Shown piece after piece: positions 1 through 64,000 of a stretch of DNA of 64,000 bases. The notes beneath the pieces were generated by a model. The model was not told the DNA's origin. It did no database searches and saw nothing but the letters and a program-made list of their open reading frames with translations. The DNA comes from an uncultured Acidobacteriota bacterium. Its GTDB lineage: Bacteria; Acidobacteriota; Thermoanaerobaculia; Thermoanaerobaculales; Thermoanaerobaculaceae. Where the stretch lies: the NCBI GenBank assembly GCA_963739225.1, contig CAVTZQ010000002.1, positions 2,331 to 66,330 on the forward strand. Direction: 5' to 3'. Position 1 is the stretch's first letter. The number at the start of each line of letters is the position of its first letter. Both the position numbers and the translations under genes were made by a program.

Positions 1-361
1 TCCGCATCTCGACGAACTCGGCCTTGAGCGGTTTCGCGAGGCAATCGTCGGCGACGCCAAGCAGCGGCGGCACACGCTCTGCGTGCCGGTGGCCGACGAC
101 AAAGATGAGAACGGTCGCCTGGCCGTCGGGGAGGTCACGGATGCGCTGGCCGAGCTGCAGGCCGTCGCCCTGCTTGCTTTGCAGCGCGAGAACCGCGATC
201 GGGTGGTGCTCCTGCTGGTAGGCCTCCCACGCAGTCTCGACGTCCTCACAGACTGTGACCAGATGGCCGCGGCTCTTGAGGGCATCGACTAGGATCTGGC
301 GAAGGTGCAGGTTCTCCTCGAGGAGCAGAACCGGCAAGCCGGGGGCGGTCGGAGCACTCAC
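1..361 (-). CDS. Response-regulator receiver (REC) domain protein, C-terminal part off-window; phospho-acceptor Asp apparently replaced by Ala
   Basis: Not in the ORF track because it runs off the window. My minus-strand translation from GTG at 361 (GGAGGGG 4 nt upstream) reads VSAPTAPGLPVLLLEENLHLRQILVDALKSRGHLVTVCEDVETAWEAYQQEHHPIAVLALQSKQGDGLQLGQRIRDLPDGQATVLIFVVGHRHAERVPPLLGVADDCLAKPLKAEFVEMR. The layout is CheY-like, with a conserved K-P. Confidence 0.6.
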   Translation of the reverse strand, partial: MSAPTAPGLPVLLLEENLHLRQILVDALKSRGHLVTVCEDVETAWEAYQQEHHPIAVLALQSKQGDGLQLGQRIRDLPDGQATVLIFVVGHRHAERVPPLLGVADDCLAKPLKAEFVEMR

Positions 362-474
362 GCTGCCCCTCCGCCGCGGGCGTCACCGGACAGCCGAGCG
401 GCGGGGGCGTCGACCTCCCACCACTGATCGCTGACGCGCGGGCCTCGCATTTCCCTTCCGAGCATGGGCATCTC

Positions 475-490
475 GTATCAACAATGATAC
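475..490. promoter_or_regulatory. AT-rich palindrome GTATCAacaaTGATAC between two minus-strand genes (possible operator)
   Basis: Read directly: 6-bp perfect inverted arms with a 4-nt spacer. It lies about 114 nt upstream of the REC gene start, in otherwise GC-rich DNA. Confidence 0.25.
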
Positions 491-565
491 CGCGCCCAGG
501 AAGCCCCGGCTAGCACTGCCCGAACGGTCGCCCGGCCCGGAGGTGAGGCCCCGGAGGCGCGTCGA

Positions 566-1561
566 TCAGATCTGCCGCTTCGCGCTGGGTTCGCAGGGCC
601 GCTTGTGCTCGGTCACCAACTTCTCCAGCAACGCCAGCGGGACGGCGCCCGAGACCGAGACACCGGTTCCCGCGACGCGCACCTCGATGTCGCGGAGGAC
701 GTTCACGAGCTCGGGGGACTGCGACTGCGCGTGCAGCCGGGCGGCGGCAATGGCTCCCTTCACGGCATCGCGGAGAAGCTCGGCGTTTTCGGCAGTGTCG
801 GCGGTTGCGACCCCGGAGAGCCTGAGCGAGTCGTCGAGGCTCGCCTGCATGGCGACCCGCTGGACCGCTCCCGAGGCAACCACGACGCTGCGCACTGTTT
901 CGCTGCCCTCGCCGTGCGCGTGCCCGGCGGCCTCCGTCGCCTTCTGGCGGGCCCCGGCCGGCACGGTGGCGACCATCCAGAACGGGGCGCGGATGTCGAT
1001 GTGGCCGGCCGAGATCTCCTTCTCGACGAGCGGGGGAACGGAGTGCGGAGACGCGGCAGCGGCCCCCACGGCCGCCTCCTCACCCACGATCACGAGTTCG
1101 GGCGAGATCTGCGCAAGCACGGCGGCTTCGCCGCCGTGGCGCCCAGAGGAAGGCAGCCGGTAGGCCGAGACGCCGGCCAGAGTGAAAGGCTGGGCGCCCC
1201 GCTTGACGAGAGCCGCGCCCAGCGAGCTGGGGTCGTACCGCCCGGAGAAGAGCGCCACGGCACCGGCCTCGGCCCCCTCACCCTGCGCGGCCACGACCAT
1301 GGCGTCCACGTCGCGGAACGGGTCGAGCCCTGCGTCGGTGAGGAACTGGCGCAGGTCCTCGTCCGCTCCTGTCCATGCATGCTGCCGGAGCAGCCACTCC
1401 TGCACCTTGGGGTGGGCGCGAAGCGCGGCGCTGTCAACGGCCACCACCACCTGGGCGGTAACCGGCACCGAGCGCAGCAGCTCGCCCACCGCGGGTGGGG
1501 CGGCGGTGGCGAGCGGGGCGGCCAGGGCCAGGACGATCGAAATGAAAAGAAGTCTCTTCAT
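566..1561 (-). CDS. Secreted hypothetical protein (signal peptide), downstream of the ABC-2 exporter genes
   Basis: ORF track, 331 aa. N-terminus MKRLLFISIVLALAAPLATAAP looks like a signal peptide. Ala/Gly-rich with no catalytic motif I recognise. Same strand as, and 10 nt downstream of, the permease gene. Confidence 0.6.
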   Translation of the reverse strand: MKRLLFISIVLALAAPLATAAPPAVGELLRSVPVTAQVVVAVDSAALRAHPKVQEWLLRQHAWTGADEDLRQFLTDAGLDPFRDVDAMVVAAQGEGAEAGAVALFSGRYDPSSLGAALVKRGAQPFTLAGVSAYRLPSSGRHGGEAAVLAQISPELVIVGEEAAVGAAAASPHSVPPLVEKEISAGHIDIRAPFWMVATVPAGARQKATEAAGHAHGEGSETVRSVVVASGAVQRVAMQASLDDSLRLSGVATADTAENAELLRDAVKGAIAAARLHAQSQSPELVNVLRDIEVRVAGTGVSVSGAVPLALLEKLVTEHKRPCEPSAKRQI

Positions 1562-1570
1562 TTGTGCCTC

Positions 1571-2397
1571 CTAGAAGTTCTTGCGGTTGAAGGTCACCAC
1601 TGCGGCAGCCAGGCAGACGGCGCCGAACGCTGCGGTTGTCGCGAGCGGCAGCAGCGTCGGCGTGGTCCTGCCCAGTACGTAGGCTGTGAGGTCCCGGCCT
1701 ACCTCCGCGGTCTTGGGGAGGATCCAGTACAGGCCGTGCACCACGTTGGCCCAGAAGCGCGAATCCATCGCGGCGGCAATCTGGTCATGGGCAGCCAACG
1801 GCATCGACACCATGTAGAGCGCGTAGGGCAGCATGATGGAAAGCGGGGTGGAGGAAGACAGCACGCCCACCAGGTACATGAAGCCGAGGTAGGAGAGGAA
1901 CACCACCAGGATGAGCCCCGTGGCGAGGATGAAGCGCGGGTTCCAGACCTTTGTTTTGACGGAGATGATCACGAAGACCCCCCCGCATAGGACCAGGAGG
2001 TTGACGGTCACCAGCGTCACCGCGCCAAGGTAGCGGCCGAGCAGAAGGTGGGTGCGCGTGATGGGTCTGGTCATGTACAGGTCCACCGTGCCGCGCCTCT
2101 GCAGGTTCGGCACCTGCGAGCCGGTGGCGAAGACCGCGAGGAACACCCCGAGGATGTACAGCATGGCGGCGAAAATGGACTGGCCGGTCACGACCACGGT
2201 TTCGATGGCCCGGGTCCGGTGGTGAAACTCCAACGCCTTGCCGAAGAGCGTCCCGGCCGCGAGGCTGCCGTCCACGATGTCGAGGTTGAGGGCGAACGTG
2301 AGGGTTAACAGGAACAGAGCGGAGACCAAGGCGAACCCGAGCAGCGTGTAGCGGGCCAGCGCTTCCCGCCAGGTGTCCACGATGAGCGCCCACGTCC

Positions 2398-2401
<4 letters not shown>
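1571..2401 (-). CDS. ABC-2 type transporter permease
   Basis: ORF track, 276 aa with multiple hydrophobic helices typical of ABC-2/NosY-like permeases. Its start overlaps the stop of the upstream ATPase gene by 4 nt. Confidence 0.65.
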
Positions 2402-4870
<2,469 letters not shown>

Positions 4871-5290
4871 GTTTTTTCGGGCTTCGCCCCATACCCCTTG
4901 CGTTCCTTCTGACTGCGTGACGGCTTCTGTTTTGCCAGGCGGGTGCGCGTCCGCTCGTCGCTTGCTCGCCCCCGCTCGCTGCGCGCCGAGACTCCCTCGA
5001 CCGCGACCCGGAAGCGCGTCCCGCGCCGGGGCCCCTCGGTGTCCGCATGAGACGGCGTCACCGACACCCCGTCCCGGTCCGCGCGCTGGGTCCCCGCGGT
5101 CTCGGGAGACATGGCCGCTGGCACCCGCATGGCGGGTTGAATACTCCCTGCCAGAATCCGTTTGGGCGGACCCTCACGGTCAAGCGTCTGCATTGGTGAG
5201 ACGGTTCAGGCAGGTCCGCGGCAAACGGGAGGGTGGTGGTGAGATCCGCCCCGCGGGCGGAAGGAGCCATGGCGCCGAAGCGTGCGGGCC
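4871..5290 (+). repeat. Copy A of dispersed GC-rich MITE-like repeat family (long form: unit 1 about 4934-5145 plus unit 2 about 5171-5289)
   Basis: Read directly. It shares long blocks with 29246-29444 and 58684-58925, and in reverse complement with 33916-34272 and 61135-61425. It starts immediately after the ahcY stop codon. Confidence 0.85.
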
Positions 5291-5457
5291 GAAGGAGTAA
5301 CGAGGGGAAGCGGGGCAAAGCCCCGGGAAGAGCGGCGGACCGCTGTTCGCCGGTCAGAGGCAACCATTGGCCGGGGAAGCGCAAACCCGGTGGTTGAACG
5401 AGCGTATCGTGTGCGTGGGCGGCACCCGCGCGGCGGCCGCCAGTTCGGGAGGCGGAG

Positions 5458-6222
5458 ATGAGTGACGAGCGCTTTCGCCACAACGTGCCCAGGCTGTTCC
5501 TCGGCCTGATGGTCATCGCGGTCGGGGTGCTGTTCACCCTCGACAGGCTGGGGTACGTGAACGCGGGTGATTTCTGGGAGTACTGGCCCGTCCTGCTGAT
5601 CGCGGCGGGGATCGGGCGGGTCATCCAGCCGTGCTCGGCCCACGAGCGCGGATTCGGGGTGGTCCTGATTATGGTTGGGGCCTGGTTCCTGCTCTCCAAC
5701 CTAGACCTCATCCACTACCGCTTCAGGGACGTCTGGCCGATCCTCCTGGTGCTTCTGGGGATCACGATGGTCTGGCGGGCGATCGCAGGACCCTCCTGGG
5801 AAGGCCCCCGGCGGCGCCTGAAGGAGGAGAGGGCAACCGCTGAGGGCTCCGCAGCCGTGGGCGGTCCCGCAACCAGCGCCTCCGTCACCAGTAGCACCGT
5901 GAGCGGCTTCGCTCTCCTCGGCGGGGTGAATCGTAGGTGCGTCTCGCAGGATTTCCGGGGCGGGTCGCTCACCGCGATCATGGGGGGGTGTGAGCTGGAC
6001 CTGCGGCACGCATCGATCTCCAGCGGCCAGGCGGTCATAGACACGTTTGCCTTCTGGGGCGGGATCGAGATCAAGGTCCCGCAGGAGTGGACGGTGGTGG
6101 TGCAAGGGACACCGATCCTCGGAGCTTTTGACGATAAGACCGTACGGGTGGGCGGCGACGGCAGCAAGGTGCTGGTGATCAAGGGCGTCGCGCTTATGGG
6201 CGGCGTCGACGTGAAGAACTAG
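5458..6222 (+). CDS. LiaF-like / cell-wall-active antibiotic response protein (N-terminal TM region plus LiaF-type C-terminal domain)
   Basis: ORF track, 254 aa. It has N-terminal hydrophobic helices. The C-terminal segment SGFALLGGVNRRCVSQDFRGGSLTAIMGGCELDLRHA...FAFWGGIEIKVPQEW...GAFDD resembles the LiaF/DUF2154 fold. It sits directly upstream of a LytS-type kinase. Confidence 0.6.
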   Translation: MSDERFRHNVPRLFLGLMVIAVGVLFTLDRLGYVNAGDFWEYWPVLLIAAGIGRVIQPCSAHERGFGVVLIMVGAWFLLSNLDLIHYRFRDVWPILLVLLGITMVWRAIAGPSWEGPRRRLKEERATAEGSAAVGGPATSASVTSSTVSGFALLGGVNRRCVSQDFRGGSLTAIMGGCELDLRHASISSGQAVIDTFAFWGGIEIKVPQEWTVVVQGTPILGAFDDKTVRVGGDGSKVLVIKGVALMGGVDVKN

Positions 6223-6225
6223 CAC

Positions 6226-7290
6226 ATGCACCCGATCCTCGCCTACCGTGGCCGGCTGGGTCCGTACCTCGCTGCCTGGGTTCCACTGGGGGGCCTGATG
6301 GCAGGGCTGCTGGCGATCGCCGGATCGCCGTGGGTCGAAGCGGCAGCCATCGCCTTCCCCATGGCCCTCATCTACGCCTTCATCTGTCTCGCGGCCTGGT
6401 ACCCGTGCAAGAGCGCCTCCCCGCACAACGTCCCCTTCGCGAGAGTGATCGCGACCCAGGCCATGGCGGCTGCGGTCTCCGCGATGCTGTGGCTGTTTCT
6501 AGTCGACACCTGGGTGGTCCTGTTGGAGCAGATCCCCATCTTCGCCAAGGCAACGGAGCGCTTCCCACGCCTGGTGCCGGTAATCCTGGCTGTGGGAGTG
6601 GTGCTGTACGCGCTGGCCGCCTCGCTCCACTATCTGCTCATGGCGTTCGAGGAGGCGCGGCGGGCGGAGCGGAACGCCCTCGAGCTCGAGGTGTTCGCGA
6701 GGGAAGCCGAGCTACGCTCGCTGCGGGCCCAGATCGACCCACACTTCCTCTTCAACGCGCTCAACTCGATCAGCTCACTTACCGGAAGCAACCCCGCGGC
6801 GGCCCGGCAGATGTGCCTCGAGCTCGCGGAGTTCATGCGGGAGAGTCTGCGGCTGGGGGGCGTCCCCAACATCCCGCTCGCCGAAGAACTGGCGCTGACG
6901 GAGAAGTACCTGGCTGTGGAGCGGGCGCGCTTCGGCTCGCGTCTCAAGGTGGAGCGGGAGATCAGCGCGGAGGCGGGCTCGTGCGGAGTGCCTCCTCTCG
7001 TACTGCAGCCTCTCGTCGAGAACGCCGTCCGGCACGGGGTCGCGCACCTCGTGGAGGGCGGGCTCGTGCGGATCGCGGCACGCCGCTCGGGCGGTCAGCT
7101 TCACCTCACCGTGGAGAACCCCGTGGATCCAAGCGTGCCCGTCAAGCCCGGCGAGGGAGTCGGCCTCGCCAACGTGCGCGGCCGCCTAGCCGCGCTGTAC
7201 GGCCAGAACGCCAGCGTCGAGGTGCGGCGGGACGGCGAAATCTTCCGCGTCGAGCTCGCCTGGCCCGCGGCGCCTGCGGAGGCGCGGTAA
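6226..7290 (+). CDS. Sensor histidine kinase, LytS/YehU family (5-6 TM plus His_kinase plus HATPase_c)
   Basis: ORF track, 354 aa. Diagnostic LRAQIDPHFLFNALNSISSL H-box of the LytS-type (PF06580-like) family. ATPase motifs LQPLVENAVRHG and GEGVGLANVRGRL. Confidence 0.85.
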   Translation: MHPILAYRGRLGPYLAAWVPLGGLMAGLLAIAGSPWVEAAAIAFPMALIYAFICLAAWYPCKSASPHNVPFARVIATQAMAAAVSAMLWLFLVDTWVVLLEQIPIFAKATERFPRLVPVILAVGVVLYALAASLHYLLMAFEEARRAERNALELEVFAREAELRSLRAQIDPHFLFNALNSISSLTGSNPAAARQMCLELAEFMRESLRLGGVPNIPLAEELALTEKYLAVERARFGSRLKVEREISAEAGSCGVPPLVLQPLVENAVRHGVAHLVEGGLVRIAARRSGGQLHLTVENPVDPSVPVKPGEGVGLANVRGRLAALYGQNASVEVRRDGEIFRVELAWPAAPAEAR

Positions 7291-7311
7291 CGTTATCCTG
7301 ACGGCAGCTCT

Positions 7312-8067
7312 ATGGCGGAGACGAGCCCACCCGACCGACTGCGTGTGGCAATCGTGGACGACGAGGAGCCGGCGCGGACTGTGCTGCGCGAGTACCTCGC
7401 TGCGTACCCCGAGATCGAGGTTGCGGCCGAGTGCGCCAACGGGTTCGAGGCGGTCAGAGCCGCGGACGAGCTCGACCCCGACCTGCTCTTACTGGATGTG
7501 CAGATGCCGGGTCTCTCGGGCTTCGAGGTACTGGAACTCCTCGATCGCGACGTAGCGGTGGTGTTCGTCACCGCCTACGACGAGCACGCGCTGCATGCCT
7601 TCGAGGTGCATGCCGTGGACTACCTTCTCAAACCGTTCTCAGCGGAGCGCCTCGGGCAGGCCCTCGCCCGCGCCCGGCAGCGCCTCGGTCGGCCACAGCC
7701 GTTGCTCGCCGGGATCGCCGCCGCCGCGAGGCCGGCCGGGGTTCCGCTGACCCGCCTACTTGTCCGGGAGGGCCCGCAGGTTCACGTGATCCCTGTCGAG
7801 GCGCTCGACGTCGCGGAGGCGCGCGACGACTACCTGTGCCTCCGTGCGGGAGGGAGAGAGTTCCGAAAGCAGCAGACGCTGTCGGAGCTCGAGGAACAGC
7901 TCGACCCCGAGAAGTTCGTGCGTGTGCACCGCTCGTTCATCGTGAACGTGGAGCGAGTGGCGCGCATCGAGCGCTACGCCAAGGACAGCCGGCTGGTGGT
8001 GCTCCGGGACGGCAGCAAGCTCCCCGTGAGCCGGGCCGGGTACGCGCGCCTTCGCGGCCGGCTCTGA
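7312..8067 (+). CDS. LytR/AlgR-family response regulator (REC plus LytTR DNA-binding domain)
   Basis: ORF track, 251 aa. REC motifs VAIVDDEEP, LLLLDVQMPGLSG and YLLKPF. C-terminal LytTR-like FVRVHRSFIVNVERV. Confidence 0.88.
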   Translation: MAETSPPDRLRVAIVDDEEPARTVLREYLAAYPEIEVAAECANGFEAVRAADELDPDLLLLDVQMPGLSGFEVLELLDRDVAVVFVTAYDEHALHAFEVHAVDYLLKPFSAERLGQALARARQRLGRPQPLLAGIAAAARPAGVPLTRLLVREGPQVHVIPVEALDVAEARDDYLCLRAGGREFRKQQTLSELEEQLDPEKFVRVHRSFIVNVERVARIERYAKDSRLVVLRDGSKLPVSRAGYARLRGRL

Positions 8068-8101
8068 GCGGCTCCCGGGCAGCTAGCCGTTCGTCGCGCC
8101 G

Positions 8102-9163
8102 CTAGACCTTCACCATCCAGCCGTGGGTGTCCTTGGAGGTGCCGAACTGGATGGAGGTAAGGGTCTCGCGCAGCTTCTTCGCCACCGGACCCTCGTCGCC
8201 GTCGCCGACGCGGTAGACCTGGTCGCCGTCCACGAGCTCGCCGACGGGTGAGACCACCGCCGCTGTCCCGCAGCCGAAGATCTCGGTGCAGTCCCCGCTG
8301 GCCAGGCTCTGAAAAACCTCTTCAATGTGGATCGACCGTTCGACGAAGGGAAGCTTCAGCTCCTTGCAGAGCACGCCCAGGCTCTCTCGGGTGATGCCGG
8401 CGAGGATCGTGCCCGAGGTGGGCGGGGTTGTCACCACGCCATCGAACACGAAGATCAGGTTCATCGCACCGACCTCTTCCACGTGGCGGCGCTCAACCGC
8501 GTCGAGCCAGAGCACCTGTTCGCACCCCTTCTTCTTCGCAACGGCGCTTGCCAGAAGGGAGGCGGCGTAGTTGCCGCCGGTCTTGGAAGCGCCCGTGCCG
8601 CCGGGGGCGGCGCGCACCCAGTCGCGCGACACCATGATCCGCACGGTGCTGCTGCTCGTGGCGAAGTAGGGGCCGGTCGGGCCCGTGATGATGAAATAGA
8701 GGAAGCTCCTGGAACTGTGAACGCCCAGCGCCTCCTGGGTGGCGATCATGGTCGGGCGCACGTAGAGCGTGGCGGGCGGAGGGGGGACCCAGTCAACGTC
8801 GATCCTGATGAGCGTGCGCATCGCCTCTGCCTGCAGCTCCACCGGGATTTCGGGCATCGACATACGCTTTGCGGAGGTGTTGAGCCGCGCGGCGTTGCGT
8901 TCCGGCCGGAACAGGTGGACCGATCCGTCGGGGTGGCGAAATGCCTTCAGGCCCTCGAAGATCTCCTGCCCGTAGTGGAACACCATGGCGGAGGGGGCCA
9001 GGGACAGAGGCCCATAGGGGACGATCCGCGGGTCGTGCCAGCCCTTCCCCTCGTCCCAGTCGACGAGGAACATGTTCGACGAGAAGGTGCGCCCGAAGGG
9101 CAGGTTCTTGGGGTCCAGCGGGGTCTTGGGGGCTCGGGCGACCGACCTGTCGAGGATGTCCAT
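8102..9163 (-). CDS. ilvE: Branched-chain amino acid aminotransferase
   Basis: ORF 8102..9199, with the likely start at ATG 9163 (AAAAGGAG upstream). FHYGQEIFEGLKAF, GGTGASKTGGNYAASL and GITRESL match class IV BCAT. Confidence 0.9.
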   Translation of the reverse strand: MDILDRSVARAPKTPLDPKNLPFGRTFSSNMFLVDWDEGKGWHDPRIVPYGPLSLAPSAMVFHYGQEIFEGLKAFRHPDGSVHLFRPERNAARLNTSAKRMSMPEIPVELQAEAMRTLIRIDVDWVPPPPATLYVRPTMIATQEALGVHSSRSFLYFIITGPTGPYFATSSSTVRIMVSRDWVRAAPGGTGASKTGGNYAASLLASAVAKKKGCEQVLWLDAVERRHVEEVGAMNLIFVFDGVVTTPPTSGTILAGITRESLGVLCKELKLPFVERSIHIEEVFQSLASGDCTEIFGCGTAAVVSPVGELVDGDQVYRVGDGDEGPVAKKLRETLTSIQFGTSKDTHGWMVKV

Positions 9164-9255
9164 GCCTACTCCTTTTCCGGTGGCGGGCACCGGTGGCAAG
9201 CGTAACCGGCCGGTTGCCAGCGCCTAAGAGTAGCGCACCTAGTGACGCCTGAGAA

Positions 9256-9735
9256 CTACCTCGACGCCGCGCCGGGAAGTGCCATCGGAAGCATCGGACG
9301 GCCGGCCATGACCGACCACGTTCCGCTCTTCTTCCCCCATACAAAGGCGACGTGGAACTTCATGGCCGGCATGACGGAGCCGTCCGGCGCGGTCATTCCG
9401 GTGACCGTGATATCCCAGTCGGCGAGCGCGACCTCTGGCGCCAGCGTGCGAACCGCGATGGCGTCCGTTGTCATTGTCGTCGCGTTCATCACGGTGGACT
9501 GCTCGTCGGCGAAGAGCCTGGCCACCTCGTCACGTCCCTTGGCCCATCGGCCGAAGGGGTTGATGAGGTCTCCGTCGGGTAAGAAGAGGGCGGCCATCGC
9601 CTTGCTGTCGTGGCGGTTCCACGCGGCGACGAACTCGCCGGTGCGTTTCTCTACCGCCTGGGTGGCGGTGTCCGCAGCGAAGGCACCAAAAGCGATGAGG
9701 TTGAGAGCGACCACACCTAGAAAGACCTTTCTCAT
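9256..9735 (-). CDS. Secreted SnoaL-like / DUF4440 (SgcJ/EcaC-type) protein
   Basis: ORF 9256..9804, with internal ATG at 9735 preceded by GGGAGAAAG. Signal peptide MRKVFLGVVALNLIAFGAFA. FVAAWNRHDSKAMAALFLPDGDLINPFG is typical of the NTF2-like SgcJ family. Confidence 0.6.
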   Translation of the reverse strand: MRKVFLGVVALNLIAFGAFAADTATQAVEKRTGEFVAAWNRHDSKAMAALFLPDGDLINPFGRWAKGRDEVARLFADEQSTVMNATTMTTDAIAVRTLAPEVALADWDITVTGMTAPDGSVMPAMKFHVAFVWGKKSGTWSVMAGRPMLPMALPGAASR

Positions 9736-9886
9736 TGAGCTTTCTCCCTTTTCCGGGGGGTGTTGGGTGCACGGGGTAAGACCCGTGCAAGTGTGCAACG
9801 CCACGGGCTTTCACCTCGACTTCAGGCAGGGACAACCGCACCGCACGGGGGGACATTCCGCCGGGCGGCGGGCATGGACCATGGCT

Positions 9887-10645
9887 TCAGACCGGATTGG
9901 GGAGGTCGAAGAAACGCACCTCGAGATCGAAGCGCTTGGCTAGGAACTCGCCCAGGGACCGCACGCCGAAACGTTCGGTGGCGTAGTGGCCCGCGGCCAG
10001 GAAGTGCACGCTGTCCTCGGCGGCACGGTGCAACACCCACTCACGCGCCTCTCCGGTGATGTAGGCGTCGAGCCCGGCAGCGACGGCCTCTTCAAAACCG
10101 GTGGGCGCCCCGCCGGTCACGATTCCCACCGAGGCGACCCGCTCCGGGCCGCCGGGGAAGATCTGCGGCTCCTGGCCGCAGACCTTGCGGATGCGGACGA
10201 AGAGCTCCTCCGCGGGCACGGGGTCGGGAAAGACCCCGGCGACCCCGATCGCCACCCCGCCGAAGCTGCCAAACGGCTCGAGCTGATCGAGGCCGAGCTC
10301 GCGCGCCAGCACCGCGGCGTTGCCGTGAGCCGGGTGCCGGTCCAAAGGCAGGTGGTAGGCGATCAGGTTGAGTTCGTTCTCGAAGAGGAGGCGCAGACGC
10401 TGGCGGAACGAGCCGATCACACGCGGGGGGTCGTCCCCGCGCCACAGCACGCCGTGGTGGACCAGCACCGCGTCCGCCCCCCAGTCCGCCGCCTGGGAAA
10501 ACAGCTCGGCGGAGGCGGAGACGCCGGTTGCAAGCCTTTCCACCTCCGGCCTCCCTGCCACCTGGAGGCCGTTGACGGCGATGTCCTCCAGCGCTTCTAC
10601 CTCCAGCAGGTCATCGAGGTAGGCAATGAGCTGGTCGCGGTCCAT
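9887..10645 (-). CDS. Nif3-like dinuclear metal center protein (GTP cyclohydrolase 1 type 2 homolog family)
   Basis: ORF 9887..10798, with ATG at 10645 giving MDRDQLIAYLDDLL... AVLVHHG, AYHLPLDRHP and AAGHYATERFG are typical of the YbgI/Nif3 family. Confidence 0.85.
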   Translation of the reverse strand: MDRDQLIAYLDDLLEVEALEDIAVNGLQVAGRPEVERLATGVSASAELFSQAADWGADAVLVHHGVLWRGDDPPRVIGSFRQRLRLLFENELNLIAYHLPLDRHPAHGNAAVLARELGLDQLEPFGSFGGVAIGVAGVFPDPVPAEELFVRIRKVCGQEPQIFPGGPERVASVGIVTGGAPTGFEEAVAAGLDAYITGEAREWVLHRAAEDSVHFLAAGHYATERFGVRSLGEFLAKRFDLEVRFFDLPNPV

Positions 10646-10850
10646 GCGGCCATTTGAACCGAGGTCGCGTCCCAAAGCAAGATGCGCGCTGGCGAGCGGG
10701 GAATCGATGAGCGGCGGGGCAGAAGGGCCGGGGAGCTGGAGACGAGCAGCCTTCTTCCCCACGCTCGCTCTGCTGGTGGCAACCGCGTCGCCGGCCACCT
10801 GTCTTCCGGCCTCGGACCACGAGAGGGGACCGGGAAGCTACAATCCCCAC

Positions 10851-12083
10851 ATGAAGCCCGTGCGGCCAGCCGCCTTCGTGGCGGTGGGCTCCGAGTTGCT
10901 GCGCACCGACCGGCTCGATACGAACTCGCTGCTGGCGGCGCGCCTCCTGGCCCGCTGTGGGTACGCCCTGGTCGAGAAGCGCTGTGTGGAGGACGACGTC
11001 GATGCGATCGCTACCGCCGTGAACGAGCTGCTCGCGCGCGCCGAGTTGGTCGTTGTGAGCGGCGGGCTCGGCCCCACCGCTGACGACGTCACCCGCGAGG
11101 GGGCCGCCCGCGCCCTCGGGCTCGCAATTGTGCGCCGGTCGGAGCTGGAGGAGGAGCTGGCCGCCCGCTACCGGCGGCGGGGTCGGCCGGTGCCGACTAT
11201 CGCCTCGCGGATGGCGGATGTCCTGGAGGGGGCCGAGGTGTTGCGTAACCCGCTCGGCACCGCCCCTGGCCAGCTGCTGCAGGCGAAAGGGCACACGCTG
11301 GTGCTGCTTCCAGGAGTACCCTCGGAGTTCGAGCAGATCATCACCTCCCACCTGCTCCCGCGCTGGGTGACGGCGGGGGGTGTGGTAACGCGGACTCTGC
11401 GCCTGGCTGGTGTCTTCGAGTCGCAGGTTGAGGAGCGGGTGAGCCCCCTCTACGAGCGCTTTGGCCGGGAGCGGGTCACGATCCTCGCTGCGCGTGGGCA
11501 AGTGTCGCTCGTGCTCCTGGCCTCGGGCGAGCGGGCGCACGAGGAGATCGGGGAGATGGTCGAGGCGTTCCGCCGGGTCGTCGGCGTCGACCTCTTCGGC
11601 GAGGACGGGGACACGCTCCCTGGCGTCGTGCTCACGCTGCTGAACGAGCGCGGCTGGCGCCTGGCCGCCGCCGAGTCGTGCACCGGCGGATTGGTCAGCT
11701 CGTGGCTGACGGCCGTGCCTGGCGCGAGCGCCGACTTTGTCGGCGGGGTGGTCGCGTACTCTAACCATCTGAAGGAAGAGCTTCTGGGGGTGCCGGGAGA
11801 GCTGCTGGCGGCGCACGGGGCGGTCAGCCGCGAGGTCGCGGAGGCGATGGCGCGGGGCGCCTGTGCTCTGGGGGCGGAGTGTGGCGTGGCCGTGACGGGG
11901 ATTGCGGGGCCAACCGGCGGCAGCGCGGCGAAGCCCGTCGGCACGGTTCACATCGCGACGGTGACCCCGAGCGGGGCAAGGCACGCCCGGCACCGCTTCA
12001 GCGGCAACCGCGAGATGGTACGGGAGTTTTCCGCCAACTTCAGCCTCGACCTGCTGCGCCGGGCACTCGTGGAGGACAGATGA
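10851..12083 (+). CDS. cinA: CinA-family competence/damage-inducible protein (MoCF-binding plus nicotinamide-nucleotide amidase domains)
   Basis: ATG at 10851 inside ORF 10626..12083. FVAVGSELLRTDRLDTNS, VVVSGGLGPTADDVTREG, AAAESCTGGL and GIAGPTGG. Confidence 0.88.
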   Translation: MKPVRPAAFVAVGSELLRTDRLDTNSLLAARLLARCGYALVEKRCVEDDVDAIATAVNELLARAELVVVSGGLGPTADDVTREGAARALGLAIVRRSELEEELAARYRRRGRPVPTIASRMADVLEGAEVLRNPLGTAPGQLLQAKGHTLVLLPGVPSEFEQIITSHLLPRWVTAGGVVTRTLRLAGVFESQVEERVSPLYERFGRERVTILAARGQVSLVLLASGERAHEEIGEMVEAFRRVVGVDLFGEDGDTLPGVVLTLLNERGWRLAAAESCTGGLVSSWLTAVPGASADFVGGVVAYSNHLKEELLGVPGELLAAHGAVSREVAEAMARGACALGAECGVAVTGIAGPTGGSAAKPVGTVHIATVTPSGARHARHRFSGNREMVREFSANFSLDLLRRALVEDR

Positions 12084-12634
12084 GGTTGTTCATCGCGGTC
12101 GAGCTGCCCGACGAGGTTCGTGAGGTGCTCAGGGACGGCCTCGGTCTCCTCAAGCGTGACCAGCCCCCGGCACGCTGGGTACGCCCGGAGGGGATCCACA
12201 TCACGCTCAAGTTCCTGGGCGAGCAGCCGCCGGAACTGGTGGAACGACTGGACGGGGCGGTCGCCGGGTCGCTCTCTGACCTCTCTCCCGTGACCGTCCG
12301 CCTCGGGGGGGGCGGATACTTCCCCCACGATCGCCGCCCGCGCGTTGCGTGGGTCGGGGGCCAGGCTGCCGGGCTCGACGCCTGGGCGCGGTTGATGGAG
12401 GACGCAGCGGCTGGCCTCGGGGTGCCGCGCGAAGCGCGGGCGTTCTCGCTCCACCTCACACTTGCCCGCCTGGAGCGCCCGTGGGGAGTGCAGGCGGTGG
12501 AGCACTTCCTGGTCCAGGTGGGGAAGTGGCGGTTTCCCGAGTTCGTGGCGCGCGAGGCCGTCCTCTTCCAGAGTGACCTGCGGCCCTCGGGGGCGGTGTA
12601 CACGCCGCTGCGGCGCTGGCCGGTAGGGTCGTGA
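12080..12634 (+). CDS. thpR: RNA 2',3'-cyclic phosphodiesterase (2H phosphoesterase, LigT/ThpR)
   Basis: ATG at 12080 overlaps the cinA stop (ATGA). MRLFIAVELP..., with two H-x-T/S motifs (HITLKF and HLTLAR). Confidence 0.85.
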   Translation: MRLFIAVELPDEVREVLRDGLGLLKRDQPPARWVRPEGIHITLKFLGEQPPELVERLDGAVAGSLSDLSPVTVRLGGGGYFPHDRRPRVAWVGGQAAGLDAWARLMEDAAAGLGVPREARAFSLHLTLARLERPWGVQAVEHFLVQVGKWRFPEFVAREAVLFQSDLRPSGAVYTPLRRWPVGS

Positions 12635-13251
12635 GCGGGCGCGGGAGGCGCGTGATGGCGCGCGAGCTGATGCTGGTCGTGGCGTACTTCCTGGGCTCGA
12701 TCCCCTTCGCTTTCCTCTTCGTGAAGGCGGCGGGGCGCGGCGACCTGCGGCGGGTGGGGTCGGGAAACGTTGGCGCCACCAATGCAATGCGTGCCGCAGG
12801 GTGGAAGGTGGCCCTCCCGATCGCTGTCCTCGACATCGCCAAGGGCGTGGCGGCGGTCCTGCTCATGCGGCAGGTGACCGCAAACCCCGACTGGGTGGCC
12901 GCGGCTGGCCTCGCGGCGATTGTCGGCCATTGCTTCCCGGTCTGGCTGCGCTTCACCGGAGGCAAGGGCGTGGCGACCGGGGCGGGGGTGTTCTTCACCC
13001 TGGCCTGGCTGCCAATGGTTGTCGTCGCGGGCGTGTGGGTCGCGATGCTTCTCGTGTTCCGGATCGTGTCGATTGCAAGCGTGACAGCCGCCGCCGCGTT
13101 TCCGGTCGCTTTTTTCTTCATCGTCCACCCACCCGCTCCGGTGGTGGTGTGCGCCGTGCTGGCGGCGCTCGTGATCATCTGGCGGCACCGGGGAAACCTG
13201 GCGCGCCTGGTGCGTGGCGAAGAGCCGCGGCTGGGGGAGAAGAAGAAATGA
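12631..13251 (+). CDS. plsY: Glycerol-3-phosphate acyltransferase PlsY
   Basis: ORF track, 206 aa. GSIPFAFL, SGNVGATNAMR and FTGGKGVATGAG. The GTG start overlaps the thpR stop; ATG at 12655 is an alternative start. Confidence 0.9.
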   Translation: MSGRGRRVMARELMLVVAYFLGSIPFAFLFVKAAGRGDLRRVGSGNVGATNAMRAAGWKVALPIAVLDIAKGVAAVLLMRQVTANPDWVAAAGLAAIVGHCFPVWLRFTGGKGVATGAGVFFTLAWLPMVVVAGVWVAMLLVFRIVSIASVTAAAAFPVAFFFIVHPPAPVVVCAVLAALVIIWRHRGNLARLVRGEEPRLGEKKK

Positions 13252-14246
13252 GGGTCGCGGTTATCGGCGCCGGCTCGTGGGGGACCGCCCTGGCGATGCA
13301 TGTGGCTCGCGTAGGGTGCGACGTCTCGCTGTGGGCACGTGAGGAAGAGATCGTCGAGGGGATCCGGAGGACTCGCAGCAACCCGCTGTTTCTCTCGGAT
13401 TTCACGATCCCCGAGCAGGTCAGGGTCACTGGCGAACTGGCGGTCGCATGTGCCGGGGCGCGGGCGATCATCTTCGTCGTCCCGGTGCAGTTCGCCCGCG
13501 AGGTTCTGCGGGGTCTGCGTCCCCATGTGCCCGCAAATGCGGTGCTGCTCTCGGCCAGCAAGGGGATCGAGGTGGCGAGCCTGGCGCGGATGGACGAGCT
13601 TGTTCGCGCCGAGCTCGGGCTGGAGGAGGGGGCGTTCGTGGCGCTTTCGGGCCCGTCGTTCGCCCGCGAGGTGGCGGCGGGACTACCCACTGCCGCGGTG
13701 CTGGCGGGGACGAACGCTGCCGCCCTGCGCGGGCTCCAAGAGGCGTTCTCCGACAAGTCTTTCCGCTTCTACACCGCCTCTGACGTGGTTGGCGTGGAGC
13801 TGGCCGGGGCGCTCAAGAACGTGATCGCGATCGCGGCCGGGATGGCCACGGGTCTCGAGCTCGGCCTGAACGCGCTGGCGGCGCTGCTCACCCGCGGCCT
13901 GCACGAGATCGCGCGCCTCGGCGTCAAGCTCGGGGGGCGCGAGGAGACTTTCCGGGGTCTCGCGGGTATGGGGGACCTCGTGCTCACCTGCACGGGCGCG
14001 CTCTCGCGCAACCGCAGCGTGGGGGAGCGCCTGGGGCGCGGGGAGCCACTGGAGACGATCCTGGCCGGCCGCGAGGTTGCGGAGGGGGTGCCCACGGCAC
14101 GCGCCGCCTCGGAGCTCGCACGTAGGAACGGGGTGGAGATGCCGATCACGTTCACCATCGAGGCCATCCTCGCGGGCAGGCTCACGCCGCGGGAGGCGGT
14201 CCCGGCCCTCATGACGCGAACGCTCAAGGAAGAGGCGTTGCTGTGA
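13248..14246 (+). CDS. gpsA: NAD(P)H-dependent glycerol-3-phosphate dehydrogenase
   Basis: ATG at 13248 overlaps the plsY stop (ATGA). MRVAVIGAGSWGTALA, SKGIE, GALKNVIAIAAG and SRNRSVGERLGRGE. Confidence 0.92.
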   Translation: MRVAVIGAGSWGTALAMHVARVGCDVSLWAREEEIVEGIRRTRSNPLFLSDFTIPEQVRVTGELAVACAGARAIIFVVPVQFAREVLRGLRPHVPANAVLLSASKGIEVASLARMDELVRAELGLEEGAFVALSGPSFAREVAAGLPTAAVLAGTNAAALRGLQEAFSDKSFRFYTASDVVGVELAGALKNVIAIAAGMATGLELGLNALAALLTRGLHEIARLGVKLGGREETFRGLAGMGDLVLTCTGALSRNRSVGERLGRGEPLETILAGREVAEGVPTARAASELARRNGVEMPITFTIEAILAGRLTPREAVPALMTRTLKEEALL

Positions 14247-14283
14247 AGTCGCCGTCGGGCGGACCGACGATTCGGGGACGACA

Positions 14284-15676
14284 ATGAAGACCACGCATGA
14301 TTCTCTCCCTACTTTTCTTTGCGGCACTGACGTTCCGACCCTGCTCTCGTGCGGGTCGAAGGCCGATCCCCGGCTTTCCGGCTCGTGGAGGGGCGAGGAG
14401 ACGAACGGCTGGATCCCGGTCCGGCTGCAGGGGTCTCCCGCGCGTATCGGTTTCCAGCACGGCTACCTCCTGGCGCCCGAGATCGTCGACGCAATGAAGG
14501 TCGTCCAGCTCTCACTGCCCCGCGAAACAAAGCGGGATTGGGCGTTCCTGCGCGCGGCGGCGGAGACGATCCTCTGGCCCCACATCGAGGAGGAGTACCG
14601 GGAGGAGCTCCGCGGCATCTCGGAGGGGCTCGCCGCGCGCGGCGTCACCGTCGATATCACCGACCTGGTGGTGCTCAACGCCTTCCTCGAGCTGACCTAC
14701 TACACCGACTGGCTCGATGCGAAGAAAACGTCATCGGCGCCGGAAAGGTGCAGCGCGTTCGTGGCCACCGGCAGCTGGACCCGCGACGGGAAGATCGTGA
14801 TCGCGCACAACAACTGGTCCGGGTACCTGGAAGGGTCGCGGTGGAACATCATTTTCGACATCCGGCCGGAGAAGGGGTACCGGATCCTCATGGACGGCTT
14901 TCCGGGCCTCATTCACAGCGGAGACGACTTCGGGATGAACTCCGCGGGCATCGTCATCACCGAGACGACGATCACGCGGTTCAAAGGGCTTCGAGCCGAA
15001 CGGGATCCCGGAGTTCGTGCGCGCCCGCAAGGCGATGCAGTATGCCGCGAGCGTGGACGATTTCGTCCGGACCATGAAGGACGGCAACAACGGCGGCTAC
15101 GCCAACACCTGGCTGGTCGCGGACACGAAGCGCAACGAGGTGGCTCGTCTCGAGCTTGGGTTGAAAAACGTCACGCTCGAGCGAACGAGCGACGGCTTCT
15201 TCGTGGGCGCCAACTTCCCCATCGATCCGAAGCTGACGACCGAGGAGACGGATTTCCCGGCCAGCGATCCGGGCGTGAGCGCGTGCGCTCGCCGGACGTG
15301 TTGGGAACAGGTCATGCCCGAGTTCAAGGGAAGGATCGACGTCGCGGCAGCCAAGCGCCTCCTCGCGGACCACCACGACGCCTATGAGAAGAAGGCGGAT
15401 GCACCCAGCGAGCGGACGCTCTGCGGCCACGTGGACCTCTCGCCGCGTGGGATGAAGCCGTGGCAGGATCCGTTCGGCCCGGCGGGCACGGTGCAGGCGA
15501 AGGTGGCAGACGCCGCGATGGTGGAGCGGATGGAACTGGACGCCGCCATGGGTCACCCGTGCGGGCTTGGCTTTGTGGCCGCGGAGCACCTGAAGCGGTA
15601 CCCGCAGTTCGACTGGCAGAGGGAACTGCTCAGGGACCTGCCCTCGCGGCCGTGGACGCACTTCTCGGCGCGTTAG
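14284..15676 (+). pseudogene. C45-family peptidase / phospholipase-B-like (acyl-CoA:6-APA acyltransferase-like) gene interrupted by one extra base near 14989
   Basis: Frame of ORF 14284..15387 reads ...SAFVATGSWTRDGKIVIAHNNW...GMNSAGIVITETTITRFKG. Sense then continues in the +1 frame (ORF 15017..15676) as FEPNGIPEFVRARKAMQYAASVDDFVRTMKDGNNGGYANTWLVAD... The junction is AAAGGG-c-TTC. Confidence 0.7.
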
Positions 15677-15688
15677 CCGATCGCGGCG

Positions 15689-16123
15689 CTAGCGGACGGC
15701 GATGGCGCTGATCTCGATCCGGGCATTCCTCGGGAGTTCGGCCGCCTCGACCGTCGCGCGGGCGGGCGGTTGTCTCGGGAAGTACCCGGCGTAGATCTTA
15801 TTCATCGCCGCGAAGTCGTCCATGTCGGCGAGGAAGACCTGGCAGGAGACCACATTCTCCAGCGAGTAGCCTCCTGCTTCCAGGACCGCCTTGAGGTTCT
15901 CCAGGACCTGCCGGGTCTCGGCCTCGATCCCGCCCTTGACGATCTCGCCGGTCGCGGGATCGATTGCGAGCTGACCCGACAGGTAGAGCGTGTTGCCCGT
16001 ACGCACGGCCTGGGAGTACGGGCCGATCGCCTTGGGGGCGTTGTCGGTGACGATTACCTGCGCGTGCTGGCCGCACGCTGCCAGGAGCGGGGCACACGCC
16101 AGAAGAGCAAGTAGGGTCCTCAT
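15689..16123 (-). CDS. RidA-family (YjgF/YER057c/UK114) reactive-intermediate deaminase with lipoprotein signal peptide
   Basis: ORF track, 144 aa. [18 protein letters not shown] has a lipobox (LAAC). The body reads [12 protein letters not shown]...LYLSGQ...[15 protein letters not shown]...[19 protein letters not shown]. Confidence 0.85.
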
Positions 16124-17421
16124 GCGGTCGGCAGTCCTTTCTCGAGCGCCCCTTCGATGGCCTCACAGAACCGGTCGATCTCATCCGGGGTGGTGTACAC
16201 GCTGGGTGCCACCCGGATCCCCTCGAACTCGTCATGCTTGATCGCCGCCACGATGATCCGGTGCCTGCCCCAGAGATGGTCGGCGAGCTTGCCGGAGTCC
16301 ACGCCCTCGATCTGCACGAGCGCCAAACCGCAGGAGAGCCCGGGTTTGAGGCTGGTGTGGAGCCGGACGCGAGCGTGACGCGAGAGGCGCGTGGCCCAGC
16401 GGTCGCGCAGGTAGCGCAGCCTCGCCTCCTTGCGTTGAGGGCCGATGCCGGTCGTGAATGCAAGCGCCTCGGCGATCGCCAGGTAGGGGGCCGCGGGGTG
16501 GGTACCGATCTCCTCGAACTTGCGGATGTTGTCGTCGAGTTCTGGCGGCGCCGCCATGAGCGGCCAGAGGCCGCGAATCCTGTCGCGCCGGACGTAGAGC
16601 ATGCCGGTGCCGTGGGGAGCGAACAGCCACTTGTGAAGGCTCGTGGCGTAGTAGTCGCAGTCGAGGTCGGCGCGAGTGAAGGCCAGGTGCGCAAACGAGT
16701 GGGCACCGTCCACCAACACCGGGATCCGCCGTCGGTGCCCCATTGCGACGATGTCGCGCACCGGAAGCACCTGCCCGGTCAGGAAGATCATGTGGCTCGC
16801 CAGGATCAGACGGGTCTTCGGCGTGATCGCTTCCTCGAACAGGCGCACCACCTTCTCCGGGTCCTCGACCGGGGTGGGGATGGAGATCTGCTTCAGGACG
16901 ATCCCTTCGCGCCGCTCGCGCTGCTTGAAGGTCGTGATCATTCTCGGGTAGTCCTGGTTCGACGTGAGCACCTCATCGCCGGCTTTGAGGTCGAAGCCGA
17001 ACTGACACGTCTCCAGACCCTCGGAGGTGTTGCGGGTGAGGGCAACCTCCTCCGGGTCGCATCCGAAGAACCGCGCAAGCTTCTCCCGCACCGTCTCGCG
17101 CTGGGGCTCCAGCACCCGCCACATGGTGTGGGCGGGGGCGGCGTTGGAGTACTCCTGGTAGCGCCGCTGGGCCTCCTGGACCGCCGCCGGCGAGGGGCTG
17201 ACGCCCCCGTTGTTCAGGTTGACGACCGTGCGGTCGACGACGAAGGCGCGCTGCACCTCCGCCCAGAACGCCTCGTCCGTCGCGACCTCCTCGGCGCTGC
17301 CCGGGTGCTGGCTGGCGGTATCGGCGATCGCCATGGCGCGGCGGGGGTGCAGGAAGGCGAGCGCCACTGCGGCCCCGACCGGCTGGCTCGCCACGGCCAT
17401 GAACTGGCGCCGGCTGAGCAT
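16120..17421 (-). CDS. Class V aminotransferase-fold PLP enzyme (isopenicillin-N-epimerase / cysteine-desulfurase-like) with Tat signal
   Basis: ORF 16120..17517, with ATG at 17421 giving [24 protein letters not shown] (twin-arginine motif). PLP lysine context YATSLHKWL. Its stop overlaps the RidA start by 4 nt. Confidence 0.8.
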
Positions 17422-17526
17422 CTTTGGCCTCCGTCCTTGCGGTGGAATCTCACGATGCCGTTCGATGCTGTCGCTGTCGAGGGATATTCTAACCCCCGCT
17501 CCGGCGCACGCGGTCAATGCTGCCGT

Positions 17527-18480
17527 CTAGTACGGGAGCACCGCCCCCAAGGTAACGCCGAGGCCCGCGAGGAATCGCTGCAGGTCGGCGGGAAGGGGGG
17601 CCTCGAGGCGCAGTTGCTTTCCGGTGCGGGGGTGCGGGAGGGTGAGCCGCCAGGCGTGGAGGAACGGTCGCGGGACGCCCCCGCCGCCGCCGTACAGGGC
17701 GTCGCCTGCCACCGGGAACCCGGCCGCGGCCAGGTGAACCCGCACCTGATGCGTGCGCCCAGTGAGCGGGCGCACCTCGACGAGGGAGAGTTCGCCGAGC
17801 CTTGCGAGCAAGCGCACCTCGGTGCTGGCAGGCTTCCCACCGCGTGCGACGCGGAAACGCCCCGGGACCAGCGGGTCATGGGCGATCGCACCGGAGATCT
17901 TCCTGGGTCCCGCCGCCAGTTCTCCGTACACTAACGCCAGGTAGCGCTTCTGGACGGTGCCCGAGGCCCAGATCTTCGCAAGAGCGCGGGCCGCGTCGTG
18001 CTGCCGCGCGAAGACCAGCACACCGGTCGTAAGACGGTCGAGGCGGTGGAAGAGCAACACCTTGACCTGCTTCCCCTCTCGGGCCGCCAACTGGAGGAGT
18101 ACCCTCTCGTGGGCCGTCAGTTCGCCCGGGGCACGCCTTCGGGGTGGCTGCGTCGTGAGGCCCGCAGGCTTGTCGACCGCGACCAGCCAACCATCCTCGT
18201 GGAGGATCGGCAGGGCGGGCGGCGCCACCGGAGGGGGTGCCAGCACCTCGTCCTCCGGGACGACGTCCAGCACATCGGCGAGGTGGAGCTGGCGCGAGAG
18301 GACGCGGCTGGGCCGGCCGTTGAGCCACAGCCGACCTTCGGCGACAAGCGCACGAACACGCCGCCGGGCGATTCCCGTGAGCGTGGCGAGGCCTTGGTCG
18401 AGACGCTGCCCAGCCAGTTCCGGGTGGACGACGTACCGCACGACCCCAGGCCGCGGCGCGGTAGGCGCAACTGAGATCAC
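17527..18480 (-). CDS. RluA/RluD-family 23S rRNA pseudouridine synthase (S4 plus PseudoU_synth_2)
   Basis: ORF track, 317 aa. Catalytic motif HRLDRLTTGVLVFAR, C-terminal GRTHQVRVHLA, and an N-terminal S4-like RLDQGLA... Confidence 0.88.
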   Translation of the reverse strand: MISVAPTAPRPGVVRYVVHPELAGQRLDQGLATLTGIARRRVRALVAEGRLWLNGRPSRVLSRQLHLADVLDVVPEDEVLAPPPVAPPALPILHEDGWLVAVDKPAGLTTQPPRRRAPGELTAHERVLLQLAAREGKQVKVLLFHRLDRLTTGVLVFARQHDAARALAKIWASGTVQKRYLALVYGELAAGPRKISGAIAHDPLVPGRFRVARGGKPASTEVRLLARLGELSLVEVRPLTGRTHQVRVHLAAAGFPVAGDALYGGGGGVPRPFLHAWRLTLPHPRTGKQLRLEAPLPADLQRFLAGLGVTLGAVLPY

Positions 18481-18510
18481 GTCTGCGGCCTGCGACGCGG
18501 CATCGAGCTT

Positions 18511-19209
18511 TCAGCCCTTAGAGGGAGTAGGGTCGGCCACCGACTCCCACGGGAGCACGATGCGCGCGGTGGTGCCGGCGGCGCTGCTTGCGAGTTCCAG
18601 ACGGCCGCCGTGGGCCTCCACCATCTTGCGGGCGATGGCCAGGCCCAGGCCCGCACCCCCCGCGCGGCGCACGGCCATCGGAAGCGCGAGCTTGGACAGC
18701 ACCTCGGGAGGGATGCCGGTCCCGCCGTCCTGTACCTCGACCACTGGCCCACCGTTGGCGCCCCGCACGGTGGCCGAAACCGGCGGGGGCGGGGTGGCGC
18801 TGCGGACCGCGTTATCGAGAACCGCCAGCAGCGCGTGCGAGAGCGCTCGCGGGTCCCACGATCCGCGCCGGAGCTGACCCTCGGTCTTGACTTGGACCTG
18901 GAACGGGGTCGCGTCGGGGTCCCACGCGAACTGCAGGCGCTGCACCTGCTCCCGCACCAGCGCGACGAGGTCCACGGAGGTCACAGTGAGCCTGATCGGG
19001 CGCCCGTACAGCAGCAGTTGCTCCAGGTAGTGTTTCAGGGCGTCCACCTGGTGGAGGACGGCCTCGAAGTGGGCTTTGATCTCGGGCGCGGAGCCGGAAC
19101 GCCGGATCCCCATCTCGGCCTGTAGCCCCATGGTGAAGGCATGGTTGCGAACGTCGTGAGCGATCTGGTTGACGAGGTTCTCCAGCGCGGTCTCAGTCCC
19201 TTCCTTCAT
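18511..19209 (-). CDS. Small cytoplasmic histidine kinase (HisKA plus HATPase_c only, no sensor domain)
   Basis: ORF track, 232 aa. H-box IAHDVRNH, N-box LDNAVRS, G-boxes DGGTGIP and GGAGLGLAIA. No TM or PAS/GAF segment is visible. Confidence 0.8.
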   Translation of the reverse strand: MKEGTETALENLVNQIAHDVRNHAFTMGLQAEMGIRRSGSAPEIKAHFEAVLHQVDALKHYLEQLLLYGRPIRLTVTSVDLVALVREQVQRLQFAWDPDATPFQVQVKTEGQLRRGSWDPRALSHALLAVLDNAVRSATPPPPVSATVRGANGGPVVEVQDGGTGIPPEVLSKLALPMAVRRAGGAGLGLAIARKMVEAHGGRLELASSAAGTTARIVLPWESVADPTPSKG

Positions 19210-19235
19210 CTTTTATATGCTAGCACCGCCTTAGC

Positions 19236-19264
19236 TTGACATCCCCGACGCCCTCGGTGAGACT
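19236..19264 (+). promoter_or_regulatory. Candidate sigma70-type promoter for the TetR/acyl-CoA ligase operon (TTGACA, 17 nt spacer, GAGACT)
   Basis: Read directly: TTGACA at 19236-19241, a 17-nt spacer, and a weak -10 GAGACT at 19259-19264. It overlaps the palindrome at 19261-19280. Confidence 0.35.
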
Positions 19265-19280
19265 GAACGAGAGTTCAGTC
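19261..19280. promoter_or_regulatory. Perfect 8+4+8 palindrome GACTGAACgagaGTTCAGTC, candidate TetR operator
   Basis: Read directly. It lies 12 nt upstream of the TetR start codon (19292) and overlaps the putative -10/+1 region. Confidence 0.5.
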
Positions 19281-19291
19281 AGAAGTGGGGG

Positions 19292-19906
19292 ATGAGCTTG
19301 CGGGGGGCGCTTGACCAGAAGTCGCGGGAGCGCAAGCGCGGCGCAATCCTCCGCGCAGCCGTGGAGGTGTTCGCGGAGCGCGGCTATTTCGGCGCCCGGA
19401 TGCGAGAGGTGGCGGAGCGGGCCGGGGTGGCTGACGGCACGCTCTACCTGTACTTCAAGGGCAAGGAGCACATCCTGGTCTCGCTGCTCGAGGAGCACAC
19501 GCACGCTTTTCTGGTGCGTGCGCGCCGGGATGCCGCCGCGCTTGAGGACCCGCGCCAGAAGCTCCGCTCTGTCGTCGAACGTCACCTCGCAAGCCTCGAG
19601 GGCGACCGCGCACTTGCGCGGGTGTTCCAGATCGAACTGCGGCACTCGAGGAGGTTCCTCCGTCAAATTGCGCGGGGCCAGGTGGCGATGTACCTGCAGC
19701 TGCTGCAGGAAATCATCGAGCAGGGTGCAGCCGGCGGCTGCTTCCGCGCCGATGTGCCCGCCGACGTGGCGGCGCGGGCCGTCTTCGGCGCTGTAGACGA
19801 GTTGATCACGGCCTGGGTCCTGGCCGCCCGCCCGCGGCCGCTTGCGGAGCAGGCCGGGCCGCTGCTGCGGCTGCTCCTCGAGGGCCTCGAGGCGCGAAGG
19901 GGGTGA
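19292..19906 (+). CDS. TetR/AcrR-family transcriptional regulator
   Basis: ORF track, 204 aa. N-terminal HTH ILRAAVEVFAERGYFGARMREVAERAGVADGTLYLYFKGKEHIL. Confidence 0.88.
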   Translation: MSLRGALDQKSRERKRGAILRAAVEVFAERGYFGARMREVAERAGVADGTLYLYFKGKEHILVSLLEEHTHAFLVRARRDAAALEDPRQKLRSVVERHLASLEGDRALARVFQIELRHSRRFLRQIARGQVAMYLQLLQEIIEQGAAGGCFRADVPADVAARAVFGAVDELITAWVLAARPRPLAEQAGPLLRLLLEGLEARRG

Positions 19907-19911
19907 GAGAG

Positions 19912-21693
19912 ATGAGTGAACCACGGACACTGTTGGACTTCTTCGCGCTGTGGCGGGGCGCATCCCCAACGCCTGCGCTCGTGGACGCCCGCGGCGGCGG
20001 CGAGGTCCCCCTGCCGGCGCCGGAGGTGGCGAGACGGGTCGCGGGTCTCGCCAAGGGGCTTTCGGCCCTGGGTGTCGGCAAGGGTGACCGTGTCGCTTTG
20101 CTGTGCGGCGACCGCCCCGAGTGGCACATCGTGGATTTCGCCGTCCTGCACCTGAGGGCGCTCGACGTGCCGATCTACCCAACGCTGCTGGCGACGCAGG
20201 CCCGCGCCATCCTCGCGGACTCGGGGGCCCGCACGGTGGTGGCGGAGAACGCCGAGCAGCTCGCCAAGGTGCTCGAGGTACGGGGCAGCTGTCCCGGGAT
20301 CAAAGACGTGCTCCTCATCGACGGGGATGCGCCACCGGGAGTACGGACGCTGGCCTCGTGCACGATGGATCTCCCGCAGGGCGAGGCGGAGGCGTTCCTG
20401 GAGAGTTGCCGCCCTCGAGTGCAGCCGGACGACCTGGCCACGCTGATCTACACCTCCGGGACTACCGGCGAGCCAAAGGGGGTCATGCTCACCCATGACA
20501 ATTTCGTCTTCGACGCGTCCTCCTCCGCCGGCACCATGGCGTGGCCGGCGGGCGCCGAAACCGCCCTGACCTTCCTGCCCCTCTCCCACGTCCTCGAGAG
20601 GCTCGTGGACTACTGCTACTTCTTGCAGGGGCTCACCGTCGCCTACTGCGGAATCCTGGAGACGGCCGATGCGATGCGTCGCGTGCGTCCCCAGACCTTC
20701 ACCGCCGTCCCGCGGTTTTACGAGAAGGTGTACGACCGGGTCATGCACGAGGTCTCCCAGGGCCCAAAGCTGAAGCAGTCGCTTTTCCGCACCGCGCTTC
20801 AGGTCGGTTTGGAGGGCGTGCGGACTGGCCGAAGGGGCTTTCGGTACAGGTTGTTCGACCTGCTGGTCTTCTCGAAGATCCGCGCCGCCCTCGGCGGCCG
20901 CATCCGGTTCTCCATCTCGGGCGGGGCGCCGTTGCCGGTCTTCATAGGGGAGTTTTTCCATGCCATTGGCGTCAAAGCCCTCGAGGGGTACGGTCTGACC
21001 GAGACGTCGCCCGTGATCACCGTGAACCGTTCCAACCGCTGGAGGCTCGGCACCGTGGGGCCGCCGATCCCAGGCGTCGAGGTTCGTATCGCTCCCGACG
21101 GCGAGGTGCTCACCCGCGGGCGGCACGTGATGCGGGGGTACTGGAACAAGCCCGAGGACACCGCCGCGGTGCTGGACCCGCAGGGGTGGCTGGCCACGGG
21201 GGACATCGGCGAGCTGGACAGCGACGGTTTCCTGCGCATCACCGATCGCAAGAAGGACATCCTGGTCACGGCCGGTGGCAAGAACGTGGCGCCTCAGCCG
21301 ATCGAGAACCAGCTCAACGCCTCGCCGCTGGTCGAGAACTCGGTGCTGTTCGGGGACCGCAAGCCCTACATCGTGGCTCTCATCGTTCCCAGCTTCGAGG
21401 CGCTCGACGTATGGGCGACCAAGCGTGGCGTGCCTGCCACGGACCGCGCGGCCCTGCTCACGCGGCCCGACGTGCTCGCGGCCTTCCAGGAGGTCGTGGA
21501 CGGGGTGAACGCGAACCTCGCGCGCTTCGAGACGATCAAGAGGTTCCGCCTCATTACCGAACCGTTCACCATTTCCGGCGGCCAGCTCACCCCGACCCTC
21601 AAGGTGAAGCGGCGGGTCATCGAGCAGCGGTACGCAGAGCAGCTTGCAGCGATGTACGAGGAGGGCGCACCGGGGACCCCGCCGGAGCAGTGA
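19912..21693 (+). CDS. Long-chain-fatty-acid--CoA ligase (AMP-forming acyl-CoA synthetase)
   Basis: ORF 19903..21693, with ATG at 19912. AMP-binding motifs YTSGTTGEPKGVMLTH, GYGLTETS, TGDIGELDSDGFLRITDRKKD and GKNVAPQPIE. Confidence 0.9.
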   Translation: MSEPRTLLDFFALWRGASPTPALVDARGGGEVPLPAPEVARRVAGLAKGLSALGVGKGDRVALLCGDRPEWHIVDFAVLHLRALDVPIYPTLLATQARAILADSGARTVVAENAEQLAKVLEVRGSCPGIKDVLLIDGDAPPGVRTLASCTMDLPQGEAEAFLESCRPRVQPDDLATLIYTSGTTGEPKGVMLTHDNFVFDASSSAGTMAWPAGAETALTFLPLSHVLERLVDYCYFLQGLTVAYCGILETADAMRRVRPQTFTAVPRFYEKVYDRVMHEVSQGPKLKQSLFRTALQVGLEGVRTGRRGFRYRLFDLLVFSKIRAALGGRIRFSISGGAPLPVFIGEFFHAIGVKALEGYGLTETSPVITVNRSNRWRLGTVGPPIPGVEVRIAPDGEVLTRGRHVMRGYWNKPEDTAAVLDPQGWLATGDIGELDSDGFLRITDRKKDILVTAGGKNVAPQPIENQLNASPLVENSVLFGDRKPYIVALIVPSFEALDVWATKRGVPATDRAALLTRPDVLAAFQEVVDGVNANLARFETIKRFRLITEPFTISGGQLTPTLKVKRRVIEQRYAEQLAAMYEEGAPGTPPEQ

Positions 21694-21810
21694 CGGGACC
21701 GGAAAGGACCCAGACGCCCCGTGCCGTGGAAGCGAGCTTCGGCCACTGCCCGCGCCCTTGACCTCGTGAAGGCGCGCCAGCGCTCCCGCCAACCGTGCGG
21801 GGGGGCCGAG

Positions 21811-22762
21811 GTGCCTTCGTGGGTTGTCCCGATCAGCCTTCCCACGCCGTACCCGATCGGGCCGGTGACGCTTTACCTGCTTGCCGGGGAGCCGTTGACG
21901 CTGGTGGACACCGGGCCGGCGACCGCGGCGGCGTGGGGCGGGCTGCAGCAGGCCCTCGCTGCGCGCTCCCTCCGCCCTGGCGACATCAGACGGGTGCTGA
22001 TCACACACGGCCACCACGACCACTTCGGACTCGCGCACCGGCTCTCGGTGCTGGGGGCGGAGCTGCTGGCCCACCCTCACGACCGCCGCAACCTCGCTCT
22101 TGACCGCAACTACCCCATGCTCTGGCGTCAGCTGGGACAGGCGGGTCTTCCCGTGTTCGAGCGGCTTCCCCTCATCGCAGGTCTGCGCCTGCTCGACCGG
22201 ACCGCGAGGCCGGTTGCGGATGTGACGTGGCTCGAAGGCGGGCCAGGAGCTGCCCCACGAGCACGGGAGGATCCGGGTCCACCACCTCCCAGGCCACACG
22301 CCCGGGCACGTGGGTTTCGAGCTCTGCGGCGAGGGGGTCGTGGTCACCGGCGACACGATCCTGGACGGCTTGACCCCGAACGCGGTGGTAGACACCGATC
22401 CCGAGAACCCCGGGAAGCCGTTTCCGTCGCTTGCCGCCTATGGCGCGACGCTGGCGCGCCTCGAGGCGATGCGGCCGAGGCTGCTCCTCCCGGCTCACGG
22501 CCCTTGCATCTCCGACGTCGCGGGACAGGTCTCGGCACTGCGGGAGAAGCAGGCCCGGCGTGCCGCGGAGGTCCGCGCGGCGCTCTCCGCAGCGCCGTCC
22601 ACCGTTGCCACGCTGATCGCGCGGCTCTTCCCGGGCGTGACGTTCCTTGGCACCTTCCTGGCGTTCTCCGAGGTGCTCGGGCACCTGCTGGAGCTGGAGC
22701 GGCAGGGGGTGGTGCGGCGGGTCAGCGCACGCCGAGGCGAACGCTGGGCGCTTGCTGGTTAG
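21811..22762 (+). pseudogene. MBL-fold metallo-hydrolase interrupted by one extra base near 22246
   Basis: Frame 1 (in ORF 21721..22965) reads VLITHGHHDHFG...DVTWLEGGP. The +1 frame (ORF 22310..22762) continues ELPHEHGRIRVHHLPGHTPGHVGFELCGEGVVVTGDTIL...LLLPAHG. The start at GTG 21811 is approximate. Confidence 0.7.
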
Positions 22763-23537
22763 CTTCCCCGGCGCCGCGGCTCAGGAGCTCGCCCACGGGA
22801 AGGGGCCGCAGGCCGCGGCGGTCGGTCTCGTCAAGCACGATCGGCAAGGCCTCGAGGAGCGGCTGGTCGGCGCGGGAGTTGCCCAGGTGCATCAGCAGAA
22901 TGCTGCCGGCGAGTGGGACCCCGTGGCGTTTCTCGAACTGCAACAGGCGGCGGGCAATCGCCTGAGGGTTCAGGTAGCGGGAGGTGCCGGGCTCCTCCAC
23001 CCAGTCCAGCGCGTCGAGGGAGTCGGTGGTGCCATGCGTCCAGTCCACGTGCACGAGCCCCAGCTCCGCGGCCCAGGCGCGGATAGTGGGGTTGTGCTCC
23101 CCGTACGGTGCGCGCCAGAACCTGGAGGGCTCCCTGCCGGTGACGGCGCGGATCGCCGTGGCGGTGCGCAGGAGCTCGTCCTGCAGCTTCTCGCGGGTGA
23201 TCTCGGGCCGGGTGTCGTGGCGGTGGTTGGTGGCCCAGGTGGTGAGGTGTGGGTGGCTGAATGTGTGGTTGCCGATCTCGTGGCCGTCGCGGGCGGCCCG
23301 CTGGAGGAGTCCCGGGTAGGTCTCGGCGAACCGCCCGGTCACGAAAATGGTCGCGCGCACCCGCCGGTCCCGCAGCAGGATGAGTAGTTCGTCAGCCCCC
23401 TGTGCTTCGGCGTGGGCATCGAAGGTGAGCGCGAAGTACGGACCTGCCTCGGGCACCGCGGCGACGTTTACCGTGGCAACGGCGGGGGGGCTGGCGGCGA
23501 GCAATACCGCGGCAAAGGTCGGTGCGAGGAGGGGCAC
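22722..23537 (-). CDS. Polysaccharide deacetylase (NodB homology domain), secreted
   Basis: ORF track, 271 aa. Signal-like N-terminus, then TFDAH, HEIGNHTFSHPHL, WRAPYGE and LMHLG. Confidence 0.85.
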   Translation of the reverse strand: MPLLAPTFAAVLLAASPPAVATVNVAAVPEAGPYFALTFDAHAEAQGADELLILLRDRRVRATIFVTGRFAETYPGLLQRAARDGHEIGNHTFSHPHLTTWATNHRHDTRPEITREKLQDELLRTATAIRAVTGREPSRFWRAPYGEHNPTIRAWAAELGLVHVDWTHGTTDSLDALDWVEEPGTSRYLNPQAIARRLLQFEKRHGVPLAGSILLMHLGNSRADQPLLEALPIVLDETDRRGLRPLPVGELLSRGAGEANQQAPSVRLGVR

Positions 23538-23604
23538 ACAGGCATTGTAGCCGGTGCGACCGCGCGTTGCGGTACGCTACAATCCCGGCGGGACAAACGG
23601 CACG

Positions 23605-24147
23605 ATGTGGAACCTCCCGAACTCGCTGACCTTCCTGCGCATCCTCATGGTGCCGCTGCTGGTCGTGGTGCTGCTGACGCGTTTCTCGGGAAGCGAGTTC
23701 TGGGGGCTCGGGATCTTCCTGCTCGCAGCCCTGACGGACATTGCGGACGGCATGATCGCCCGCCGCACCAAGGCTGTGACCGTGACGGGGACGCTGCTCG
23801 ACCCGATCGCGGACAAGCTGCTGATGTCAGCCGCCTTTATCTCGCTGGTCGAGCTCGGCCTTGCCCCCGCCTGGATGGTGGTCGTGATCATCGGGCGTGA
23901 GTTCGCAGTCTCGGGCTTGCGGCAGGTTGCCCACCAGCAGGGGGTGATCATCGCCGCCAACTGGTGGGGCAAGCTCAAAACCCTCTCGCAGATCATCGCG
24001 GTCTCGCTGCTGATCGTCAGCTACCAACTCGGGCGCTGGGTCCTGATTGCCAAGGTGGCCTTATGGGTGGCCCTGGCGATGACCTTGGCCTCGCTGGTCA
24101 GCTACTTTGGGGGTTTCTGGCGCCGCGTGGTGGGGACGGGGCGGTGA
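23605..24147 (+). CDS. pgsA: CDP-diacylglycerol--glycerol-3-phosphate 3-phosphatidyltransferase
   Basis: ATG at 23605 inside ORF 23554..24147. MWNLPNSLTFLRIL, and CDP-alcohol phosphotransferase motif DIADGMIARR...G..LDPIADK. Confidence 0.88.
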   Translation: MWNLPNSLTFLRILMVPLLVVVLLTRFSGSEFWGLGIFLLAALTDIADGMIARRTKAVTVTGTLLDPIADKLLMSAAFISLVELGLAPAWMVVVIIGREFAVSGLRQVAHQQGVIIAANWWGKLKTLSQIIAVSLLIVSYQLGRWVLIAKVALWVALAMTLASLVSYFGGFWRRVVGTGR

Positions 24148-26654
24148 GCCTCCGCGGCGCGGCAAGCTTGCCACGCGCGCTCGTCCGGATAGGGTACCGA
24201 TACCCGCGGACCGTGCTGATCGGGATGGCGTTGGTGATCGTGGGGGGCGTGCTGCTGGGCACGCGGCTCAAGTTCGAGACCGACGTGCTCAACCTGATGC
24301 CGCGGCGCGACCCGGTGGTCAGCCAGTTCAGACAGATCCTCGAGGACTTCGGCTCGCTCGAGACCCTCCTGATCGCGGTGCCCGTAAGCGACGAGGACCA
24401 TCTGGAGGGCTCCCTGGCGCTCGTGGATGCGCTCGCCAAGGAGTTGAAGCAGAGCCCCCATCTCTCGGCGGTGCAGGCGCAGCTCGAGGACCCGGTGAAG
24501 CTGGCGGAGGCGGTGCTGCGCCACGCCGTCCTGTTCCTTGACCAGGAGGGGCTTTCGGCACTGCAGGAGCGCCTCACCCGGGAGGGGCTCGCTGCGCGCG
24601 CGGCCGATATCCGCGCTGGCCTCGACACGCCCCAGGGGATGGTTGGCAAGGAGTTCGCGGTCCGAGACCCGCTCGGTTTCCTCCCGCTGCTGCTGTCGCG
24701 CATAAGCCGGACCCCCGCCGCCCTCAAGGTGGACTTTGCGAGTGGCTACTACCTGTCCGCCGATCACAGCCTGGTGCTGATCCTGGCCAAGCCCAACGGT
24801 CCCGCACAGGACATCGACTTCGACCAGGCGCTGATGAGAGACCTTCGTGCCCGCATCGCCAGTGTCCGGGAGCAGTTCGCCCAGGACGAGGAGATCCCGG
24901 TTCAGGAGGTTCCTGAAGTCGAGATCGGCGGTGGGCACCGCATCGCGCTCGAGGACGCCACGCTCATAAGGAAGGACATCACGTCGAACTCGGTCACGTC
25001 GGTAGTCGGGGTACTCCTGCTGTTCTTCCTCGCGTACCGGCGTTTTGCGACCGCGCACTACGCCTTCCTCCCGCTCGCCTCGGGACTCGCACTGACGTTC
25101 ATCTTCGCGGCCGTCACGCTGGGCGAGTTGAACTCGGCGACCTCGGGCTTCTCGGCACTGCTGGTGGGGCTGGGCATCGACTTCACGATCGTGACCTACG
25201 GCCGCTACCTCGAGGGTCGCCTCGCCGGAATGGCGACCGCCCAGGCGCTGGAGGAGATGGCGACGCACACCGGGCCCGCGGTCGTTCTTGGAGCGATCAC
25301 CACGTTCGGCACCTTCTACGCCTTCCTCGCCACGCGCTTTGCGGGCCTGCGGGAGTTCGGCCTGCTCACCGGCACCGGCATCGTGTTCATGATGCTCTCG
25401 GCGTTCCTTATCCTGCCCGCACTGGTCACGCTGTTCGACCGTTCCCGTAGCCCCGCGCCGCCCTCCGCCTGGCTGCGGCTCGCACCGCTGCTGGAGTGGG
25501 CGAAGCGCCACTCCACCAGGGTCCTGGCGGTGGCGGCTGCGGTCACGGCACTTTCCATCGTGGCGCTGTTCTGGCTGCGCTTCGACGATGACGTGCGTAA
25601 CCTGCGGTCACCCTCTAACCAGGGTGTGGCCGTGCAGGACAGGGTGGCCAAGGCGTTCGGGCTCTCGTTCAACGCGATGATGATCCGGGTGGAGGCCGCC
25701 GATGTGCCGGAGGCGATCGCCCGAGTGCAGCAACTGGCGCCCGACCTCGACAAGCTCGTAGATGCCGGTGTGATCTCGTCCTACGAGTCGGTGGCCAACC
25801 TGGTACCGCCGCGGGGCGCCCAGGAACGCGCACTGACCTGGCTCGCCGCCCACCGGGAGTTGACAGATCCGGTACGGGTCAACCGCGAGTTGTCGGCGGC
25901 GCTCAAAGCCGTCGGATTGGTCCCGGAGGCGTTCGCCCCCGGACTTGCCACGCTCGACGAGGCGCTGCGCCCGGAAGGCCCGGTCTCGCTCGAGGTGTGG
26001 CAGGCGACCCCGGTGCAGCAGTTCATCCGGCGGTCGCTGCACCGCGCGGATGGCACGGTAACCACCGTCATCAACGTGTTCTCGCCGCCCGGGAAGTGGC
26101 GGCGCGAGGCACCTCCGGGGCTGGTCGCGCTGGTACGAGGGCTGCCAGGGGCGAGCCTGACCGGGGTCAACCTCGTTGCCCAGCGGCTGCGCCGCACCGT
26201 CTGGCAAGACGCTGCGCTCGCCGGCGCTCTCGGCCTGGTGCTGGTGCTGGGCCTGCTGCTTTGGGATTCCCACAGCGTGAAGTCGGCGCTCATCTGCCTG
26301 TTGCCGGTAGCCACCGGCGTCCTTTGGGCGCTGGGCGTGATGGCGGTGGTCGGGTACCCCCTGAACCTGCTCAACGTCTTCGTGATCACGATGGTGATCG
26401 GGGTCGGCAGCGACTACGCAATCTACATCCTGTACCGCGCGCGCGAGGGACACAGCACCGAGAAGCTCGCCGAGACGGCACGCGCCGTGGTGCTCTCGGC
26501 CCTCACCACGATCGTGGGGTTCGGGACGCTGGTCACGACCCACTACCCCGGGCTCCAGAGCATGGGGTGGATGGCTTCGCTGGGTATCTTCTTCGCGTGC
26601 TTCACCGCGGTGGTGCTCGTGCCGCTCGTCGTGGGAAAGGAAAGGGCGTCATAG
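24144..26654 (+). CDS. MMPL/RND-superfamily transporter (HpnN-like lipid exporter architecture)
   Basis: GTG at 24144 overlaps the pgsA stop (GTGA) inside ORF 23964..26654. It has two 6-TM bundles, each following a large soluble loop. The motifs GLGIDFTIV and GVGSDYAIY are typical of MMPL/SSD-type transporters. Confidence 0.8.
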   Translation: MSLRGAASLPRALVRIGYRYPRTVLIGMALVIVGGVLLGTRLKFETDVLNLMPRRDPVVSQFRQILEDFGSLETLLIAVPVSDEDHLEGSLALVDALAKELKQSPHLSAVQAQLEDPVKLAEAVLRHAVLFLDQEGLSALQERLTREGLAARAADIRAGLDTPQGMVGKEFAVRDPLGFLPLLLSRISRTPAALKVDFASGYYLSADHSLVLILAKPNGPAQDIDFDQALMRDLRARIASVREQFAQDEEIPVQEVPEVEIGGGHRIALEDATLIRKDITSNSVTSVVGVLLLFFLAYRRFATAHYAFLPLASGLALTFIFAAVTLGELNSATSGFSALLVGLGIDFTIVTYGRYLEGRLAGMATAQALEEMATHTGPAVVLGAITTFGTFYAFLATRFAGLREFGLLTGTGIVFMMLSAFLILPALVTLFDRSRSPAPPSAWLRLAPLLEWAKRHSTRVLAVAAAVTALSIVALFWLRFDDDVRNLRSPSNQGVAVQDRVAKAFGLSFNAMMIRVEAADVPEAIARVQQLAPDLDKLVDAGVISSYESVANLVPPRGAQERALTWLAAHRELTDPVRVNRELSAALKAVGLVPEAFAPGLATLDEALRPEGPVSLEVWQATPVQQFIRRSLHRADGTVTTVINVFSPPGKWRREAPPGLVALVRGLPGASLTGVNLVAQRLRRTVWQDAALAGALGLVLVLGLLLWDSHSVKSALICLLPVATGVLWALGVMAVVGYPLNLLNVFVITMVIGVGSDYAIYILYRAREGHSTEKLAETARAVVLSALTTIVGFGTLVTTHYPGLQSMGWMASLGIFFACFTAVVLVPLVVGKERAS

Positions 26655-26857
26655 CCCGCCGGGTCGAGACGCCCTGACTGATAGGGAAGTGAGGAACGCT
26701 GGAACCCGAGCCCGACAGCGGACAGCAAGAGACACATGGGGTCGGGTGGCCCGGGTACGCAACCGGGGATTTTCATGTGCTCGGTCACGAGCGGGCACGG
26801 CGGCATTGGCTGTCGGCAGTGAGCTGTAGGCTGTAAGCTCGGTAGAGGGGGTGGGCG

Positions 26858-29242
26858 ATGGCGCGAGAGCTTGCTGCGCATGAGCTGCGGTGGCGGTGCC
26901 CTGAGGACTGGCTGCCGGCCGAGTCGACAGCCAAGATCGAGCCCTCGCAGGGGATCATCGGGCAGGCGCGCGCGGTGCGCGCCCTCGAGTTCGGCCTATC
27001 CGTGCCGTCGCTCGGCTTCAATGTCTTCGTGACCGGCCTCACGGGCACCGGCAGGATGACTGCCATCGAGCTCCACCTGCGGCCGCTGGCGGGCGATGGT
27101 GAGCCGCCCGACGACCTGCTCTTCGTCTTCAACTTCGCTCGTCCCGAGCAGCCCCGACTCCTGCGCCTTGCCGCCGGACGTGGCGTCGTCCTCCGCGACC
27201 GCCTGGAAAGGCTGCTGCGCGACATCTCCAAGGCCCTGCCGAGCATGTTCGAGGGGGAGGAGTTCCAGCAGCGTTTGGAGCTTGCCCTCGAGGACCTCAA
27301 GACCAAGCAGCAGGAACTCATCAAGGGTTTCGAGCGAAAGGTCCGGGCGGCCGGTTTCACACTCGTGCAGGTCCAGGTCGGATCGGTCACCCGGCCGGAG
27401 ATCCTACCGCTGGTGGAGGAGCGGCCGGTGACGCTCGAGAAGCTTCAGAGCCTCGCGGAGGAGGGCAAGTTCGACCGCGACAAGGCGACCGCGCTCGAGC
27501 AGGCGCACGGCAAGCTCTCCGAGGAGCTGCAGCGAGTCTTCCACGAGGTCATGGTGATGCGCGAGGAGATGGTGTCGCGCGCCGAGGAACTGCGCCGCGC
27601 CACCGTGGACCCACTGCTGAAGCAGGCGCTCTCCCAGGTCGCGCGGGCGGTCAAGGATCCCCGCGTCTCTCCGTACCTCGACGAGCTGCTGCAGGACATG
27701 TTGGAGCATCTGGAACTGTTCGGCGCCCACGACGGCGGCGAGGAGGGCGACCCGCTGCTGCGCTACCGGGTCAACGTTGTCGTGGACAACGGCAACACCA
27801 AGGGAAGGCCGATCATCATCGAGACCGAACCCTCCTACAACAACCTCTTCGGCACGATAGAGGCGAAGGTGGGGCAGAACCTGCAGTCCACCTCCGACCA
27901 CATGCGCATCCGGGCCGGGTCGCTCTTGCGCGCCAACGGGGGATTCCTGGCCGTCAACGCCTTCGACGCGGTCTCCGAGGCCGGTGTGTGGCCGGCGCTC
28001 AAGCGCGCCTTGCGCTACCGGCGCGTGGTGATCCGGCCTCGCGACATCCTGTTTGCGATCTCGGGGCAGGCGCTCCAGCCGGAGCCGGTCGAGATGGACG
28101 TCAAGGTCGTGATGATCGGGGACCGCGCCCTCTACGACCTGCTGCACGACGCCGACGAGGAGTTCCGCAAGATCTTCAAGGTGCTTGCCGACTTCGATAG
28201 CGAGATGCCCAGCGGGCGCGAGCAGGTGCAGGAGTTCCTCGCACTTATGGCCAAGATTGTGCGGGACGAGAAGCTTCCCCACATCGACCGCGGTGGGATG
28301 ACGGCCCTCGTCGAGGAGGCGGTGCGCCTGGCGCGCAACCGCAGGCGGATCTCGGCGCGGTTTTCCGACGTCGCCGACATTCTGCGCGAGGCTGCGTTCC
28401 TCGCGGGTGGCAAGCGGAAGAAGACGGTCGGAGTCGAGCACATCCACGCGGCGGTGCGGGCGCGACGCGATCGTCACTCCCTACCGGAGGAGAAGCTCAC
28501 CAAGTACATGCTCGACGATGTGCTCGTCGTGGCGACCGAAGGCGCGGTGATGGGCCAGGTCAACGGCCTCACCGTCTACGACCTGGGCTATCACGCCTTC
28601 GGGCTTCCAGGCCGGGTGACGGCGCGGGTCTCGCTCGGGCGCGAGGGCGTGATCAACATCGAGCGCGAGGCGCACATGTCCGGCAGCGTCCACGACAAGG
28701 GCGTGCTGATCCTGTCCGGGTTCCTGCGCGGGATGTTCGCGGCAGAGATGCCGTTCTCCATGACAGCCTCGATCGCGTTCGAGCAGTCGTACGGGGGCGT
28801 GGAGGGCGACAGCGCCTCCTCCACCGAGGTGTACGCGATCCTCTCCGCGCTCTCGGGGATCCCGATCAGGCAAGACCTTGGGGTGACCGGCTCGGTGGAC
28901 CAGAACGGGTGCATCCAGGCGATTGGGGGCGTCAACGAGAAGATCGAGGGGTTCTTCTCGCTGTGCGCGCAACGCGGCCTTTCGGGCACCCAGGGTGTGC
29001 TGATGCCGGAGGCAAACGTCGACGACCTGCAGCTCGACCCCGAGGTGGTGGCAGCAGTCGAGTGGGGCGGATTCCATGTCTACCCACTCTCGCGGATCGA
29101 GGAGGGGATCGAGCTGCTGATGGGCGTGCCCGCCGGCGTGCGCGGTCCCGACGGCACCTATCCGCCGGAGTCCGTCCTCGGTCGCTGCGCCGCTCGACTT
29201 GCCGAGATGGCCGAGCAGCTCCGCCACTACCGCGGGGTTTGA
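26858..29242 (+). CDS. Lon-like S16 protease of the LonC type (AAA-like domain with degenerate Walker motifs plus long helical insertion)
   Basis: ORF track, 794 aa. Walker-A-like GLTGTGRMT (Arg where Lys is expected, nt 27035-27061). Walker-B region GGFLAVNAFD lacks DE. The C-terminal Lon protease domain has GVEGDSASS (Ser) and GGVNEKIEG (Lys). Confidence 0.8.
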   Translation: MARELAAHELRWRCPEDWLPAESTAKIEPSQGIIGQARAVRALEFGLSVPSLGFNVFVTGLTGTGRMTAIELHLRPLAGDGEPPDDLLFVFNFARPEQPRLLRLAAGRGVVLRDRLERLLRDISKALPSMFEGEEFQQRLELALEDLKTKQQELIKGFERKVRAAGFTLVQVQVGSVTRPEILPLVEERPVTLEKLQSLAEEGKFDRDKATALEQAHGKLSEELQRVFHEVMVMREEMVSRAEELRRATVDPLLKQALSQVARAVKDPRVSPYLDELLQDMLEHLELFGAHDGGEEGDPLLRYRVNVVVDNGNTKGRPIIIETEPSYNNLFGTIEAKVGQNLQSTSDHMRIRAGSLLRANGGFLAVNAFDAVSEAGVWPALKRALRYRRVVIRPRDILFAISGQALQPEPVEMDVKVVMIGDRALYDLLHDADEEFRKIFKVLADFDSEMPSGREQVQEFLALMAKIVRDEKLPHIDRGGMTALVEEAVRLARNRRRISARFSDVADILREAAFLAGGKRKKTVGVEHIHAAVRARRDRHSLPEEKLTKYMLDDVLVVATEGAVMGQVNGLTVYDLGYHAFGLPGRVTARVSLGREGVINIEREAHMSGSVHDKGVLILSGFLRGMFAAEMPFSMTASIAFEQSYGGVEGDSASSTEVYAILSALSGIPIRQDLGVTGSVDQNGCIQAIGGVNEKIEGFFSLCAQRGLSGTQGVLMPEANVDDLQLDPEVVAAVEWGGFHVYPLSRIEEGIELLMGVPAGVRGPDGTYPPESVLGRCAARLAEMAEQLRHYRGV

Positions 29243-29245
29243 TTT

Positions 29246-29444
29246 GCCCCTCGGGTGAAGCGGCGCCTCGGGCCTTGCGCGTCCCCACGCGCTGCGGCCC
29301 GAGACTCCTTCGGCCACGACCCAGCAGCGCGCCTCGTCGCCGTGACCCTCGCGGTTCGGCCTGCGGCTGCCCGCGTCTCCCGGCGCCGATCCGTGCGCTG
29401 GGTCCCCGCGGCCTCCGGAGAGATTGCCGCTTCACCCGAGGGGC
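29246..29444 (+). mobile_element. Copy B of the repeat family: 199-bp MITE-like element with perfect 19-bp terminal inverted repeats
   Basis: GCCCCTCGGGTGAAGCGGC at 29246-29264 and its exact reverse complement at 29426-29444. The internal blocks are shared with copies A, D and E. It begins 4 nt after the Lon-like stop codon. Confidence 0.8.
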
Positions 29445-29974
29445 GTGTTTTCCCCACCCACCCAACACCTCGAGAGCAGGCGCCGTCGCGCTGATTCCGC
29501 CCGCTTCCCTCTCCCAGGCGAAGAGGGCCACGGTGAGGAGACGCGGCTCGCAGCTTCTTGAGGGATGGCTCCTGGCCACGTGGTACACCCCGGTAGCGGG
29601 CGGAGGACCGCTCGAATGCCGGCTGACACCAAGTGCACGACGACCGCACGGCGCCGAGGGGCCTATACTGGTTTTGTAGAGAAGGTCGGCGGGTTGAGGC
29701 ATGCGGAGGGCGGTGGATGTCTTGTGGGAGCCGCCGTATTGAGGTCACGCGGAGCCTGTGGGCGGGCTGGACCGACTGCAACTCCGCCTATCCCAGCTGA
29801 CTGCGCCGAAAGTCTGCATGCGCATGACGCAATTGGCTCGACATTTGGAACGCGCTAATGGGTCAAGGCCGCAGAGACAAACGCAGGTTTGGATGCCTTG
29901 TCGGCGGCGTTCTTAGAGTCTGTCTAATTCGCGTGAGTCGCCTTTTATAGCGCAGCGCGGTTTGGAGGGGGAAG

Positions 29975-30208
29975 ATGTACAAGAACGGTGAGGCAGCCTT
30001 AGATCGGATCCTGGAGCTTGTTGCCAAGTGTCCGAAGGAACTTCAGGAAAAATGCTTCGAGGTTCTGCTTTCCGGCTATGTGCAGCTCGAAGTCGGTGCA
30101 GTGACGCGGCATGTGCAACCACCGGGTGGCCAACCGGCGCAGCAGCCCCCGAAACAAATGCCGTCAGCTGAGTCAGCCATTCCTGCGACGGTCTCTTCCT
30201 CGATTTAA
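29975..30208 (+). CDS. Hypothetical small protein (helical N-terminus plus Pro/Gln-rich tail); may be the N-terminal part of the next ORF
   Basis: ORF track, 77 aa. GGAGGGGGAAG lies just upstream of the ATG. Lower-GC island. The next ORF is in the +1 frame and is open back to 30111, so a single-base indel could be splitting one gene. Confidence 0.45.
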   Translation: MYKNGEAALDRILELVAKCPKELQEKCFEVLLSGYVQLEVGAVTRHVQPPGGQPAQQPPKQMPSAESAIPATVSSSI

Positions 30209-30212
30209 GAAT

Positions 30213-30584
30213 ATGGCCAAACGCCTCGGGGTCGCGCTCCAGAAACTGGAAGCGCTGTTTGACTTTAGTGTGGACCCGTTTGGTTTGCATGCTGTAACGG
30301 TTCCTGGCAAGAACAGCGCGGAAAAGACCCGAAATGTCGCCCTTCTCGCTGCCTCGCGATCGTATCTTGCGACTGGTTCGTGGGTCGCGGATTGGCAAGA
30401 ACTAAAGTCGCTTTGTGTGGACCAAAACTGCTACGACAGCGCGAATCACGCGGGGAACCTCAAGAAGGGCTCTGGACTGCGGTTCAAGGCAGTTGACCCC
30501 GGGAAACCGGTGGAACTCTCTTCTGGAGGGATTAAGGAAGCAGAGAAGCTCCTTAAGACCCTTTGTGAAGGAAGTTCCGAGTGA
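30213..30584 (+). CDS. Hypothetical protein (124 aa), no family recognised
   Basis: ATG at 30213 inside ORF 30111..30584, 5 nt after the previous stop. Its stop overlaps the GTG start of the HEPN gene (GTGA at 30581-30584). Confidence 0.5.
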   Translation: MAKRLGVALQKLEALFDFSVDPFGLHAVTVPGKNSAEKTRNVALLAASRSYLATGSWVADWQELKSLCVDQNCYDSANHAGNLKKGSGLRFKAVDPGKPVELSSGGIKEAEKLLKTLCEGSSE

Positions 30585-31397
30585 TCCCGTCAAGCGAGGA
30601 CCTTGAGTCGTTCCTTGAACGGCTCAGGGAAGTGGACCGCGAGCTAGCCAAACTCAAAGGCGCGGAGGTGCGCAAAGCAGAGGTGCTCGCAACGATTAGG
30701 GCGGTGGCGAAGGATTGGTTGAGGTTCTCGGAACGGCTGTGCGCGGCGGAGACACTCCCACAGGCGAATTTAGCGGCCATTGATTCCCAGTTCGAAACAA
30801 TACTCCAAAGTACGAACGCACGCACACGATCGTCCGCCTATCGTAGCAAACTGGCACCCGTAATCGCTTCGTTCACCGACAAGATTGTGGTTCCGATCAT
30901 TCGGCATGAAGGCAGTCCGGCGCAGGTTGCATCACGCCAACTTCTGGCGGAGTTTGCTGGAAAAGTGTCCGTCGACGAGCAGTCGTACCTTGAAGAGGCG
31001 GCGCGATGTCTCGCGAGCCGGTGTAATCGTGCAGCAATCATCCTCCTTTGGGCCGCCGCCATATCTAGATTTCACTCCGCGATCGAGAAAATTGGCTTTA
31101 ACGCATATAACTTGGCTTTGAGTCAGGCCACGCAGAAGAAAGGCCATCCTTTCAACCGCGTTTCCAAGACTAACGTCTTGAGTTTGCCGGAGCTGCAGCG
31201 CGCCCGGGACTTTGATCTTCTGGTGGTTGGCATGGAGCTATGGGGGTACGATCTCCAAGTCTTTGAAGAAATGGATCGCCTTTTCTGGAATTCGTAATGG
31301 TGCCGCCCATCCAGGAATGCTTAAACCCAGCGCATTGGATGTCCAGCAGTATGCGTCCAAGGTTGGGACATATGTCTTCAGCGTCGTGCCAGCCTAA
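30581..31397 (+). pseudogene. HEPN-domain (R-x4-H) protein with N-terminal coiled coil; reading frame broken by one extra T in a T4 run (31281-31284)
   Basis: ORF 30581..31297 ends ...VFEEMDRLFWNS*. The +1 frame (ORF 31212..31397) reads ...SGIRNGAAHPGMLKPSALDVQQYASKVGTYVFSVVPA*. Removing one T gives EEMDRLSGIRNGAAHPG. R is at 31293-31295 and H at 31308-31310. An upstream helix EEAARCLASRCNRAAIILLWAAA is typical of the first HEPN helix. Confidence 0.6.
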
Positions 31398-31810
31398 GGC
31401 GACAAACCCCGCCGGCACAGGACGGGCCCAAGAACAGCGGACGCCCGTGATTCCGAAGGGTAGATAGCCAGCGGAAGGGATGCCGTGAGCAGGAAGCTGT
31501 AGCTGATCTTTTCGGCTGCGATCATTCTTCTCGCGGCGATCTTTCTTCTCTCCGGGTTCGTGTACCACTGGCCAATCGTGGTCGGGCTCAGGACAATCCC
31601 CTTCGCGTTGTCCTACGTCAGCTTCCCCGCTTCGGCGGTGAATTGCGCCTGGGCTGTCTGGCTGCTTCGTGTGGGAGAAGCCGAGGTGACTATGGCGTCG
31701 CGGGTCTGGGCAGCTACCAACCGCGTTATGCTGGCCCTTGACCAGCGCTCGACGCAGCCACTGGAGGGCGGCCTAAAGTGCTGCCGAAGAATGCGAGGTG
31801 TTCCACATGG

Positions 31811-32203
31811 ATGGGTCAGGGTCGCTCGAGTCGCAAGGCCTCCGGTAAGTCGCCGCCCAGCCAGTTACGAGGGATTCTCGACGACGCCATTCGATACTGG
31901 GAGTCACGGCGTCTCGCCTATAACCTTGTCCTCACAGTGGTGGTCGTCACCTGGGTCGCGTCGACGTGGCCGCATTTCCGTGGGGCATTCACGCTGAAGT
32001 CGGTTCTCGCACTTGTCATCCTTGCAACGCTTGCCAATGTCTGCTACTGCGCCGCCTACGTCGTGGACATTCCGATGCAGCACTCGTCCTTCTGTTTGGT
32101 GTGGCGCCGCCGGCGGTGGCTGCTTTGGGCTGTGGGGATGCTGTTCGCAGTTGCGCTCGCGAACTATTGGATTGCGGACGAGATCTATCCGTATGTCCGC
32201 TGA
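31811..32203 (+). CDS. Small integral membrane protein (3-4 TM), hypothetical
   Basis: ORF 31778..32203. Hydrophobic segments LVLTVVVVTWVAS, VLALVILATLANVCYCAAYVV and WLLWAVGMLFAVALANYW. The start (GTG 31778 or ATG 31811) is uncertain. Confidence 0.45.
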   Translation: MGQGRSSRKASGKSPPSQLRGILDDAIRYWESRRLAYNLVLTVVVVTWVASTWPHFRGAFTLKSVLALVILATLANVCYCAAYVVDIPMQHSSFCLVWRRRRWLLWAVGMLFAVALANYWIADEIYPYVR

Positions 32204-32312
32204 CGGCATAATGGTACCTAGCCGCGACCTGCAACGGACTTCTACTCGCTGGTGCTCTCGCGCGCGCTGAAAGGCGGCGCTGCACGTTGGTGTTACGAGG
32301 GGAGGGGTGAGA

Positions 32313-32731
32313 ATGCCTGAGAGCGCACTGGCGAGGAAGATGAAGCTGAAGGCGGGAGCGCGGGCGGCGGTGATCAACGCGCCGGTCGGGTACCTGAAGG
32401 AGCTTGCACCGCTGCCAGCCGGCGTCGAGCTCTCGGAGAAGCTGCAGGGAAAGTTCGACTGGATTCAGGTGTTCGTACGGACCAGCGCGTGAGCTGACAC
32501 GGCTCGTGCCGAAGTTGATCAAGGCGCTCGCAGATGAGGGCCTGCTCTGGATCTCATTCGCGAAAGGGGACCTCCGGGATGCAGACGGACCTCACGCGCG
32601 ACAAAGGGTGGGACGCACTCAAAGGCGTCGACCTCAAGTGGATCACGTTGATCTCGGTGAACGACACGTGGTCCGCGTTCGCGCTGAGGCAGTATCGAAC
32701 GGGCGAGACCAAGCAAGACGCCTGGCGCTGA
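32313..32731 (+). pseudogene. DUF3052-like protein gene broken by two single-base insertions (about 32490 and about 32569)
   Basis: Three consecutive frames read MPESALARKMKLKAGARAAVINAPVGYLKELAPLPAGVELSEKLQGKFDWIQVFVRTSA | ELTRLVPKLIKALADEGLLWISFAKG | TSGMQTDLTRDKGWDALKGVDLKWITLISVNDTWSAFALRQYR. Together they resemble DUF3052 family proteins as I recall them. Confidence 0.6.
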
Positions 32732-32856
32732 GGCCACTGCTTCGCTCGTGCTGAGCACACACGCCTTGGTGTTCTTGGGCGGGGGTATTAGATCGACGGC
32801 GCATCCGCGGGACAACGGAGAGCTTCACGCAGCGAAGAAGGCCGGCCAGTCCGGAC

Positions 32857-33555
32857 TTACCCGGGCAAGAACACGTCCTTGGGCGCGCCGCAGGACGGGC
32901 AGATCCAGTCGTCGGGAAGATCCTCGAAGCGCGTGCCCGGCGCGATCCCGTTGGCAGGGTCCCCCACTGCCGGGTCGTAGGTGTAGCCACACACCCCGCA
33001 GATCCATGTGGACGCGGCGGTCGCGGGAGGCGCCTTGAGCTCTTTGGGTGCCTCGGGCTGGTAGGTTGGCGCGTTCTTCGGGGCGCGGCCCTTGCGGGCG
33101 TGATAGCCCGAGTAGGTCAGGGGCGCACCTTCCTTGAGAACCTCGGCTCCCACCACCTCGCCGACGAACACGGTGTGTGAGCCCGCGTCCAGCTCCTGGA
33201 GGACCCGGGCCTCGGTGATGGAGAGCGCATGGTCGGTCACCAGCGGGCAGCGCTGCCCTTCCCGGAAGCCGACCTTGGACAGCTTGTCCACGTCCCGCCC
33301 GGACTTGAAACCGAAAAGGCCGATGAACTCCATCGGCACGCCGTCCTCGAGGACGGAGAAGCCGAACCAGCCACCCTCCCGGATGAGGCCGTGCGTGAAG
33401 TTCTCCTTGTTGATCGCGATGGCCACCCGTGGAGGCTGGGCGGTCACCTGGAAGACGGTGTTGGCGATCTGCCCGTTCGCCCTGCCACCGGAGCGCGCCG
33501 TCACGACGTACATGCCGTAGGAAATCGTCCACAGCGCTTTTCCACTCACTTCCAT
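32857..33555 (-). CDS. Flavin reductase-like domain fused to C-terminal rubredoxin (high-molecular-weight rubredoxin type)
   Basis: ORF track, 232 aa. The N-terminal segment [26 protein letters not shown] is like an FMN-binding split barrel. The C-terminal [12 protein letters not shown]...[15 protein letters not shown] carries two CxxC rubredoxin knuckles. Confidence 0.85.
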
Positions 33556-33720
33556 CGTTCACCCCCTGGACACACGAAACCGGCTGGCCACGAAAAGACG
33601 TCCCAACTACCTGAGATTGTGCGCCTGACGCCGGTGTGAATCCAGTGGAGGTGTACTCAATCACGCCGCAAACGGCATTTTGTTTTGCCACGCGGATGCG
33701 CGCTCGGCTCCTTTCATTCC

Positions 33721-34349
33721 ACTCCGTGGAGGTTTTCTTTCGCCCCGCGGGCTATGAGCGGTCGCTCGGGCTGCGCGTCGAGCGCAGCCCTCCGACCCGC
33801 CGTCGCGTGCGACCGAGCAGGCACAGGCCGGCGTGCGGACCCTCGCTGTTCCCCTCCCTCGCACGAGACGCTCGGTCGGGGCCAGCGTCTCCACCCGCCG
33901 GTCTGACCGCTCGGTGCCCGCACGCTCCGGCGCCATGGCTCCTGTCGCCCGCGGGGCGGACTTCACCACCACCCTCCCGTGCGCCGCGGACCTGCCTGGG
34001 CCGTCTCGCCAAAGCTGGCGCGTGACCGTGGGGGTTCGCCCAACCGGATCCTGGGTGGGGGGTAATCAATCCGCCCGGCGCTTGCAAGCGGCCATGCCTC
34101 CCGAGGCCGCGGGGACCCAGCGCGCGGCCCGGGACGGGGCGTCGGTGACGCGTGTCTTGCGGACACCGAGGGGCCCCGGCTCGGGACGCGCTGCTGGGTC
34201 GCGGTCGAGGGAGTCTCGGAGCGCAGCAAACGCGGGCGAGCAAGCGACGAGCGGCCGCGCACCCGCCGGGCACAACAAAGCCGTCACGCAGTGGCAAGGA
34301 AGAGGACGACCGCTCAAAGCTCGCGGGGCAACAAAGCCCTCCACGGAGT
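33721..34349. mobile_element. Copy C of the repeat family: 629-bp composite element with about 44-bp imperfect terminal inverted repeats; units 2 and 1 in reverse orientation relative to copy A
   Basis: ACTCCGTGGAGGTTTTCTTTCGCCCCGCGGGCTATGAGCGGTCG at 33721-33764 matches the reverse complement of 34307-34349 (ACTCCGTGGAGGGCTTTGTTGCCCCGCGAGCTTTGAGCGGTCG). 33916-34035 and 34066-34272 match copy A in reverse complement. Confidence 0.8.
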
Positions 34350-34419
34350 AGCAAGGAAGACACTAGCGGTTGAGTCGGAGGGCAATGGGAGCGTAGACTC
34401 CACCCTCCCTGGGAGGGGC

Positions 34420-35739
34420 ATGCTCGAGGCGATCTCCGACCGGCTGCAGAAGGTGTTCAAGACCCTGCGGGGGGAGGGACACCTCACCGAGAGGCACGTG
34501 GACGACGCGCTCGCGGAGATCCGCCGCGCGCTGCTGGCGGCTGATGTGGCCCTTCCTGTTGTGAAGGATTTCATAAGCAGAGTGCGGGAGCGCGCCCTCG
34601 GCAAGGACGTCCTGGGCTCGCTCTCGCCGGCGCAGCAGGTCCTGAAGATCGTGCACGAGGAGCTCACGCGCCTGCTCGGCGGTGAGGAGCGCCCGCTCAA
34701 GTTTAAGGGGTTCCCCGCGCCGATCATGCTGGTGGGTCTGCAGGGGACCGGCAAGACGACCACGGCCGCGAAGGTCGGGGTGTTCATCAAGGGCAAGCTC
34801 GGCAAGCACGTGCTGCTCGTCCCCGCCGACACCCAGCGCCCGGCGGCGCGCGAGCAGCTCGAGCAGCTCGGGGCGCAGGCCGGCCTGCCGGTGCTCGACA
34901 CTCGCCCGTGGCCGTCTCCCCCGGAGATCGCCCGCGCGGCCCTCGTGGAGGCGCGGCGCAAGGGGTTCGAGGTGATCCTCTTCGACACAGCCGGGCGCCT
35001 GCACGTGGACGAGGCGCTTATGGCGGAGCTCACCGAGCTGCACGGCATCCTGGCGCCCAGCGAGGTGTTGTTCGTCGCCGACGCGATGACCGGGCAGGAC
35101 GCGGTGCGCCAGGCAGAGGCGTTCGCGGCGCGGCTGCCGCTGTCTGGCGTCATCCTCACCAAGCTCGACGGCGACGCCCGCGGCGGCGCCGCGCTTTCGG
35201 TCGTCTCGGTGGCGGGCAAGCCGATCCGGCTGGCAGGTGTGGGAGAGCGGCTGGAGGACCTCGAGCTTTTCCACCCCGACCGCATGGCGGCACGCATCCT
35301 GGGGCTGGGCGACATGGCGACCCTCTTCGAGAAGGCCCAGGCCGTGGTTGACGAGAAGAAGGCCGCCGAGCTTGAGCGCAAGCTGAAGAAGGAGGGGTTC
35401 GACCTCGACGACCTGCGCGACCAGCTCAAGCAGATGCGGGGTGGCGGGTTCCTCAACCAGTTGGTGGACCTGATGCCGGGCGCCAGGGCGCTCAAGGCGC
35501 CACAGGTGGACGACAAGAAGCTGGTCCGCTTCGAGGCGATCATCTGCTCGATGACCCCCAAGGAGCGGCGACACCCGGAGGTCATCAACGGCTCGCGCCG
35601 CAAGCGCATCGCCCGCGGGGCGGGGAGCACGGTGGAGGAGGTCAATCGGCTCCTGCGCCAGTACGGCGAGATGAAGCGCCTGGTCAGGCGCCTGGGCAGC
35701 GGTGACCCGCGCAAGGTGCTGAAATCGATGGGCTTGTAG
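34420..35739 (+). CDS. ffh: Signal recognition particle protein Ffh
   Basis: ATG at 34420 (GGGAGGGG upstream) inside ORF 34291..35739. MLEAISDRLQKVFKTLRG, GLQGTGKTTT, DTAGRL, TKLDGDARGG, and an M-domain with a Met-rich tail. Confidence 0.95.
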   Translation: MLEAISDRLQKVFKTLRGEGHLTERHVDDALAEIRRALLAADVALPVVKDFISRVRERALGKDVLGSLSPAQQVLKIVHEELTRLLGGEERPLKFKGFPAPIMLVGLQGTGKTTTAAKVGVFIKGKLGKHVLLVPADTQRPAAREQLEQLGAQAGLPVLDTRPWPSPPEIARAALVEARRKGFEVILFDTAGRLHVDEALMAELTELHGILAPSEVLFVADAMTGQDAVRQAEAFAARLPLSGVILTKLDGDARGGAALSVVSVAGKPIRLAGVGERLEDLELFHPDRMAARILGLGDMATLFEKAQAVVDEKKAAELERKLKKEGFDLDDLRDQLKQMRGGGFLNQLVDLMPGARALKAPQVDDKKLVRFEAIICSMTPKERRHPEVINGSRRKRIARGAGSTVEEVNRLLRQYGEMKRLVRRLGSGDPRKVLKSMGL

Positions 35740-35756
35740 AGGGAGAAGGCACAATC

Positions 35757-35765
35757 TGGTACAAT
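35757..35765 (+). promoter_or_regulatory. Extended -10-like element TGgTACAAT upstream of rpsP
   Basis: Read directly, 47 nt upstream of the rpsP ATG. No convincing -35. Confidence 0.3.
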
Positions 35766-35811
35766 GCGCGTTCGCGGTTCGGCCGCGAGAGGAAGGTGAG
35801 GAGAGAGTTCG

Positions 35812-36048
35812 ATGCTGATGATTCGACTGCGGCGAATGGGCACAAACAAACGCCCCGTGTACCGTGTGGTGGTCTCCGATCGCAAGAAGCCGCCGACTGC
35901 TGCGGTGATGGAAGAGGTCGGTTTCTACAGTCCCCGCAGCGAGCCTGTTGAGTTCCGAGTCAACCGCGAGCGGATCGACTACTGGGTGGCGCGCGGAGCC
36001 CAGCTTTCCCCGACGGTCAAGAGCTTGCTCAAACAGGCCAAGAGCTGA
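35812..36048 (+). CDS. rpsP: 30S ribosomal protein S16
   Basis: ORF track, 78 aa, [21 protein letters not shown]... Confidence 0.95.
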
Positions 36049-36080
36049 AACTGCTGCAGAGTGCTGACTGGGAGGCGCGC

Positions 36081-36311
36081 ATGAAAGAGCTCGTTGAACA
36101 GATCGCGAAGGCGCTCGTCGACCAACCCGACAAGGTCCAGGTGCGCGAGGTGTGTGGCGAACAGACCACTGTGCTCGAGCTGCGTGTTGCCACCGAGGAC
36201 CTCGGCAAGGTGATCGGCAAGCAGGGCAAGACGGCACGTGCGGTCCGCACTCTACTTGCGGCGGCCGGCATGAAGGTGCGCAAGCGCTTCGTGCTCGAGA
36301 TCCTCGAGTAG
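36081..36311 (+). CDS. KH-domain RNA-binding protein (UPF0109/YlqC family)
   Basis: ORF track, 76 aa, with [16 protein letters not shown]. It sits in the conserved position between rpsP and rimM. Confidence 0.9.
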
Positions 36312-36845
36312 ATGGAAGGCCGCCCCGAAGCGGGCTGGCTGGCAGTGGGGCGCGTTCGCCGGCCCCATGGCATACACGGGGAGGTCGCCGTCGAGACCGT
36401 GACGGACTTCCCGGAGCGCCTGGTGCCTGGCGTGGAGGTCGGCATCGGGCGCGAGTCCCCCGAGTTCCACAAGGTCGTGCACCAGGTACGCTCGCACAAA
36501 GGGGATTGGCTGCTCAGCTTCGTCGGTATCCGTGACCGCAACGAGATCGAAGGCTGGCGCGGCCTTTGGCTCTTCCTCCCCGCCCAGGAGCGCTCCCAGC
36601 TCCCCGAGAACTACTACTACGAGCACGAGCTCATCGGCTGCCGCTGCCGGCTTGCCGACGGCACCGTGCTGGGTGAGATCACGGAGATGCAGACCGGGCC
36701 CGGGGGCGCACTGCTCGTGGTGGCGGGAGCGAAGGGAGAGGTGCTGGTGCCGTTCGTCTTCCCCATCGTGGTGAGAGTCGACCTCGCGGCACGAACGGTC
36801 GTGCTCGACCCGCCGCGCGGCCTGGTCGACGGCGATGCGCTGTGA
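36312..36845 (+). CDS. rimM: 16S rRNA processing protein RimM
   Basis: ORF track, 177 aa. VGRVRRPHGIHGEV plus a C-terminal PRC barrel. Synteny rpsP-KH-rimM-trmD. Confidence 0.9.
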   Translation: MEGRPEAGWLAVGRVRRPHGIHGEVAVETVTDFPERLVPGVEVGIGRESPEFHKVVHQVRSHKGDWLLSFVGIRDRNEIEGWRGLWLFLPAQERSQLPENYYYEHELIGCRCRLADGTVLGEITEMQTGPGGALLVVAGAKGEVLVPFVFPIVVRVDLAARTVVLDPPRGLVDGDAL

Positions 36846-37629
36846 CATCCTGACGCTCTTCCCCGCGACGGTCGAAACCTACCTGGCCGTCGGGGTGCTG
36901 GGGCGCGCCGCCGCGGTGGGCGTGCTGGACGTGCGGGTCCACGACCTTCGGAAGTGGGCAATCAACCGGTACGGGCAGGTGGACGACGACCCGTACGGCG
37001 GGGGGCCGGGGATGGTGCTCGTGGCCCCGGCGGTGGTCCCGGCGGTACGCGAGGTCGCGGCATTGGCTGCCGAGCCCCACATCGTGCTTCCCGACCCGCG
37101 CGGGCGCCGGTTCGACGATGCGGTCGCCAGCGAGCTGGCCGGCTACGGCCGCCTGCTCTTCGTGTGCGGGCGCTACGAGGGCTTCGACGAGCGCGTTCAC
37201 GAGATCCTGCGGGCCGACGAGATCTCGCTCGGGGACTTCGTGCTCTCGGGTGGGGAGCTGGCCGCGCTGGCGATGCTCGACGCGGCCGCCCGCCACCTCC
37301 CCGGTGTGGTGGGCGACCCCGGCTCGGTGGCCGCGGACTCCTTTACCTCGCTGCTGCTCGACCACCCGGTCTTCACTAGGCCGCGTGAGTTCGAGGGGCT
37401 GGAGGTCCCAGACGTGCTGGTATCGGGCGATCACGAGGGCGTGCGGCGCTGGCGTCTCGAGGCGGCGGTCCGCATCACCCTGCGCCGGCGTCCGGACCTG
37501 ATCCGGGCGGCCTGGGCCGCACTTTCAGCCGAGACGAGGGCGGTGGTCGTGGCCGTGGCCGCCGAGGAGGGTATCGCCCTCCCGGCCGCCCCGCGGGGGG
37601 CTGGCGGGGACTCTTCCCGCGGCGGGTGA
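36835..37629 (+). CDS. trmD: tRNA (guanine37-N1)-methyltransferase TrmD
   Basis: ORF track, 264 aa. [34 protein letters not shown] and LSGGELAA. Confidence 0.93.
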
Positions 37630-37694
37630 GGGCGTGTATAATCCCCGTTCCGCGCCATGTCCTTCTCGGGTGTGGTCAGGGCGGGAGGTCTACG

Positions 37695-38042
37695 ATGGAC
37701 TTACGCGAGCTCGAAAAGGAGCAGATGCGAACCGACATGCCGGACTTCGGCCCGGGTGACACGGTGCGTGTGCACGTCAGGGTACGTGAGGGCGAGAAGG
37801 AGCGGATCCAGGTCTTCGAGGGCGTGGTGATCGGCCGTCGGGGCGGCGGGGTGCGCGAGAGCTTCACGGTGCGCAAGGTCTCCTACAGCATCGGGGTTGA
37901 AAGAGTGTTCCCGGTGCACTCGCCAAGCATCGACCGCATCGAGGTGGTGCGCCACGGCCGGGTGCGCCGCGCCAAGCTCTACTACCTGCGAAACCTCAAG
38001 GGGAAAGCCGCACGCCTCGAGGAGGAATACGACCGGCAGTGA
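37695..38042 (+). CDS. rplS: 50S ribosomal protein L19
   Basis: ATG at 37695 (GGGAGG upstream) inside ORF 37626..38042. [29 protein letters not shown] and RRAKLYYLR. Confidence 0.95.
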
Positions 38043-38650
38043 GGTCCGCGCCGCCCACCGGTGCGCTTGACCGAAAGCTCCAGGCCAGATTCGGGCTGAT
38101 TGCGGGGGTGGACGAGGTCGGCCGCGGGGCGCTCGCGGGCCCTGTCACGGTTGCGGCGGTCATCCTTGACCCGAGAAGGCCTGTGGCGGGGCTGGACGAC
38201 TCCAAGCGCCTCTCCCCGCGAAAGAGGCAGCGGCTCGCCGCGGAGATCCTCGAGAAGGCCGTGTGCTGGGCGATTGCCCACCGAGGCCCGTCCGACATCG
38301 ATCGTCTCAACATCCTGGAGGCCACCCGCGCGGCAATGGCCGATGCGGTCCTCGCCCTGCGCCGGGCGCCGGGCCTCGTGGTCACCGACGCCGTGGCCCT
38401 ACCTGCCCTTCCCGTTGTGCACCGGGCCGAGGTGCACGCCGACGCCCGCTACTGGTGCGTGGCCGCTGCATCGATCCTCGCCAAGGTGACGCGCGACGAG
38501 ACCATGGTGCAACTGGCCGTCGAACTCCCCGGATACGGCTGGGAGTCCAACAAAGGGTACCCGTCCCCGGCGCACCTGGCAGCGCTGCGGCGCCTGGGGC
38601 CTTCCGAGCAGCACCGGCGCAGCTTCCGGCCAGTCCGTGTGCTAGCATAA
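38039..38650 (+). CDS. rnhB: Ribonuclease HII
   Basis: ORF track, 203 aa. [21 protein letters not shown] and ASILAKV...GYGW..NKGYPS. Confidence 0.92.
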
Positions 38651-38672
38651 ACGCGGGGAATACTACCTTTTC

Positions 38673-41393
38673 ATGTCGACGGCGAAACGCGAACTGATCA
38701 TCCAGGAGGCGGACAAGCTCGCCGCGCGCGGCAAGCTGGATGCCGCCATAAAGGAGTACAAGCGGGCCGTCGACCTGGCGCCTCACGACACCAACGCACT
38801 CAACCGCCTGGGCGATCTGTTGGTGCGGGTGTCGCGCATCCCGGAGGCGATCGACGTCTACCAACGCATCGCCGACCACTTCGGCGAGGACGGCTTCTTC
38901 CTCAAGGCAATCGCGATCTACAAGAAGATCAACCGCCTCGATCCCCGGCGGACCGAGACCTACGAGCGTCTCGCGAACCTCTACTTCAAGCAGGGGCTCG
39001 TGGTGGAGGGGCGGCAGCAGCTGCTGACCCTCGCGGATTGGTTCCTGCGCTCCAAGCAGCCGCAGGAGGCGGTAAGGATCTACCGGCGGCTGGTCGAGCT
39101 GGAGCCGAGCAACTTCCAGGCGCGCGCCAAGCTGGTGGATCTCTCGGTTCAGCTCGGGGACGCGGGGGCGGTGCGCGAGGAGATCGACGCCCTGGGACGA
39201 ACGCTGCTGGGTCGAAACATGCTGGAAGAGGCGGCGAAGCTCTACCACCGGGCGCTCGACCTCAACCCGGAGCAGGGCGATTTCATCGCGCCATGCGTAG
39301 AGGCGCTGGTCTCCGCAGGACGCCAGGCGCAGGCGGCGGAGCTGGCCAGGAAGGCGCTCGCGGCGACCAAGGGTGGCCTCGAGCTGAAGTTTGCCGCGTC
39401 ACGCGCCTTCTTCGAGAGCGGCGACGTCGAGGCTGCGCGCAGGCTGCTCGAGGAGGCGCTCCCGCAGAGCGGCGGGCGCGCCGATTTCGCGCAGCTCTAC
39501 ACCGAGGTGATGGCGCAGGCGGGCGAGGCGGTGGAAGCCAAGGAGGTCCTGCTCCCAACCATCGATCGCCTGTTGCAGGCCCACGACCTCGGCCGGGCGG
39601 CCACCTTGGTGGAGCGGCTGCTGAAGAGCGACCCGCGCGACGCCGAGGTGCTGGAGCGGGCGCTGAAGGTCTTCGACCAGCAGAACGACCCTGACATGGT
39701 CGTCAACATCGAAACCGCGCTCGCGGATGTTTACTACCGGGATGCACGGAAGGAGGAGGCAGCAAAGTTCTACCGACGGCTGGCCCAGGAGGTTCCCTCC
39801 AACGCGCTGTTCGCCCAGCGCCTGAAGGAGCTCGTCGGTGAGGAGACCGCGCCGCCCGAGCCCTTCGCAGCCGAGCCGCCGCCGCCCCCGCCGGCCGATG
39901 GCGGATTGGACATCGTAGAGATCGACCTTTCGGCTGTGGAGAGCGGGCCCACGGTAGCGCCGCCCCTAGGCGCCGAGGTATTGGCCGGGCAACCGCTCGT
40001 CCCAAGCAACGTCGAGGAGCTGTTCACCGAGGCACAGGTCTTCGCCAAGTACGGCCTCACCGACAAGGCGGTCGCACACCTCGAGCGCTTGCTCGCACTC
40101 GACCAGGCGCATGAGCAGGCTCGCCAACTGCTGAAGTCCCTTGGCGGCGGTGCTGCGATGGGGGAGCTCGAGTTCGGCCGGGCAGTGGCCAGCCCGACGG
40201 CGCCCCCACCGCCCGCCCCGAAGGCGCCCCTGTCGCTCAGCGCAAGGGACGCGGAGGGGGCACGCCAGGCGCTCACGGCGTTCGCGGAAGCCCAGGTCCC
40301 GGCAGCGCCTTCCGCGCAGCCGCCTTCGCTGGACCTCTCGCTGCCGGTACCCGGGATCCGGCTGGACGAGCTGGTCCGCCAGGTCCCGGCCCCGAACGTC
40401 GGCGCACCGTTGCCCTCCTTCGAGGGGTTCGGCACCGGGTCCGAGCCGCCAGCCGCTCGCACCGGCGAGGTGCGAAGGACGCCAACGGGGGCGATCCGCC
40501 TCGACAATCTGGGTGCAATGCTCGGAATCCGTGAAACCGGCACACCGGGTGCGACCGGGACCGAGGCCACGCCCGCTGCGGCCGCACAGGGGCGCGAGCC
40601 GGAGCGTGCAGACGTGGTGGACGAGGCGGTGGAGCTGGTCGAGGTATCCGGTGTGCTGGCAGGTCCCGGCGTGGACCAACTGCGGGAGCTGGATTTCCTC
40701 ATCCAGCAAGGGCTCCTGGACGACGCCGCCGAACTGCTGGACAAAGTCAGGGAAGCGTTCCCCGATCACCCGGACGTGATGGCACGCCAGGCCCTCCTGA
40801 AGGCGCGGGGCTGGGATGAGGAGCGTCGCGAAACCACACCGGCAGCCTCGGCAGGGGAGCTCTTCAAAGAGGAGGAGCAGTTCTTCGACCTGGCCGCGGA
40901 GCTGGAGAAGGAGCTCGCTGAAGAGGAGATGGTGGCGGAGGCCACCGGCGCCGGGAAGTCGAGCGACGTCTCCATTGAGCAGCTCTTCAAGGAATTCCAG
41001 CGCGGGGTGGCGGAACAGGTCCAGGAGGAGGACTACGACACTCACTTCAATCTGGGCCTCGCCTACCGCGAGATGGGGCTCTTGGACGAGGCGATCGGGG
41101 AGTTTCAGCTGTCGGTGAAGTCCCCGGACTACCTGGTCGAGAGCGCCAGCATGATCGGGGCCTGCTTCCTGGAGAAAGGGTTCCCCGAGCAGGGAGCGGA
41201 GTGGTATGCCCGCGCCCTGAGCGCACCGGGGCTCACGCTCGAGATGGAGCTCGGCCTGCGCTACGAGCTTGGGCGGGCGCAGGAGACGGCTGGGAACACG
41301 GAGGCCGCGCTCGCGAGCTTCAGCGAGGTCCTGGCAATCAACCCGGCGTTCCGCGACGTCATGGCCCGGGTCTCCAAGCTCCGCAGCAACTGA
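38673..41393 (+). CDS. Large tetratricopeptide-repeat (TPR) protein with central Pro/Ala-rich linker
   Basis: ORF track, 906 aa. TPR-like helices at both ends (e.g. AIKEYKRAVDLAPHDTNALNRLGDL and HFNLGLAYREMGLLDEAIGEFQ). The middle is low-complexity. Confidence 0.75.
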   Translation: MSTAKRELIIQEADKLAARGKLDAAIKEYKRAVDLAPHDTNALNRLGDLLVRVSRIPEAIDVYQRIADHFGEDGFFLKAIAIYKKINRLDPRRTETYERLANLYFKQGLVVEGRQQLLTLADWFLRSKQPQEAVRIYRRLVELEPSNFQARAKLVDLSVQLGDAGAVREEIDALGRTLLGRNMLEEAAKLYHRALDLNPEQGDFIAPCVEALVSAGRQAQAAELARKALAATKGGLELKFAASRAFFESGDVEAARRLLEEALPQSGGRADFAQLYTEVMAQAGEAVEAKEVLLPTIDRLLQAHDLGRAATLVERLLKSDPRDAEVLERALKVFDQQNDPDMVVNIETALADVYYRDARKEEAAKFYRRLAQEVPSNALFAQRLKELVGEETAPPEPFAAEPPPPPPADGGLDIVEIDLSAVESGPTVAPPLGAEVLAGQPLVPSNVEELFTEAQVFAKYGLTDKAVAHLERLLALDQAHEQARQLLKSLGGGAAMGELEFGRAVASPTAPPPPAPKAPLSLSARDAEGARQALTAFAEAQVPAAPSAQPPSLDLSLPVPGIRLDELVRQVPAPNVGAPLPSFEGFGTGSEPPAARTGEVRRTPTGAIRLDNLGAMLGIRETGTPGATGTEATPAAAAQGREPERADVVDEAVELVEVSGVLAGPGVDQLRELDFLIQQGLLDDAAELLDKVREAFPDHPDVMARQALLKARGWDEERRETTPAASAGELFKEEEQFFDLAAELEKELAEEEMVAEATGAGKSSDVSIEQLFKEFQRGVAEQVQEEDYDTHFNLGLAYREMGLLDEAIGEFQLSVKSPDYLVESASMIGACFLEKGFPEQGAEWYARALSAPGLTLEMELGLRYELGRAQETAGNTEAALASFSEVLAINPAFRDVMARVSKLRSN

Positions 41394-41503
41394 TTTCGGT
41401 CCGCCCCGGGGACGAACCGAAGTCACCCTGAGACCGAACGGAGTTCGGGCGAAGGGTCCCGTCGCATGAGGCCGGACCGTGGACTTGATCCGCGTCTTTT
41501 GGA

Positions 41504-42184
41504 TCAGAGCTCGCTTGCGACCAGAATCGCGGTGCCGGTGCGCATCAGGTGGTGGATCCGGCGCGCGTCCCCGTCCGCCATCGCCAGCGTGACCGCCGGT
41601 GGGTGATCCTCGCCAAGCCCCCGCAACCGCTGCCAGCCGTCGCGCACCGCCGCCATGAACGTCCCGTGGAGGCTCTGCGGCGGCAGGTGATCGGTGATCC
41701 AGAGGTCCCAGCCGTTGGAGAGTCGACTGCGGTAGGAAGGAGGCGGCACGGGAACTGTTGTGGGGGTAGGCGTCGGTCCCGTTGATGTCGCGGCCGGTGT
41801 CGGCTCCGCCTCCTCCTCGTCGTCCCTTGGGGCGGGGCGCAACTCCCTCGGGGCAACCACTTCCCGGTCGGTGTCACCTGGGCCCTTCTGGATGGTCCAC
41901 ACCGCGGGGATCGGCGGGTGGCCGGGACGGTCGTGGGCCAGCAACGGCTGTTGGCTCATGATCTCGATGCCGGTGAGCTGCACCGTGTCGAGGACGGCGC
42001 CCCGCGCCTTGATCTCGAGCACGCGACGCTGAGGGTCGAGGACCAGGTAGACGAACGGCCGCTTAGCGAGCCCGGTCTCCATCTGAAGCGCAGCCACACG
42101 GGCCGGGTCGGGCGGCACGTCCCCCGCCCGGGCGCCCACGGCCACCAGGCTAATAGAGATACACGCGAGTGCCGATCGGCGCAT
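41504..42184 (-). CDS. Secreted hypothetical protein with Pro/Thr-rich segment
   Basis: ORF 41504..42328, with ATG at 42184 giving the signal peptide MRRSALACISISLVAVGARA. The start is uncertain and overlaps the 3' end of the upstream gene by 35 nt. Confidence 0.5.
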   Translation of the reverse strand: MRRSALACISISLVAVGARAGDVPPDPARVAALQMETGLAKRPFVYLVLDPQRRVLEIKARGAVLDTVQLTGIEIMSQQPLLAHDRPGHPPIPAVWTIQKGPGDTDREVVAPRELRPAPRDDEEEAEPTPAATSTGPTPTPTTVPVPPPSYRSRLSNGWDLWITDHLPPQSLHGTFMAAVRDGWQRLRGLGEDHPPAVTLAMADGDARRIHHLMRTGTAILVASEL

Positions 42185-42848
42185 GGCGATACAGGAACTC
42201 CAGGTCCTCGTCCCCGAGTCTAATGCAGCCGTGGGTGACACGGCGGCCGAGAAGGCTCTTGAACAGCGTGCCGTGGATGATGTACCCATCCCCGATGTAC
42301 AGCGCATAGTCTCCGAGTGAGGCGTCATCGAAGCGTTCGTTGGGGTCCGTGGGTGGCAGCAGCCCCTCCTCGACGAAGGCCCAGTCCGGCTTGGCCCACA
42401 CGGGGTGCTTCACCTTCCTCTCCACCACGCGCTCCCCGAGTGGCGTGTCGAACACCCATTGCTTCCCGTTCCGGGGGTCCCTGAGCAGGATGCCGGTCCC
42501 GGTCGAGCACACGGCCGACCGGATGAGCTTGCCGTTCTCCAACAGGTGCAGGCGGTTCCCGAAGGTGTCCACGACGATGTAGACGCCCTTGGGGTGGACC
42601 CTCTCGAGCTCCTTCTCGGCCTGCACGGCGTGCTTGCGGAGGTTGGTGGGGTCAACCTCGGGGACGCTGGCCGAGGCGGTTGCGTCGAAGGGGGTGGCCA
42701 CGAAAGGCCGCCCGAGCCGGGCGAGCACCGCCGCTGATCCGAAACCCACAAGGACGGTGGCCACGACGGAGAGCCCGAGCGCGAGCAGCCAGCGCGACCG
42801 CGGCGGCTGCTCCGGCAACGGTGTGAGCACTTCGGGCTCAGCGTTCAT
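42150..42848 (-). CDS. L,D-transpeptidase (YkuD domain), N-terminal membrane anchor
   Basis: ORF track, 232 aa. TM segment WLLALGLSVVATVLVGFGSAAVL. Catalytic signature IHGT...THGCIRL. Confidence 0.85.
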   Translation of the reverse strand: MNAEPEVLTPLPEQPPRSRWLLALGLSVVATVLVGFGSAAVLARLGRPFVATPFDATASASVPEVDPTNLRKHAVQAEKELERVHPKGVYIVVDTFGNRLHLLENGKLIRSAVCSTGTGILLRDPRNGKQWVFDTPLGERVVERKVKHPVWAKPDWAFVEEGLLPPTDPNERFDDASLGDYALYIGDGYIIHGTLFKSLLGRRVTHGCIRLGDEDLEFLYRHAPIGTRVYLY

Positions 42849-43893
42849 ACGTCCCCACGATGGTGACGGGCATCCCGACGCGCACGTGTGCGAACAGACG
42901 GTCCATGTCCTGATTGGTCAACGCAACACACCCGTCGGTCCAGTCTCGTCCCTCGCCCCCGTCGCCGTGGATCTCGATCAGGCTCCCGATCCCCGCTCTC
43001 GCGGAGATGGAGCCGCGGCGCTGGCCGAGGGCGAACCGCATGCGATCCTCGTCGTTGGGGTAGTTGATCAACAACGCCTTGTAGTACCGGGTCTCGGGCG
43101 TTTCCTTGACCTGCACGACGCGGTACATACCCTCCGGGGTGGCCCTGTCGCCCGCGTGCTCCTTCCGGCGCAGGCCGTTGGCTCCCAGCTCGGCCGGGAA
43201 ATGGGCGACCGGCTTGCCGCTGAGGTAGAGGGTGACGCGCCGCCGCAGCTTGTCCACCAGGATCGCCGTATCGCCGGCGCGGAGGCTCTCCCCGATGGTC
43301 ATCTCGGCCCAATTCCGCCACTGGCGGAGGTTGGAGGGCTCCCCGAAGCGCGCGTGCAGCGCACCCCAGGCGTGGTGCACGACGGCTGCACCCTCACGCC
43401 CCTCGCGCAGCTCCTCGCCGGCCTGCTGGTGGCGACCGGCGTCTGCCAGCTTCTCGGCCAGCTTGAGGCTCGTGAGGGCCCCCTGCATGGCAGCCGCCTC
43501 GCGACGGCCCATGCCCGCTTCACCGATTTCTGCCTGTGCGCGTGCCACCTCGTTTCGCACCTCGGGGTGCAGGCTAGTGTAGACGCCTTGGGCCTGATCC
43601 TGCGCGGCCCGGACCGATTTTGTAGCCTCGCTGGAGGCGCGTACGACGCGCAGCCAGGCAGCCTCGGTCCTCCCCACGGACCCCTGCCACCAGGGGGCGG
43701 CGGTCTCTGCAGCCGTCGCCACCTCTGCCAGGGCCACCAGCTGTTCGATCAGCCTTGCCTGCCTCGGCGAGGCCGGGCGAACGGCCCGGACCGCGGTGCG
43801 GGCGGCGCGCCGGGCGCCATCCACGTTTGGAACGGGGTGCCGGGAACAGGACGCGAGCAGCGCTGCAAGTGCCGCCACGGCTGCCGCGCGCAT
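42838..43893 (-). CDS. L,D-transpeptidase-family lipoprotein (helical N-domain plus YkuD domain)
   Basis: ORF 42838..44166, with ATG at 43893 giving MRAAAVAALAALLASCS (lipobox). The C-terminal IEIHGDGG...TDGCVAL is a YkuD catalytic motif. Confidence 0.8.
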   Translation of the reverse strand: MRAAAVAALAALLASCSRHPVPNVDGARRAARTAVRAVRPASPRQARLIEQLVALAEVATAAETAAPWWQGSVGRTEAAWLRVVRASSEATKSVRAAQDQAQGVYTSLHPEVRNEVARAQAEIGEAGMGRREAAAMQGALTSLKLAEKLADAGRHQQAGEELREGREGAAVVHHAWGALHARFGEPSNLRQWRNWAEMTIGESLRAGDTAILVDKLRRRVTLYLSGKPVAHFPAELGANGLRRKEHAGDRATPEGMYRVVQVKETPETRYYKALLINYPNDEDRMRFALGQRRGSISARAGIGSLIEIHGDGGEGRDWTDGCVALTNQDMDRLFAHVRVGMPVTIVGTYER

Positions 43894-43949
43894 AGCAGAA
43901 CGGCGGCGGTTGCCCGCCGCCGTTCCCCGGTATTCCGAATTGGACGACG

Positions 43950-44570
43950 TTACTTGCACTTGAACTTGGTCTTGATGCCCTCGAGGTCCTTGGCAACCGG
44001 CTCGAGCAGACCCTTCAGCGTGTCGGCCTGGGCCTTGGCGCCGAAGAAGTCTTCCTTCCCGAACTTCCCTTCGAGCTCGGCGACCTGGTTCTTGTAGCCC
44101 TCGAGGTTGCCCTTCACGGTCTCGAGGTCCTTCTTCACTTCCTTGGCCCTCTTCGCCCGTGGGCACTTTTCGATCGCGGCGAACAGACCGCCCGCGCCGT
44201 CGAGAGCAGCCTTGGCGGCGTCAATGGCAGCCTTGGCCTCGTTCTTCGCCTTCTCCTTGCCCGCAATGCCGGCATCCTTGGCGGCGGTGGCAGCGTTGCT
44301 GGCGTCGGCGATGAGCTGCTTGGCCTTGGTGTAGGACCGGAACAGGGCGAACTTGGCGTTCTGCGCCTCAAGTTCGGCGTTGACCGCGTTCATGCCCTGC
44401 TGGGCCTTGTCCCAAGCCTCAGCGGCGTACTTGGGCGCCTCGGCCTGCTCAGCGGCGGTCAGCGCAGCCTTTGCGGCGTCGATCTCCTGTTGCGGGGGCT
44501 TCGCGCAGCCGACGGCCAGGACGGCCGCAACCAACAGCAACCCAACAACTAGAACCTGACTCTTGCGCAT
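43950..44570 (-). CDS. Ala/Lys-rich helical lipoprotein (DUF4398-like)
   Basis: ORF 43950..44678, with ATG at 44570 (GGAAAGGAGAG upstream). MRKSQVLVVGLLLVAAVLAVGCAKP has a lipobox. Confidence 0.65.
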   Translation of the reverse strand: MRKSQVLVVGLLLVAAVLAVGCAKPPQQEIDAAKAALTAAEQAEAPKYAAEAWDKAQQGMNAVNAELEAQNAKFALFRSYTKAKQLIADASNAATAAKDAGIAGKEKAKNEAKAAIDAAKAALDGAGGLFAAIEKCPRAKRAKEVKKDLETVKGNLEGYKNQVAELEGKFGKEDFFGAKAQADTLKGLLEPVAKDLEGIKTKFKCK

Positions 44571-44623
44571 CTCAGCTCTCCTTTCCTCCTGATTGAGGTT
44601 GGCATCTGCCGATGCCGGTTCGC

Positions 44624-44652
44624 ATCGTACTCTCGTGAAGGTCAATGTGCAA
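44624..44652 (-). promoter_or_regulatory. Candidate promoter P2 for the lipoprotein/L,D-transpeptidase cluster (TTGCAC, 17 nt spacer, TACGAT)
   Basis: Read on the minus strand: -35 at 44652-44647 and -10 at 44629-44624, about 55 nt upstream of the ATG at 44570. Confidence 0.35.
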
Positions 44653-44804
44653 CTTAGCACAAGATTTTCACAGCGCAACCCAGCCTGATCGGGGGATCAC
44701 CGGCTGCCCGAGCGCGGTGGGAGCCCGCGTCATTTGCTCCTCTTTCTCCTGGCGGCGGGCTTTCACCTCCGCTGGGGACCGCAAATTGCACCCCTGAGCG
44801 GCGG

Positions 44805-44833
44805 TTTATAGTCCTCCGGGGGTCAATTGTCAA
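44805..44833 (-). promoter_or_regulatory. Candidate promoter P1 (consensus TTGACA, 17 nt spacer, TATAAA) firing toward the lipoprotein gene
   Basis: Read on the minus strand: TTGACA at 44833-44828, an exact 17-nt spacer, and TATAAA at 44810-44805. These AT-rich hexamers stand out in GC-rich DNA. Confidence 0.4.
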
Positions 44834-45214
44834 GGAGGTTCCGCGGGACCGCCCGGCGGGTCCGAAAGCGGGGCGGTGTCGAGACGCGCCTTGCCCCGTC
44901 GAACAGCTACCGGCAACGGCTCCAGGCAGACCATCCGGCATGGGGCGGCGGCACGCGGGCGGTCTTTGCGGCCGTGGAGCGCCCCGCCGTTCCGCCGGAA
45001 AATGTGACCGCGGTCACCGGTGAGGGGACCCCGGCGGAGGTCCTGTTCGCGGAGGGCGGTGACGAGAAAGCGCGTGCTCAGCCTGGCCCGCGTCCCGGCG
45101 CCGGTGCGGACCAGCGGCCTGCTCTCGATAACGAGCCCTGAGGGACCGTGAGCCAGAATCCGCCCCCCGGGGTGCCAGCCTGGGCGACGAGGGGCAACCG
45201 GTGGCGTTCCTCGG

Positions 45215-46183
45215 TCATGGCTCCTCCCGTCCAGGCGTGCGGTCGGACGGTTTGGCCCCGATCGCGGTCAGGTTGCGGCGCAGGCGAGTGAAGTCCAGGC
45301 GGCGCAGGGGTGTACCGGCCGCCAGGGCGGTCCAACCGGCCTCATCGAGGCGCTCGAGCGCCTCAACCGTGAGCTCCCCGAGCGGTGTCCGGGTGGCGAG
45401 GGGCGGAGCACAGGACGGCGATGCGTGGCGATTCCAGGGGCACACGACCTGGCAGATGTCGCAGCCGAACAGGTACGGCGCAAGCGCCGGCCGCGGGGCC
45501 TCAGGGAAAGGCCGGCGGTGCTCGATGGTCAGGTATGAGATGCACCGCCGCGCGTCGAGCCGCCCCGGCCCCTCGAACGCCCGCGTCGGACATGCATCCA
45601 GGCAGGCGGTGCAGCTGCCGCAGTGGTCCGTTTCGGGTTCGTCTGGGGGCAGCGCGAGCGTGGTCAGAAGCTCGCCGAGGAGCAGTTCGCTCCCCAGCTT
45701 GCGGTTGATCAGGCAGGTGTTCTTGCCGAGCCAGCCGAGGCCCGCGCGCTGGGCCAGCTCCTTCTCGAGCAGGGGGGCGGTGTCCACGGCGGCGCGCCAG
45801 CGTGCCCCCGGGAAGCGCCCGGCGATGAAGCGACCGAGGCGGATCAGGCGGCGCCTCATCACCGTGTGATAGTCCTTGCGGCGCGCGTAGCGAGCGACTA
45901 CGGCTCTGCGTGTGCGCGGGTCGGGTTCGGGAGGGTCCGGCTCGGTGTGGTAGCTCATGGCTACGCAGACCACGCTCCGGGCGCCCGGTAGGAGGCGGCG
46001 GGGGTCACCGCGCAGGTGCGCTGTCTCGGCCATGTAGGCCATGTCGCCGTGGGCGCCGTCGGCCACCCAGCGCGCCAGATGGGCGCCGCCGGGGAGCGGC
46101 TCGGCGGTGGTGATCCCGACGAGGTCGAAGCCCAGCGCCTGTCGCGCGCGGGTCTTGATCTCTTCTGCGAGTTTAATCATCAC
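45215..46183 (-). CDS. queG: Epoxyqueuosine reductase
   Basis: ORF track, 322 aa. GDMAYM, two 4Fe-4S motifs (CGSCTACLDACP and CDICQVVCPWN) and ISYLTIEH. Confidence 0.9.
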   Translation of the reverse strand: MMIKLAEEIKTRARQALGFDLVGITTAEPLPGGAHLARWVADGAHGDMAYMAETAHLRGDPRRLLPGARSVVCVAMSYHTEPDPPEPDPRTRRAVVARYARRKDYHTVMRRRLIRLGRFIAGRFPGARWRAAVDTAPLLEKELAQRAGLGWLGKNTCLINRKLGSELLLGELLTTLALPPDEPETDHCGSCTACLDACPTRAFEGPGRLDARRCISYLTIEHRRPFPEAPRPALAPYLFGCDICQVVCPWNRHASPSCAPPLATRTPLGELTVEALERLDEAGWTALAAGTPLRRLDFTRLRRNLTAIGAKPSDRTPGREEP

Positions 46184-46217
46184 CCCCGAATTCTAGAGGA
46201 CGCGCTAGACTCGTGCG

Positions 46218-47150
46218 GTGACGGGAGCCGTTCTGGTCGCCGCGGTGGCGGCGGTGCTTGCCCCGCAGCGGGTGCTTTTCGTCGACACCGCCCGGGGCGT
46301 GGTGCTGCGCTCGGTCGAGCTTCCCGGCGTGGGGCTCGCGATCTTCGCCGCGCCCGACGGACGCGCAATGGTGCCCCTCCAGGGTGAGGACGTCACTGCG
46401 GTTGTCGCCCCCACCGGAAACGTTGAGCGCTGGCCCGGGAGGCTGTTCCCCCTCTTCTTCGCCGATTACGACCGCATGCACGTGGTGCTGCCGGGAATGC
46501 TTGCCACGCTCTCGTACCCCGAGCGCCTGATGCTTGAGCAGGTGCCAATCGAAGGCCTACCCGGGGCGCGGCGAGCCGCCTGCTCCGATGACGGCCGGTT
46601 GGTCGCGGTGATCCCGGCGGTACCGGGCGCGCGGGCCCTGCTGCTGGTGGCGGCGCTAGAGGGGGGGACGGTCCGCCAGTTGGAGCTGGCGGGCGACGCC
46701 ACCCACGTGGTCGTGGCCCCGAGCGGCGCGTTCGCCGTGGTCGCCAGCGGAAACACGCTCGCCGCGGCCGTCTTGGGAGAGCCAAGGACCCGCGCCGGTC
46801 TGAGCGTTGGTGGGGAGGTCCGCTCCCTCTGTCTGCTGCCGAACGGACGGGACGTGATCGCCGGGCTCTCGAAGGGTGCCGCCGGGGAGGTGGTCGGCGT
46901 GCGCGTGGACCCGAGGGCGCAGCAACCGCTGAAGGAGCGTTTTCGAACCCCGCTGGGTGCTCCGGCCGTCGCGGTGGCCACGGCAGACGAGGACGCGGTG
47001 GCGATCAGCGGCGACGTCCTCGTCGTCCTGATTCGGGGTGGGCGGCGGATTGGCAGACAGGTGGTGGTGCCGGGGGCACGGGACCTTGCCGTGCTTCCGG
47101 CGAGGGCAAGGTCCACCGTCCCTGCCTGGAGCGATGCCCAAAAACCCTGA
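46218..47150 (+). CDS. Hypothetical protein, probably secreted, repetitive beta-strand-rich
   Basis: ORF track, 310 aa, hydrophobic N-terminus. No motif I can name. Confidence 0.45.
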   Translation: MTGAVLVAAVAAVLAPQRVLFVDTARGVVLRSVELPGVGLAIFAAPDGRAMVPLQGEDVTAVVAPTGNVERWPGRLFPLFFADYDRMHVVLPGMLATLSYPERLMLEQVPIEGLPGARRAACSDDGRLVAVIPAVPGARALLLVAALEGGTVRQLELAGDATHVVVAPSGAFAVVASGNTLAAAVLGEPRTRAGLSVGGEVRSLCLLPNGRDVIAGLSKGAAGEVVGVRVDPRAQQPLKERFRTPLGAPAVAVATADEDAVAISGDVLVVLIRGGRRIGRQVVVPGARDLAVLPARARSTVPAWSDAQKP

Positions 47151-47220
47151 CGCAGCGCCCGTCGGGAAGCCCTGCTGGAAAAAGAAAAAGCGGACTAGAA
47201 TAACGAGTTCGGAGGTGGGG

Positions 47221-49152
47221 GTGAGCCGGAGGCTGATCATCGTTGTGACAGTCGGGCTGGCGTGGAGCTGCGCCGGGCTTGGCCAGGCCCGGGCGGGGGC
47301 GCCCGAGCGGGGCGCGGGATCGGGAGAGGCCCTGGCACTGGTGGCGCAGGCGCAGATGCGCCTGGCGGCGGGTGAGATCGCCGAGGGAGTGAAGCTTCTT
47401 CGGCGTGCCAGCGAGCTGGCCCCTGACGACCCCGAGCTGTCTGAGGAGTTCGGCCTGGCCCTCGCCGACGCCGGCATGAACGACGAGGCGATCAAGGAGC
47501 TGCGGAAGACCGGCGGGGACCTGAGCCCCTCCGGCGAGGCCACTTTCGGCGTCCTGCTGGCTCAGGCGTCACAGAGCCCCGCGGAGCTGGAGGCCGCGGT
47601 CAGGCACCTGCAGATGGGGGTGGACGCGGTCCCGCAGGGCGGCCAGGCCCGGCTGGTGCTGGCACAGTCATTGATCCGGCTGGGCAAGGGGCCGGAGGCC
47701 TGGGAGCAGGTGCGCGTCATGCTGGACGAGCGGCCGAACGACCCGCGGCTGTTTCTTCTCGCAGGCGAGTCGATGCGCCAGATGGGCAAACTCGACGAGG
47801 CCGCGGAGTGGCTCAAGCGCGCCGTCGCTGTGCCCGAGTTGCGCCAGCGCGCGACGCTCGAGCTGGTGGACACCCTGACCGCTGCCCGCAAGTTCAAGGA
47901 GGCCGCCGACGTCCTTGGCGACTTCCTGAGCAAGGAAGGCTCGACCCTCACAGGGCTGACGCGGTGGGCCACCCTTCTCGCGAGCTCGGGCGACAAGGAA
48001 AAGGCGCGGCAGGTCCTGGACCAGGTGCTTGCCGGGGACCCCAACCAGCACGACGCACTGCTTCTGAAAGCGATGGTCGAGGCAAACGATGGTCACATCG
48101 AGGCCGCCGAGCAGCTCTACAGGAAAACGCTTGCTGCTAACCCCGAAGACCCGGACGCCGCTCTCGGCCTGGCGCGCCTGCTGATCGACAGCCGGCACCT
48201 GGGCGAGGCGCGCACCGTGCTTGACGGTCTCTGGAAGGCGGTCGAGGAGAAGAAACTGGACAGCCCGGAGGCGGCGGCCGAGGTGGCGCAGGAACGGTCG
48301 GCCCTCGAGCTGCTCGATCACAAGACCGACGACGCCCTGCCTTGGCTCAAGAGGGCCGGCCGGGCGACCCTGGATCGCCGCCGGCTTGCACTCTGGGGCG
48401 AGTACTACCGGCTGAGGGAGGCTTACAAGGAAGGGTTGGTTTTCGTTCGCGACGCCAAGCTCGGGGATGACAAGGAAACTGCCCGCCTGCGCAGTGCGCT
48501 CCTGGTCGAATTCTCCCTCGCATCCGGGGACGAGGCGGGTGCCAAGGAGGTCCTGAGCCGCCTGCTCCAAGGGAACGCGGAGGACGTGGTATCCGCGCTC
48601 GGGGTCCTCGACCGGCGCAAGCGTTTCGCCGAGGCCGCGGCCCGCGCCAAGGAGGCGATTGCCCGACTGGGCGATGCACCGGCCGTGCAGTTCTCCTACG
48701 CGGCGGCGCTCGAGCGCTCCGGGGCGTGGGATTCGGCGGTCCAACAGTTCCGGAAACTTCTCGCCAAACAACCCGACAACCCGGCCGCGCTCAACTACCT
48801 CGGATACATGTTTGCGGACCGCGGCGTGAACCTCGAGGAGGCCCGGACGTTGCTCATCAAGGCCGTCGATCTCGAGCCCACCTCGGGGGCGTTCCAGGAC
48901 TCGCTGGGATGGGTGTACTTCCGCCTCGGTGAGTTGGACCGTGCCGAGAAGTACCTTACCGAGGCGCTGCGCCTCGAGCCTTTCGACGCCACCCTCCGCG
49001 AGCACGTCGGCGACCTCTTCCGGGCCCGCGGTGACAAGGCCAAGGCCGCTGATTCGTACCGGCAGGCGCTACGCCTCGAGCTCGAGGAGGCCGGGCAGAA
49101 GGAACGGATCGAGAAGAAACTGGCCGAGGTCGCGGGTGCGCCTGCACCGTAA
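47221..49152 (+). CDS. TPR-repeat protein with signal peptide
   Basis: GTG at 47221 inside ORF 47038..49152 gives VSRRLIIVVTVGLAWSCAGLGQA. There are many TPR-like helices, e.g. ALNYLGYMFADRGVNLEEARTLLIKAVDLEP. Confidence 0.7.
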   Translation: MSRRLIIVVTVGLAWSCAGLGQARAGAPERGAGSGEALALVAQAQMRLAAGEIAEGVKLLRRASELAPDDPELSEEFGLALADAGMNDEAIKELRKTGGDLSPSGEATFGVLLAQASQSPAELEAAVRHLQMGVDAVPQGGQARLVLAQSLIRLGKGPEAWEQVRVMLDERPNDPRLFLLAGESMRQMGKLDEAAEWLKRAVAVPELRQRATLELVDTLTAARKFKEAADVLGDFLSKEGSTLTGLTRWATLLASSGDKEKARQVLDQVLAGDPNQHDALLLKAMVEANDGHIEAAEQLYRKTLAANPEDPDAALGLARLLIDSRHLGEARTVLDGLWKAVEEKKLDSPEAAAEVAQERSALELLDHKTDDALPWLKRAGRATLDRRRLALWGEYYRLREAYKEGLVFVRDAKLGDDKETARLRSALLVEFSLASGDEAGAKEVLSRLLQGNAEDVVSALGVLDRRKRFAEAAARAKEAIARLGDAPAVQFSYAAALERSGAWDSAVQQFRKLLAKQPDNPAALNYLGYMFADRGVNLEEARTLLIKAVDLEPTSGAFQDSLGWVYFRLGELDRAEKYLTEALRLEPFDATLREHVGDLFRARGDKAKAADSYRQALRLELEEAGQKERIEKKLAEVAGAPAP

Positions 49153-49847
49153 AGCGGCGATTGTCGTTCTGCTTCTCGCCGCGGCCGGCTGCCGCCACGC
49201 GGCTCGGCCGGGCCCGCTCCCCGGACTGGCAGACGCTGGTCAGCGAGCCGCGTCCCTTCGCGGCGCTCTACCGTTTCTCCTGCTGCGGGTATCGGGATCT
49301 CGTCCTGACCGTGCGCACCGATGGCAAGAGGCTGTCGCTGACCGTGGCAGTTCCGCCCGGGGGGACGGCACTTTCCGCGTGGGTCGAATCCGACGGGGGC
49401 TGGTTGAGAAGGGCCAAGGAGGGTTGCCGCGAGCCGTTGCCGAAGGGCGTGCTTCCGGTCTCCGCCAGCTCCTCGTTGCCGCTCGACCCGAGGCTCGCGA
49501 CACTGCTGCTCACCGGCCTGCTCCCATCCGACGCGCGCGAGCTGCCCGAGCTCCCGGGCTGGGTGGAGGCAACCGCCAGCGGGTTCTCGTGGCGCGCGCG
49601 GGTCGAGGGTCCCGAGCCGCGCTGTACCCGGGTGCTGGTGACACACCCTGGCAAGGAAAGCGCGCTGCTGGACGCGGAGCTGGAGAGCGCATCAAGCCGC
49701 GTATCCGGTGTCATGCCCATGGCCCGGGCAATCCAGCTCGTCGCCGGGTCGGTCAAGGCCGAGCTGATCCTGCAGGCGTGGCAGACCAGCGAGGCGCCCG
49801 TGCCCCCGCCATGGTTGTCGGCGCCGGTCTGCGGAGCGAGGCCGTGA
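49136..49847 (+). pseudogene. LolB-like outer-membrane lipoprotein (by position upstream of ispE); signal peptide and body in different frames (one extra base about 49223)
   Basis: Frame from GTG 49136 reads VRLHRKAAIVVLLLAAAGCRHAARPGPLP (lipobox). The +1 frame (ORF 49161..49847) continues DWQTLVSEPRPFAALYRFSCCGYRDLVLTV... The lolB-ispE-prs gene order is established in proteobacteria. The LolB assignment itself is weak. Confidence 0.45.
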
Positions 49848-50728
49848 GGCTTCGCGTCCGCTGCCCGGCCAAGGTGAACCTGCACCTGGAGGTGCTGGGC
49901 CGGCGCGCCGACGGCTTCCACGAGCTCCGCACGATCTTCGCGGCGGTGGGGGTGTGGGACGAGCTGTCCTGCGAGAGCGCGCCGGCCGGCGTCCTTGAAC
50001 TGGCCGTCGAGCCTCCGGGTTTAGTTTCGGCCGGGGACGAGAACCTGGTTGTGAGAGCGGCCCGGGCCCTCGCCGAGCGCCTCGGCACGGCGCACGGGGC
50101 CCGGATCAGGCTGCGGAAGGGGATCCCGGTTGCGGGTGGGCTTGGGGGCGGCTCCTCGGACGCCGCCGCGGCGCTGGCCGGGCTCGCCCGCCTTTGGGAA
50201 GATCGTGAAGAAATTCGCGAGCTCGAGCCGCTCGCGGCGGAGCTCGGCGCGGACGTGCCGTTCTTCCTGGTGGGCGGGGTCGCCTGGGGGGTGGGACGGG
50301 GCTCGGAGGTGGCGCCGCTGCCGGACCTCCCGCCCTGGTGGCTCGTCCTGCTGCCCGGCCCCGAGCCGATCCCGACCGCCGAGGTCTACCGCGGTCTGGA
50401 CGCCAGCTCGCTGGACGTGGATGGCGCGTCTGAGATATACCAGTGGGTGGCTGTGGGGGGAGAGCTCCCGCTGGGGAGTTGCCGAAACGACTTGCAGCCA
50501 ACGGTCGTGAAGCGCTGGCCGGAGGTCGGCCGGCGTCTGGAACGTGTGGACGCCACGCAGCCGCTACTGGCAATGCTATCCGGAAGCGGTGGAACGGTTT
50601 TTGGGCTCTACCAGGACGAGGCGCGGGCACGGCAGGCTGCCGGGGCACTCGGGACCTTTCGTCCGATGGTTGTGCCTCTGCTCACCCGTGCGGCGTCACT
50701 CCTGCGGCCGTCAGCGATGGAGGAGTGA
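49844..50728 (+). CDS. ispE: 4-diphosphocytidyl-2-C-methyl-D-erythritol kinase
   Basis: GTG at 49844 (GTGA overlap with the previous stop) inside ORF 48929..50728. CPAKVNLHLEVLGRRADGFHEL, and the GHMP motif PVAGGLGGGSSDAAA. Confidence 0.9.
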   Translation: MRLRVRCPAKVNLHLEVLGRRADGFHELRTIFAAVGVWDELSCESAPAGVLELAVEPPGLVSAGDENLVVRAARALAERLGTAHGARIRLRKGIPVAGGLGGGSSDAAAALAGLARLWEDREEIRELEPLAAELGADVPFFLVGGVAWGVGRGSEVAPLPDLPPWWLVLLPGPEPIPTAEVYRGLDASSLDVDGASEIYQWVAVGGELPLGSCRNDLQPTVVKRWPEVGRRLERVDATQPLLAMLSGSGGTVFGLYQDEARARQAAGALGTFRPMVVPLLTRAASLLRPSAMEE

Positions 50729-50731
50729 GTC

Positions 50732-51097
50732 ATGGAGATCAGCGAGGTCCGCATCAACTTGAACAAGGGCGGCAAGGTCAAGGCCTTCGCCCAGGTGATC
50801 TTCGACAGTTGCTTCCTGCTGGGTGACATCCGGGTGCTGGAGGGGAAGGAGGGCACGGTGTACGTGGCGATGCCCTCGCGCCGCCTGCGTAACGGCTCCT
50901 TCAGGGACATCGCTCACCCCCTCAACACCGACACCAGGAAGCGGCTGGACGAGGCGATCCTCTCCGAGTACGAGAAGGTCGCCGCAGAGCGCGGGACCAC
51001 CGGGGACGCCGCCGCGGCGTCCACGCGCTCGCAGCAGATCGCCAGCCGCCTGCTTGGGGAGAAGTTCTGGACCAACGACGAGGGCGAGGAAGAGTAG
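50732..51097 (+). CDS. spoVG: Septation protein SpoVG
   Basis: ORF track, 121 aa. MEISEVRINL...KAFAQVIFDSCFLLGDIRVLEGKEGTVYVAMPSRR...FRDIAHPLNTDTR. Confidence 0.9.
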   Translation: MEISEVRINLNKGGKVKAFAQVIFDSCFLLGDIRVLEGKEGTVYVAMPSRRLRNGSFRDIAHPLNTDTRKRLDEAILSEYEKVAAERGTTGDAAAASTRSQQIASRLLGEKFWTNDEGEEE

Positions 51098-51109
51098 CGC
51101 TAGACTTTG

Positions 51110-51138
51110 TGGACAGGCGACAGCCGGGGAACTAGACT
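51110..51138 (+). promoter_or_regulatory. Candidate promoter for tRNA-Gln (TGGACA, 17 nt spacer, TAGACT)
   Basis: Read directly: -35 at 51110-51115 and -10 at 51133-51138. The mature tRNA 5' end lies 12 nt downstream of the -10. Confidence 0.4.
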
Positions 51139-51149
51139 CTACCCCCGAC

Positions 51150-51224
51150 TGGGGCGTCGGCAAATGGTAAGCCACGGGACTTTGGATCCCGTATGTGCAG
51201 GTTCGAGTCCTGCCGCCCCAGCCA
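51150..51224 (+). tRNA. tRNA-Gln (anticodon UUG), CCA encoded
   Basis: Hand-folded: acceptor TGGGGCG/CGCCCCA (U1-A72, as in E. coli tRNA-Gln), D arm GGCA/AGCC, anticodon stem CGGGA/TCCCG with loop CTTTGGA, T arm GCAGG-TTCGAGT-CCTGC, discriminator G, CCA. 75 nt. Confidence 0.9.
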
Positions 51225-51246
51225 GATCGCCGGTTGCGAGGATGGC

Positions 51247-52194
51247 ATGCACGAGCAAAACCCGTTGGTGGTCTTCTCTGGACGCGCCCACCCGCAACTG
51301 ACCGACCGCATCTGCGACTACCTGCAGATTCCGCGAGGCGAGGTCCGCCTGTACAACTTCTCCGACGGCGAGAGCGGCTGCCAGATCGAGGAGAACGTGC
51401 GAGGCGGGGACGTCTACGTCGTCCAGCCGACCTGCCCCCCGGTCAACGACAACCTGATGGAGATGCTGATCCTGCTGGACGCCTGCCGACGCTCCTCGGC
51501 TTCCCGCATCACGGCGGTCATGCCGTACTTCGGCTACGGACGCCAGGACCGGAAGGACCGCCCGCGGGTGCCGATCACCGCCAAGCTCATCTGCGACCTC
51601 ATCACCTCTGCGGGGGCAACGCGCATCCTCTCCATGGACCTGCACGCGGCCCAGATCCAGGGGTTCTTCAACATCCCGGTGGACCACCTCTTCGCCGCCC
51701 CGGTGCTGATCGAGGAGATCAGGCGGCTCGATCTGCCGGGGCTGGTGATGGTCTCGCCCGACGCGGGTGGCGTGGAACGGGCCCGCGCCTTTGCGAAGCG
51801 CCTGGAGGCGGGCCTCGCGATCACGGACAAGAGGCGCATCAGCCCCAACCACGCCGAGGTCATGCACATCATCGGCGAAGTCGAGGGGCGCACCTGTGTG
51901 ATCGTGGACGACATCATCGACACCGCCGGGACGCTGGTGAAAACAGCCGAGGCGCTGCAGGAGCGTGGCGCCGCGCAGGTGCTGGCGGCCGGCGTTCATC
52001 CCGTGCTCTCCGGGCCCGCGGTCGAGCGCATCATGACCTCGCCGGTGCAGACGGTGATCGTCACCGACACGATCCCGCTCGGCGAGCAGGCGCGGGAGTG
52101 CCCCAAGATCCGCCAGCTCTCGGTGGCCGAGCTGCTCGGGGAGGCCATCCGCCGCATCCACGAGGCCAAGTCCGTCTCGAGTTTGTTCGTTTAG
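51247..52194 (+). CDS. prs: Ribose-phosphate pyrophosphokinase
   Basis: ATG at 51247 inside ORF 51193..52194. YFGYGRQDRK, VSPDAGGVERAR and VDDIIDTAGTL. Confidence 0.95.
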   Translation: MHEQNPLVVFSGRAHPQLTDRICDYLQIPRGEVRLYNFSDGESGCQIEENVRGGDVYVVQPTCPPVNDNLMEMLILLDACRRSSASRITAVMPYFGYGRQDRKDRPRVPITAKLICDLITSAGATRILSMDLHAAQIQGFFNIPVDHLFAAPVLIEEIRRLDLPGLVMVSPDAGGVERARAFAKRLEAGLAITDKRRISPNHAEVMHIIGEVEGRTCVIVDDIIDTAGTLVKTAEALQERGAAQVLAAGVHPVLSGPAVERIMTSPVQTVIVTDTIPLGEQARECPKIRQLSVAELLGEAIRRIHEAKSVSSLFV

Positions 52195-52335
52195 AGACAG
52201 CTAACAGCTGCAAGCCGGGGCCCGCCCCGAGGGCCGATCGCCGGGTGGGGGAGCTGTCGGCCCTTGGCTGCAAGCCCCTTGTGTGGTACAGTTCCAGCCC
52301 TTCGCGGCCAAGCCGCGAGGTCGGAGGTAGGTGTC

Positions 52336-53028
52336 ATGGCAGAGCTCGTCATCGAGGTGGAGCGCCGCAGCTCCACTGGCAAGGGCGCGAACCGCAAGCT
52401 GCGTCAGCAGGGGCTGATCCCCGCGATCGTCTACGGCGGCGGCAAGGACAAGGAGTCGGTGCCGGTGGTCATCGACCGGCACGCCGTGACCGAGCTGCTG
52501 CGCCAGGAGAAGGGTCGCAACACGGTGTTCCTGCTCAAGATGAAGGGCACCAAGCAGGAGCGCCAGGCGATGGTGCGCGACGCGCAGATCGATCCCATCA
52601 CCCGGCAGTACGTCCACCTTGACTTCATCCGCGTGATGAAAGGCCAGCGCCTCAAGGTCGAAGTGCCGATCGTGCTCGAGGGCGAGTCCGAGGGCGTCAA
52701 GGTCGGCGGCTTCCTCGACTGGGTTGGGCGCTCGCTCCACGTCGAGTGCCCGGCCGAGGAGATCCCGCAGTCCTTCCACGTCGACATCTCCAACCTCCAG
52801 TTGTCGCAGCACCTCACCGCGGCCGACATTGCGCTGCCGCCGAGTGCCAAGCTGGCGGACGACCCCCACAAGGTGATCGTCACCATCGCCGTCCCGCACG
52901 TGAAGGCCGAGGAGGAGGAGAAGGCTGCCGAGGAGGCCGCTGCTGCAGCCACTGCCGAGGAGGTCACCGAGCCCGAGGTCATCAAGCGCGGCAAGGCCGT
53001 TGCGGAGGAGGGCGAGGAAGCCGAGTAG
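52336..53028 (+). CDS. rplY: 50S ribosomal protein L25 / general stress protein Ctc (long form with acidic tail)
   Basis: ATG at 52336 (GGAGGT upstream) inside ORF 52264..53028. GKGANRKLRQQGLIPAIVYG and HLDFIRV. Confidence 0.9.
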   Translation: MAELVIEVERRSSTGKGANRKLRQQGLIPAIVYGGGKDKESVPVVIDRHAVTELLRQEKGRNTVFLLKMKGTKQERQAMVRDAQIDPITRQYVHLDFIRVMKGQRLKVEVPIVLEGESEGVKVGGFLDWVGRSLHVECPAEEIPQSFHVDISNLQLSQHLTAADIALPPSAKLADDPHKVIVTIAVPHVKAEEEEKAAEEAAAAATAEEVTEPEVIKRGKAVAEEGEEAE

Positions 53029-53046
53029 CACCGGCGGCTTCAACTC

Positions 53047-53637
53047 ATGGACATCGCAGCGGTCGTCGGGCTGGGCAACCCCGGCGCGGAGTACGCGCTC
53101 ACGCGTCACAACGTGGGCTTCCTGGTGGTCGAGGAGATGGCGCGGCGCTGGCGCGTCACCAACTGGCGCAGCCGGTACCACGCCAGGGTCGCCCGCCGCG
53201 CCGGCGGTCGCCCGACCTTTCTGGTCAAGCCGCAAACGTTCATGAACATGTCCGGGGACGCCCTGGCGCTGTTCACGGCCGGGGAGGAGCTCGCGCCGGG
53301 CCAGTGCCTGGTGGTGGTGGACGACGTGGACATGCCCCTCGGGCAGCTTCGCCTGCGCGAGAGTGGCGGCCCCGGCACCCACAACGGCCTGCGCTCGATC
53401 GTGGACGCCATCGGTGAGGGCCTCCCGCGCCTGCGCCTCGGGATCTGCGGCGAGCACCCCTGGGACGACCTCGCGGAGTACGTCCTCGCACCGTTCGAGA
53501 ATGAGGAGAAGGAAGCCGTGGTCGCGATGGTCAAGCGCGCCGCCGACTGCATCGAGACCGCCCTACGCCTCGGCATCGCCCGCACAGCCACCCAGTTCAA
53601 CCAGGCCGTCGCCACGGAGCCTTCAGGGCCCGCCTGA
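53047..53637 (+). CDS. pth: Peptidyl-tRNA hydrolase
   Basis: ORF track, 196 aa. VGLGNPGAEYALTRHNVGF, DDVDMPLGQLRLRESGG.GTHNGLRS. Confidence 0.93.
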   Translation: MDIAAVVGLGNPGAEYALTRHNVGFLVVEEMARRWRVTNWRSRYHARVARRAGGRPTFLVKPQTFMNMSGDALALFTAGEELAPGQCLVVVDDVDMPLGQLRLRESGGPGTHNGLRSIVDAIGEGLPRLRLGICGEHPWDDLAEYVLAPFENEEKEAVVAMVKRAADCIETALRLGIARTATQFNQAVATEPSGPA

Positions 53638-53667
53638 GCGTCAGGAACGCATGCCTCCGGGACCAGG

Positions 53668-54330
53668 GTGATGACCAATGTCGTTGAGTCCGCTCGTGAG
53701 GAAAAGGGCGAGTTTCGCCAGCTCCTGGGCTACACCGCGGCCGGGTACATCGCCGGAATCGCGCTCGCGATCGTGCTCGACCACCTCGGGCTCCAGCGCA
53801 GCCCGGTCGGTCAGTGGCTCGTACGGACGCTCTCGGGCGAGGGCGAGAGCCTGTTCGAGGGGATGTTTGCCCTCCGGCAACGGGTGCGCCGGGCATCGGC
53901 ATCGATGGCCGAGGCGTACGCCTGGGGAAAACTGCTTGGCATGGCGGCGCCGTGGGCCATCGACTGGGGCAGTCGCACCCTCGGTGTGAACGTCTACGGG
54001 GTCGGCGGTTTTTACATTCCGTACTTCTACGCCCTTTCGGACCAGATCGGCGCGAACGTCTCAGGCCTCCTCTTCCTGCGACGCGAGGGGGGGACGTGGT
54101 CGAAAGCCACAGCCCGGTACGCCCGGGACCCGGTGATGCTCGCCAGCCTCGCCGTCATCTTGCTCGTCCCGGTCGGTCTGCTGCTGGCGAGACTCGCCGG
54201 GTTCAGCCCCACGACGCAGCTCTACACGGCGTTCGAGACGATGGCGGCAAACCTCTGCTGGGTCCCTCCCCTGGTCGGCTGGCTCGTGGAACGGCGCGAA
54301 AAGCGCGAGAAGGGGAAAGGCGCCCAGTAG
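53668..54330 (+). CDS. Integral membrane protein, hypothetical
   Basis: ORF track, 220 aa, several hydrophobic helices. No family recognised. Confidence 0.5.
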
Positions 54331-54444
54331 CGCGCGCGGGACGGAGCGCGTCTTCATGGACTCCGGCCGTCCCTCGAGATTGCCTCTGCCCAACACAGGT
54401 GGATTGGACCTCGCCGAATGGCACGCGGCTCATCAACCGCACCG

Positions 54445-54473
54445 TTGACCTCGTGGAACACCGGTACTACTGT
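54445..54473 (+). promoter_or_regulatory. Candidate promoter (TTGACC, 17 nt spacer, TACTGT) for the 54516 gene
   Basis: Read directly, about 43 nt upstream of the ATG at 54516. Confidence 0.3.
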
Positions 54474-54515
54474 GCACGGTGGAGCGGCTTCGGGCAGACG
54501 AAAGCGAGGTGCGCG

Positions 54516-55031
54516 ATGCGATCGAAGGCGATGCTTCTCTGGGTGAGCGCACTCCCTTGCCTGGTTTTCGCGGCGAGCACTCCGATCGGTCAAGCGGACA
54601 CAGCTAATGCGGCCGGCGTTTTCTGGCTCGTCACGGTCAACGGTCACCAGCTCCCGGCGGTCTCCTGGACGCTAGACCAGCAGGGGCGTTCGTGTGTCAC
54701 GGAGACGTTGGGGGGAGCGCTGCTGCTCGGCTCCAACGGACGTTGGGCCGGCCTCGTCACGGAGCAGACCGGCTGTCCCACACCGGCGGGCCTCGGTAGC
54801 GACGTACCGCCGGTCTCGGAGGTTCACGGAGGCTCGTTTGCGATCACCGGCAACGCCGTCACCTTCCACGACGAGGGCCTCGACCTGACGAGCCGTGCCT
54901 CGCTAAAGAAGAACGTTCTGACCTGGACCGTGATCGGCCTGGATTGGCACCAGACGTCCGAATTTGTCCTCAAGAAGCTGCCGTACGTGTGGTCGAGCCT
55001 CGCGCGCCCGGCCGACGCCGTGGGCAGGTAG
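54516..55031 (+). CDS. Secreted hypothetical protein
   Basis: ATG at 54516 inside ORF 53814..55031 gives the signal peptide MRSKAMLLWVSALPCLVFAAS. No family recognised. Confidence 0.5.
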   Translation: MRSKAMLLWVSALPCLVFAASTPIGQADTANAAGVFWLVTVNGHQLPAVSWTLDQQGRSCVTETLGGALLLGSNGRWAGLVTEQTGCPTPAGLGSDVPPVSEVHGGSFAITGNAVTFHDEGLDLTSRASLKKNVLTWTVIGLDWHQTSEFVLKKLPYVWSSLARPADAVGR

Positions 55032-55278
55032 CTGACTAATCCTGGGAGCGCCAGCGGAGGTGGGTCGGCTGCCCGCGCGGACGGAACGGGGGCCGGGTAG
55101 CGCCAAACGGACGACGCAACCTGCCCGGTGGAACTTCACCCGCCCTCCCGAACGCCATGCCTCTGGTGTCTTTCTGGGTGGGGGGAACCATTCCACCCCG
55201 CGGGGCAAGAGAAAACCCACGGAGTGGCAGTAAGTCCCATTGAAAAGGGAGGCTTTCGGGTCCCGAGGGCCGTTCGGC

Positions 55279-55307
55279 TTGCTTTTTGCCGCGCCAGCGC
55301 ATAGAAT
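55279..55307 (+). promoter_or_regulatory. Candidate promoter for rpsF-rpsR-(DUF2232)-rplI (TTGCTT, 17 nt spacer, TAGAAT)
   Basis: Read directly: -35 at 55279-55284 and -10 at 55302-55307. It is followed by a leader of about 67 nt with two GC hairpins (55315-55330 and 55341-55356). Confidence 0.45.
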
Positions 55308-55380
55308 CCACAGTCCGCCTGGCATGGCGGACCCCTTGCTCCCGCCTCGATGCGGGGGCCGAAGGCCGAAAGGAGACGAC

Positions 55381-55782
55381 ATGCCGCTGTACGAACTCGG
55401 TGTCATCATCAACCCCAGCCTGGCAGACGAAGAGCGTGAGGCTTTCCTGGGTGAGCTGAAGGACCTGCTCGCCAAGGAGGGCGCGTCGATCGTCAAGGAA
55501 GACGTCTGGGGGAAGCGCAACCTCGCCTACTCCATCAAGCACGAGCGTGAGGGCTTTTACGTGTTCTGGCAGTACGAGGGCCCCGGCACCGTCGTGAAGC
55601 CGCTGGAGTACAAGCTGCGCCTGTCCGACCAGGTGCTGCGCTACCTCAATCTGAACCTGGACCGCGAGATGCAGCGCGCCCGCAAGATGGAGAAGGTGCG
55701 AGCGGAGCAGAAGGCCGCCAAGCGCGAGAGGAAGGGGCAGCGCGCGGAAACCGCCGGAGCGGCTCCCGTCGCGGAGGTGTGA
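55381..55782 (+). CDS. rpsF: 30S ribosomal protein S6
   Basis: ATG at 55381 (AAAGGAG upstream) inside ORF 55240..55782. [14 protein letters not shown]...[19 protein letters not shown]. Confidence 0.95.
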
Positions 55783-55783
55783 G

Positions 55784-56014
55784 ATGGGGAAGAAAAAGTA
55801 CTTCGTCAAGCGCAAGAAGACCTGCAAGTTCACGGCCGAAGGGATCGAGTACATCGACTACAAGGACATCGACCTGATCCGGCAGTACGTCCCGGTCTCG
55901 GGCAAGATCCTGCCGCGGCGCGTGTCCGGCACCAACCCGATCTACCAGCGCAAGCTGACCCGGGCGATCAAGCGCGCGCGGCTGATGGCGCTGCTTCCTT
56001 TCCTGGGGGACTAA
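55784..56014 (+). CDS. rpsR: 30S ribosomal protein S18
   Basis: ORF track, 76 aa. [15 protein letters not shown]...ILPRRVSGT...[19 protein letters not shown]. Confidence 0.95.
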
Positions 56015-56024
56015 GAAAGCGCCT

Positions 56025-56984
56025 TTGATGGCGTCGAGCCCGGCACCCTCTACGCCGCCATCCCTCCGTCTGTTCGGCCCTGGGATGGCGGGTTTGTTTT
56101 CCCTGCTGGTTTTCGCCAGCCTGCCGCTGCTGCCATTCCTGGGGGTGTTCCTGGCGCTCCTGGCACCGTTGCCGCTGGTGCACGTGATGGCCAGGGGTCG
56201 GACCTCGTTTGTGGCCTGGGGTTGGGTCGCCATCGGCCTCATGAGCGCCGTCTTCCTGTTTCGGACACCGTGGCTGATCGCGCTGTGCGTGGGTTACCTG
56301 CTGATCGCGGTCTGGCCCGCGGTCTCGGTCGAAACCTGGTTGCGCCGGCAGTGGAGCACCGGCCGCTGGGCTGCGATCGTGGCGTTGGTGGCGATGGCGA
56401 TAACGGCCGCGGTCGTTACCGCGGTGTTCTGGCCGACACTGCCGGGTGAGGGCCTGACCCAGCTCTTTGCCCGCTTGATGGCCGGGGCGAGCGAACTCGT
56501 CCGGTCGCTGGGTAACGGCGTGGGCGGCGAGGAGCTGATGGCCCGCGCGATGCGGGCGGTGGCCTACCTCACGCCGGCAATGGCCGCGCTGTACGTGCTG
56601 ACAGGAGCGCTGTGGCTGCGGCCCCGGTTGCCATTGCTGGGGCTGCCGCGGGGCAGCGAGCCGTTCCCCCTCTACGCCTCGGAGGAGTGGCTTCCGGTGG
56701 GGTTCGTGGTCGGTGGGCTCGGCTGGGTGCTGGCTCCCGAGCCGTACAAGTGGCTGGCGGCAAACCTGTTGGTGACGGTTCTCGGGTTGTATTTCGTCCA
56801 TGGGCTGGCTATCATCCTTTTCTACCTCGGGCGCCGGTTTGGCATGAACCGGTGGGTGCGGCTGGGCGTCGTCGTGTTTGCCCTGCAGATTCCGGTGGCG
56901 CTGATCTTCTCGGCCCTCGGTCTCGCCGACACCTTCTTCGGCCTGCGCCGCGGGGGAGCGCACGACGGAGGGCGTGAAGCATGA
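56025..56984 (+). CDS. Polytopic membrane protein in the YybS/DUF2232 position between rpsR and rplI
   Basis: ORF track, 319 aa, about 8 hydrophobic helices. The family call rests mainly on conserved position and is unverified. Confidence 0.5.
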   Translation: MMASSPAPSTPPSLRLFGPGMAGLFSLLVFASLPLLPFLGVFLALLAPLPLVHVMARGRTSFVAWGWVAIGLMSAVFLFRTPWLIALCVGYLLIAVWPAVSVETWLRRQWSTGRWAAIVALVAMAITAAVVTAVFWPTLPGEGLTQLFARLMAGASELVRSLGNGVGGEELMARAMRAVAYLTPAMAALYVLTGALWLRPRLPLLGLPRGSEPFPLYASEEWLPVGFVVGGLGWVLAPEPYKWLAANLLVTVLGLYFVHGLAIILFYLGRRFGMNRWVRLGVVVFALQIPVALIFSALGLADTFFGLRRGGAHDGGREA

Positions 56985-57442
56985 AGGTGATTCTCAACGA
57001 GCACGTGGAGCATCTCGGGGAGCGGGGCGCAACCATCGAAGTCAAGCCCGGCTTCGCCAGAAACTACCTGATCCCCAAGGGTCTGGCCTACCAGGCCACC
57101 GCCGCCAACCTGACCCGTTTCAAGCAGGAGCAGAAGCGTTGGGACGTCAAGGAGGCGACCGAGAAGGTCGAGGCCGAGGCCCAGGCAGCGCATCTCACCG
57201 GGATCGAGCTGACGTTCAAGCGGAGGGCCGGCGAGGGCGACGCTCTCTACGGCTCGGTAACCTCCTCTGACGTCGCCGAGGCTCTGCACGAACGAGGGAT
57301 CAAGATTGACCGCAGGCGCATCGAACTTGGGCAGCACATCAAGCGCCTGGGCACCTTCACCGCGGAGATCCACCTCCACCGCGAGGTGCGGGTGCCGCTG
57401 ACCCTGCACGTCGAGCCCGAAGTCGGGGAGAGCGGGGCGTAG
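56981..57442 (+). CDS. rplI: 50S ribosomal protein L9
   Basis: ORF track, 153 aa. [36 protein letters not shown]. Confidence 0.95.
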   Translation: [153 protein letters not shown]

Positions 57443-57448
57443 GCATCC

Positions 57449-58672
57449 GTGAGCGACGGCCACGCCCCCTTGGGTGCGGTGGACCGCTCCAACCAGGGGT
57501 GGCTCGTGCGCCTGATGCGCGGCGTGGCGCGCGGGCTCTTCCGGGTTGACCTTGATCAGGTCGAGGCCGAGGTCGATCGGGGACGGGCGGCGCTCAGCCG
57601 GGAAACGGTCGCCCGCGAAGAGCTCCAGCGCCACCTCGAGAAGCGTCTGGACGAGGTCTCGGCGGTGGTCGAGGACGTCCGTGGCGCCTATCTCGCGACC
57701 CGCTCGGAGTTCGAGCAGGTGCGCGACGGTTCCGGAGCGCTTCAGAATGAGGTCGAGTCGCTGCGCGACCGGCGGGTCCCGCACATCGAGGGCGACCTTG
57801 TGCGCATGCAGCACGCCATCGAGGCAGTGCAGGCCTTGGCCGAGGAGCTCCGCGACCGGCGGTTGCCCGCTCTCGCGGCCCGCACCGACGCGCTGGTCGA
57901 ACGGCTTCACGAGGAGCTCTCGGTGCTCGGTGGCCTGCTGGACCGGCTGGTCCAGGGCGAGCCGTTGCGGGTGGCCGTGGAACCCGAGGGGGAGGCTGGG
58001 CTCCCGGCAGCGATTGCCGCAGCCACGACGCGTTTTGCCGACGGCTTCCGCGGAGAGCAGGCGGAGATTCTCGGACGAGTGTCGGAGTACCTCCCGCTGC
58101 TCAGCGACGCAGCCCCAGTGCTGGAGCTCGGGTGCGGCCGCGGCGAGCTCCTCGAGGCGCTGCGCGATGCGGGCGTCAAGGCCCACGGCGTGGACAGCGA
58201 CCCGGCCATGGTTGCGGCGTGCCGGCGGCTCGGCCTCGCCGCCGAGGTGGGTGATGCCCTCGAGACGCTGCGCGCCCGGAAGGCCGGAAGCCTGGGCGGC
58301 GTGACCGCCATCCACGTCCTCGAGCACCTTCCGGCCGCCACATGGATGTCGGTCGTGGAGGCCGCCGCCGCGGCGTTGCGCCGGGGAGGAGTGCTGCTTG
58401 TCGAGTGCCCGAACCCGGACTCGCTTCGTGTGGGCGCGGGGCTCTTCTGGATGGACCCCACGCACCGGGCGCCGGTGCATCCGCAGGCGCTGGCGTTCGT
58501 GATGCGGGCGCTCGGGCTCGAGGTGGTCGAGACGAAGCTGCTGCACCCGTTCCCACCCGAGCAGGCGCTGGCCAAAGCCTCCCAGCCCGAGGCGGTGCGC
58601 GAACTCGCCGGGCGCCTGGACGCCTGGCTCTCCGGCCCCCGCGACTTCCTGGTGGTTGCCCGCAAACCCTAG
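57449..58672 (+). CDS. Class I SAM-dependent methyltransferase with long N-terminal coiled-coil region
   Basis: ORF track, 407 aa. Motif I VLELGCGRGELL, post-I HGVDSD, VLEHL. The N-terminal 200 aa is heptad-like and helical. Confidence 0.75.
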   Translation: MSDGHAPLGAVDRSNQGWLVRLMRGVARGLFRVDLDQVEAEVDRGRAALSRETVAREELQRHLEKRLDEVSAVVEDVRGAYLATRSEFEQVRDGSGALQNEVESLRDRRVPHIEGDLVRMQHAIEAVQALAEELRDRRLPALAARTDALVERLHEELSVLGGLLDRLVQGEPLRVAVEPEGEAGLPAAIAAATTRFADGFRGEQAEILGRVSEYLPLLSDAAPVLELGCGRGELLEALRDAGVKAHGVDSDPAMVAACRRLGLAAEVGDALETLRARKAGSLGGVTAIHVLEHLPAATWMSVVEAAAAALRRGGVLLVECPNPDSLRVGAGLFWMDPTHRAPVHPQALAFVMRALGLEVVETKLLHPFPPEQALAKASQPEAVRELAGRLDAWLSGPRDFLVVARKP

Positions 58673-58682
58673 CGTTCTCTTT

Positions 58683-58704
58683 TTCACTGCCGTGAAGTTT
58701 TTTT
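58683..58704 (+). terminator. Weak intrinsic-terminator-like hairpin TTCACtgccGTGAA followed by G plus T7, at the outer end of repeat copy D
   Basis: Read directly, 11 nt after the methyltransferase stop. The stem is only 5 bp. The equivalent end of copy E (about 61395-61425) carries GAAACagcagTTTC next to an A/T run. Confidence 0.3.
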
Positions 58705-58925
58705 GCCCGCCGGGTGAAGCGCTTTTCGGGTCTTGCGCGTCCCCACGCGCTGCGGCCCGCAACTCCTCTGGCCGCGACCCAGCAGCGCGGCCCGGCCCGG
58801 GGCCCCTCGGTGTCTGCGTGAGGCAGCATCCCCGACACCCCGTCCCGGCTCCGCGCGCTGGGGACCCCGCGGCCTCCGGAGGCATGGCCGCTGGCACCCG
58901 CGGGGCGGATTGAATGCCCCGCCCG
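58684..58925 (+). repeat. Copy D of the repeat family (unit 1)
   Basis: Near-identical blocks to copy A, e.g. GGGGCCCCTCGGTGTC...GACACCCCGTCCCGG...CGCGCTGGG.ACCCCGCGGCCTCCGGAGGCATGGCCGCTGGCACCCGCGGGGCGGATTGAAT. Confidence 0.85.
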
Positions 58926-59146
58926 ATGTTCAGTGAGCGTCTGCCAAGCCTTGTGTCATCCCGAGGAGCGCAGAGCGCGACGAAGGATCCCATCGTGCCC
59001 GAGGACATCCCCAAGATAGTGGTGTCTCCGCGCATGCCTTTCCGGCAAGGCTCCCGCTCGCGTCGGCTGCAGGGGCCTATACTCCGTTCGAGGACACTCG
59101 TGGAGATCGTGGTGCTCAGGGGTTCACGTGATTCCCGGCGCGGGGC

Positions 59147-59644
59147 GTGCGGGCCGATGCGGTGGCGCTACAGGCCATGAACGACCAAGCTCTGGAACTG
59201 GCGGAATGGTCCCGCGCTGTCCGGGAATCGTCGCTCAAACGGCTCCGAACCGTTCCGACCGGGAGCGAGAACTGGCGGCCCGTCACCGACGCCATGAGCC
59301 TCGGCGATCTCGCTCATCACATTGTCGAGGCTGATGAGTGGTTATTCAGGAAACTCGAAGCGCGAGCGCTCGAACCCATCGTCGGGCACGCCGGAGCGGT
59401 GACCATCACGACTCGCGAACAGTACATGCAGCTCCTGCGAGCCCTTGAAAGAACGGGAGCTAAGCGGGCACAGTTGATCGCAGGACTTTCCGATGAGCAG
59501 TTGCGTGAGCGCGTAGACGACCGACGATTTGGCGGGAGAGTAACCATTTGGTGGATCCTCGTCCGCGGCAACATCGACCACGAGATCCACCATCGTGGCC
59601 AGATCTCAGCGTACTTGCGAATGGCGGGAATCGATGCGCCATGA
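59147..59644 (+). CDS. DinB-superfamily (DinB_2-like) metal-dependent protein
   Basis: ORF track, 165 aa. LGDLAHHIVEADEW and a C-terminal IDHEIHHRGQISAYLRMAG His triad. The start (59147 or ATG 59177) is uncertain. Confidence 0.75.
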   Translation: MRADAVALQAMNDQALELAEWSRAVRESSLKRLRTVPTGSENWRPVTDAMSLGDLAHHIVEADEWLFRKLEARALEPIVGHAGAVTITTREQYMQLLRALERTGAKRAQLIAGLSDEQLRERVDDRRFGGRVTIWWILVRGNIDHEIHHRGQISAYLRMAGIDAP

Positions 59645-59741
59645 AGAGGCTGTGGCTACCGCAACGCTGGCCGGTTTCCTTTGGGTAGCCGAATGTGCGT
59701 GAGGCGTCGCGCAGCGTACAATATGCCTCCGGAGAAGAGCC

Positions 59742-60212
59742 ATGAAAATCGTGGCAGCGATTTGTAATGTCGTTTGGTTTGGATTCACCTGCTTGGTTCT
59801 CGTGACCGACGGTTTTCCTAAGGAAGCCGGGTACATTTTTGTCTCACTGTTGCATCTGCTGACTCCGCTTCTCACCTTGGTGGTGCTTTTCCATAGCGGA
59901 GCGAGCGATGGTTGGTTAGGCCTTCGTATGAAAAGGAAGGCATTCGAGGAACAGAGGAAGATTGATAAGCCATCTTCCATGAGCACTTTTATGAAAATCG
60001 TGGCAATCATCTGTAATGTCGCCTTGTTAGGATTCATTTGCTGGGCCCTCCTAAGCCAGCCCCCTCACCCAGAGGAAGAAGGCTTCGTTGCTTTCGTAGT
60101 GGTGTCGGTGGTGACTCCGATTCTCAGCGTGGTGGTGCTTTTCCGTGGTGGGGCGAGCGATGGTTGGCCAAGCCTTCATATGAAAAGGAACGCGTTAGAG
60201 GAACCAAGGTAG
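59742..60212 (+). CDS. Small membrane protein built from two tandem 83-codon modules (2 TM each)
   Basis: ORF track, 156 aa. MKIVAAICNVVWFGFTCLVL...VVLFHSGASDGWLGLRMKRKAFEEQRKID, then MKIVAIICNVALLGFICWAL...VVLFRGGASDGWPSLHMKRNALEEPR*. The DNA units start at 59742 and 59991. The lowest-GC stretch of the window. Confidence 0.6.
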   Translation: MKIVAAICNVVWFGFTCLVLVTDGFPKEAGYIFVSLLHLLTPLLTLVVLFHSGASDGWLGLRMKRKAFEEQRKIDKPSSMSTFMKIVAIICNVALLGFICWALLSQPPHPEEEGFVAFVVVSVVTPILSVVVLFRGGASDGWPSLHMKRNALEEPR

Positions 60213-60455
60213 ATTGATGACCTTGCAAAGAAACACGACGCCTGACAAGTCGCCCGAGCGGACGCCGCCTGCACCTCGCTTCGTCATCCCGCTTGCAGTC
60301 CGTTGACGTTCTCTGTAGTCGCAAAGCGTCGAATCCGCTGGCACGGTCGTCAGCGGGGTGAGCAAGCAGGCGGGCTGCCCTCGCTCGGCGCAGTTCGGCG
60401 CCGGTCAGCCCCCGCGTTGGGCGGACACGAGCAAGACTGGAGGCGCGACCCGCTG

Positions 60456-61022
60456 GTGTCGGCAAGAGCCATCAAGACCCTGGACGTCGGGACCCGCCGG
60501 GAGTGGCGAAGGTGGCTGGGAGAGCACCACGACTCGGATTCTGAGATCTGGCTCATTTTTCACAAGCGTCACGCGGGCGTGAGGTCCCTCACTTACAACG
60601 ACGCCGTCGAGGAAGCGCTCTGCTATGGCTGGATCGACAGTGTAGTCAGACGCCTCGATGATGCCCGGTATGCACGGAAGTTCACGCCGCGGAACGCCGG
60701 CAGCAAATGGTCGAGCGCAAATCGCCGGCGGTATGCGGACCTCGAACTGCGCGGGTTGGTGGCGGCACCGGGATTGAAACGCGCGCCGACGAATCAGAGC
60801 GGCGATGCGCCACGTCCGTCCCTTTCGGAGATCCCTTCGTACATCAAGCAGGCACTGAGGGCGAATCCACGTGCCTGGAAGTGCTTCGAACAGCTGGCTC
60901 CGTCGTATCGGCGAGCCTACATTGGGTGGATTGACTCCGCCAAACGTGAGCAGACGAAGGTGCGTCGCCTTCGCGAAGCGCTGAGCCTTCTGGCGGCAGG
61001 CAAGAAACTCGGGCTAAAGTGA
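60456..61022 (+). CDS. YdeI/OmpD-associated family protein (bacteriocin-protection-type domain)
   Basis: ORF 60303..61022. EWRRWLGEHHDSDSEIWLIFHKRHAG...YNDAVEEALCYGWIDSVVRRLDDARYARKFTPRNAGSKWS matches the family pattern as I recall it. The start at GTG 60456 is a guess. Confidence 0.7.
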   Translation: MSARAIKTLDVGTRREWRRWLGEHHDSDSEIWLIFHKRHAGVRSLTYNDAVEEALCYGWIDSVVRRLDDARYARKFTPRNAGSKWSSANRRRYADLELRGLVAAPGLKRAPTNQSGDAPRPSLSEIPSYIKQALRANPRAWKCFEQLAPSYRRAYIGWIDSAKREQTKVRRLREALSLLAAGKKLGLK

Positions 61023-61134
61023 GTGCCGCCCGACAAGGCGCTGCAGCCGGCAAGCTGCGCGGGCGTTCAGGCTCCGTCTCGGCATCTTCAACTCAGCGCC
61101 TCGAATTATGGAGGCAATACGGCAACGCGGCGTT

Positions 61135-61425
61135 GGGCGGGCATTCCATCCGCCCCTCGGTTGAAGCGGGCATCTCTCGTGAAGCCGCAGGGCGATTGGT
61201 TGGGTGGGGGCATACCGCCCGGGGGGTGGCGTCACCTTTCCGCTGAAGCTCGCGGGCACCGAGCGCGGCGATTGCCGTGAGGTGTCGCGGCGGGCGGAAC
61301 CCGAACGACGAGGGGCCCCACGGTGAGCGGCGCTGCTCGGTCGCGAGCGGAAGCGTCGCGAGCGAAGCGAACGAGCGACGCCACCCACCGGGAAAAAAGA
61401 AATCTTGAAACAGCAGTTTCGAAAA
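61135..61425 (-). repeat. Copy E of the repeat family (diverged, inverted relative to copies A, B and D)
   Basis: CGCCCCTCGGTTGAAGCGGGCATCTCTC matches the reverse complement of the right end of copy B. GAGGGGCCCCACGGTGAGCGGCGCTGCTCGGTCGCGAGCGG...CGCCACCCACCGGGAAAAAAG parallels copy C and the reverse complement of the left end of copy D. Confidence 0.7.
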
Positions 61426-61549
61426 GGAACCGGGGTGTAGGGGCGGGAAACCCCTCAAGCGAGCCGGGATTTACTCCCGGCGAGCGGTGGGGGCTCGGGG
61501 GGTCGAGAGCGCCGGTCGGGTGGCTGGAGCGGCGCGGGACCCCCCGCAA

Positions 61550-62554
61550 TCATGGTTTCATGTGCTGGCGGAAGAGGTCCTTGAGCGCCAGCAGCACCTG
61601 CACGAAGCTGTGCTCCTTCAGGAACTCCTGCAGGTCGTTGCGCGACGTGCCGGCCCCCATCTTCTGCTTGGCCGCGTCGAACAGCCCGAAGAAGTCGGAG
61701 ATCGGCCTGAGCCCCAGCTTGCCGAACCGGTCGTGGTACCACTGCGACTCGCGGACCTGCTCCCACGCCCTGGCCTGCAACGACGCCACCGAGCCGTTCC
61801 ACAGGCCGTCCGCCAGCGCCGTGACCTCCTGGTAGAGAGCCGTCAGGATCACCTTGTTGTCGTTGCGCTTGAGGGCACTGTCCAGCTCCTGCGGCCCGAC
61901 CGGCCCGGCGGCCACGGCCGCGGGCACGGGTTCGGGTTCCGGCGCGGCCGCGGGCTTCTGAGGCGCGGCCTTCGGTGGCGGGGCTGGGGCGCCACCCCTG
62001 GATGCCGGGGCCGCCGGCGGCGGGGGCGGGGGGACGGCCTTGAGGGGCGGCGTCGGCGCGGCTGCGGTCTTCCCGGGTTTGGCGGGCGGAGCGGCTGGCA
62101 CCTCCTCGATGGCCGGCGCCGGGGCGCTGGCCGTCTTCTTGAGGCGGTCCTCGAATGTGACGAGGAAGCCCAGCTCGCTCTCCGAAATCGGCCTGGCGTA
62201 CGCGATGCGGGTGAGGATCGTGTCGAGCTCGAGGAAGCGGATGCGCAGCACGCTTGCGTCGGGGGCCAGCGGCAGGAAACGCTGCAGGATTTGCGGGTTC
62301 GCGGCCATGACGTCATAGAGATTGAGGAAGCCTGCGAAGTCGAGGATGTCGACGGCGTCGCTGAGGTTCCAGTTGATGCTGGCCTCTCTCGCCTGCCGCT
62401 GCGTCAGATAATCCCGGATCTCGTCGGGGATGCCGGTCGCCTCCCACTCCTTGCCGTGGATGGCGCGCAGCGACTCTCGCATGATCTTGCGGAGGCGCAG
62501 CAAGATTTCGCTGGACATCTGGCACGCGTCGAGGTTGGTGTCAAGTTTGGTCAT
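61550..62554 (-). CDS. Two-domain protein: N-terminal Swt1-like HEPN-like domain with degenerate R-x4-H motif, Pro/Ala-rich linker, unknown C-terminal domain
   Basis: ORF track, 334 aa. LRLRKIMRESLRAIHGKEWEATGIPDEIRDYL...ILDFAGFLNLYDVMAANPQILQRF...LELDTILTRIAYARPISESEL follows the Swt1-like HEPN layout as I recall it, but has TRIAYAR where RNxxAH is expected. Confidence 0.5.
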   Translation of the reverse strand: MTKLDTNLDACQMSSEILLRLRKIMRESLRAIHGKEWEATGIPDEIRDYLTQRQAREASINWNLSDAVDILDFAGFLNLYDVMAANPQILQRFLPLAPDASVLRIRFLELDTILTRIAYARPISESELGFLVTFEDRLKKTASAPAPAIEEVPAAPPAKPGKTAAAPTPPLKAVPPPPPPAAPASRGGAPAPPPKAAPQKPAAAPEPEPVPAAVAAGPVGPQELDSALKRNDNKVILTALYQEVTALADGLWNGSVASLQARAWEQVRESQWYHDRFGKLGLRPISDFFGLFDAAKQKMGAGTSRNDLQEFLKEHSFVQVLLALKDLFRQHMKP

Positions 62555-62563
62555 GGCCGCCTG

Positions 62564-63154
62564 TCAGTTCCACGGTGTCGTGGTGCGCAAGTGAGCCCAA
62601 CGACGCAGGAAGCGCTCGCGGCGCTCGAGCTCTCGTACCGCCAGCAGGAGCAGCTTACCGCGCGTCAGGGGGTCAGGGACGCTGAGAAAGCTTTGCTGTT
62701 GTTCCGCCGAAAGACCGAGCCCCGCGGTGATCCGCCACGTGAGCGTGCTCAGATCGCGCTGCCGCACGGAGGCCATGAGGTCCTTGCCGATCCGCTGACA
62801 CAACCGCTCGTAGCGGGCCCGCAGCAGGCGCGCGGTAGGTTCCTCCCCCCTGTCGGCCGCGGGCTGATCCGGATACCTCTCGGCGCGCACCAGGGTCACC
62901 TCCTCGCTCACCAGCGAGAGCAGCCGGCAGCGGCTGATGCCGTGCAGGGCGGTTTCACCCTCGCTTTCCCCGGCAACCACCGCGGTGACCCCGACCTCGT
63001 GGACGGATTCACCGTCCACCAGCGAGGCGACGACCGCGCCCCCGAAGCCGTTGGCGCGCTCCAGGATGGCGCGGGTCGCGAGCCGAGGCCAGGGCACGCT
63101 GACACGCTCACCCGGAAGCAGCACGGCTCCCTCGAGGGGGTAGAGGGGAAGCAT
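62564..63154 (-). CDS. Stand-alone LON N-terminal (substrate-binding) domain protein
   Basis: ORF 62564..63223, with ATG at 63154 giving MLPLYPLEGAVLLPGERVSV (the classic LPLFPL..V.FPG opening of the Lon N domain). About 196 aa, with no AAA or protease domain. Confidence 0.7.
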   Translation of the reverse strand: MLPLYPLEGAVLLPGERVSVPWPRLATRAILERANGFGGAVVASLVDGESVHEVGVTAVVAGESEGETALHGISRCRLLSLVSEEVTLVRAERYPDQPAADRGEEPTARLLRARYERLCQRIGKDLMASVRQRDLSTLTWRITAGLGLSAEQQQSFLSVPDPLTRGKLLLLAVRELERRERFLRRWAHLRTTTPWN

Positions 63155-63176
63155 GAAGACGCCTCGCATTGAACGC

Positions 63177-63205
63177 ATAGTACAACCCGAGCGCGAAACC
63201 CTCAA
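63177..63205 (-). promoter_or_regulatory. Candidate promoter (TTGAGG, 17 nt spacer, TACTAT) for the Lon-N / HEPN-like operon
   Basis: Read on the minus strand: -35 at 63205-63200 and -10 at 63182-63177, about 23 nt upstream of the ATG at 63154. Confidence 0.35.
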
Positions 63206-63273
63206 CACCCGGGCGCGCCGCACCGGCCTGCCCCGGCAGATGCAGTTGGTGCCGGGCCCAGAAGGCGGCCGCG

Positions 63274-64000
63274 CTAGGCGCTGGGCATCGGCCTGCCGGC
63301 GCCGGCGGTCGAGAACTCCTCGCCCCGCCGAATGACCGCGAGGATTCCCCCGCTCAAGAGCACCACAAGCCCCGCCCAGAGCAGGCCGATCATGGGCTTG
63401 ATCGTGACGTCCACGGAGAACTTCATCGGCTCGCCGGGGTCGCCGGGGGCGCTGGGATCGAGCACCTGGACCTCGACGGTCTTCTCGTTGGGGTTCATGC
63501 GCCCGACCCTCAGCATCACGCCGGGCAGGCCGGGGACGGCGGCGTCCTCGTGGCTCTCACCGGCCTCGCCGCCGCGGTAGGCGGGCTCGGCCTCGCCGGT
63601 CTTCCCGGAGGTGTCGGTGACCTTGAACACCGCGCCGATGTTGATCTTTCCTGCCTGGGGGTCAAAGTCGGAGAGATCGAAGTCGTCGAACTTGAGCGCC
63701 ACACCCTTGTAGGTCAACGTCTCGCCCTTGTGCAGCACGGCGCGCTTTGCGACCCCACCGCTCACACCATTCACCTGGAGCCGCACGCGGCCGGCACCGG
63801 CGTTGACGCCGGCAATCGAGACGGAGGCGCCGTGGACGCCGGCAAGGGGTACGGGCTCGCTTGCGAAGCCGGCGCCGGTGGAGCTGATGTGCGGCGTGAC
63901 CTGCTGCGAGTCGTTGCCGCGGCGGACCGTGAGCCGGGCGCCGATCGAGACCCGCTGGGCCTCGCTGTGGCCACCGGACATGTCGAAGCCGTCGAAGGTG
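63274..64000 (-). CDS. C-terminal part of a CcmF/NrfE-type cytochrome c heme lyase subunit (5' end off-window)
   Basis: ORF 63274..63981 continues in frame to the window edge (FDGFDMSGGH...). The C-terminal KPMIGLLWAGLVVLLSGGILAVIRR resembles the CcmF tail (KPfv.WiW.G..lm.lGG). Confidence 0.5.
   Translation of the reverse strand, partial: TFDGFDMSGGHSEAQRVSIGARLTVRRGNDSQQVTPHISSTGAGFASEPVPLAGVHGASVSIAGVNAGAGRVRLQVNGVSGGVAKRAVLHKGETLTYKGVALKFDDFDLSDFDPQAGKINIGAVFKVTDTSGKTGEAEPAYRGGEAGESHEDAAVPGLPGVMLRVGRMNPNEKTVEVQVLDPSAPGDPGEPMKFSVDVTIKPMIGLLWAGLVVLLSGGILAVIRRGEEFSTAGAGRPMPSA

Follow-up and report, generated by a model that had tools for sequence, protein, structure and literature searches.

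The window, as we call the whole stretch of 64,000 nucleotides analysed here, contains a genuine and hitherto undescribed non-coding repeat family of Thermoanaerobaculaceae (Acidobacteriota), built on a core whose single-strand fold is maintained through compensatory change. We regard the family as probably, rather than assuredly, a non-autonomous mobile non-coding element of the MITE/REPIN/BIME-like kind, dependent on the folding of single strands. The Thermoanaerobaculaceae, hardly or not at all represented in culture, are known chiefly from metagenome-assembled genomes (MAGs). The repeat may occupy a few percent of the genome, and it breaks assemblies, many of the contigs fetched ending inside a copy; it also creates spurious open reading frames (ORFs) and marks the sites of strain-variable accessory genes.

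Members of the family in the window and beyond

The first-pass annotation had proposed a dispersed repeat family with five copies, A to E, and BLASTN, find_repeats and nhmmer have reproduced all the relations that it claimed. Residues 4903-5289 of A match the reverse complement of 33916-34301 of C at 87% over 388 nt (E 3e-133); the corresponding values are 80% over 216 nt for A and D, 73% over 214 nt for A and B, and 77% over 226 nt for D and B. Copy E shows weaker BLAST similarity and is recognized by nhmmer with 106 bits (E 5e-31). The matches of a 32-nt degenerate pattern representing the shared block are, in the window, exactly A, B, C and D, and none occurred in 100 shuffles. All five copies are thus real, but the inventory is wider, comprising six full cores of ~240 nt (A, B, C1, C2, D and E), a truncated partner in A, a partial unit by E, a mini-pair at 55.1-55.2 kb and several leader relics. 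The earlier description in terms of short shared blocks had missed a unit of ~240 nt with a three-way junction, its usual pairing and the cargo bracketed by it. The components are:

4871..4902, + strand: left terminal repeat of copy A (T-run, GC hairpin CGGGCTTCGCCCC and CCCC), inverted match to 5296-5336
4903..5157, + strand: copy A leader (P0 hairpin, T-rich run) and type-1 core (P1/P2/P3 three-way junction)
5158..5289, - strand: copy A pair spacer and remnant (3′ part) of the inverted type-2 partner core
5296..5336, - strand: right terminal repeat of copy A, hairpin GGGGCAAAGCCCC, inverted relative to 4871-4902
29222..29469, + strand: copy B, solitary core (nhmmer 154 bits)
29470..32801, no strand: low-GC island of variable cargo between B (+) and the weak relic leader (-), from composition
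32802..32839, - strand: weak relic leader unit, tentative (nhmmer leader model, E = 0.025)
33662..33698, + strand: truncated outer leader fragment left of composite C (leader HMM)
33715..33977, + strand: copy C1, leader and type-2 core (core 33727-33977, nhmmer 139 bits)
33978..34049, no strand: spacer of tail-to-tail pair C, conserved among pairs at unrelated loci
34050..34298, - strand: copy C2, type-1 core and leader (core 34050-34282, nhmmer 195 bits)
34315..34355, - strand: truncated outer leader fragment (type 2) right of composite C (leader HMM)
55120..55233, - strand: collapsed mini-pair (30 nt aligned across nhmmer model positions 12-229; leader match 55197-55231)
58680..58925, + strand: copy D, leader and core (nhmmer 178 bits)
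58926..61136, no strand: low-GC cargo between convergent cores D and E (GC 0.60)
61137..61191, - strand: extra partial 3′ unit by copy E (nhmmer model positions 181-236)
61195..61456, - strand: copy E, diverged core (61195-61406), P0 hairpin and degenerate terminal motif GGGGTTTCCCGCCCCTACACCCC

The core of copy A scores 204 bits at 4921-5157, with a leader match at 4908-4949, and shares 92% identity with cores that L016, L056 and L032 carry at unrelated loci. A second block said to be shared by A and C (5171-5289 against the reverse complement of 33916-34035) is genuine, 5146-5289 being 86% complementary to 33916-34059, and nhmmer assigns 5229-5289 of the minus strand to model positions 180-239. 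This block is the leftover of an inverted partner core, since the near-identical strain L097 keeps the full pair, relative to which the alignment places a deletion of 246 nt in the partner core of A. Composite C, correctly described as such, consists of two inverted cores, C1 (+) and C2 (-), rather than simply of reversed core units. In the mini-pair nothing of P2 and P3 is left: the leader and the P1 5′ strand run straight into the C-rich tail, and direct reading indicates that the inverted partner opposite has collapsed in a similar way. The element hence decays by internal deletion, as seen in A and in the mini-pair. Copy E, read directly, has a different P0 stem (GAAAC/GTTTC).

A census with nhmmer over the window and 96 loci has yielded 198 matches (144 near full length), which collapse to 107 non-redundant cores. 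About 200 further copies have been found in Thermoanaerobaculaceae MAGs and in sediment and soil metagenomes, mostly at unrelated loci, and every related copy belongs either to an Acidobacteriota MAG or to a taxonomically unassigned environmental metagenome contig. The first seven loci retrieved show no relationship between the genes around their copies and those around the window copies. BLAST found no similar DNA in plasmid and phage collections, the repeat pattern gave no match in viral contigs, and a phage or plasmid origin has been rejected on the collections searched. Rfam at the gathering threshold returned only a tRNA-Gln from the whole window, and scans of A and C with E up to 10 gave nothing relevant (HEARO/omega RNA, 6S, group II intron and Acido-1 included). 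Searches of the literature on Thermoanaerobaculia repeats, on Acidobacteria MITEs and with four conserved sequence strings brought nothing relevant either.

The copies in the window had been described as all intergenic, which is true of A, C, D and E; the first ~20 nt of B overlap the end of a Lon-like ORF. Likewise, of the three copies placed 1-12 nt after a stop codon, A (terminal repeat starting 1 nt past that of SAHH) and D (leader starting 8 nt past that of a methyltransferase gene) conform, and B spans the upstream stop codon, covering the last Lon-like codons. The core of E lies ~145 nt and its degenerate terminal motif ~95 nt past the upstream stop codon, the distance of about 125 nt given previously falling between the two. 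The relic leader at 32802..32839 is located just 3′ of the flavin reductase stop codon, and pair C sits between divergent genes. Of the 70 non-redundant cores with a gene no more than 300 nt away on their 5′ side, 48 lie behind a stop codon of the same strand and 22 opposite the start of a gene (p = 0.0025), which bears out the suggested preference for gene 3′ ends. The terminator or RNA-stability role proposed along with it is not established: a single leader hairpin, a weak case, meets a lax terminator pattern; in the region of C1 its leader hairpin with the T-run is the only terminator-like match. Neither a sigma-70-like promoter in the pair spacers nor a terminator after the units was found, and no conserved target motif or tetranucleotide is evident at the left end, upstream of the outermost leaders.

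Architecture and fold of the element

The usual element is a foldback of ~0.55-0.7 kb in which two cores of different subtype lie tail to tail, 40-75 nt apart; 37 such type-1/type-2 pairs have been found. Each core is preceded on its 5′ side by a leader of ~55 nt, made of the mini-hairpin P0 (with stems of 4-5 bp only), a T-rich run and the 5′ strand of P1 (counted here in the leader and covered by the core model too), and is followed on its 3′ side by a C-rich tail. The whole pair forms a long imperfect inverted repeat with arms only ~65-70% alike, and it is flanked on each side by one to five leader units, in arrays that alternate in subtype. Terminal inverted repeats of ~30 nt with a GC hairpin occur in some copies, at both ends of A and in degenerate form in E, and are missing from many, C and D included. 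Outside the cores the terminal motif has been located at 18 separate positions, and at each it is oriented like the adjoining core. An origin of the leader arrays from nested full insertions has been ruled out, the junctions carrying no terminal motif and no displaced 3′ core parts.

As a single strand the core folds into a three-way junction that is closed by a stem, P1, of ~20 bp and carries two hairpins, P2 and the long, interrupted P3; the sequences of the junction and of the loops are conserved. Across 105 sequences the 75 pairs of this structure are 88.1% paired, as compared with 75.5% in shuffles, and none of 500 shuffles reached the observed value. Compensatory cells number 935 versus 361 in shuffles, and the covariation score is 0.301 versus 0.117 in shuffles and ~0.05 with the partners slid. 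The check for conserved structure proposed earlier has in this way returned a shared fold.

The numbers leave practically no room for the view that the copies are fragments of a duplicated coding gene or a chance product of high G+C. Long stop-free frames do run through the copies (e.g. ORFs 4917-5300 and 33833-34351), but such frames are common in the repeat because its G+C content is high. Column variability by codon phase is 0.76, 0.84 and 0.82, without 3-nt periodicity, and 1504 of the 1540 gap runs have lengths of 1 or 2 modulo 3; together with the compensatory variation across the stems this rules out duplicated gene fragments, and the absence of the shared pattern from all 100 shuffles rules out chance similarity. 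The recurring peptide strings in the ORF translations are accordingly by-products of the repeat, as had been proposed.

The strand that folds is probably the complement of the coding strand of the upstream gene. In a minimum spanning tree A·C events outnumber G·U events by 224 to 115, and the reverse strand is the more stable one for 104 of 105 cores with RNA and DNA parameters alike; on that strand C(GNA)G triloops close 93 of 108 P0 hairpins and unpaired positions are purine-rich. Interior cells hold ~1.7% G·U, which is rarer there than A·C. The raw cells are ambiguous, with 308 G·U (two conserved T·G columns at the P1 base account for 173) versus 246 A·C, and these two conserved T·G pairs point to the forward strand, against the reverse-strand call. 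Event counts and folding energies are both confounded as strand indicators, since the forward strand is C-rich.

Turnover at orthologous sites and the bracketed cargo

The intergenic site between the SAHH and LiaF genes is filled in the window, L097 and L101 and empty in L099, L100 and L102, so that the search for empty sites recommended by the first-pass annotation has been rewarded in three relatives. These three carry no core anywhere in 51 kb, and the terminal repeat at 4871..4902 is absent from their alleles; its counterpart at 5296-5336 is kept in the filled alleles L097 and L101 and missing from the empty ones. At this site the element stands directly after the stop codon in two lineages with different subfamilies, and the type-1 core of A shares 79% identity with its L101 counterpart at this position, but 92% with cores at unrelated loci. 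The division into three filled genomes and three empty relatives means that the element is mobile or at least unstable. One old insertion followed by precise losses could in principle have produced the same pattern. No target-site duplication is definable here, the filled and empty alleles being too diverged (LiaF 65-78% identical).

Different subfamilies also occupy orthologous positions elsewhere (C1 versus L095, 61%; D versus L022, 72%; E versus L028, 54%), and C2 is 83% identical to its ortholog in L095. The element has entered intergenic sites, with a preference for positions immediately after stop codons, and has been lost from them or replaced there.

Some resident copies are conserved above their surroundings. 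The core of B is 97% identical to its ortholog in L041 and 90% in L081, as against 85% and 69%, respectively, for the Lon DNA, and the D core is 85% identical in L028, as against 74% for the methyltransferase DNA and 48% for its 4-fold sites. Judged from these alignments, the cores that surpass neighbouring coding DNA in conservation suggest that resident copies are under selection or that they have an RNA function. A purely selfish element would not need conservation above flanking coding DNA.

Convergent cores often bracket strain-specific low-GC accessory genes (toxin-antitoxin, DinB, methylase). The island at 29470..32801 has a GC content of 0.59 (0.68 for the window), its ORFs have no Pfam match and its content is unlike that of syntenic L095. 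The D-E cargo encodes a DinB-family protein, two small paralogous membrane proteins and a YdeI/OmdA-like protein, and in L028 the same two genes that flank the region enclose a different spacer of 745 nt. Cargo ORFs in general match DinB_2, ParE/Phd, DUF5131, N6_N4 methylase or DUF2442, or nothing. At the CTP-transferase locus homology of the cargo alleles stops right at the core tail end. Movement of cargo between loci was considered and set aside, as no cargo was found in two different chromosomal contexts.

Proposed mobilisation and relation to known systems

The element would be mobilised in trans by the enzyme of an unlinked gene, with the folded single strand as its recognition target, by analogy with REP/REPIN and RAYT, the ends of IS200/IS605 and integron attC sites. 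Across ~0.6 Mb of loci no transposase, RAYT, TnpB or integrase adjoins any copy, and the cognate transposase or RAYT suggested previously was not found beside or between cores. When 515 flanking ORFs were clustered, all the clusters were of housekeeping genes or of artefactual ORFs running through the repeat, and a linked transposase has been rejected for these loci; the recurrent neighbours of the copies are housekeeping genes, and the cargo consists of toxin-antitoxin, DinB, methylase and unknown genes. Secondary effects on the host are likely, given the conservation of some resident copies above that of the genes next to them. Candidates would be 3′-end structures, or recombination hot spots that collect accessory genes between convergent cores.

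It is unlikely, though worth keeping in view, that the repeat is a cis-acting structured RNA of 3′ UTRs, its core transcribed by read-through along with the upstream gene and acting as a terminator, exonuclease block or insulator that is kept by host selection, with any mobility being a thing of the past. Copies starting 0-12 nt after stop codons at several independent loci would fit such a role, as would the orientation bias of 48 to 22, the strong covariation, the short leader hairpin followed by a T-run (matching a terminator pattern in one instance) and the orthologous cores that exceed adjacent coding DNA and 4-fold degenerate sites in conservation. Against it, five indicators favour the opposite strand as the folding one, G·U pairs are rare (~1.7% of interior cells, below A·C), P0 stems have just 4-5 bp, 22 of the 70 cores stand opposite gene starts and the genes on either side of pair C diverge; moreover, close relatives lack the element at the same gene and subfamilies replace one another at one site. 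We find it very doubtful that the cores are instead independently transcribed small or medium RNAs, read from the reverse strand outward from the pair centre and acting as regulators or guide-like partners of an unlinked protein. The better folding of the reverse strand in 104 of 105 copies and its purine-rich unpaired positions speak for such genes, together with G·U-equivalent changes tolerated twice as often on that strand and a closed three-way junction whose own sequence and loops are conserved, yet the spacers have no sigma-70-like promoter and the units no terminator behind them, no Rfam family matches even at E = 10, no protein gene is linked and many copies are truncated, collapsed or rearranged.

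A further, quite unlikely reading holds that the cores are dedicated recombination or docking sites, or guide-like RNA genes, serving a host enzyme that is not linked to them and that would recognise each in the form of a folded single strand, and that convergent pairs are integron-like landing pads. Cassettes (toxin-antitoxin, DinB, restriction-modification methylase, phage-derived) would then be captured and swapped at dispersed pairs. This would explain why the cargo alleles at one locus all break at the core tail end, why the G+C content of the cargo is always below that of its surroundings and why resident cores are more conserved than neighbouring genes.

The non-autonomous mobile element that we favour joins features that are usually separate, namely insertion polymorphism of the MITE kind and the doublets and mosaicism of REPINs and BIMEs, and adds to them a large three-way junction held by hundreds of compensatory changes and, in some copies, conservation above adjacent coding DNA. 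From this combination it can be argued that some machinery works on the fold in its entirety, be it a transposase or recombinase specific for single strands or a partner that binds RNA. Such putative fold-recognising machinery, if found, would represent a new mobilisation system or a new class of structured RNA.

The attC site of integrons is 57-141 nt long, with R″/L″-L′/R′ arms and a GTTRRRY core, and forms direct arrays next to intI and attI. Like attC and pdif/Xer sites, the repeats are imperfect palindromes that would act as folded single strands, their fold is kept better than their sequence and they bracket variable low-GC cassettes rich in toxin-antitoxin genes; as with attC, homology of cargo alleles ends at the core tail end (CTP-transferase locus). 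In contrast to integrons, however, the family has no integrase gene, attI, cassette array or GTTRRRY core site, its units of ~240 nt are convergent instead of direct and scattered among housekeeping genes, and no cassette recurs at two different loci. With the palindrome-associated elements derived from IS200/IS605 and with omega or right-end RNAs (HEARO, TnpB guides) it shares a multi-copy, structured, non-coding nature, a dispensable protein gene and a putative dependence on hairpins in single-stranded DNA. It differs from them in having no Rfam match, no TnpA, TnpB or IscB nearby and no conserved target tetranucleotide at the left end, and in possessing terminal and long inverted repeats, which are absent from IS200/IS605.

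The resemblance to MITEs and mobile insertion cassettes, as described for Correia/NEMIS of Neisseria, ERIC of enterobacteria and MIC231 of Bacillus cereus, includes the small, non-coding and dispersed unit, presence or absence at orthologous sites (SAHH-LiaF), the foldback shape, terminal inverted repeats at least in copy A, and variants with passenger genes and without a transposase between the two ends. Unlike MITEs, the family has no target-site duplication or matching autonomous insertion sequence identified in ~0.6 Mb of loci, its terminal repeat is missing from many copies and some resident copies outdo neighbouring genes in conservation. Arms that are ~65-70% alike and each keep their own fold by compensatory changes are, to our knowledge, unusual for MITEs.

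A REP unit is an imperfect palindrome of 20-40 nt with a GTAG or CGTC tag, and the RAYT (TnpA-REP) gene is flanked by the repeats. The family unit is far larger (~240 nt, three helices and 75 pairs, in a doublet of ~0.55-0.7 kb), has no sequence similarity to the REP/BIME/REPIN elements of Proteobacteria and has leader units in direct tandem arrays; neither a RAYT gene nor a GTAG/CGTC tag at the hairpins was seen in the loci examined (~0.6 Mb). Still, the Correia/REP/BIME-like character proposed at the outset is supported by the non-coding, high-copy, dispersed, mosaic and strongly structured nature of the repeat. In common with the REP/BIME/REPIN elements it is extragenic, with a conserved single-strand fold, two unit subtypes combined in mosaics with accessory motifs and an inverted doublet, the replicating form in REPINs, and it shares with them a bias towards positions after gene 3′ ends and the absence of a transposase from within the element.

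Copies of the repeat in the window and in other genomes

All relations among the five copies claimed in the first-pass annotation were reproduced by BLASTN of the five intervals against the window (68% G+C) and by a repeat search: A (4903-5289) is 87% identical to the reverse complement of C (33916-34301) over 388 nt, A and D are 80% identical over 216 nt, A and B 73% over 214 nt and B and D 77-78%, while the matches of E are weaker. A 32-nt degenerate pattern of the common block matches A, B, C and D and occurs in 0 of 100 dinucleotide-preserving shuffles. A profile of the core (the repeat unit of about 240 nt) was constructed from the copies and run over the window.

Profile matches in the window
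4921-5157, +, core A, 204 bits
5229-5289, -, partial unit
29235-29469, +, core B, 154 bits
33727-33977, +, core C1, 139 bits
34050-34282, -, core C2, 195 bits
58696-58925, +, core D, 178 bits
61137-61191, -, partial unit
61195-61406, -, core E, 106 bits

Copy C is indeed a composite with reversed units, as noticed earlier, and can now be described as two inverted cores; the second block shared by A and C is likewise real, being in A a part of an inverted partner. The copies are flanked by unrelated housekeeping genes encoding adenosylhomocysteinase (SAHH), a LiaF-like protein, a LonB-like protease, flavin reductase-rubredoxin, Ffh, a methyltransferase and a DinB-family protein. The sole Rfam or ARAGORN match in the window, tRNA-Gln (anticodon TTG, 51150-51224), has no relation to the repeat.

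When one genome per species was scanned for the exact pattern, seven loci emerged, each from a Thermoanaerobaculaceae or Acidobacteriota MAG; a scan of this type in JGI metagenomes added 89. With nhmmer there were then 198 matches, of which 144 are nearly full-length, and 107 remain as non-redundant cores (<93% identity). The genes beside the first seven loci show no homology to those of the window, and the copies therefore occupy different genomic sites. No similar sequence was found in Rfam, viral contigs, plasmid or phage collections, nor did a literature search including the conserved strings themselves reveal anything similar. The repeat family is real, large and non-coding, has a conserved fold and occupies many unrelated sites.

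Conserved fold and the candidate folding strand

The alignment of 105 non-redundant cores was folded and a 75-pair structure was scored, which confirmed a conserved structure: a closed three-way junction of three helices. P1, the closing stem of about 20 bp, is formed by the 5′ strand TTGCCNNGCGGGTGCGCGGCC and the 3′ strand GGCCGCTNNCACCCGCNNGGCGG; P2 is a hairpin in which pairing is kept though the sequence is wholly different between subfamilies (e.g. GGGCTGCGC/GCGCAGCCC, GGGCTGGGC/GCCCAGCCC, CGCTGCGGCC/GGCCGCAGCG); P3 is a long, interrupted hairpin whose apical insertion is variable. Pairing and covariation exceed both controls, and therefore the core fold is under selection. The change per site on a minimum spanning tree is 0.085 in paired columns versus 0.150 in unpaired ones.

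Support for the fold (observed; shuffled; partners slid)
Cells paired: 88.1%; 75.5% (observed value reached in 0 of 500 shuffles); 38-46%
Cells changed on both sides: 935; 361; 120-155
Covariation score: 0.301; 0.117; about 0.05

A coding origin of the repeat was rejected: variability over the three codon phases is 0.76, 0.84 and 0.82, and gaps hardly ever run in multiples of three. The recurring peptide strings, already taken for by-products of the repeat, are together with the stop-free frames side effects of the high G+C.

Each core begins with a leader of about 55 nt, consisting of the mini-hairpin P0 (TCAC-TGC-GTGA, CCAC-TCC-GTGG or GCGC-TTC-GCGC; GAAAC/GTTTC in copy E), a T-rich run and the 5′ strand of P1, the last also covered by the core model; a C-rich tail lies 3′ of the core.

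Five indicators lean towards the complement of the forward strand (the gene-to-core direction) as the folding strand. Folding the alignment yields an energy of -207 for the reverse and -193 for the forward strand, single-sequence folds of the reverse strand are more stable in 104 of 105 cores with RNA and DNA parameters alike, and changes from Watson-Crick to A·C pairs (G·U or G·T on the reverse strand) outnumber those to G·U by 224 to 115 on the minimum spanning tree, although the C-richness of the forward strand alone favours the complement in energy and A·C counts. On the reverse strand unpaired positions are purine-rich, 93 of 108 P0 loops take the form of C(GNA)G triloops and the terminal hairpin loops are GAA, GGA, GCA or AAA. 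G-A and C-T substitution counts are equal in paired columns. Two conserved T·G pairs at the P1 base, which exist on the forward strand only, point the other way. C(GNA)G is a classic, very stable DNA mini-hairpin motif, and the triloops point towards a single-stranded DNA form, as a lead and not as a test. Sigma-70-like promoters were looked for without success, and just one leader hairpin is terminator-like, and weakly so.

Pairs, leader arrays and insertion sites

The commonest arrangement (n=37) is a tail-to-tail pair with cores 40-75 nt apart, in which the partner core regularly has a lower model score and belongs to a different subtype, named type 2. The whole pair C is 80-81% identical over 570-600 nt to copies at two loci from other genomes (L001, L002) whose flanking genes lack homology to those of the window, which argues that the pair propagates as a unit. 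A collapsed mini-pair at 55120-55233, in which the leader and P1 5′ strand run straight into the C-rich tail and P2 and P3 are missing, is the expected product of deletion between the nearly identical CCGCGGG motifs of the two P1 strands; it may be the footprint of a deletion or, alternatively, an ancestral minimal form.

On the outer side of each core in a pair stand one to five tandem leader units, inverted between the sides and often alternating between types 1 and 2; the truncated ones all stop exactly at the end of the P1 5′ strand. Nested insertion as their source was rejected, and we read the arrays as local tandem duplication, because the junctions carry no terminal motif and displaced 3′ parts are absent. 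Alternating arrays of about 55-nt units lie in L056 (10744-10953), L084 (381-610 and 1087-1303) and L008 (11177-11378), where some double units of about 110 nt are exactly duplicated.

Some copies carry terminal inverted repeats of about 30 nt with a GC hairpin (in copy A at 4871-4902 and, inverted, 5296-5336); they are absent from C and D. This motif recurs at 18 separate positions, each lying 23-152 nt beyond a core and sharing its orientation, often directly behind a stop codon. The suggested preference for gene 3′ ends is supported by the 70 non-redundant cores whose 5′ side has a gene no more than 300 nt away: 48 lie behind a same-strand stop codon versus 22 facing a gene start (p = 0.0025).

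Filled and empty alleles were found at the site of copy A, between the SAHH and LiaF-like genes, in syntenic loci reached via homologues of the LiaF-like protein.

SAHH-LiaF loci (LiaF identity to the window; intergenic length; element)
Window: 587 nt; type-1 core and partner remnant
L097: identical protein; >600 nt, contig breaking off within the pair; complete type-2 core and spacer, type-1 core truncated at the contig end
L101: 69%; 952 nt; full pair
L099: 78%; 139 nt; absent
L100: 72%; 227 nt; absent
L102: 65%; 204 nt; absent

The loci L099, L100 and L102 have no core within 51 kb of sequence. The right-hand limit of the insertion is set by a non-coding motif conserved in all six loci. This motif (TTCGCCGGTCAG...TTGGCCG...CGCAAAC; window 5340-5400), some 60-110 nt upstream of the LiaF-like gene, is present in the relatives L099-L102 with or without the repeat and probably serves the liaF/histidine kinase/LytTR operon as promoter or operator. 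The SAHH ORF (3164-4870) encodes 568 aa from the first possible start versus 444-453 aa in called orthologues, and translation probably begins about 370 nt downstream of 3164.

Compared with L097, the window has a 246-nt deletion inside the partner core. Its type-1 core is 79% identical to the same-site core in L101 versus 92% to cores at unrelated loci, which favours replacement, or a separate insertion behind the same stop codon, over simple inheritance.

Variable cargo, turnover and relation to known elements

Convergent cores 0.7-4.2 kb apart enclose DNA (cargo) that at nine non-redundant loci always has a lower G+C than the surrounding locus, in most cases 0.58-0.62 versus 0.64-0.70 (0.67 versus 0.71 in L045).

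Cargo in the window
29470-32801, between B and a relic leader, G+C 0.59 versus 0.68
58926-61136, between D and E, G+C 0.60

The enclosed genes are accessory (DinB_2, ParE/Phd, DUF5131, N6/N4 DNA methylase, DUF2442, unknowns), with no transposase among them. The spacer of the CTP-transferase locus measures 316, 762, 1744 or 4250 nt depending on the strain, and at least five allelic classes there have the core in common to the tail end (…GCCCACCCCCCGCAG) and diverge immediately beyond. At the RlmN locus the cargo of L007 differs from that of L034, and the distance from the methyltransferase gene to the hypothetical gene at 61550-62554 is 745 nt in L028 versus 2.2 kb in the window. No cargo was found at two different loci, and the data thus show a hot spot of variation, with convergent cores associated with variable low-GC cargo, rather than cassette mobility.

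The island 29470-32801 lies between the Lon-like and flavin reductase genes, and none of ten ORFs tested has a Pfam match; at this locus the DNA of L095 is largely different except for a segment of about 230 nt, repeated twice in L095. Two tandem paralogous small genes at 59742-60465 (start MKIVAAICNV...) probably encode membrane proteins; the one ORF tested (59742-60212) has no Pfam match, and at the DNA level 59742-59801 matches 59991-60050, and 59821-59966 matches 60073-60218, with 77-78% identity. Immediately 5′ of the DinB-family gene lies a 116-nt segment (window 59053-59168) that occurs twice in L022 (2228-2343 and 831-946, direct orientation, 80% identity), once at either end of the DinB/small-gene cargo. 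This location, and the 92% identity of that cargo between L022 and the window versus 83% in the flanking methyltransferase region, hint at a recent exchange.

Orthologous positions undergo subfamily replacement and internal deletions, different subfamilies being found for C1 versus L095 (61%), D versus L022 (72%) and E versus L028 (54%). Where the same subfamily is retained, the core is more conserved than the adjoining DNA.

Core and neighbouring DNA identity
B versus L041: core 97%; Lon gene DNA 85%; 4-fold sites 56%
B versus L081: core 90%; Lon gene DNA 69%; 4-fold sites 61%
D versus L028: core 85%; methyltransferase gene DNA 74%; 4-fold sites 48%
B versus L095: core 84%; 4-fold sites 73% (Lon), 61% (flavin reductase)
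C2 versus L095: core 83%; 4-fold sites 73% (Lon), 61% (flavin reductase)

Such conservation may reflect selection acting on the resident copy, or else conversion towards master copies that are themselves under strong constraint. In copy B, P2 is block-replaced relative to L095, which indicates recombination between copies.

The element would be mobilised in trans by an unlinked enzyme reading the folded single strand, and host-level roles are possible. The original reading as a Correia/REP/BIME-like repeat holds in its essentials (non-coding, dispersed, structured, with a 3′-end bias), and the terminator or RNA-stability role suggested with it is hypothetical. The likeness to integron attC sites may be taken as a functional analogy only. 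The element falls outside the REP size definition, and neither a target duplication nor a cognate transposase, as expected for a MITE, was found at the loci covered. REP/BIME/REPIN and MITEs or mobile insertion cassettes are the closest known kinds, and several working features are alike.

Follow-up and report, generated by a model that had tools for sequence, protein, structure and literature searches.

The 199-bp inverted-repeat element that directly follows the Lon-like protease gene in this acidobacterial contig is a solo A arm, of subtype A2, belonging to a family of composite intergenic repeats, and is not a stand-alone element. Our preferred reading, to which we give a probability of roughly 0.6, is that it represents one arm of a family of mosaic foldback repeats whose units are copied or exchanged through a hairpin formed at the DNA level. 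The original prediction, made from the sequence of this contig, had been a miniature inverted-repeat transposable element (MITE) that would also form a very long hairpin in the 3' UTR of the protease mRNA; the evidence bearing on that reading and on the other alternatives is set out below.

Position and predicted fold of the Lon-adjacent unit

A repeat search of the window (the whole 64-kb stretch of DNA analysed) recovered the perfect 19-bp terminal inverted repeats that had been read from the sequence: the left-arm 19-mer, GCCCCTCGGGTGAAGCGGC at 29246-29264, is 100% complementary to 29426-29444, with 161 nt between the arms. As predicted, the element starts 4 nt past the TGA stop codon of the Lon-like gene (29240-29242, then TTT, then the first base of the element at 29246) and contains a perfect mini-hairpin, GCGCGT-CCCC-ACGCGC, at 29277-29292. 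When up to three mismatches were allowed, the 19-mer occurred three times in the window as against 0.18 expected, a count reached in 0 of 100 shuffles; the third near-match (61152-61170) lies in a truncated A2-type end (Table 1).

The RNA fold predicted for 29240-29460 has a stability of -142 kcal/mol (z = -8.8), which none of 200 shuffles equalled, in agreement with the very long hairpin expected if the region is transcribed. The predicted structure is a three-way junction of helices P1, P2 and P3. The perfect apical stem of P2 is a trait of the A2 subtype; other subtypes have GCTCGC-CCCC-GCTCGC, with two mismatches. Several long ORFs run across the element, as expected at 67% GC, but copies differ by 1-nt indels and the element is therefore non-coding, as had been proposed. 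The nearest named record to the Lon-like protein comes from an uncultured Acidobacteriota MAG (81% identity).

Table 1. Repeat units and neighbouring features in the window (window coordinates; P1-P3, predicted helices).
Position	Strand	Feature	Evidence
4954-5117	+	A-type unit (core), then truncated B(-) unit	Profile search
26858-29242	+	LonC/LonB-like AAA+ protease gene	Pfam AAA_32, LonB_AAA-LID, Lon_C, LonC_helical; ORF list
29246-29265	+	P1 5' strand (left 'TIR'), unit head	Inverted repeat; covariation with 3' strand across copies
29267-29303	+	P2 hairpin, with apical perfect mini-hairpin	Fold
29305-29420	+	P3, long interrupted arm of the three-way junction	Fold
29425-29444	+	P1 3' strand (right 'TIR')	Inverted repeat; fold
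29445-29461	+	Unit tail GTGTTTTCCCCACCCAC, last conserved unit bases and breakpoint to unrelated DNA	Comparison with relatives
29462-33680		Low-GC (~0.61) accessory segment, tail side of Lon unit	Weak coding scores
33681-34370		Complete composite upstream of ffh	Profile and pair search
58724-58890	+	A2-type unit (core), 78% identical to Lon copy, among its closest paralogues	
61127-61185	-	Truncated A2-type right end and tail, other edge of 2.2-kb cargo	
61235-61375	-	B-type unit (core), inverted partner at the 58.7-61.4 kb locus	

A family of composite repeats in the same genome

We searched the assembly from which the window comes (G000; 4.04 Mb in 13 contigs, 67% GC; the other G numbers denote genomes of relatives) and obtained 49 BLAST matches of 70-80% identity, and three rounds of nhmmer gave 88 core matches at 59 loci, every one of them intergenic according to a crude gene caller based on codon usage. 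The matches fall into 35 pairs of convergent units plus 18 solos. Most of the pairs combine a strong, full-length A unit with a weaker B unit on the opposite strand, 94-172 bp away; six pairs are spaced 1.0-2.3 kb apart.

Each unit consists of a ~200-nt three-way-junction hairpin followed by a C-rich 3' tail, the conserved consensus of which, GGATTGAAnCCCCCaCCC, is present in other copies, and most copies also have a mini-hairpin/T-tract module 5' of the hairpin. In the pairs, the two tails face each other over a poorly conserved centre, so the composite is a tail-to-tail inverted A + B dimer; mini-hairpin/T-tract modules (TTCCACTGCGTGGAGG and CTTTTGTTTT) flank it on the outer sides, and the 'stubs' found outside pairs are the first 20-30 nt of other units. 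The complete composite upstream of ffh reads, in order, A-head stub, mini-hairpin, B(+) unit, tail, centre, tail', A(-) unit, mini-hairpin', B-head' stub and mini-hairpin'. A tree built from all 88 units places the Lon copy with C2:61054 and C6:430613, both of which adjoin the low-GC cargo described below, and with two solos. Annotated plasmids, phages and IMG/VR viral contigs contained no match to the family.

The terminal inverted repeats are a covarying helix

Alignment of 36 A units showed terminal arms that vary by subtype with their complementarity preserved, as seen in the P1 variant pairs GCCAAGCGGG/CCCGCTTGGC, GCCCGGCGGG/CCCGCCGGGC, GCCCCTCGGG/CCCGAGGGGC and GCCCCTGGGG/CCCCAGGGGC. At least two Watson-Crick types occurred at 20 of the 75 consensus pairs. 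Where both sides of a pair vary (26 pairs), canonical combinations filled 764 of 936 cells, compared to 633.5 ± 7.6 after shuffling of partners; the observed count was reached in 0 of 2000 shuffles, in a test that relatedness of the units inflates. The 19-bp 'TIRs' are the closing helix P1, kept by compensatory change across subfamilies.

These results bear directly on the classical MITE reading, according to which the element would be a deletion derivative of a TIR transposon, with a transposase binding the 19-bp ends and moving it by cut and paste with target-site duplication (TSD). Part of that reading stands: the element is short and has no coding capacity, its termini are perfect 19-bp inverted repeats, the genome contains 88 units of this kind, the 19-mer is conserved within A2 across at least 13 copies in the sister species G006 and in 66 metagenome contigs, there was a recent burst in G006, and the unit is present or absent at the Lon site among members of the genus. 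The rest does not hold. The 199 bp are not the whole element but one arm of a ~450-650-bp mosaic dimer in which arms and centre do not share one history, and P1 covaries between subtypes as a helix, rather than being a conserved transposase-binding sequence. We looked for a TSD at the Lon copy, at the consensus flanks and at three G006 sites, and found none; the sequences flanking the Lon copy (…GATTT and GTGTTTT…) are conserved parts of the unit and not a duplicated target, and at newly occupied G006 sites the whole intergenic content was replaced. A search of the G000 genome found neither an autonomous element carrying the same ends and a transposase nor a linked transposase. Because no target-site duplication was found at the sites compared, no parent element in the G000 genome, and the termini are of this nature, the classical MITE reading fails, and we regard it as very improbable.

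The substitutions within stems were also counted by type. Across all A units there were 46 G·U as against 76 A·C combinations, and within the A2 subtype 16 as against 9; these counts are small and include inherited changes. As G·U is not in excess over A·C, the comparison is weak evidence that pairing matters in the DNA, or in both strands, and neither the A units nor the A2 subtype gave a strand-specific RNA signal by this measure.

Gene context and a possible role at mRNA 3' ends

An alternative is that the unit is a cis-acting structured RNA of the 3' UTR, i.e. a co-transcribed terminator or a barrier to 3' exonucleases, kept for that role. The start of the Lon copy immediately after the stop codon, its very stable predicted fold and the TGTTTT that follows P1 (CGCTTCACCCGAGGGGCG and TGTTTTCCCC were flagged as terminator-like) are all consistent with this, as is the finding that in 30 of 36 cases the A arm lies head-first behind a gene of its own orientation (p = 7e-5), at a median distance of 116 nt. 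Among the other units the corresponding figure is 27 of 51. The gene on the tail side is co-oriented in only 16 of 35 A arms; the bias is therefore not an effect of the replication strand, and could reflect either placement of A arms at gene ends in a fixed orientation or a role for the sense strand. Two further observations agree with the RNA reading: an unrelated second hairpin repeat lies in the same post-stop niche in other species, and the identity of the unit between G000 and G003 (96%) equals that of the second codon positions of Lon.

However, several results argue against RNA function as the explanation for the family. The stems have no excess of G·U over A·C, B arms have no orientation bias, and five composites are flanked by divergent genes. 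Other copies lack the T-tract after P1 and have GGATTGAAT there instead, and the number of terminator-like sites in the region equals the shuffle expectation. A scan of 28500-30500 against Rfam gave no match at E ≤ 1. In addition, the unit is less conserved relative to the closer relative L216 than relative to more distant ones (see below), a pattern not expected under constant purifying selection. We consider the RNA reading unlikely.

Two other roles were tried for short motifs of the family and rejected: the mini-hairpin CACTGCGTG showed only a modest orientation bias (42 vs 23) for a terminator, and the tail motif GGGTGGGG/CCCCACCC, considered as a Chi-like sequence, was neither over-represented nor skewed genome-wide.

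Distribution of the family and occupancy of the Lon site

Of 18 genomes searched from the genus, 15 contain the repeat, as do 18 of 24 from the family; in the sister family it was detected weakly, in 2 of 16. Many of the copies in relatives lie at contig ends. The 66 metagenome contigs mentioned above carry the 19-mer exactly. The window is syntenic with G003:C2 and G011:C3, and all five of its repeat loci are occupied also in G003 or G011. This shared occupancy, together with the 70-80% identity among G000 copies, indicates that most copies are old residents.

Comparison with homologous loci, a check proposed along with the original prediction, showed that occupancy of the Lon site varies among relatives. 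Among relatives in the genus only G003 has the whole unit there. In G011 (L101/L126) the first ~50 nt of the unit are followed by the C-terminal part of an IntI/Xer-like tyrosine recombinase in which TAA stands in place of the catalytic Tyr codon; a short stub occurs in G010; in G002 and G004 the Lon stop codon is followed within ~60 nt by the next gene; and in G006, G007, G001, G016 and G009 a different hairpin repeat directly follows the stop codon. The outcome that had been named as contradicting a mobile origin, namely termini found in no other copy together with conservation as an ordinary 3' UTR, was not observed: other copies carry the same 19-mer.

The second hairpin repeat is ~145 nt long, unrelated to the family (TGCGCCGCCGATAGCGGACC…GGCGGCGCCGCTGCCGCGGGCAAAG) and folds at -89 kcal/mol. 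It lies in the post-stop niche at Lon (L107, L109, L106 and L105) and at one G006 site, and has 12 BLAST matches in the G000 genome, e.g. C5:119265-119392 and C6:840469-840590.

Divergence of the unit is decoupled from that of the adjacent gene

Between G000 and G003, Lon identity is 91% at first, 95% at second and 68% at third codon positions. The unit with its tail reaches 95.9%, and ordinary intergenic DNA is unalignable. The Lon-adjacent unit is also found in three of the 66 metagenome contigs. In two of these the third positions of Lon have diverged about as far as in G003 and the unit has changed little: L222 has 69% identity at third positions and 97.3% in the unit, and L257 has 72% at third positions and ~95% in the unit outside a 69-nt nested insert. 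In the third, L216, third positions are 88% identical and the unit 92.8%. The closer relative therefore has the more diverged unit, a pattern not expected from vertical descent under constant constraint, and this comparison of sequences suggests that units have been re-seeded or exchanged.

The 69-nt insert in the Lon-adjacent unit of L257 (Ga0315295_10024697) is composed of right-end and tail sequence from a different A-type unit, and is a nested insertion or a recombination scar.

The sister species G006, with its copies of the identical 19-mer, gave a second view of how the family changes. The entity repeated there is a composite of ~590-650 bp, in which A2 arms average 94% identity (maximum 99%), centres 76% and B arms 81%, the B arms being of at least three subtypes. 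The A2 subtype multiplied recently in G006, and the different identities of arms, centres and B arms indicate that the composites evolved as mosaics. Three G006 sites were compared with relatives. At two of them the closest relatives have no composite, its place being taken by other sequence or by the second repeat family; there the whole intergenic content was replaced and no direct repeat was left, and the comparison of G006 sites with relatives yielded no clean empty site at an excision or insertion junction. At the third site, beside a tRNA gene, G009 has the same A2 copy, the G001 element is flipped and internally deleted, the B unit of G014 is internally deleted, and G017 has an array of stubs.

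Composites also differ in orientation between relatives. The ffh composite at 33681-34370 is flipped with respect to G003:C2:40500-41100, and at another site the composite has opposite orientations in G006 (L143) and G001 (L169). These two independent loci suggest in-place inversion between the terminal mini-hairpin modules.

Downstream of a methyltransferase-like gene, the intergenic region of G007 (L189) is filled by CCGTGGT/CCGTGGTCCGTGG tandem repeats where G006 has a composite.

The tail end is a breakpoint adjoining low-GC cargo

Homology between G000 and G003 extends through Lon and the unit and ends at 29461, i.e. at the end of the tail; beyond this point the two sequences are unrelated. 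Four different downstream sequences (those of G000, G003/L222, L216 and L257) begin within a few nt of the tail end, and the segment at 29462-33680 differs among G000, G003 and G011. In G000 this cargo extends as far as the outer edge of the ffh composite, where it has no partner tail. All seven regions between long pairs, including the 4.3 kb past the Lon unit, have a GC content of 0.576-0.638 compared to ~0.67 for the genome. They contain unrelated genes of accessory type (DinB-like, YdeI-like, membrane proteins, NYN/LabA-like and a HEPN module), and in the G000 genome no transposase was found in the regions between long pairs.

The other low-GC cargo of the window, 2.2 kb long, lies at 58.9-61.1 kb, where G003 has a short composite with a 17-nt centre. 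It is bounded by inverted tails: the tail of the A2-type unit at 58724-58890 ends at ~58934, adjoining the cargo, and the right tail comes from the truncated A2 end. We considered whether arm, cargo and arm form a single transposon. Parts of the 58.9-61.1 kb cargo, including its genes, are found at other places in relatives with no units nearby, and we therefore rejected joint movement of arms and cargo. The only linkage that recurs is that of A2 with a DinB-like gene, seen in G013 and G010, and it is probably orthologous in these two genomes.

Weak coding scores coincide with low GC in 29462-32856 and 58935-61125. Elsewhere in the G000 genome, cargo between long pairs includes a 303-aa protein of unknown family (C6:429505-430416) and a 210-aa NYN/LabA-like protein (C6:1492993-1493625), which may be defence or stress genes in repeat-bounded pockets.

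Such breakpoints raise the alternative that the units are attC-like sites, the folded unit being the substrate of a site-specific recombinase and cassettes being inserted or exchanged at the tail end. In its favour are a structure conserved beyond sequence, the position of the breakpoints to low-GC variable DNA, a few nt at most from the end of the tail in five lineages and likewise at both edges of the 58.9-61.1 kb cargo, and the G011 unit cut at ~50 nt beside the IntI/Xer-like recombinase pseudogene fragment. Against it, the G000 genome has no integron integrase at the family cut-off (the best TIGR02249 score was 79.7 bits vs a cut-off of 265, and the scores are only Xer-like), the alignment contains no GTTRRRY core and R/L core boxes were not seen, and the units form inverted pairs rather than direct arrays. 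The cargo genes found away from units and the missing partner tail at the far end of the Lon cargo also speak against cassettes of this type, and we think it very doubtful that the units are attC-like sites.

Search for a mobilising enzyme

The G000 genome encodes one RAYT (C5:250111-250581), which lies within arrays of its own short REP, GTGGGAGCGGCATCTTGCCGCGAC. It was rejected as the enzyme of the family because the REPs that flank it are short and unrelated to the family, and no Y1 transposase gene in the G000 genome is flanked by family units. Two Y1+HTH proteins were rejected as well, as they lack flanking repeats and their distribution does not track that of the family: they are spread over the order whether or not the repeat is present, occur in 15 of 16 sister-family genomes, mostly without the repeat, and are absent from the repeat-bearing G002 and G004.

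The RAYT-like Y1 transposase is 156 aa long, and the short REP arrays around it (C5:249611-250900) have the form GTGGGAGCGGCATCTTGCCGCGAC/GGTCGCGCCTGGAAGGCGCTCCCAC, which we take to resemble Pseudomonas REPs.

Discussion

Units may or may not still be mobile in G000; judging from the sequence comparisons, they most likely spread, or are exchanged, as folded DNA. In the mechanism that we favour, units folded in single-stranded or cruciform DNA would be copied or exchanged by a function acting in trans, so that the family would spread in the manner of REP, BIME and REPIN elements and not by cut-and-paste TIR transposition. Once settled, units would persist and act as hotspots of recombination and indels, with foreign genes accumulating alongside. 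As a by-product, a hairpin starting 4 nt after a stop codon and followed by UGUUUU could act on transcription, by pausing or ending it, or protect the protease mRNA at its 3' end; the predicted hairpin probably does shape that 3' end, as a side effect.

A bolder proposal is that the folded units serve as docking or crossover points for an undescribed exchange system that depends on hairpins and has the logic of an integron but no integron integrase. Accessory DNA could then be swapped between lineages at the end of the C-rich tail, with the unit travelling together with the incoming DNA. If true, this would explain both the in-place flips of composites and why the Lon unit is 96-97% identical when third positions of the adjacent gene are at ~69%. 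We rate this proposal as quite unlikely.

On the preferred reading of mosaic foldback repeats, large structures of this kind would mark the 3' ends of genes and the edges of strain-specific low-GC segments. Acidobacteriota are abundant and little studied, and the literature that we searched contained no description of repeat families in this phylum. The family would provide a landmark for accessory DNA and for assembly breakpoints in their genomes. It could also be used to test whether such hairpins function at the DNA or the RNA level, and a REP/BIME-like family without a RAYT flanked by its units raises the question of the copying agent.

Several known systems resemble the family in part. 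Integron attC sites are imperfect palindromes in which the folded single-strand structure is conserved over sequence, and they lie at the boundary of variable cassettes; the present units differ in having no IntI and no R'/R'' core, in forming scattered inverted pairs and in being at least twice as long. MITEs such as Correia in Neisseria and Nezha in cyanobacteria are likewise short multi-copy elements without coding capacity, bounded by inverted termini; they influence the transcripts of adjacent genes, and the sites that they occupy vary between relatives. In contrast to these, the family described here has no TSD or parent IS, its termini covary, and the 199 bp are one arm of a mosaic dimer.

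Papers on other stem-loop repeat families include PMC3733652 and PMC2267715. ERIC/IRU, BOX, the SMAG repeats of Stenotrophomonas and the small non-coding repeats of Deinococcus are lineage-specific, modular, hairpin-forming and intergenic, as is this family, but the units described here form a three-way junction with a tail. The nearest parallel is with the REP and BIME sequences of enterobacteria and with REPINs, the REP doublets tied to RAYT in Pseudomonas. These too are extragenic palindromes in tens to hundreds of copies, arranged as mosaics of alternating orientation and lying mostly past the 3' ends of genes, and they share with the present family hairpin formation, long vertical inheritance and the lack of target-site duplication. 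The family differs in that a ~200-nt three-way junction replaces the 20-40-nt stem-loop of REP, no RAYT is flanked by its units, and its units have mini-hairpin/T-tract flanks in addition to a C-rich tail. It is confined to this genus and family of Acidobacteriota, and its closest kinds are the REP/BIME/REPIN mosaics (PMC2817692, PMC3116915, PMC3337134), of which it is a new variant.

What the first reader, a model, noticed from the sequence alone, without database searches (positions are those of the whole stretch)
29975..31397. Candidate novel HEPN-based module: two uncharacterised small ORFs translationally coupled to a HEPN (R-x4-H) protein, with no nucleotidyltransferase partner, in a low-GC island
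Three same-strand ORFs are packed tightly at 29975-30208, 30213-30584 and 30581-31397, with a 4-nt gap and then a GTGA start/stop overlap. They sit in the lowest-GC part of a cassette between core genes (Lon-like protease and ffh).

The last ORF ends, after frame correction, in ...EEMDRLSGIRNGAAHPGMLKPSALDVQQYASKV. This carries the R-N-x-x-A-H signature of HEPN RNase domains. Further upstream is a helix (EEAARCLASRCNRAAIILLWAAA) that resembles the first HEPN helix. The N-terminal 130 aa look coiled-coil.

It is established that HEPN domains are the toxic or effector RNases of many toxin-antitoxin, abortive-infection and CRISPR-associated systems. They are classically paired with MNT nucleotidyltransferase antitoxins. 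Here the partners are a 77-aa helical/PQ-rich protein and a 124-aa protein that I cannot place in any family. The two may be a single protein of about 200 aa, because the second lies in the +1 frame and that frame is open back to 30111. This arrangement could be an undescribed TA or defence configuration.
Basis: partly seen in the sequence, partly recalled or inferred. Interest (0 to 1): 0.72.

Follow-up and report, generated by a model that had tools for sequence, protein, structure and literature searches.

The report
Broken two-gene HEPN RNase module
This is a horizontally acquired two-gene cassette, an uncharacterised partner protein followed by a HEPN-type RNase, that is widespread but unstudied in environmental bacteria; the copy in this window is knocked out by two single-base insertions.

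Summary
The three ORFs are at the stated coordinates, but they come from two genes, not three.

- **Gene structure.** In every relative examined, ORF1 and ORF2 form one ~200-aa protein (A). ORF3 plus its shifted tail forms one 271-aa protein (B). A's stop overlaps B's start by 4 nt.
- **Damage in this window.** The window carries exactly two extra bases, C30193 in A and T31286 in B. T31286 cuts off B's catalytic motif.
- **B is a HEPN protein.** R238 and H243 (R-x4-H) are invariant. A profile of the C-terminal domain matches the solved "Dandelion-hepn" structure (9wx2, E=1.5e-6). Relatives match the PD-T7-3/DARNA and Csx1/Csm6 HEPN models.
- **A is unannotated.** It belongs to no annotated family. 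Its model only weakly resembles winged-helix proteins.
- **Linkage.** A lies directly upstream of B in 16 of 16 contexts reached through B. This holds even where B is only 20-26% identical. No nucleotidyltransferase and no conserved third gene is present.
- **Context.** Neighbouring genes are integrases, transposases and toxin or restriction genes.

My best reading is an undescribed HEPN toxin/partner module of toxin-antitoxin or abortive-infection type, present here as a decayed copy. Its function is inferred, not shown. Interest is moderate: a new variant of a known kind.

The parts
29975..30584 (+). Gene A: partner protein of about 200 aa, split here by a 1-nt insertion. It has an N-terminal helical hairpin, a disordered P/Q-rich linker and a C-terminal domain that weakly resembles a winged helix.
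   Evidence: Relatives encode one ORF of 195-207 aa that aligns across ORF1+ORF2. AF2 model pLDDT is 83.6, with residues 44-64 disordered. Foldseek top hits are winged-helix proteins, but E is 0.3-2. No Pfam, NCBIfam, PADLOC, PHROG or PDB match.
29975..30208 (+). ORF1: the N-terminal part of gene A (residues 1-73 plus 4 out-of-frame codons and a stop).
30193..30193 (+). Extra C (GACGGT[C]TCTTCC) that shifts the frame of gene A. Removing it restores ...IPATVLPRFKNM...
   Evidence: DNA alignment A3 with L011, L012 and L001. The same base is present in the Logan assembly L007 of run ERR10755944.
30213..30584 (+). ORF2: the C-terminal part of gene A (residues 80-202). Its ATG replaces a Thr/Ala codon (ACG/GCT/ACA) found in relatives.
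30581..31397 (+). Gene B: a 271-aa HEPN protein of the PF27235 'AF_1680' family. Its start overlaps the stop of A (GTGA). It is interrupted by a 1-nt insertion.
   Evidence: 249 homologues, nearly all exactly 271 aa and 50-86% identical. AF2 model pLDDT is 94.3 and all-helical. DNA alignment.
30581..30955 (+). B N-terminal helical domain (residues 1-125), function unknown. Conserved R81, R83, G111, P113 and R119.
   Evidence: In other proteins it is replaced by other domains joined to the same HEPN domain.
30956..31397 (+). B C-terminal HEPN domain (residues 126-271).
   Evidence: Domain profile A5 against PDB 9wx2_A 'Dandelion-hepn': E=1.5e-6, with the RxxxxH motifs aligned. Relatives hit PD-T7-3, Csx1/Csm6 and Cas13c HEPN models. 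Relatives also give sub-threshold hits to HEPN_RiboL-PSP, DUF4145 and HEPN_Swt1.
31286..31286 (+). Extra T (CTTTTC[T]GG) that shifts the frame of B seven nucleotides before the catalytic motif. The annotated product stops at 31297 (238 aa).
   Evidence: The Logan contig L007 ends exactly on this base. P0001 is the deposited 238-aa product.
31293..31310 (+). Codons for R238-N-G-A-A-H243, the R-x4-H HEPN catalytic motif. They are out of frame with the rest of B in this window.
29940..29974 (+). Upstream leader with a Shine-Dalgarno-like GGAGGGGGAAG. It is partly conserved in the closest relatives. No sigma-70 consensus promoter was found.

Best explanation
The locus is a mobile two-gene operon. 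Gene A encodes a ~200-aa protein with a helical hairpin, a flexible linker and a domain that may be a winged helix. Its stop overlaps the start of gene B. Gene B encodes a 271-aa protein whose C-terminal half is a HEPN ribonuclease domain carrying the R-x4-H active-site motif.

By analogy with other HEPN systems, B most likely dimerises to form an RNase that cleaves tRNA, rRNA or mRNA and arrests growth. A most likely binds B and holds it inactive until a stress or phage signal releases it, and A possibly also binds DNA. That would make this a toxin/partner or abortive-infection module.

In this genome the cassette arrived by horizontal transfer. It has since been inactivated by one extra base in each gene. 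The insertion in B removes the catalytic motif, so here the module is a decaying remnant.

Shown here:
- the two-gene structure
- the strict A-B linkage
- the HEPN homology and the invariant catalytic residues
- the foreign base composition
- the two insertions

Inferred:
- RNase activity and toxicity
- A acting as inhibitor or regulator
- the winged-helix assignment for A
- the insertions being real mutations rather than sequence errors
For: **Two genes, not three**
- Relatives have one 195-207-aa ORF in place of ORF1+ORF2 and one 271-aa ORF in place of ORF3 plus its tail. The 4-nt overlap is the same.

**Linkage**
- A lies directly upstream of B in 16 of 16 distinct contexts reached through B alone. 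Three of these have B only 20-26% identical, with A-profile E-values of 3.5e-34, 4.8e-32 and 4.4e-14.
- B lies downstream of A in 2 of 2 contexts reached through A.
- No conserved third gene was seen.

**HEPN domain**
- R238, N239 and H243 are invariant. R and H are invariant in the broad domain alignment.
- The domain profile hits PDB 'Dandelion-hepn' at E=1.5e-6 with the motifs aligned.
- Relatives hit the PD-T7-3/DARNA HEPN model (1.6e-5 and 2.6e-7) and CARF-HEPN, Csx1/Csm6 and Cas13c models.
- The only recurrent Pfam families among 131 relatives, apart from N-terminal ATPase fusion domains seen in two proteins, are HEPN-clan ones.
- DARNA is an experimentally shown tRNA anticodon nuclease with R117x4H122 (bioRxiv 10.64898/2026.02.22.705581).

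**Mobility and conflict context**
- Module GC is 0.50-0.58 in hosts of GC 0.52-0.70.
- Distribution is patchy across Planctomycetota, Acidobacteriota, Nitrospirota, Kryptoniota, Proteobacteria and Bacteroidales.
- Neighbours include integrases, transposases, Fic, ParE/Phd, PIN, NYN and type I R-M genes.
- The same HEPN domain is fused to an HATPase_c_3-type ATPase, LRR, ParB, integrase and membrane modules.

**Partner precedent**
- In the type IX retron Kva2, a winged-helix protein alone mitigates the toxicity of its HEPN RNase (bioRxiv 10.64898/2026.07.14.738597).

**Inactivation**
- Exactly two 1-nt insertions are seen relative to three relatives.
- Both are present in a second assembly of run ERR10755944.
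- Long genes elsewhere in the window look intact.
- Similar disruptions occur in two other genomes.
Against: - No experiment exists for this family, so RNase activity, toxicity and neutralisation are all inferred.
- Structure search gave no significant match for B. The best PDB E-value was 0.5, and Csm6 appeared only at E=1. The BFVD search was also negative. The HEPN assignment therefore rests on sequence profiles.
- The winged-helix call for A rests on Foldseek hits with E=0.3-2 and probability around 0.5. PDB profile searches found nothing.
- In a Luteimonas MAG, A is disrupted after residue 155 while B is intact. This fits poorly with A being an essential antitoxin.
- A third neighbouring gene (32307-32731) also seems frameshifted. 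Local sequence quality, rather than biology, could therefore explain the frameshifts.
- No promoter or operator was identified.
Confidence: 0.55

Rival explanations
1. The components are the same, but A is not an antitoxin. It is a nucleic-acid or phage-signal sensor that switches on an otherwise inactive HEPN protein B. That would make this a two-component defence system rather than a toxin-antitoxin pair.
For: - The nearest characterised HEPN relative, DARNA/PD-T7-3, is inactive until ssDNA presented by phage SSB activates it.
- A Luteimonas genome keeps B intact while A is truncated. That is tolerable only if B alone is harmless or if the truncated A still works.
- A is large (200 aa) and may contain a nucleic-acid-binding fold.
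Against: - An upstream partner with a 4-nt overlap is the classic antitoxin-toxin layout.
- In the window and in L015 both genes are hit, and B is hit at or next to its active site. This is what would be expected if B is dangerous once A is damaged.
- In the type IX retron the winged-helix partner suppresses HEPN toxicity.
Confidence: 0.25
2. The two frameshifts are sequencing or consensus errors, for example in a low-coverage or strain-variable island of a metagenome-assembled genome. In that case the organism carries an intact, working module.
For: - A third gene 1 kb downstream (32307-32731) also changes frame, so errors may cluster in this island.
- The Logan contig differs from the window at 30210-30212 and breaks exactly at 31286, which suggests heterogeneity in the reads.
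- L015, from a long-read MAG, shows similar breaks.
Against: - Neither insertion extends a homopolymer run.
- Both insertions are reproduced by a second assembler from run ERR10755944.
- Long genes in the other ~60 kb look intact.
Confidence: 0.3
3. One reading: this is a true three-protein module. Gene A has undergone fission into a 77-aa and a 123-aa protein that both still work.
For: - The split falls at the end of the disordered linker, between two folded parts.
- ORF2 has gained an ATG where relatives have a Thr or Ala codon, 4 nt after the ORF1 stop.
Against: - Among the loci examined, only this genome's own sequence (window and L007) shows this particular split. The other two splits of A, in L015 and L020, fall elsewhere.
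- B is simultaneously truncated before its catalytic motif, so there is no active effector left to serve.
Confidence: 0.08
4. The pair is a housekeeping RNA-processing or regulatory factor rather than a conflict system.
For: Some HEPN proteins are non-toxic or regulatory, for example MtlR, Las1 and Swt1 (Biol Direct 8:15).
Against: - Distribution is rare and patchy, with 9 hits among 185,579 species genomes.
- Base composition is foreign to the host.
- Flanks are variable and carry mobile-element and toxin genes.
- The pair has been lost or disrupted repeatedly.
Confidence: 0.05
5. The shift in B is a programmed +1 ribosomal frameshift at CUU UUC U.
For: A CUU-to-UUU slip would restore the frame.
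Against: - About 250 homologues are unshifted 271-aa ORFs.
- There is no stop or rare codon in the A site.
- A second, unrelated shift sits in gene A.
Confidence: 0.02

Closest known systems
DARNA / PD-T7-3 (PDB 'Dandelion', 9wxf and 9wx2)
   Same: The HEPN domains are homologous, with R-x4-H aligned. The domain profile gives E=1.5e-6 to 9wx2, and relatives hit the PADLOC PD-T7-3 model over positions 4-121. DARNA is a shown tRNA anticodon nuclease acting by abortive infection.
   Different: DARNA is a single ~456-aa protein with the HEPN domain at the N terminus and a Pds5-like ssDNA-sensing C-terminal domain. B is 271 aa with the HEPN domain at the C terminus, an unrelated N-terminal domain and a separate partner gene. 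The window protein itself hits the PD-T7-3 model only at E=0.04.
HEPN-MNT (HepT-MntA) toxin-antitoxin systems
   Same: Both are two overlapping co-directional genes with a HEPN RNase as the presumed toxin.
   Different: No nucleotidyltransferase gene is present in any locus. The HEPN domain is not of the DUF86 type, and no such Pfam hit was found. Control by AMPylation is therefore not expected.
Type IX retron (Retron-Kva2) HEPN + winged-helix effector pair
   Same: A HEPN RNase is paired with a ~200-245-aa helical/winged-helix protein that by itself mitigates HEPN toxicity. This is the best functional analogy for A and B.
   Different: No reverse transcriptase or ncRNA lies nearby in the window or in related loci. 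Gene order is reversed. The retron HEPN lacks the canonical R-x4-6-H motif, which B has. No sequence similarity was detected, and PADLOC gave no hit.
Swt1/Abi2, RiboL-PSP and DUF4145 HEPN families (Anantharaman et al. 2013, Biol Direct 8:15)
   Same: Relatives of B's HEPN domain give sub-threshold hits to exactly these Pfam models. They also show the ParB and membrane fusions listed for this clade, plus an ATPase fusion of a different type.
   Different: All hits are below the Pfam gathering thresholds. The A partner and B's N-terminal domain are not mentioned in that survey.
Pfam PF27235 'AF_1680'
   Same: Most B homologues carry this precomputed Pfam label. B therefore belongs to an already catalogued family.
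   Different: The model is not in the local Pfam copy, so its description could not be read. No paper mentions it.

Membership tests
HEPN superfamily | Conserved R-x4-6-H motif, with a polar residue after the R | tested here: met
   R238-N-x-x-A-H243 is invariant in 72 homologues. R and H are invariant in a 45-sequence domain alignment reaching down to 21% identity.
HEPN superfamily | Homology to a domain with a solved HEPN fold | tested here: met
   Profile A5 against PDB 9wx2_A 'Dandelion-hepn': E=1.5e-6 over 120 positions, with the motifs aligned. Relatives hit Csx1/Csm6/Cas13c and PD-T7-3 HEPN models.
HEPN superfamily | Four-helix up-down bundle confirmed by structure comparison | tested here: inconclusive
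   The AF2 model is confident and all-helical. Whole-protein Foldseek gave nothing significant: PDB best E=0.5, Csm6 at E=1, and BFVD negative. A domain-only search could not be run.
HEPN superfamily | Metal-independent RNase activity | not testable with these tools
   Needs biochemistry.
HEPN-MNT (HepT/MntA) TA | Adjacent minimal nucleotidyltransferase antitoxin | tested here: not met
   A has no NTP_transf_2/Polbeta hit. No such gene is next to B in any locus examined.
DARNA / PD-T7-3 | Single ~430-460-aa protein with an N-terminal HEPN domain and a C-terminal ssDNA-binding domain | tested here: not met
   B is 271 aa with the HEPN domain at the C terminus. PADLOC PD-T7-3 gives E=0.04 over 28 residues only.
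Type II-like toxin-antitoxin module (generic) | Two small co-directional, overlapping genes with conserved linkage on mobile or variable DNA | tested here: met
   4-nt overlap. Linkage in 16/16 and 2/2 contexts. Flanks are variable and mobile-element-rich.
Type II-like toxin-antitoxin module (generic) | Toxin arrests growth and the partner neutralises it | not testable with these tools
   Needs expression tests. The L020 case, with A disrupted and B intact, is a caution.
Type II-like toxin-antitoxin module (generic) | Partner carries a DNA-binding domain for autoregulation | tested here: inconclusive
   Foldseek top hits are MarR, F93 and other winged-helix proteins, but with E=0.3-2. No sequence-profile support. 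No operator was found.
Type IX retron | Reverse transcriptase and msr/msd ncRNA next to the HEPN and WH genes | tested here: not met
   No reverse-transcriptase domain among the neighbouring genes that have Pfam annotation, and no Rfam hit.
Pfam PF27235 (AF_1680) | Match to the family model | tested here: inconclusive
   Homologues at E down to 1e-144 carry the precomputed label, some only weakly. The model is absent from the local Pfam copy, so the window protein could not be scored directly.

The most novel reading that the evidence does not exclude
The A-B pair is a widespread, so far undescribed anti-phage or toxin-antitoxin system. Its new ~200-aa partner family, possibly a nucleic-acid-binding winged-helix protein, gates a DARNA-like HEPN tRNA/rRNA nuclease by direct binding. 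This would be a control mode distinct from MNT AMPylation, RNA antitoxins and cyclic-oligoadenylate activation.
Probability: 0.35. Interest if true: 0.6.

Novelty: new variant of a known kind. Interest (0 to 1): 0.45.

Why it matters
HEPN RNases are the effector of many bacterial immune and toxin systems, including Cas13, Csm6, HepT, DARNA and retron IX. What differs between those systems, and what is of interest, is how the RNase is kept silent and then released.

This module pairs a canonical HEPN domain with a partner family that has no annotation. The pairing is strictly conserved across at least six bacterial phyla. If the partner proves to be a new kind of HEPN inhibitor or sensor, it adds a control mechanism and a new candidate defence system to the catalogues.

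The copy in this window is of little functional interest because it is broken. It does illustrate how such cassettes are acquired and then decay.

Tried and rejected
- **Direct family scans.** Pfam, PADLOC, NCBIfam and PHROGs scans of the three products gave nothing usable.
- **Structure search.** Whole-protein Foldseek of B against PDB and BFVD gave no significant hits. The HEPN call therefore had to come from sequence profiles.
- **A against PDB.** Profile searches with A found nothing.
- **Island ends.** I considered that the inverted repeats at 29260-29460 and 33912-34278 were terminal repeats of the island. I rejected this because the same repeat occurs at 4928-5289, 58698-58920 and 61309-61363.
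- **Mobile carriers.** No relatives were found in plasmids, phages or viral contigs.
- **Literature.** Searches for 'AF_1680' and 'Dandelion' found no relevant paper.
- **Gene at 32307-32731.** I guessed from memory that it is a DUF3052-like protein. A stitched translation gave no Pfam hit, so that name is dropped. Only the change of frame stands.
- **Expression signals.** No sigma-70 promoter was found, and the one terminator-like hairpin is not above chance.
- **Source organism.** It could not be named.
Full report
**1. What is in the sequence**

The + strand carries ORFs at 29975-30208 (77 aa), 30213-30584 (123 aa) and 30581-31297 (238 aa). There is a 4-nt gap between the first two and a GTGA stop/start overlap between the last two. 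After 31297 the reading continues in another frame to 31397, giving ...GIRNGAAHPGMLKPSALDVQQYASKVGTYVFSVVPA.

GC falls to 0.54-0.58 here, against 0.67-0.72 in the surroundings. Third-position GC is 0.63, against 0.83-0.92 in neighbouring genes. The flanking genes are a LonB/LonC-like protease (26858-29242) and ffh (34291-35739). A flavin-reductase/rubredoxin gene lies between on the other strand.

**2. Two genes, not three, and both broken**

A search with the frame-corrected ORF3 found 249 homologues. Nearly all are exactly 271 aa and 50-86% identical. The only 238-aa one is this contig's own deposited product.

In related loci the gene upstream of the 271-aa gene is a single ORF of 195-207 aa that aligns across ORF1 plus ORF2.

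A DNA alignment of the window with three relatives shows exactly two differences in length. One is an extra C at 30193 (GACGGT[C]TCTTCC). The other is an extra T at 31286 (CTTTTC[T]GG).
- Removing C30193 gives ...IPATVLPRFKNMAKRL..., which matches ...IPPAVLPRFKNTAKRL... in relatives.
- T31286 lies seven nucleotides before the R-x4-H codons (31293-31310), so the annotated product lacks the catalytic motif.

I call the two genes A (29975-30584) and B (30581-31397).

**3. Are the insertions real?**

Evidence that they are real:
- Neither insertion extends a homopolymer run.
- A Logan assembly of run ERR10755944 (L007) matches window 29432-31286 at 99.9%. It carries the extra C, and its last base is the extra T.
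- Long genes elsewhere in the window (715-917 aa) look intact.

Evidence that they may be errors:
- The Logan contig differs from the window at 30210-30212 and ends exactly at the second site, which suggests heterogeneity in the reads.
- A further gene at 32307-32731 also changes frame, judged by third-position GC.

I put about 0.65-0.7 on real mutations and about 0.3 on sequence error. Read mapping would settle it.

The module is also disrupted in two other genomes. In an Acidobacteriota MAG (L015) both genes are hit, and B is hit immediately after the catalytic His. In a Luteimonas MAG (L020) only A is hit, after residue 155.

**4. B is a HEPN protein**

Direct scans of B against the local Pfam, PADLOC and NCBIfam libraries gave nothing significant. 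PHROGs gave one match, to a family of unknown function. Homologues carry a precomputed label, PF27235 'AF_1680'. That model is newer than the local Pfam copy.

Conservation:
- In a 72-sequence alignment, R238, N239 and H243 are invariant.

Wider relatives:
- A full HMMER search of 1.84 billion representatives found 510 clusters.
- Many have the same ~270-285-aa architecture.
- Others have only the C-terminal domain (residues ~118-268), joined to an HATPase_c_3-type ATPase, LRR repeats, a tyrosine integrase, ParB_N or a multi-pass membrane region.

Family matches among relatives:
- Among 131 of these proteins, the only recurrent Pfam families, apart from N-terminal ATPase fusion domains seen in two proteins, are HEPN_RiboL-PSP, DUF4145 and HEPN_Swt1. 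All hits are sub-threshold, and all three families are HEPN families.
- A domain-only alignment of 45 sequences reaching down to 21% identity keeps W, R and H invariant.
- As a profile, that alignment matches PDB 9wx2_A 'Dandelion-hepn' at E=1.5e-6 over 120 positions, with RnncaHP aligned to RHLSAHP. It also matches the 460-aa 'Dandelion' chain, present as 12 chains, at E=1.3e-4.
- Relatives hit the PADLOC PD-T7-3 model over its HEPN part (E=1.6e-5 and 2.6e-7). They also hit CARF-HEPN, Csx1/Csm6 and Cas13c models.

What PD-T7-3 is:
- PD-T7-3 has been renamed DARNA. It is a dodecameric, ssDNA-activated tRNA anticodon nuclease with an N-terminal HEPN domain carrying R117x4H122 (bioRxiv 10.64898/2026.02.22.705581).
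- From its size and its 12 chains, 'Dandelion' looks like the same kind of protein. That is my inference.

Structure:
- The AF2 model of B is confident (pLDDT 94.3) and all-helical.
- Whole-protein Foldseek searches were uninformative.
- The fold is therefore supported by sequence profiles, not by structure comparison.

**5. A is an unannotated family**

- Size: 119 close homologues, and 367 with a broader profile. None has a Pfam domain or a name.
- AF2 model (pLDDT 83.6): an N-terminal helical hairpin, a disordered P/Q-rich linker (residues 44-64), and a C-terminal H-H-H-beta-beta-H unit.
- Foldseek against the PDB: nothing significant. Most of the top hits are winged-helix proteins such as MarR/NadR, STIV F93, SSV1 F-93, AF1382 and the MUS81 WH domain, at E=0.3-2 and probability around 0.5.
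- PDB profile searches: nothing.

The winged-helix assignment is a lead, not a result.

**6. Linkage and context**

- A lies directly upstream of B, same strand, overlapping or within a few bases, in 16 of 16 distinct contexts reached through B alone.
  - These include nine species-representative genomes: Ca. Kuenenia, Acidobacteriota, Kryptoniota, Ralstonia sp. 25mfcol4.1, Novilysobacter longmucuonensis, Luteimonas, Xanthomonadaceae and others.
  - They also include three B relatives only 20-26% identical.
- Starting from A, B lies downstream in 2 of 2 contexts: a Nitrospira MAG and a metagenome contig carrying a distant A.
- There is no conserved third gene.
- Neighbours vary: integrases, IS/Y1 transposases, Fic, ParE/Phd, PIN_12, NYN, a type I restriction subunit and a methylase-LexA fusion.
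- Module GC stays at 0.50-0.58 whatever the host GC.
- No copy was found in the plasmid, phage or viral-contig collections.

**7. Mechanism**

The best-supported reading is a mobile two-gene HEPN toxin/partner module. B would dimerise through its HEPN domain into an RNase. A, co-translated from the overlapping upstream gene, would bind and restrain it and might bind nucleic acid.

The closest functional precedent is the type IX retron Kva2. There a winged-helix protein surrounds the HEPN active site and by itself mitigates HEPN toxicity (bioRxiv 10.64898/2026.07.14.738597). Our loci have no reverse transcriptase or ncRNA, and no sequence similarity to that system was detected.

The main rival is that A is a sensor or activator, as DARNA's sensing domain is. 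The Luteimonas case, with A broken and B intact, favours that rival.

All of the following are inferred: activity, toxicity and the direction of control.

**8. Comparison and novelty**

- The module is not HEPN-MNT, because it has no nucleotidyltransferase.
- It is not DARNA, because the architecture differs.
- It is not a retron.
- Its HEPN domain sits near the Swt1/Abi2, RiboL-PSP and DUF4145 assemblage of the 2013 HEPN survey. That survey does not mention this pair.
- B's family exists in a recent Pfam release, but I found no paper on it.

I rate the module a new variant of a known kind. It is moderately interesting as a family. The window copy itself is of low interest because it is degraded.

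Noticed in passing
window 4928-5289, 29260-29460, 33912-34278, 58698-58920, 61309-61363: A dispersed high-GC intergenic repeat family with a core of about 230 nt, 70-91% identical between copies. Two copies flank the low-GC island in inverted orientation. One has a perfect 19-nt inverted repeat (29246-29264 / 29426-29444). There is no Rfam match. It could be a MITE/REP-like element or an unknown structured RNA.
   Followed up: partly
window 32307-32731 (+): A gene with host-like composition (third-position GC 0.83-0.90) whose coding frame shifts from the frame of 32307, via that of 32404, to that of 32534. It is apparently another frameshifted gene 1 kb downstream of the module. A stitched 140-aa translation has no Pfam hit.
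   Followed up: partly
window 31560-32203 (+): An ORF of 141-153 aa that looks by eye like a multi-pass membrane protein. Its composition is intermediate (third-position GC 0.72) and it has no Pfam hit. It may be further cargo of the same island.
   Followed up: no
P0341, P0369, P0343, P0377, P0384, P0311 (one search hits): The same HEPN domain type is fused to an HATPase_c_3-type ATPase (P0341 and P0369; P0341's N terminus also hits PADLOC type II REase models), LRR repeats, a tyrosine integrase, ParB_N and a multi-pass membrane region. The integrase-HEPN fusion is unusual.
   Followed up: partly
L015 5397-6808; L020 5407-6810: Independent disruptions of the module in other genomes. In the Acidobacteriota MAG both genes are hit, and B is hit one base after the catalytic His codon. 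In the Luteimonas MAG only A is hit: a short replaced segment with a terminator-like hairpin follows residue 155, and B is intact.
   Followed up: partly
L001 8831-9370; L025 7832-8344: A NYN-domain (PF01936) RNase gene lies just downstream of the module in two otherwise unrelated contexts. This may be coincidence or a loose association.
   Followed up: no
window 59703-60218 (+): Two tandem paralogous small ORFs about 250 nt apart (repeats 59742-59801/59991-60050 and 59821-59966/60073-60218, 77-78% identical). They sit in another region of lower third-position GC (0.59).
   Followed up: no
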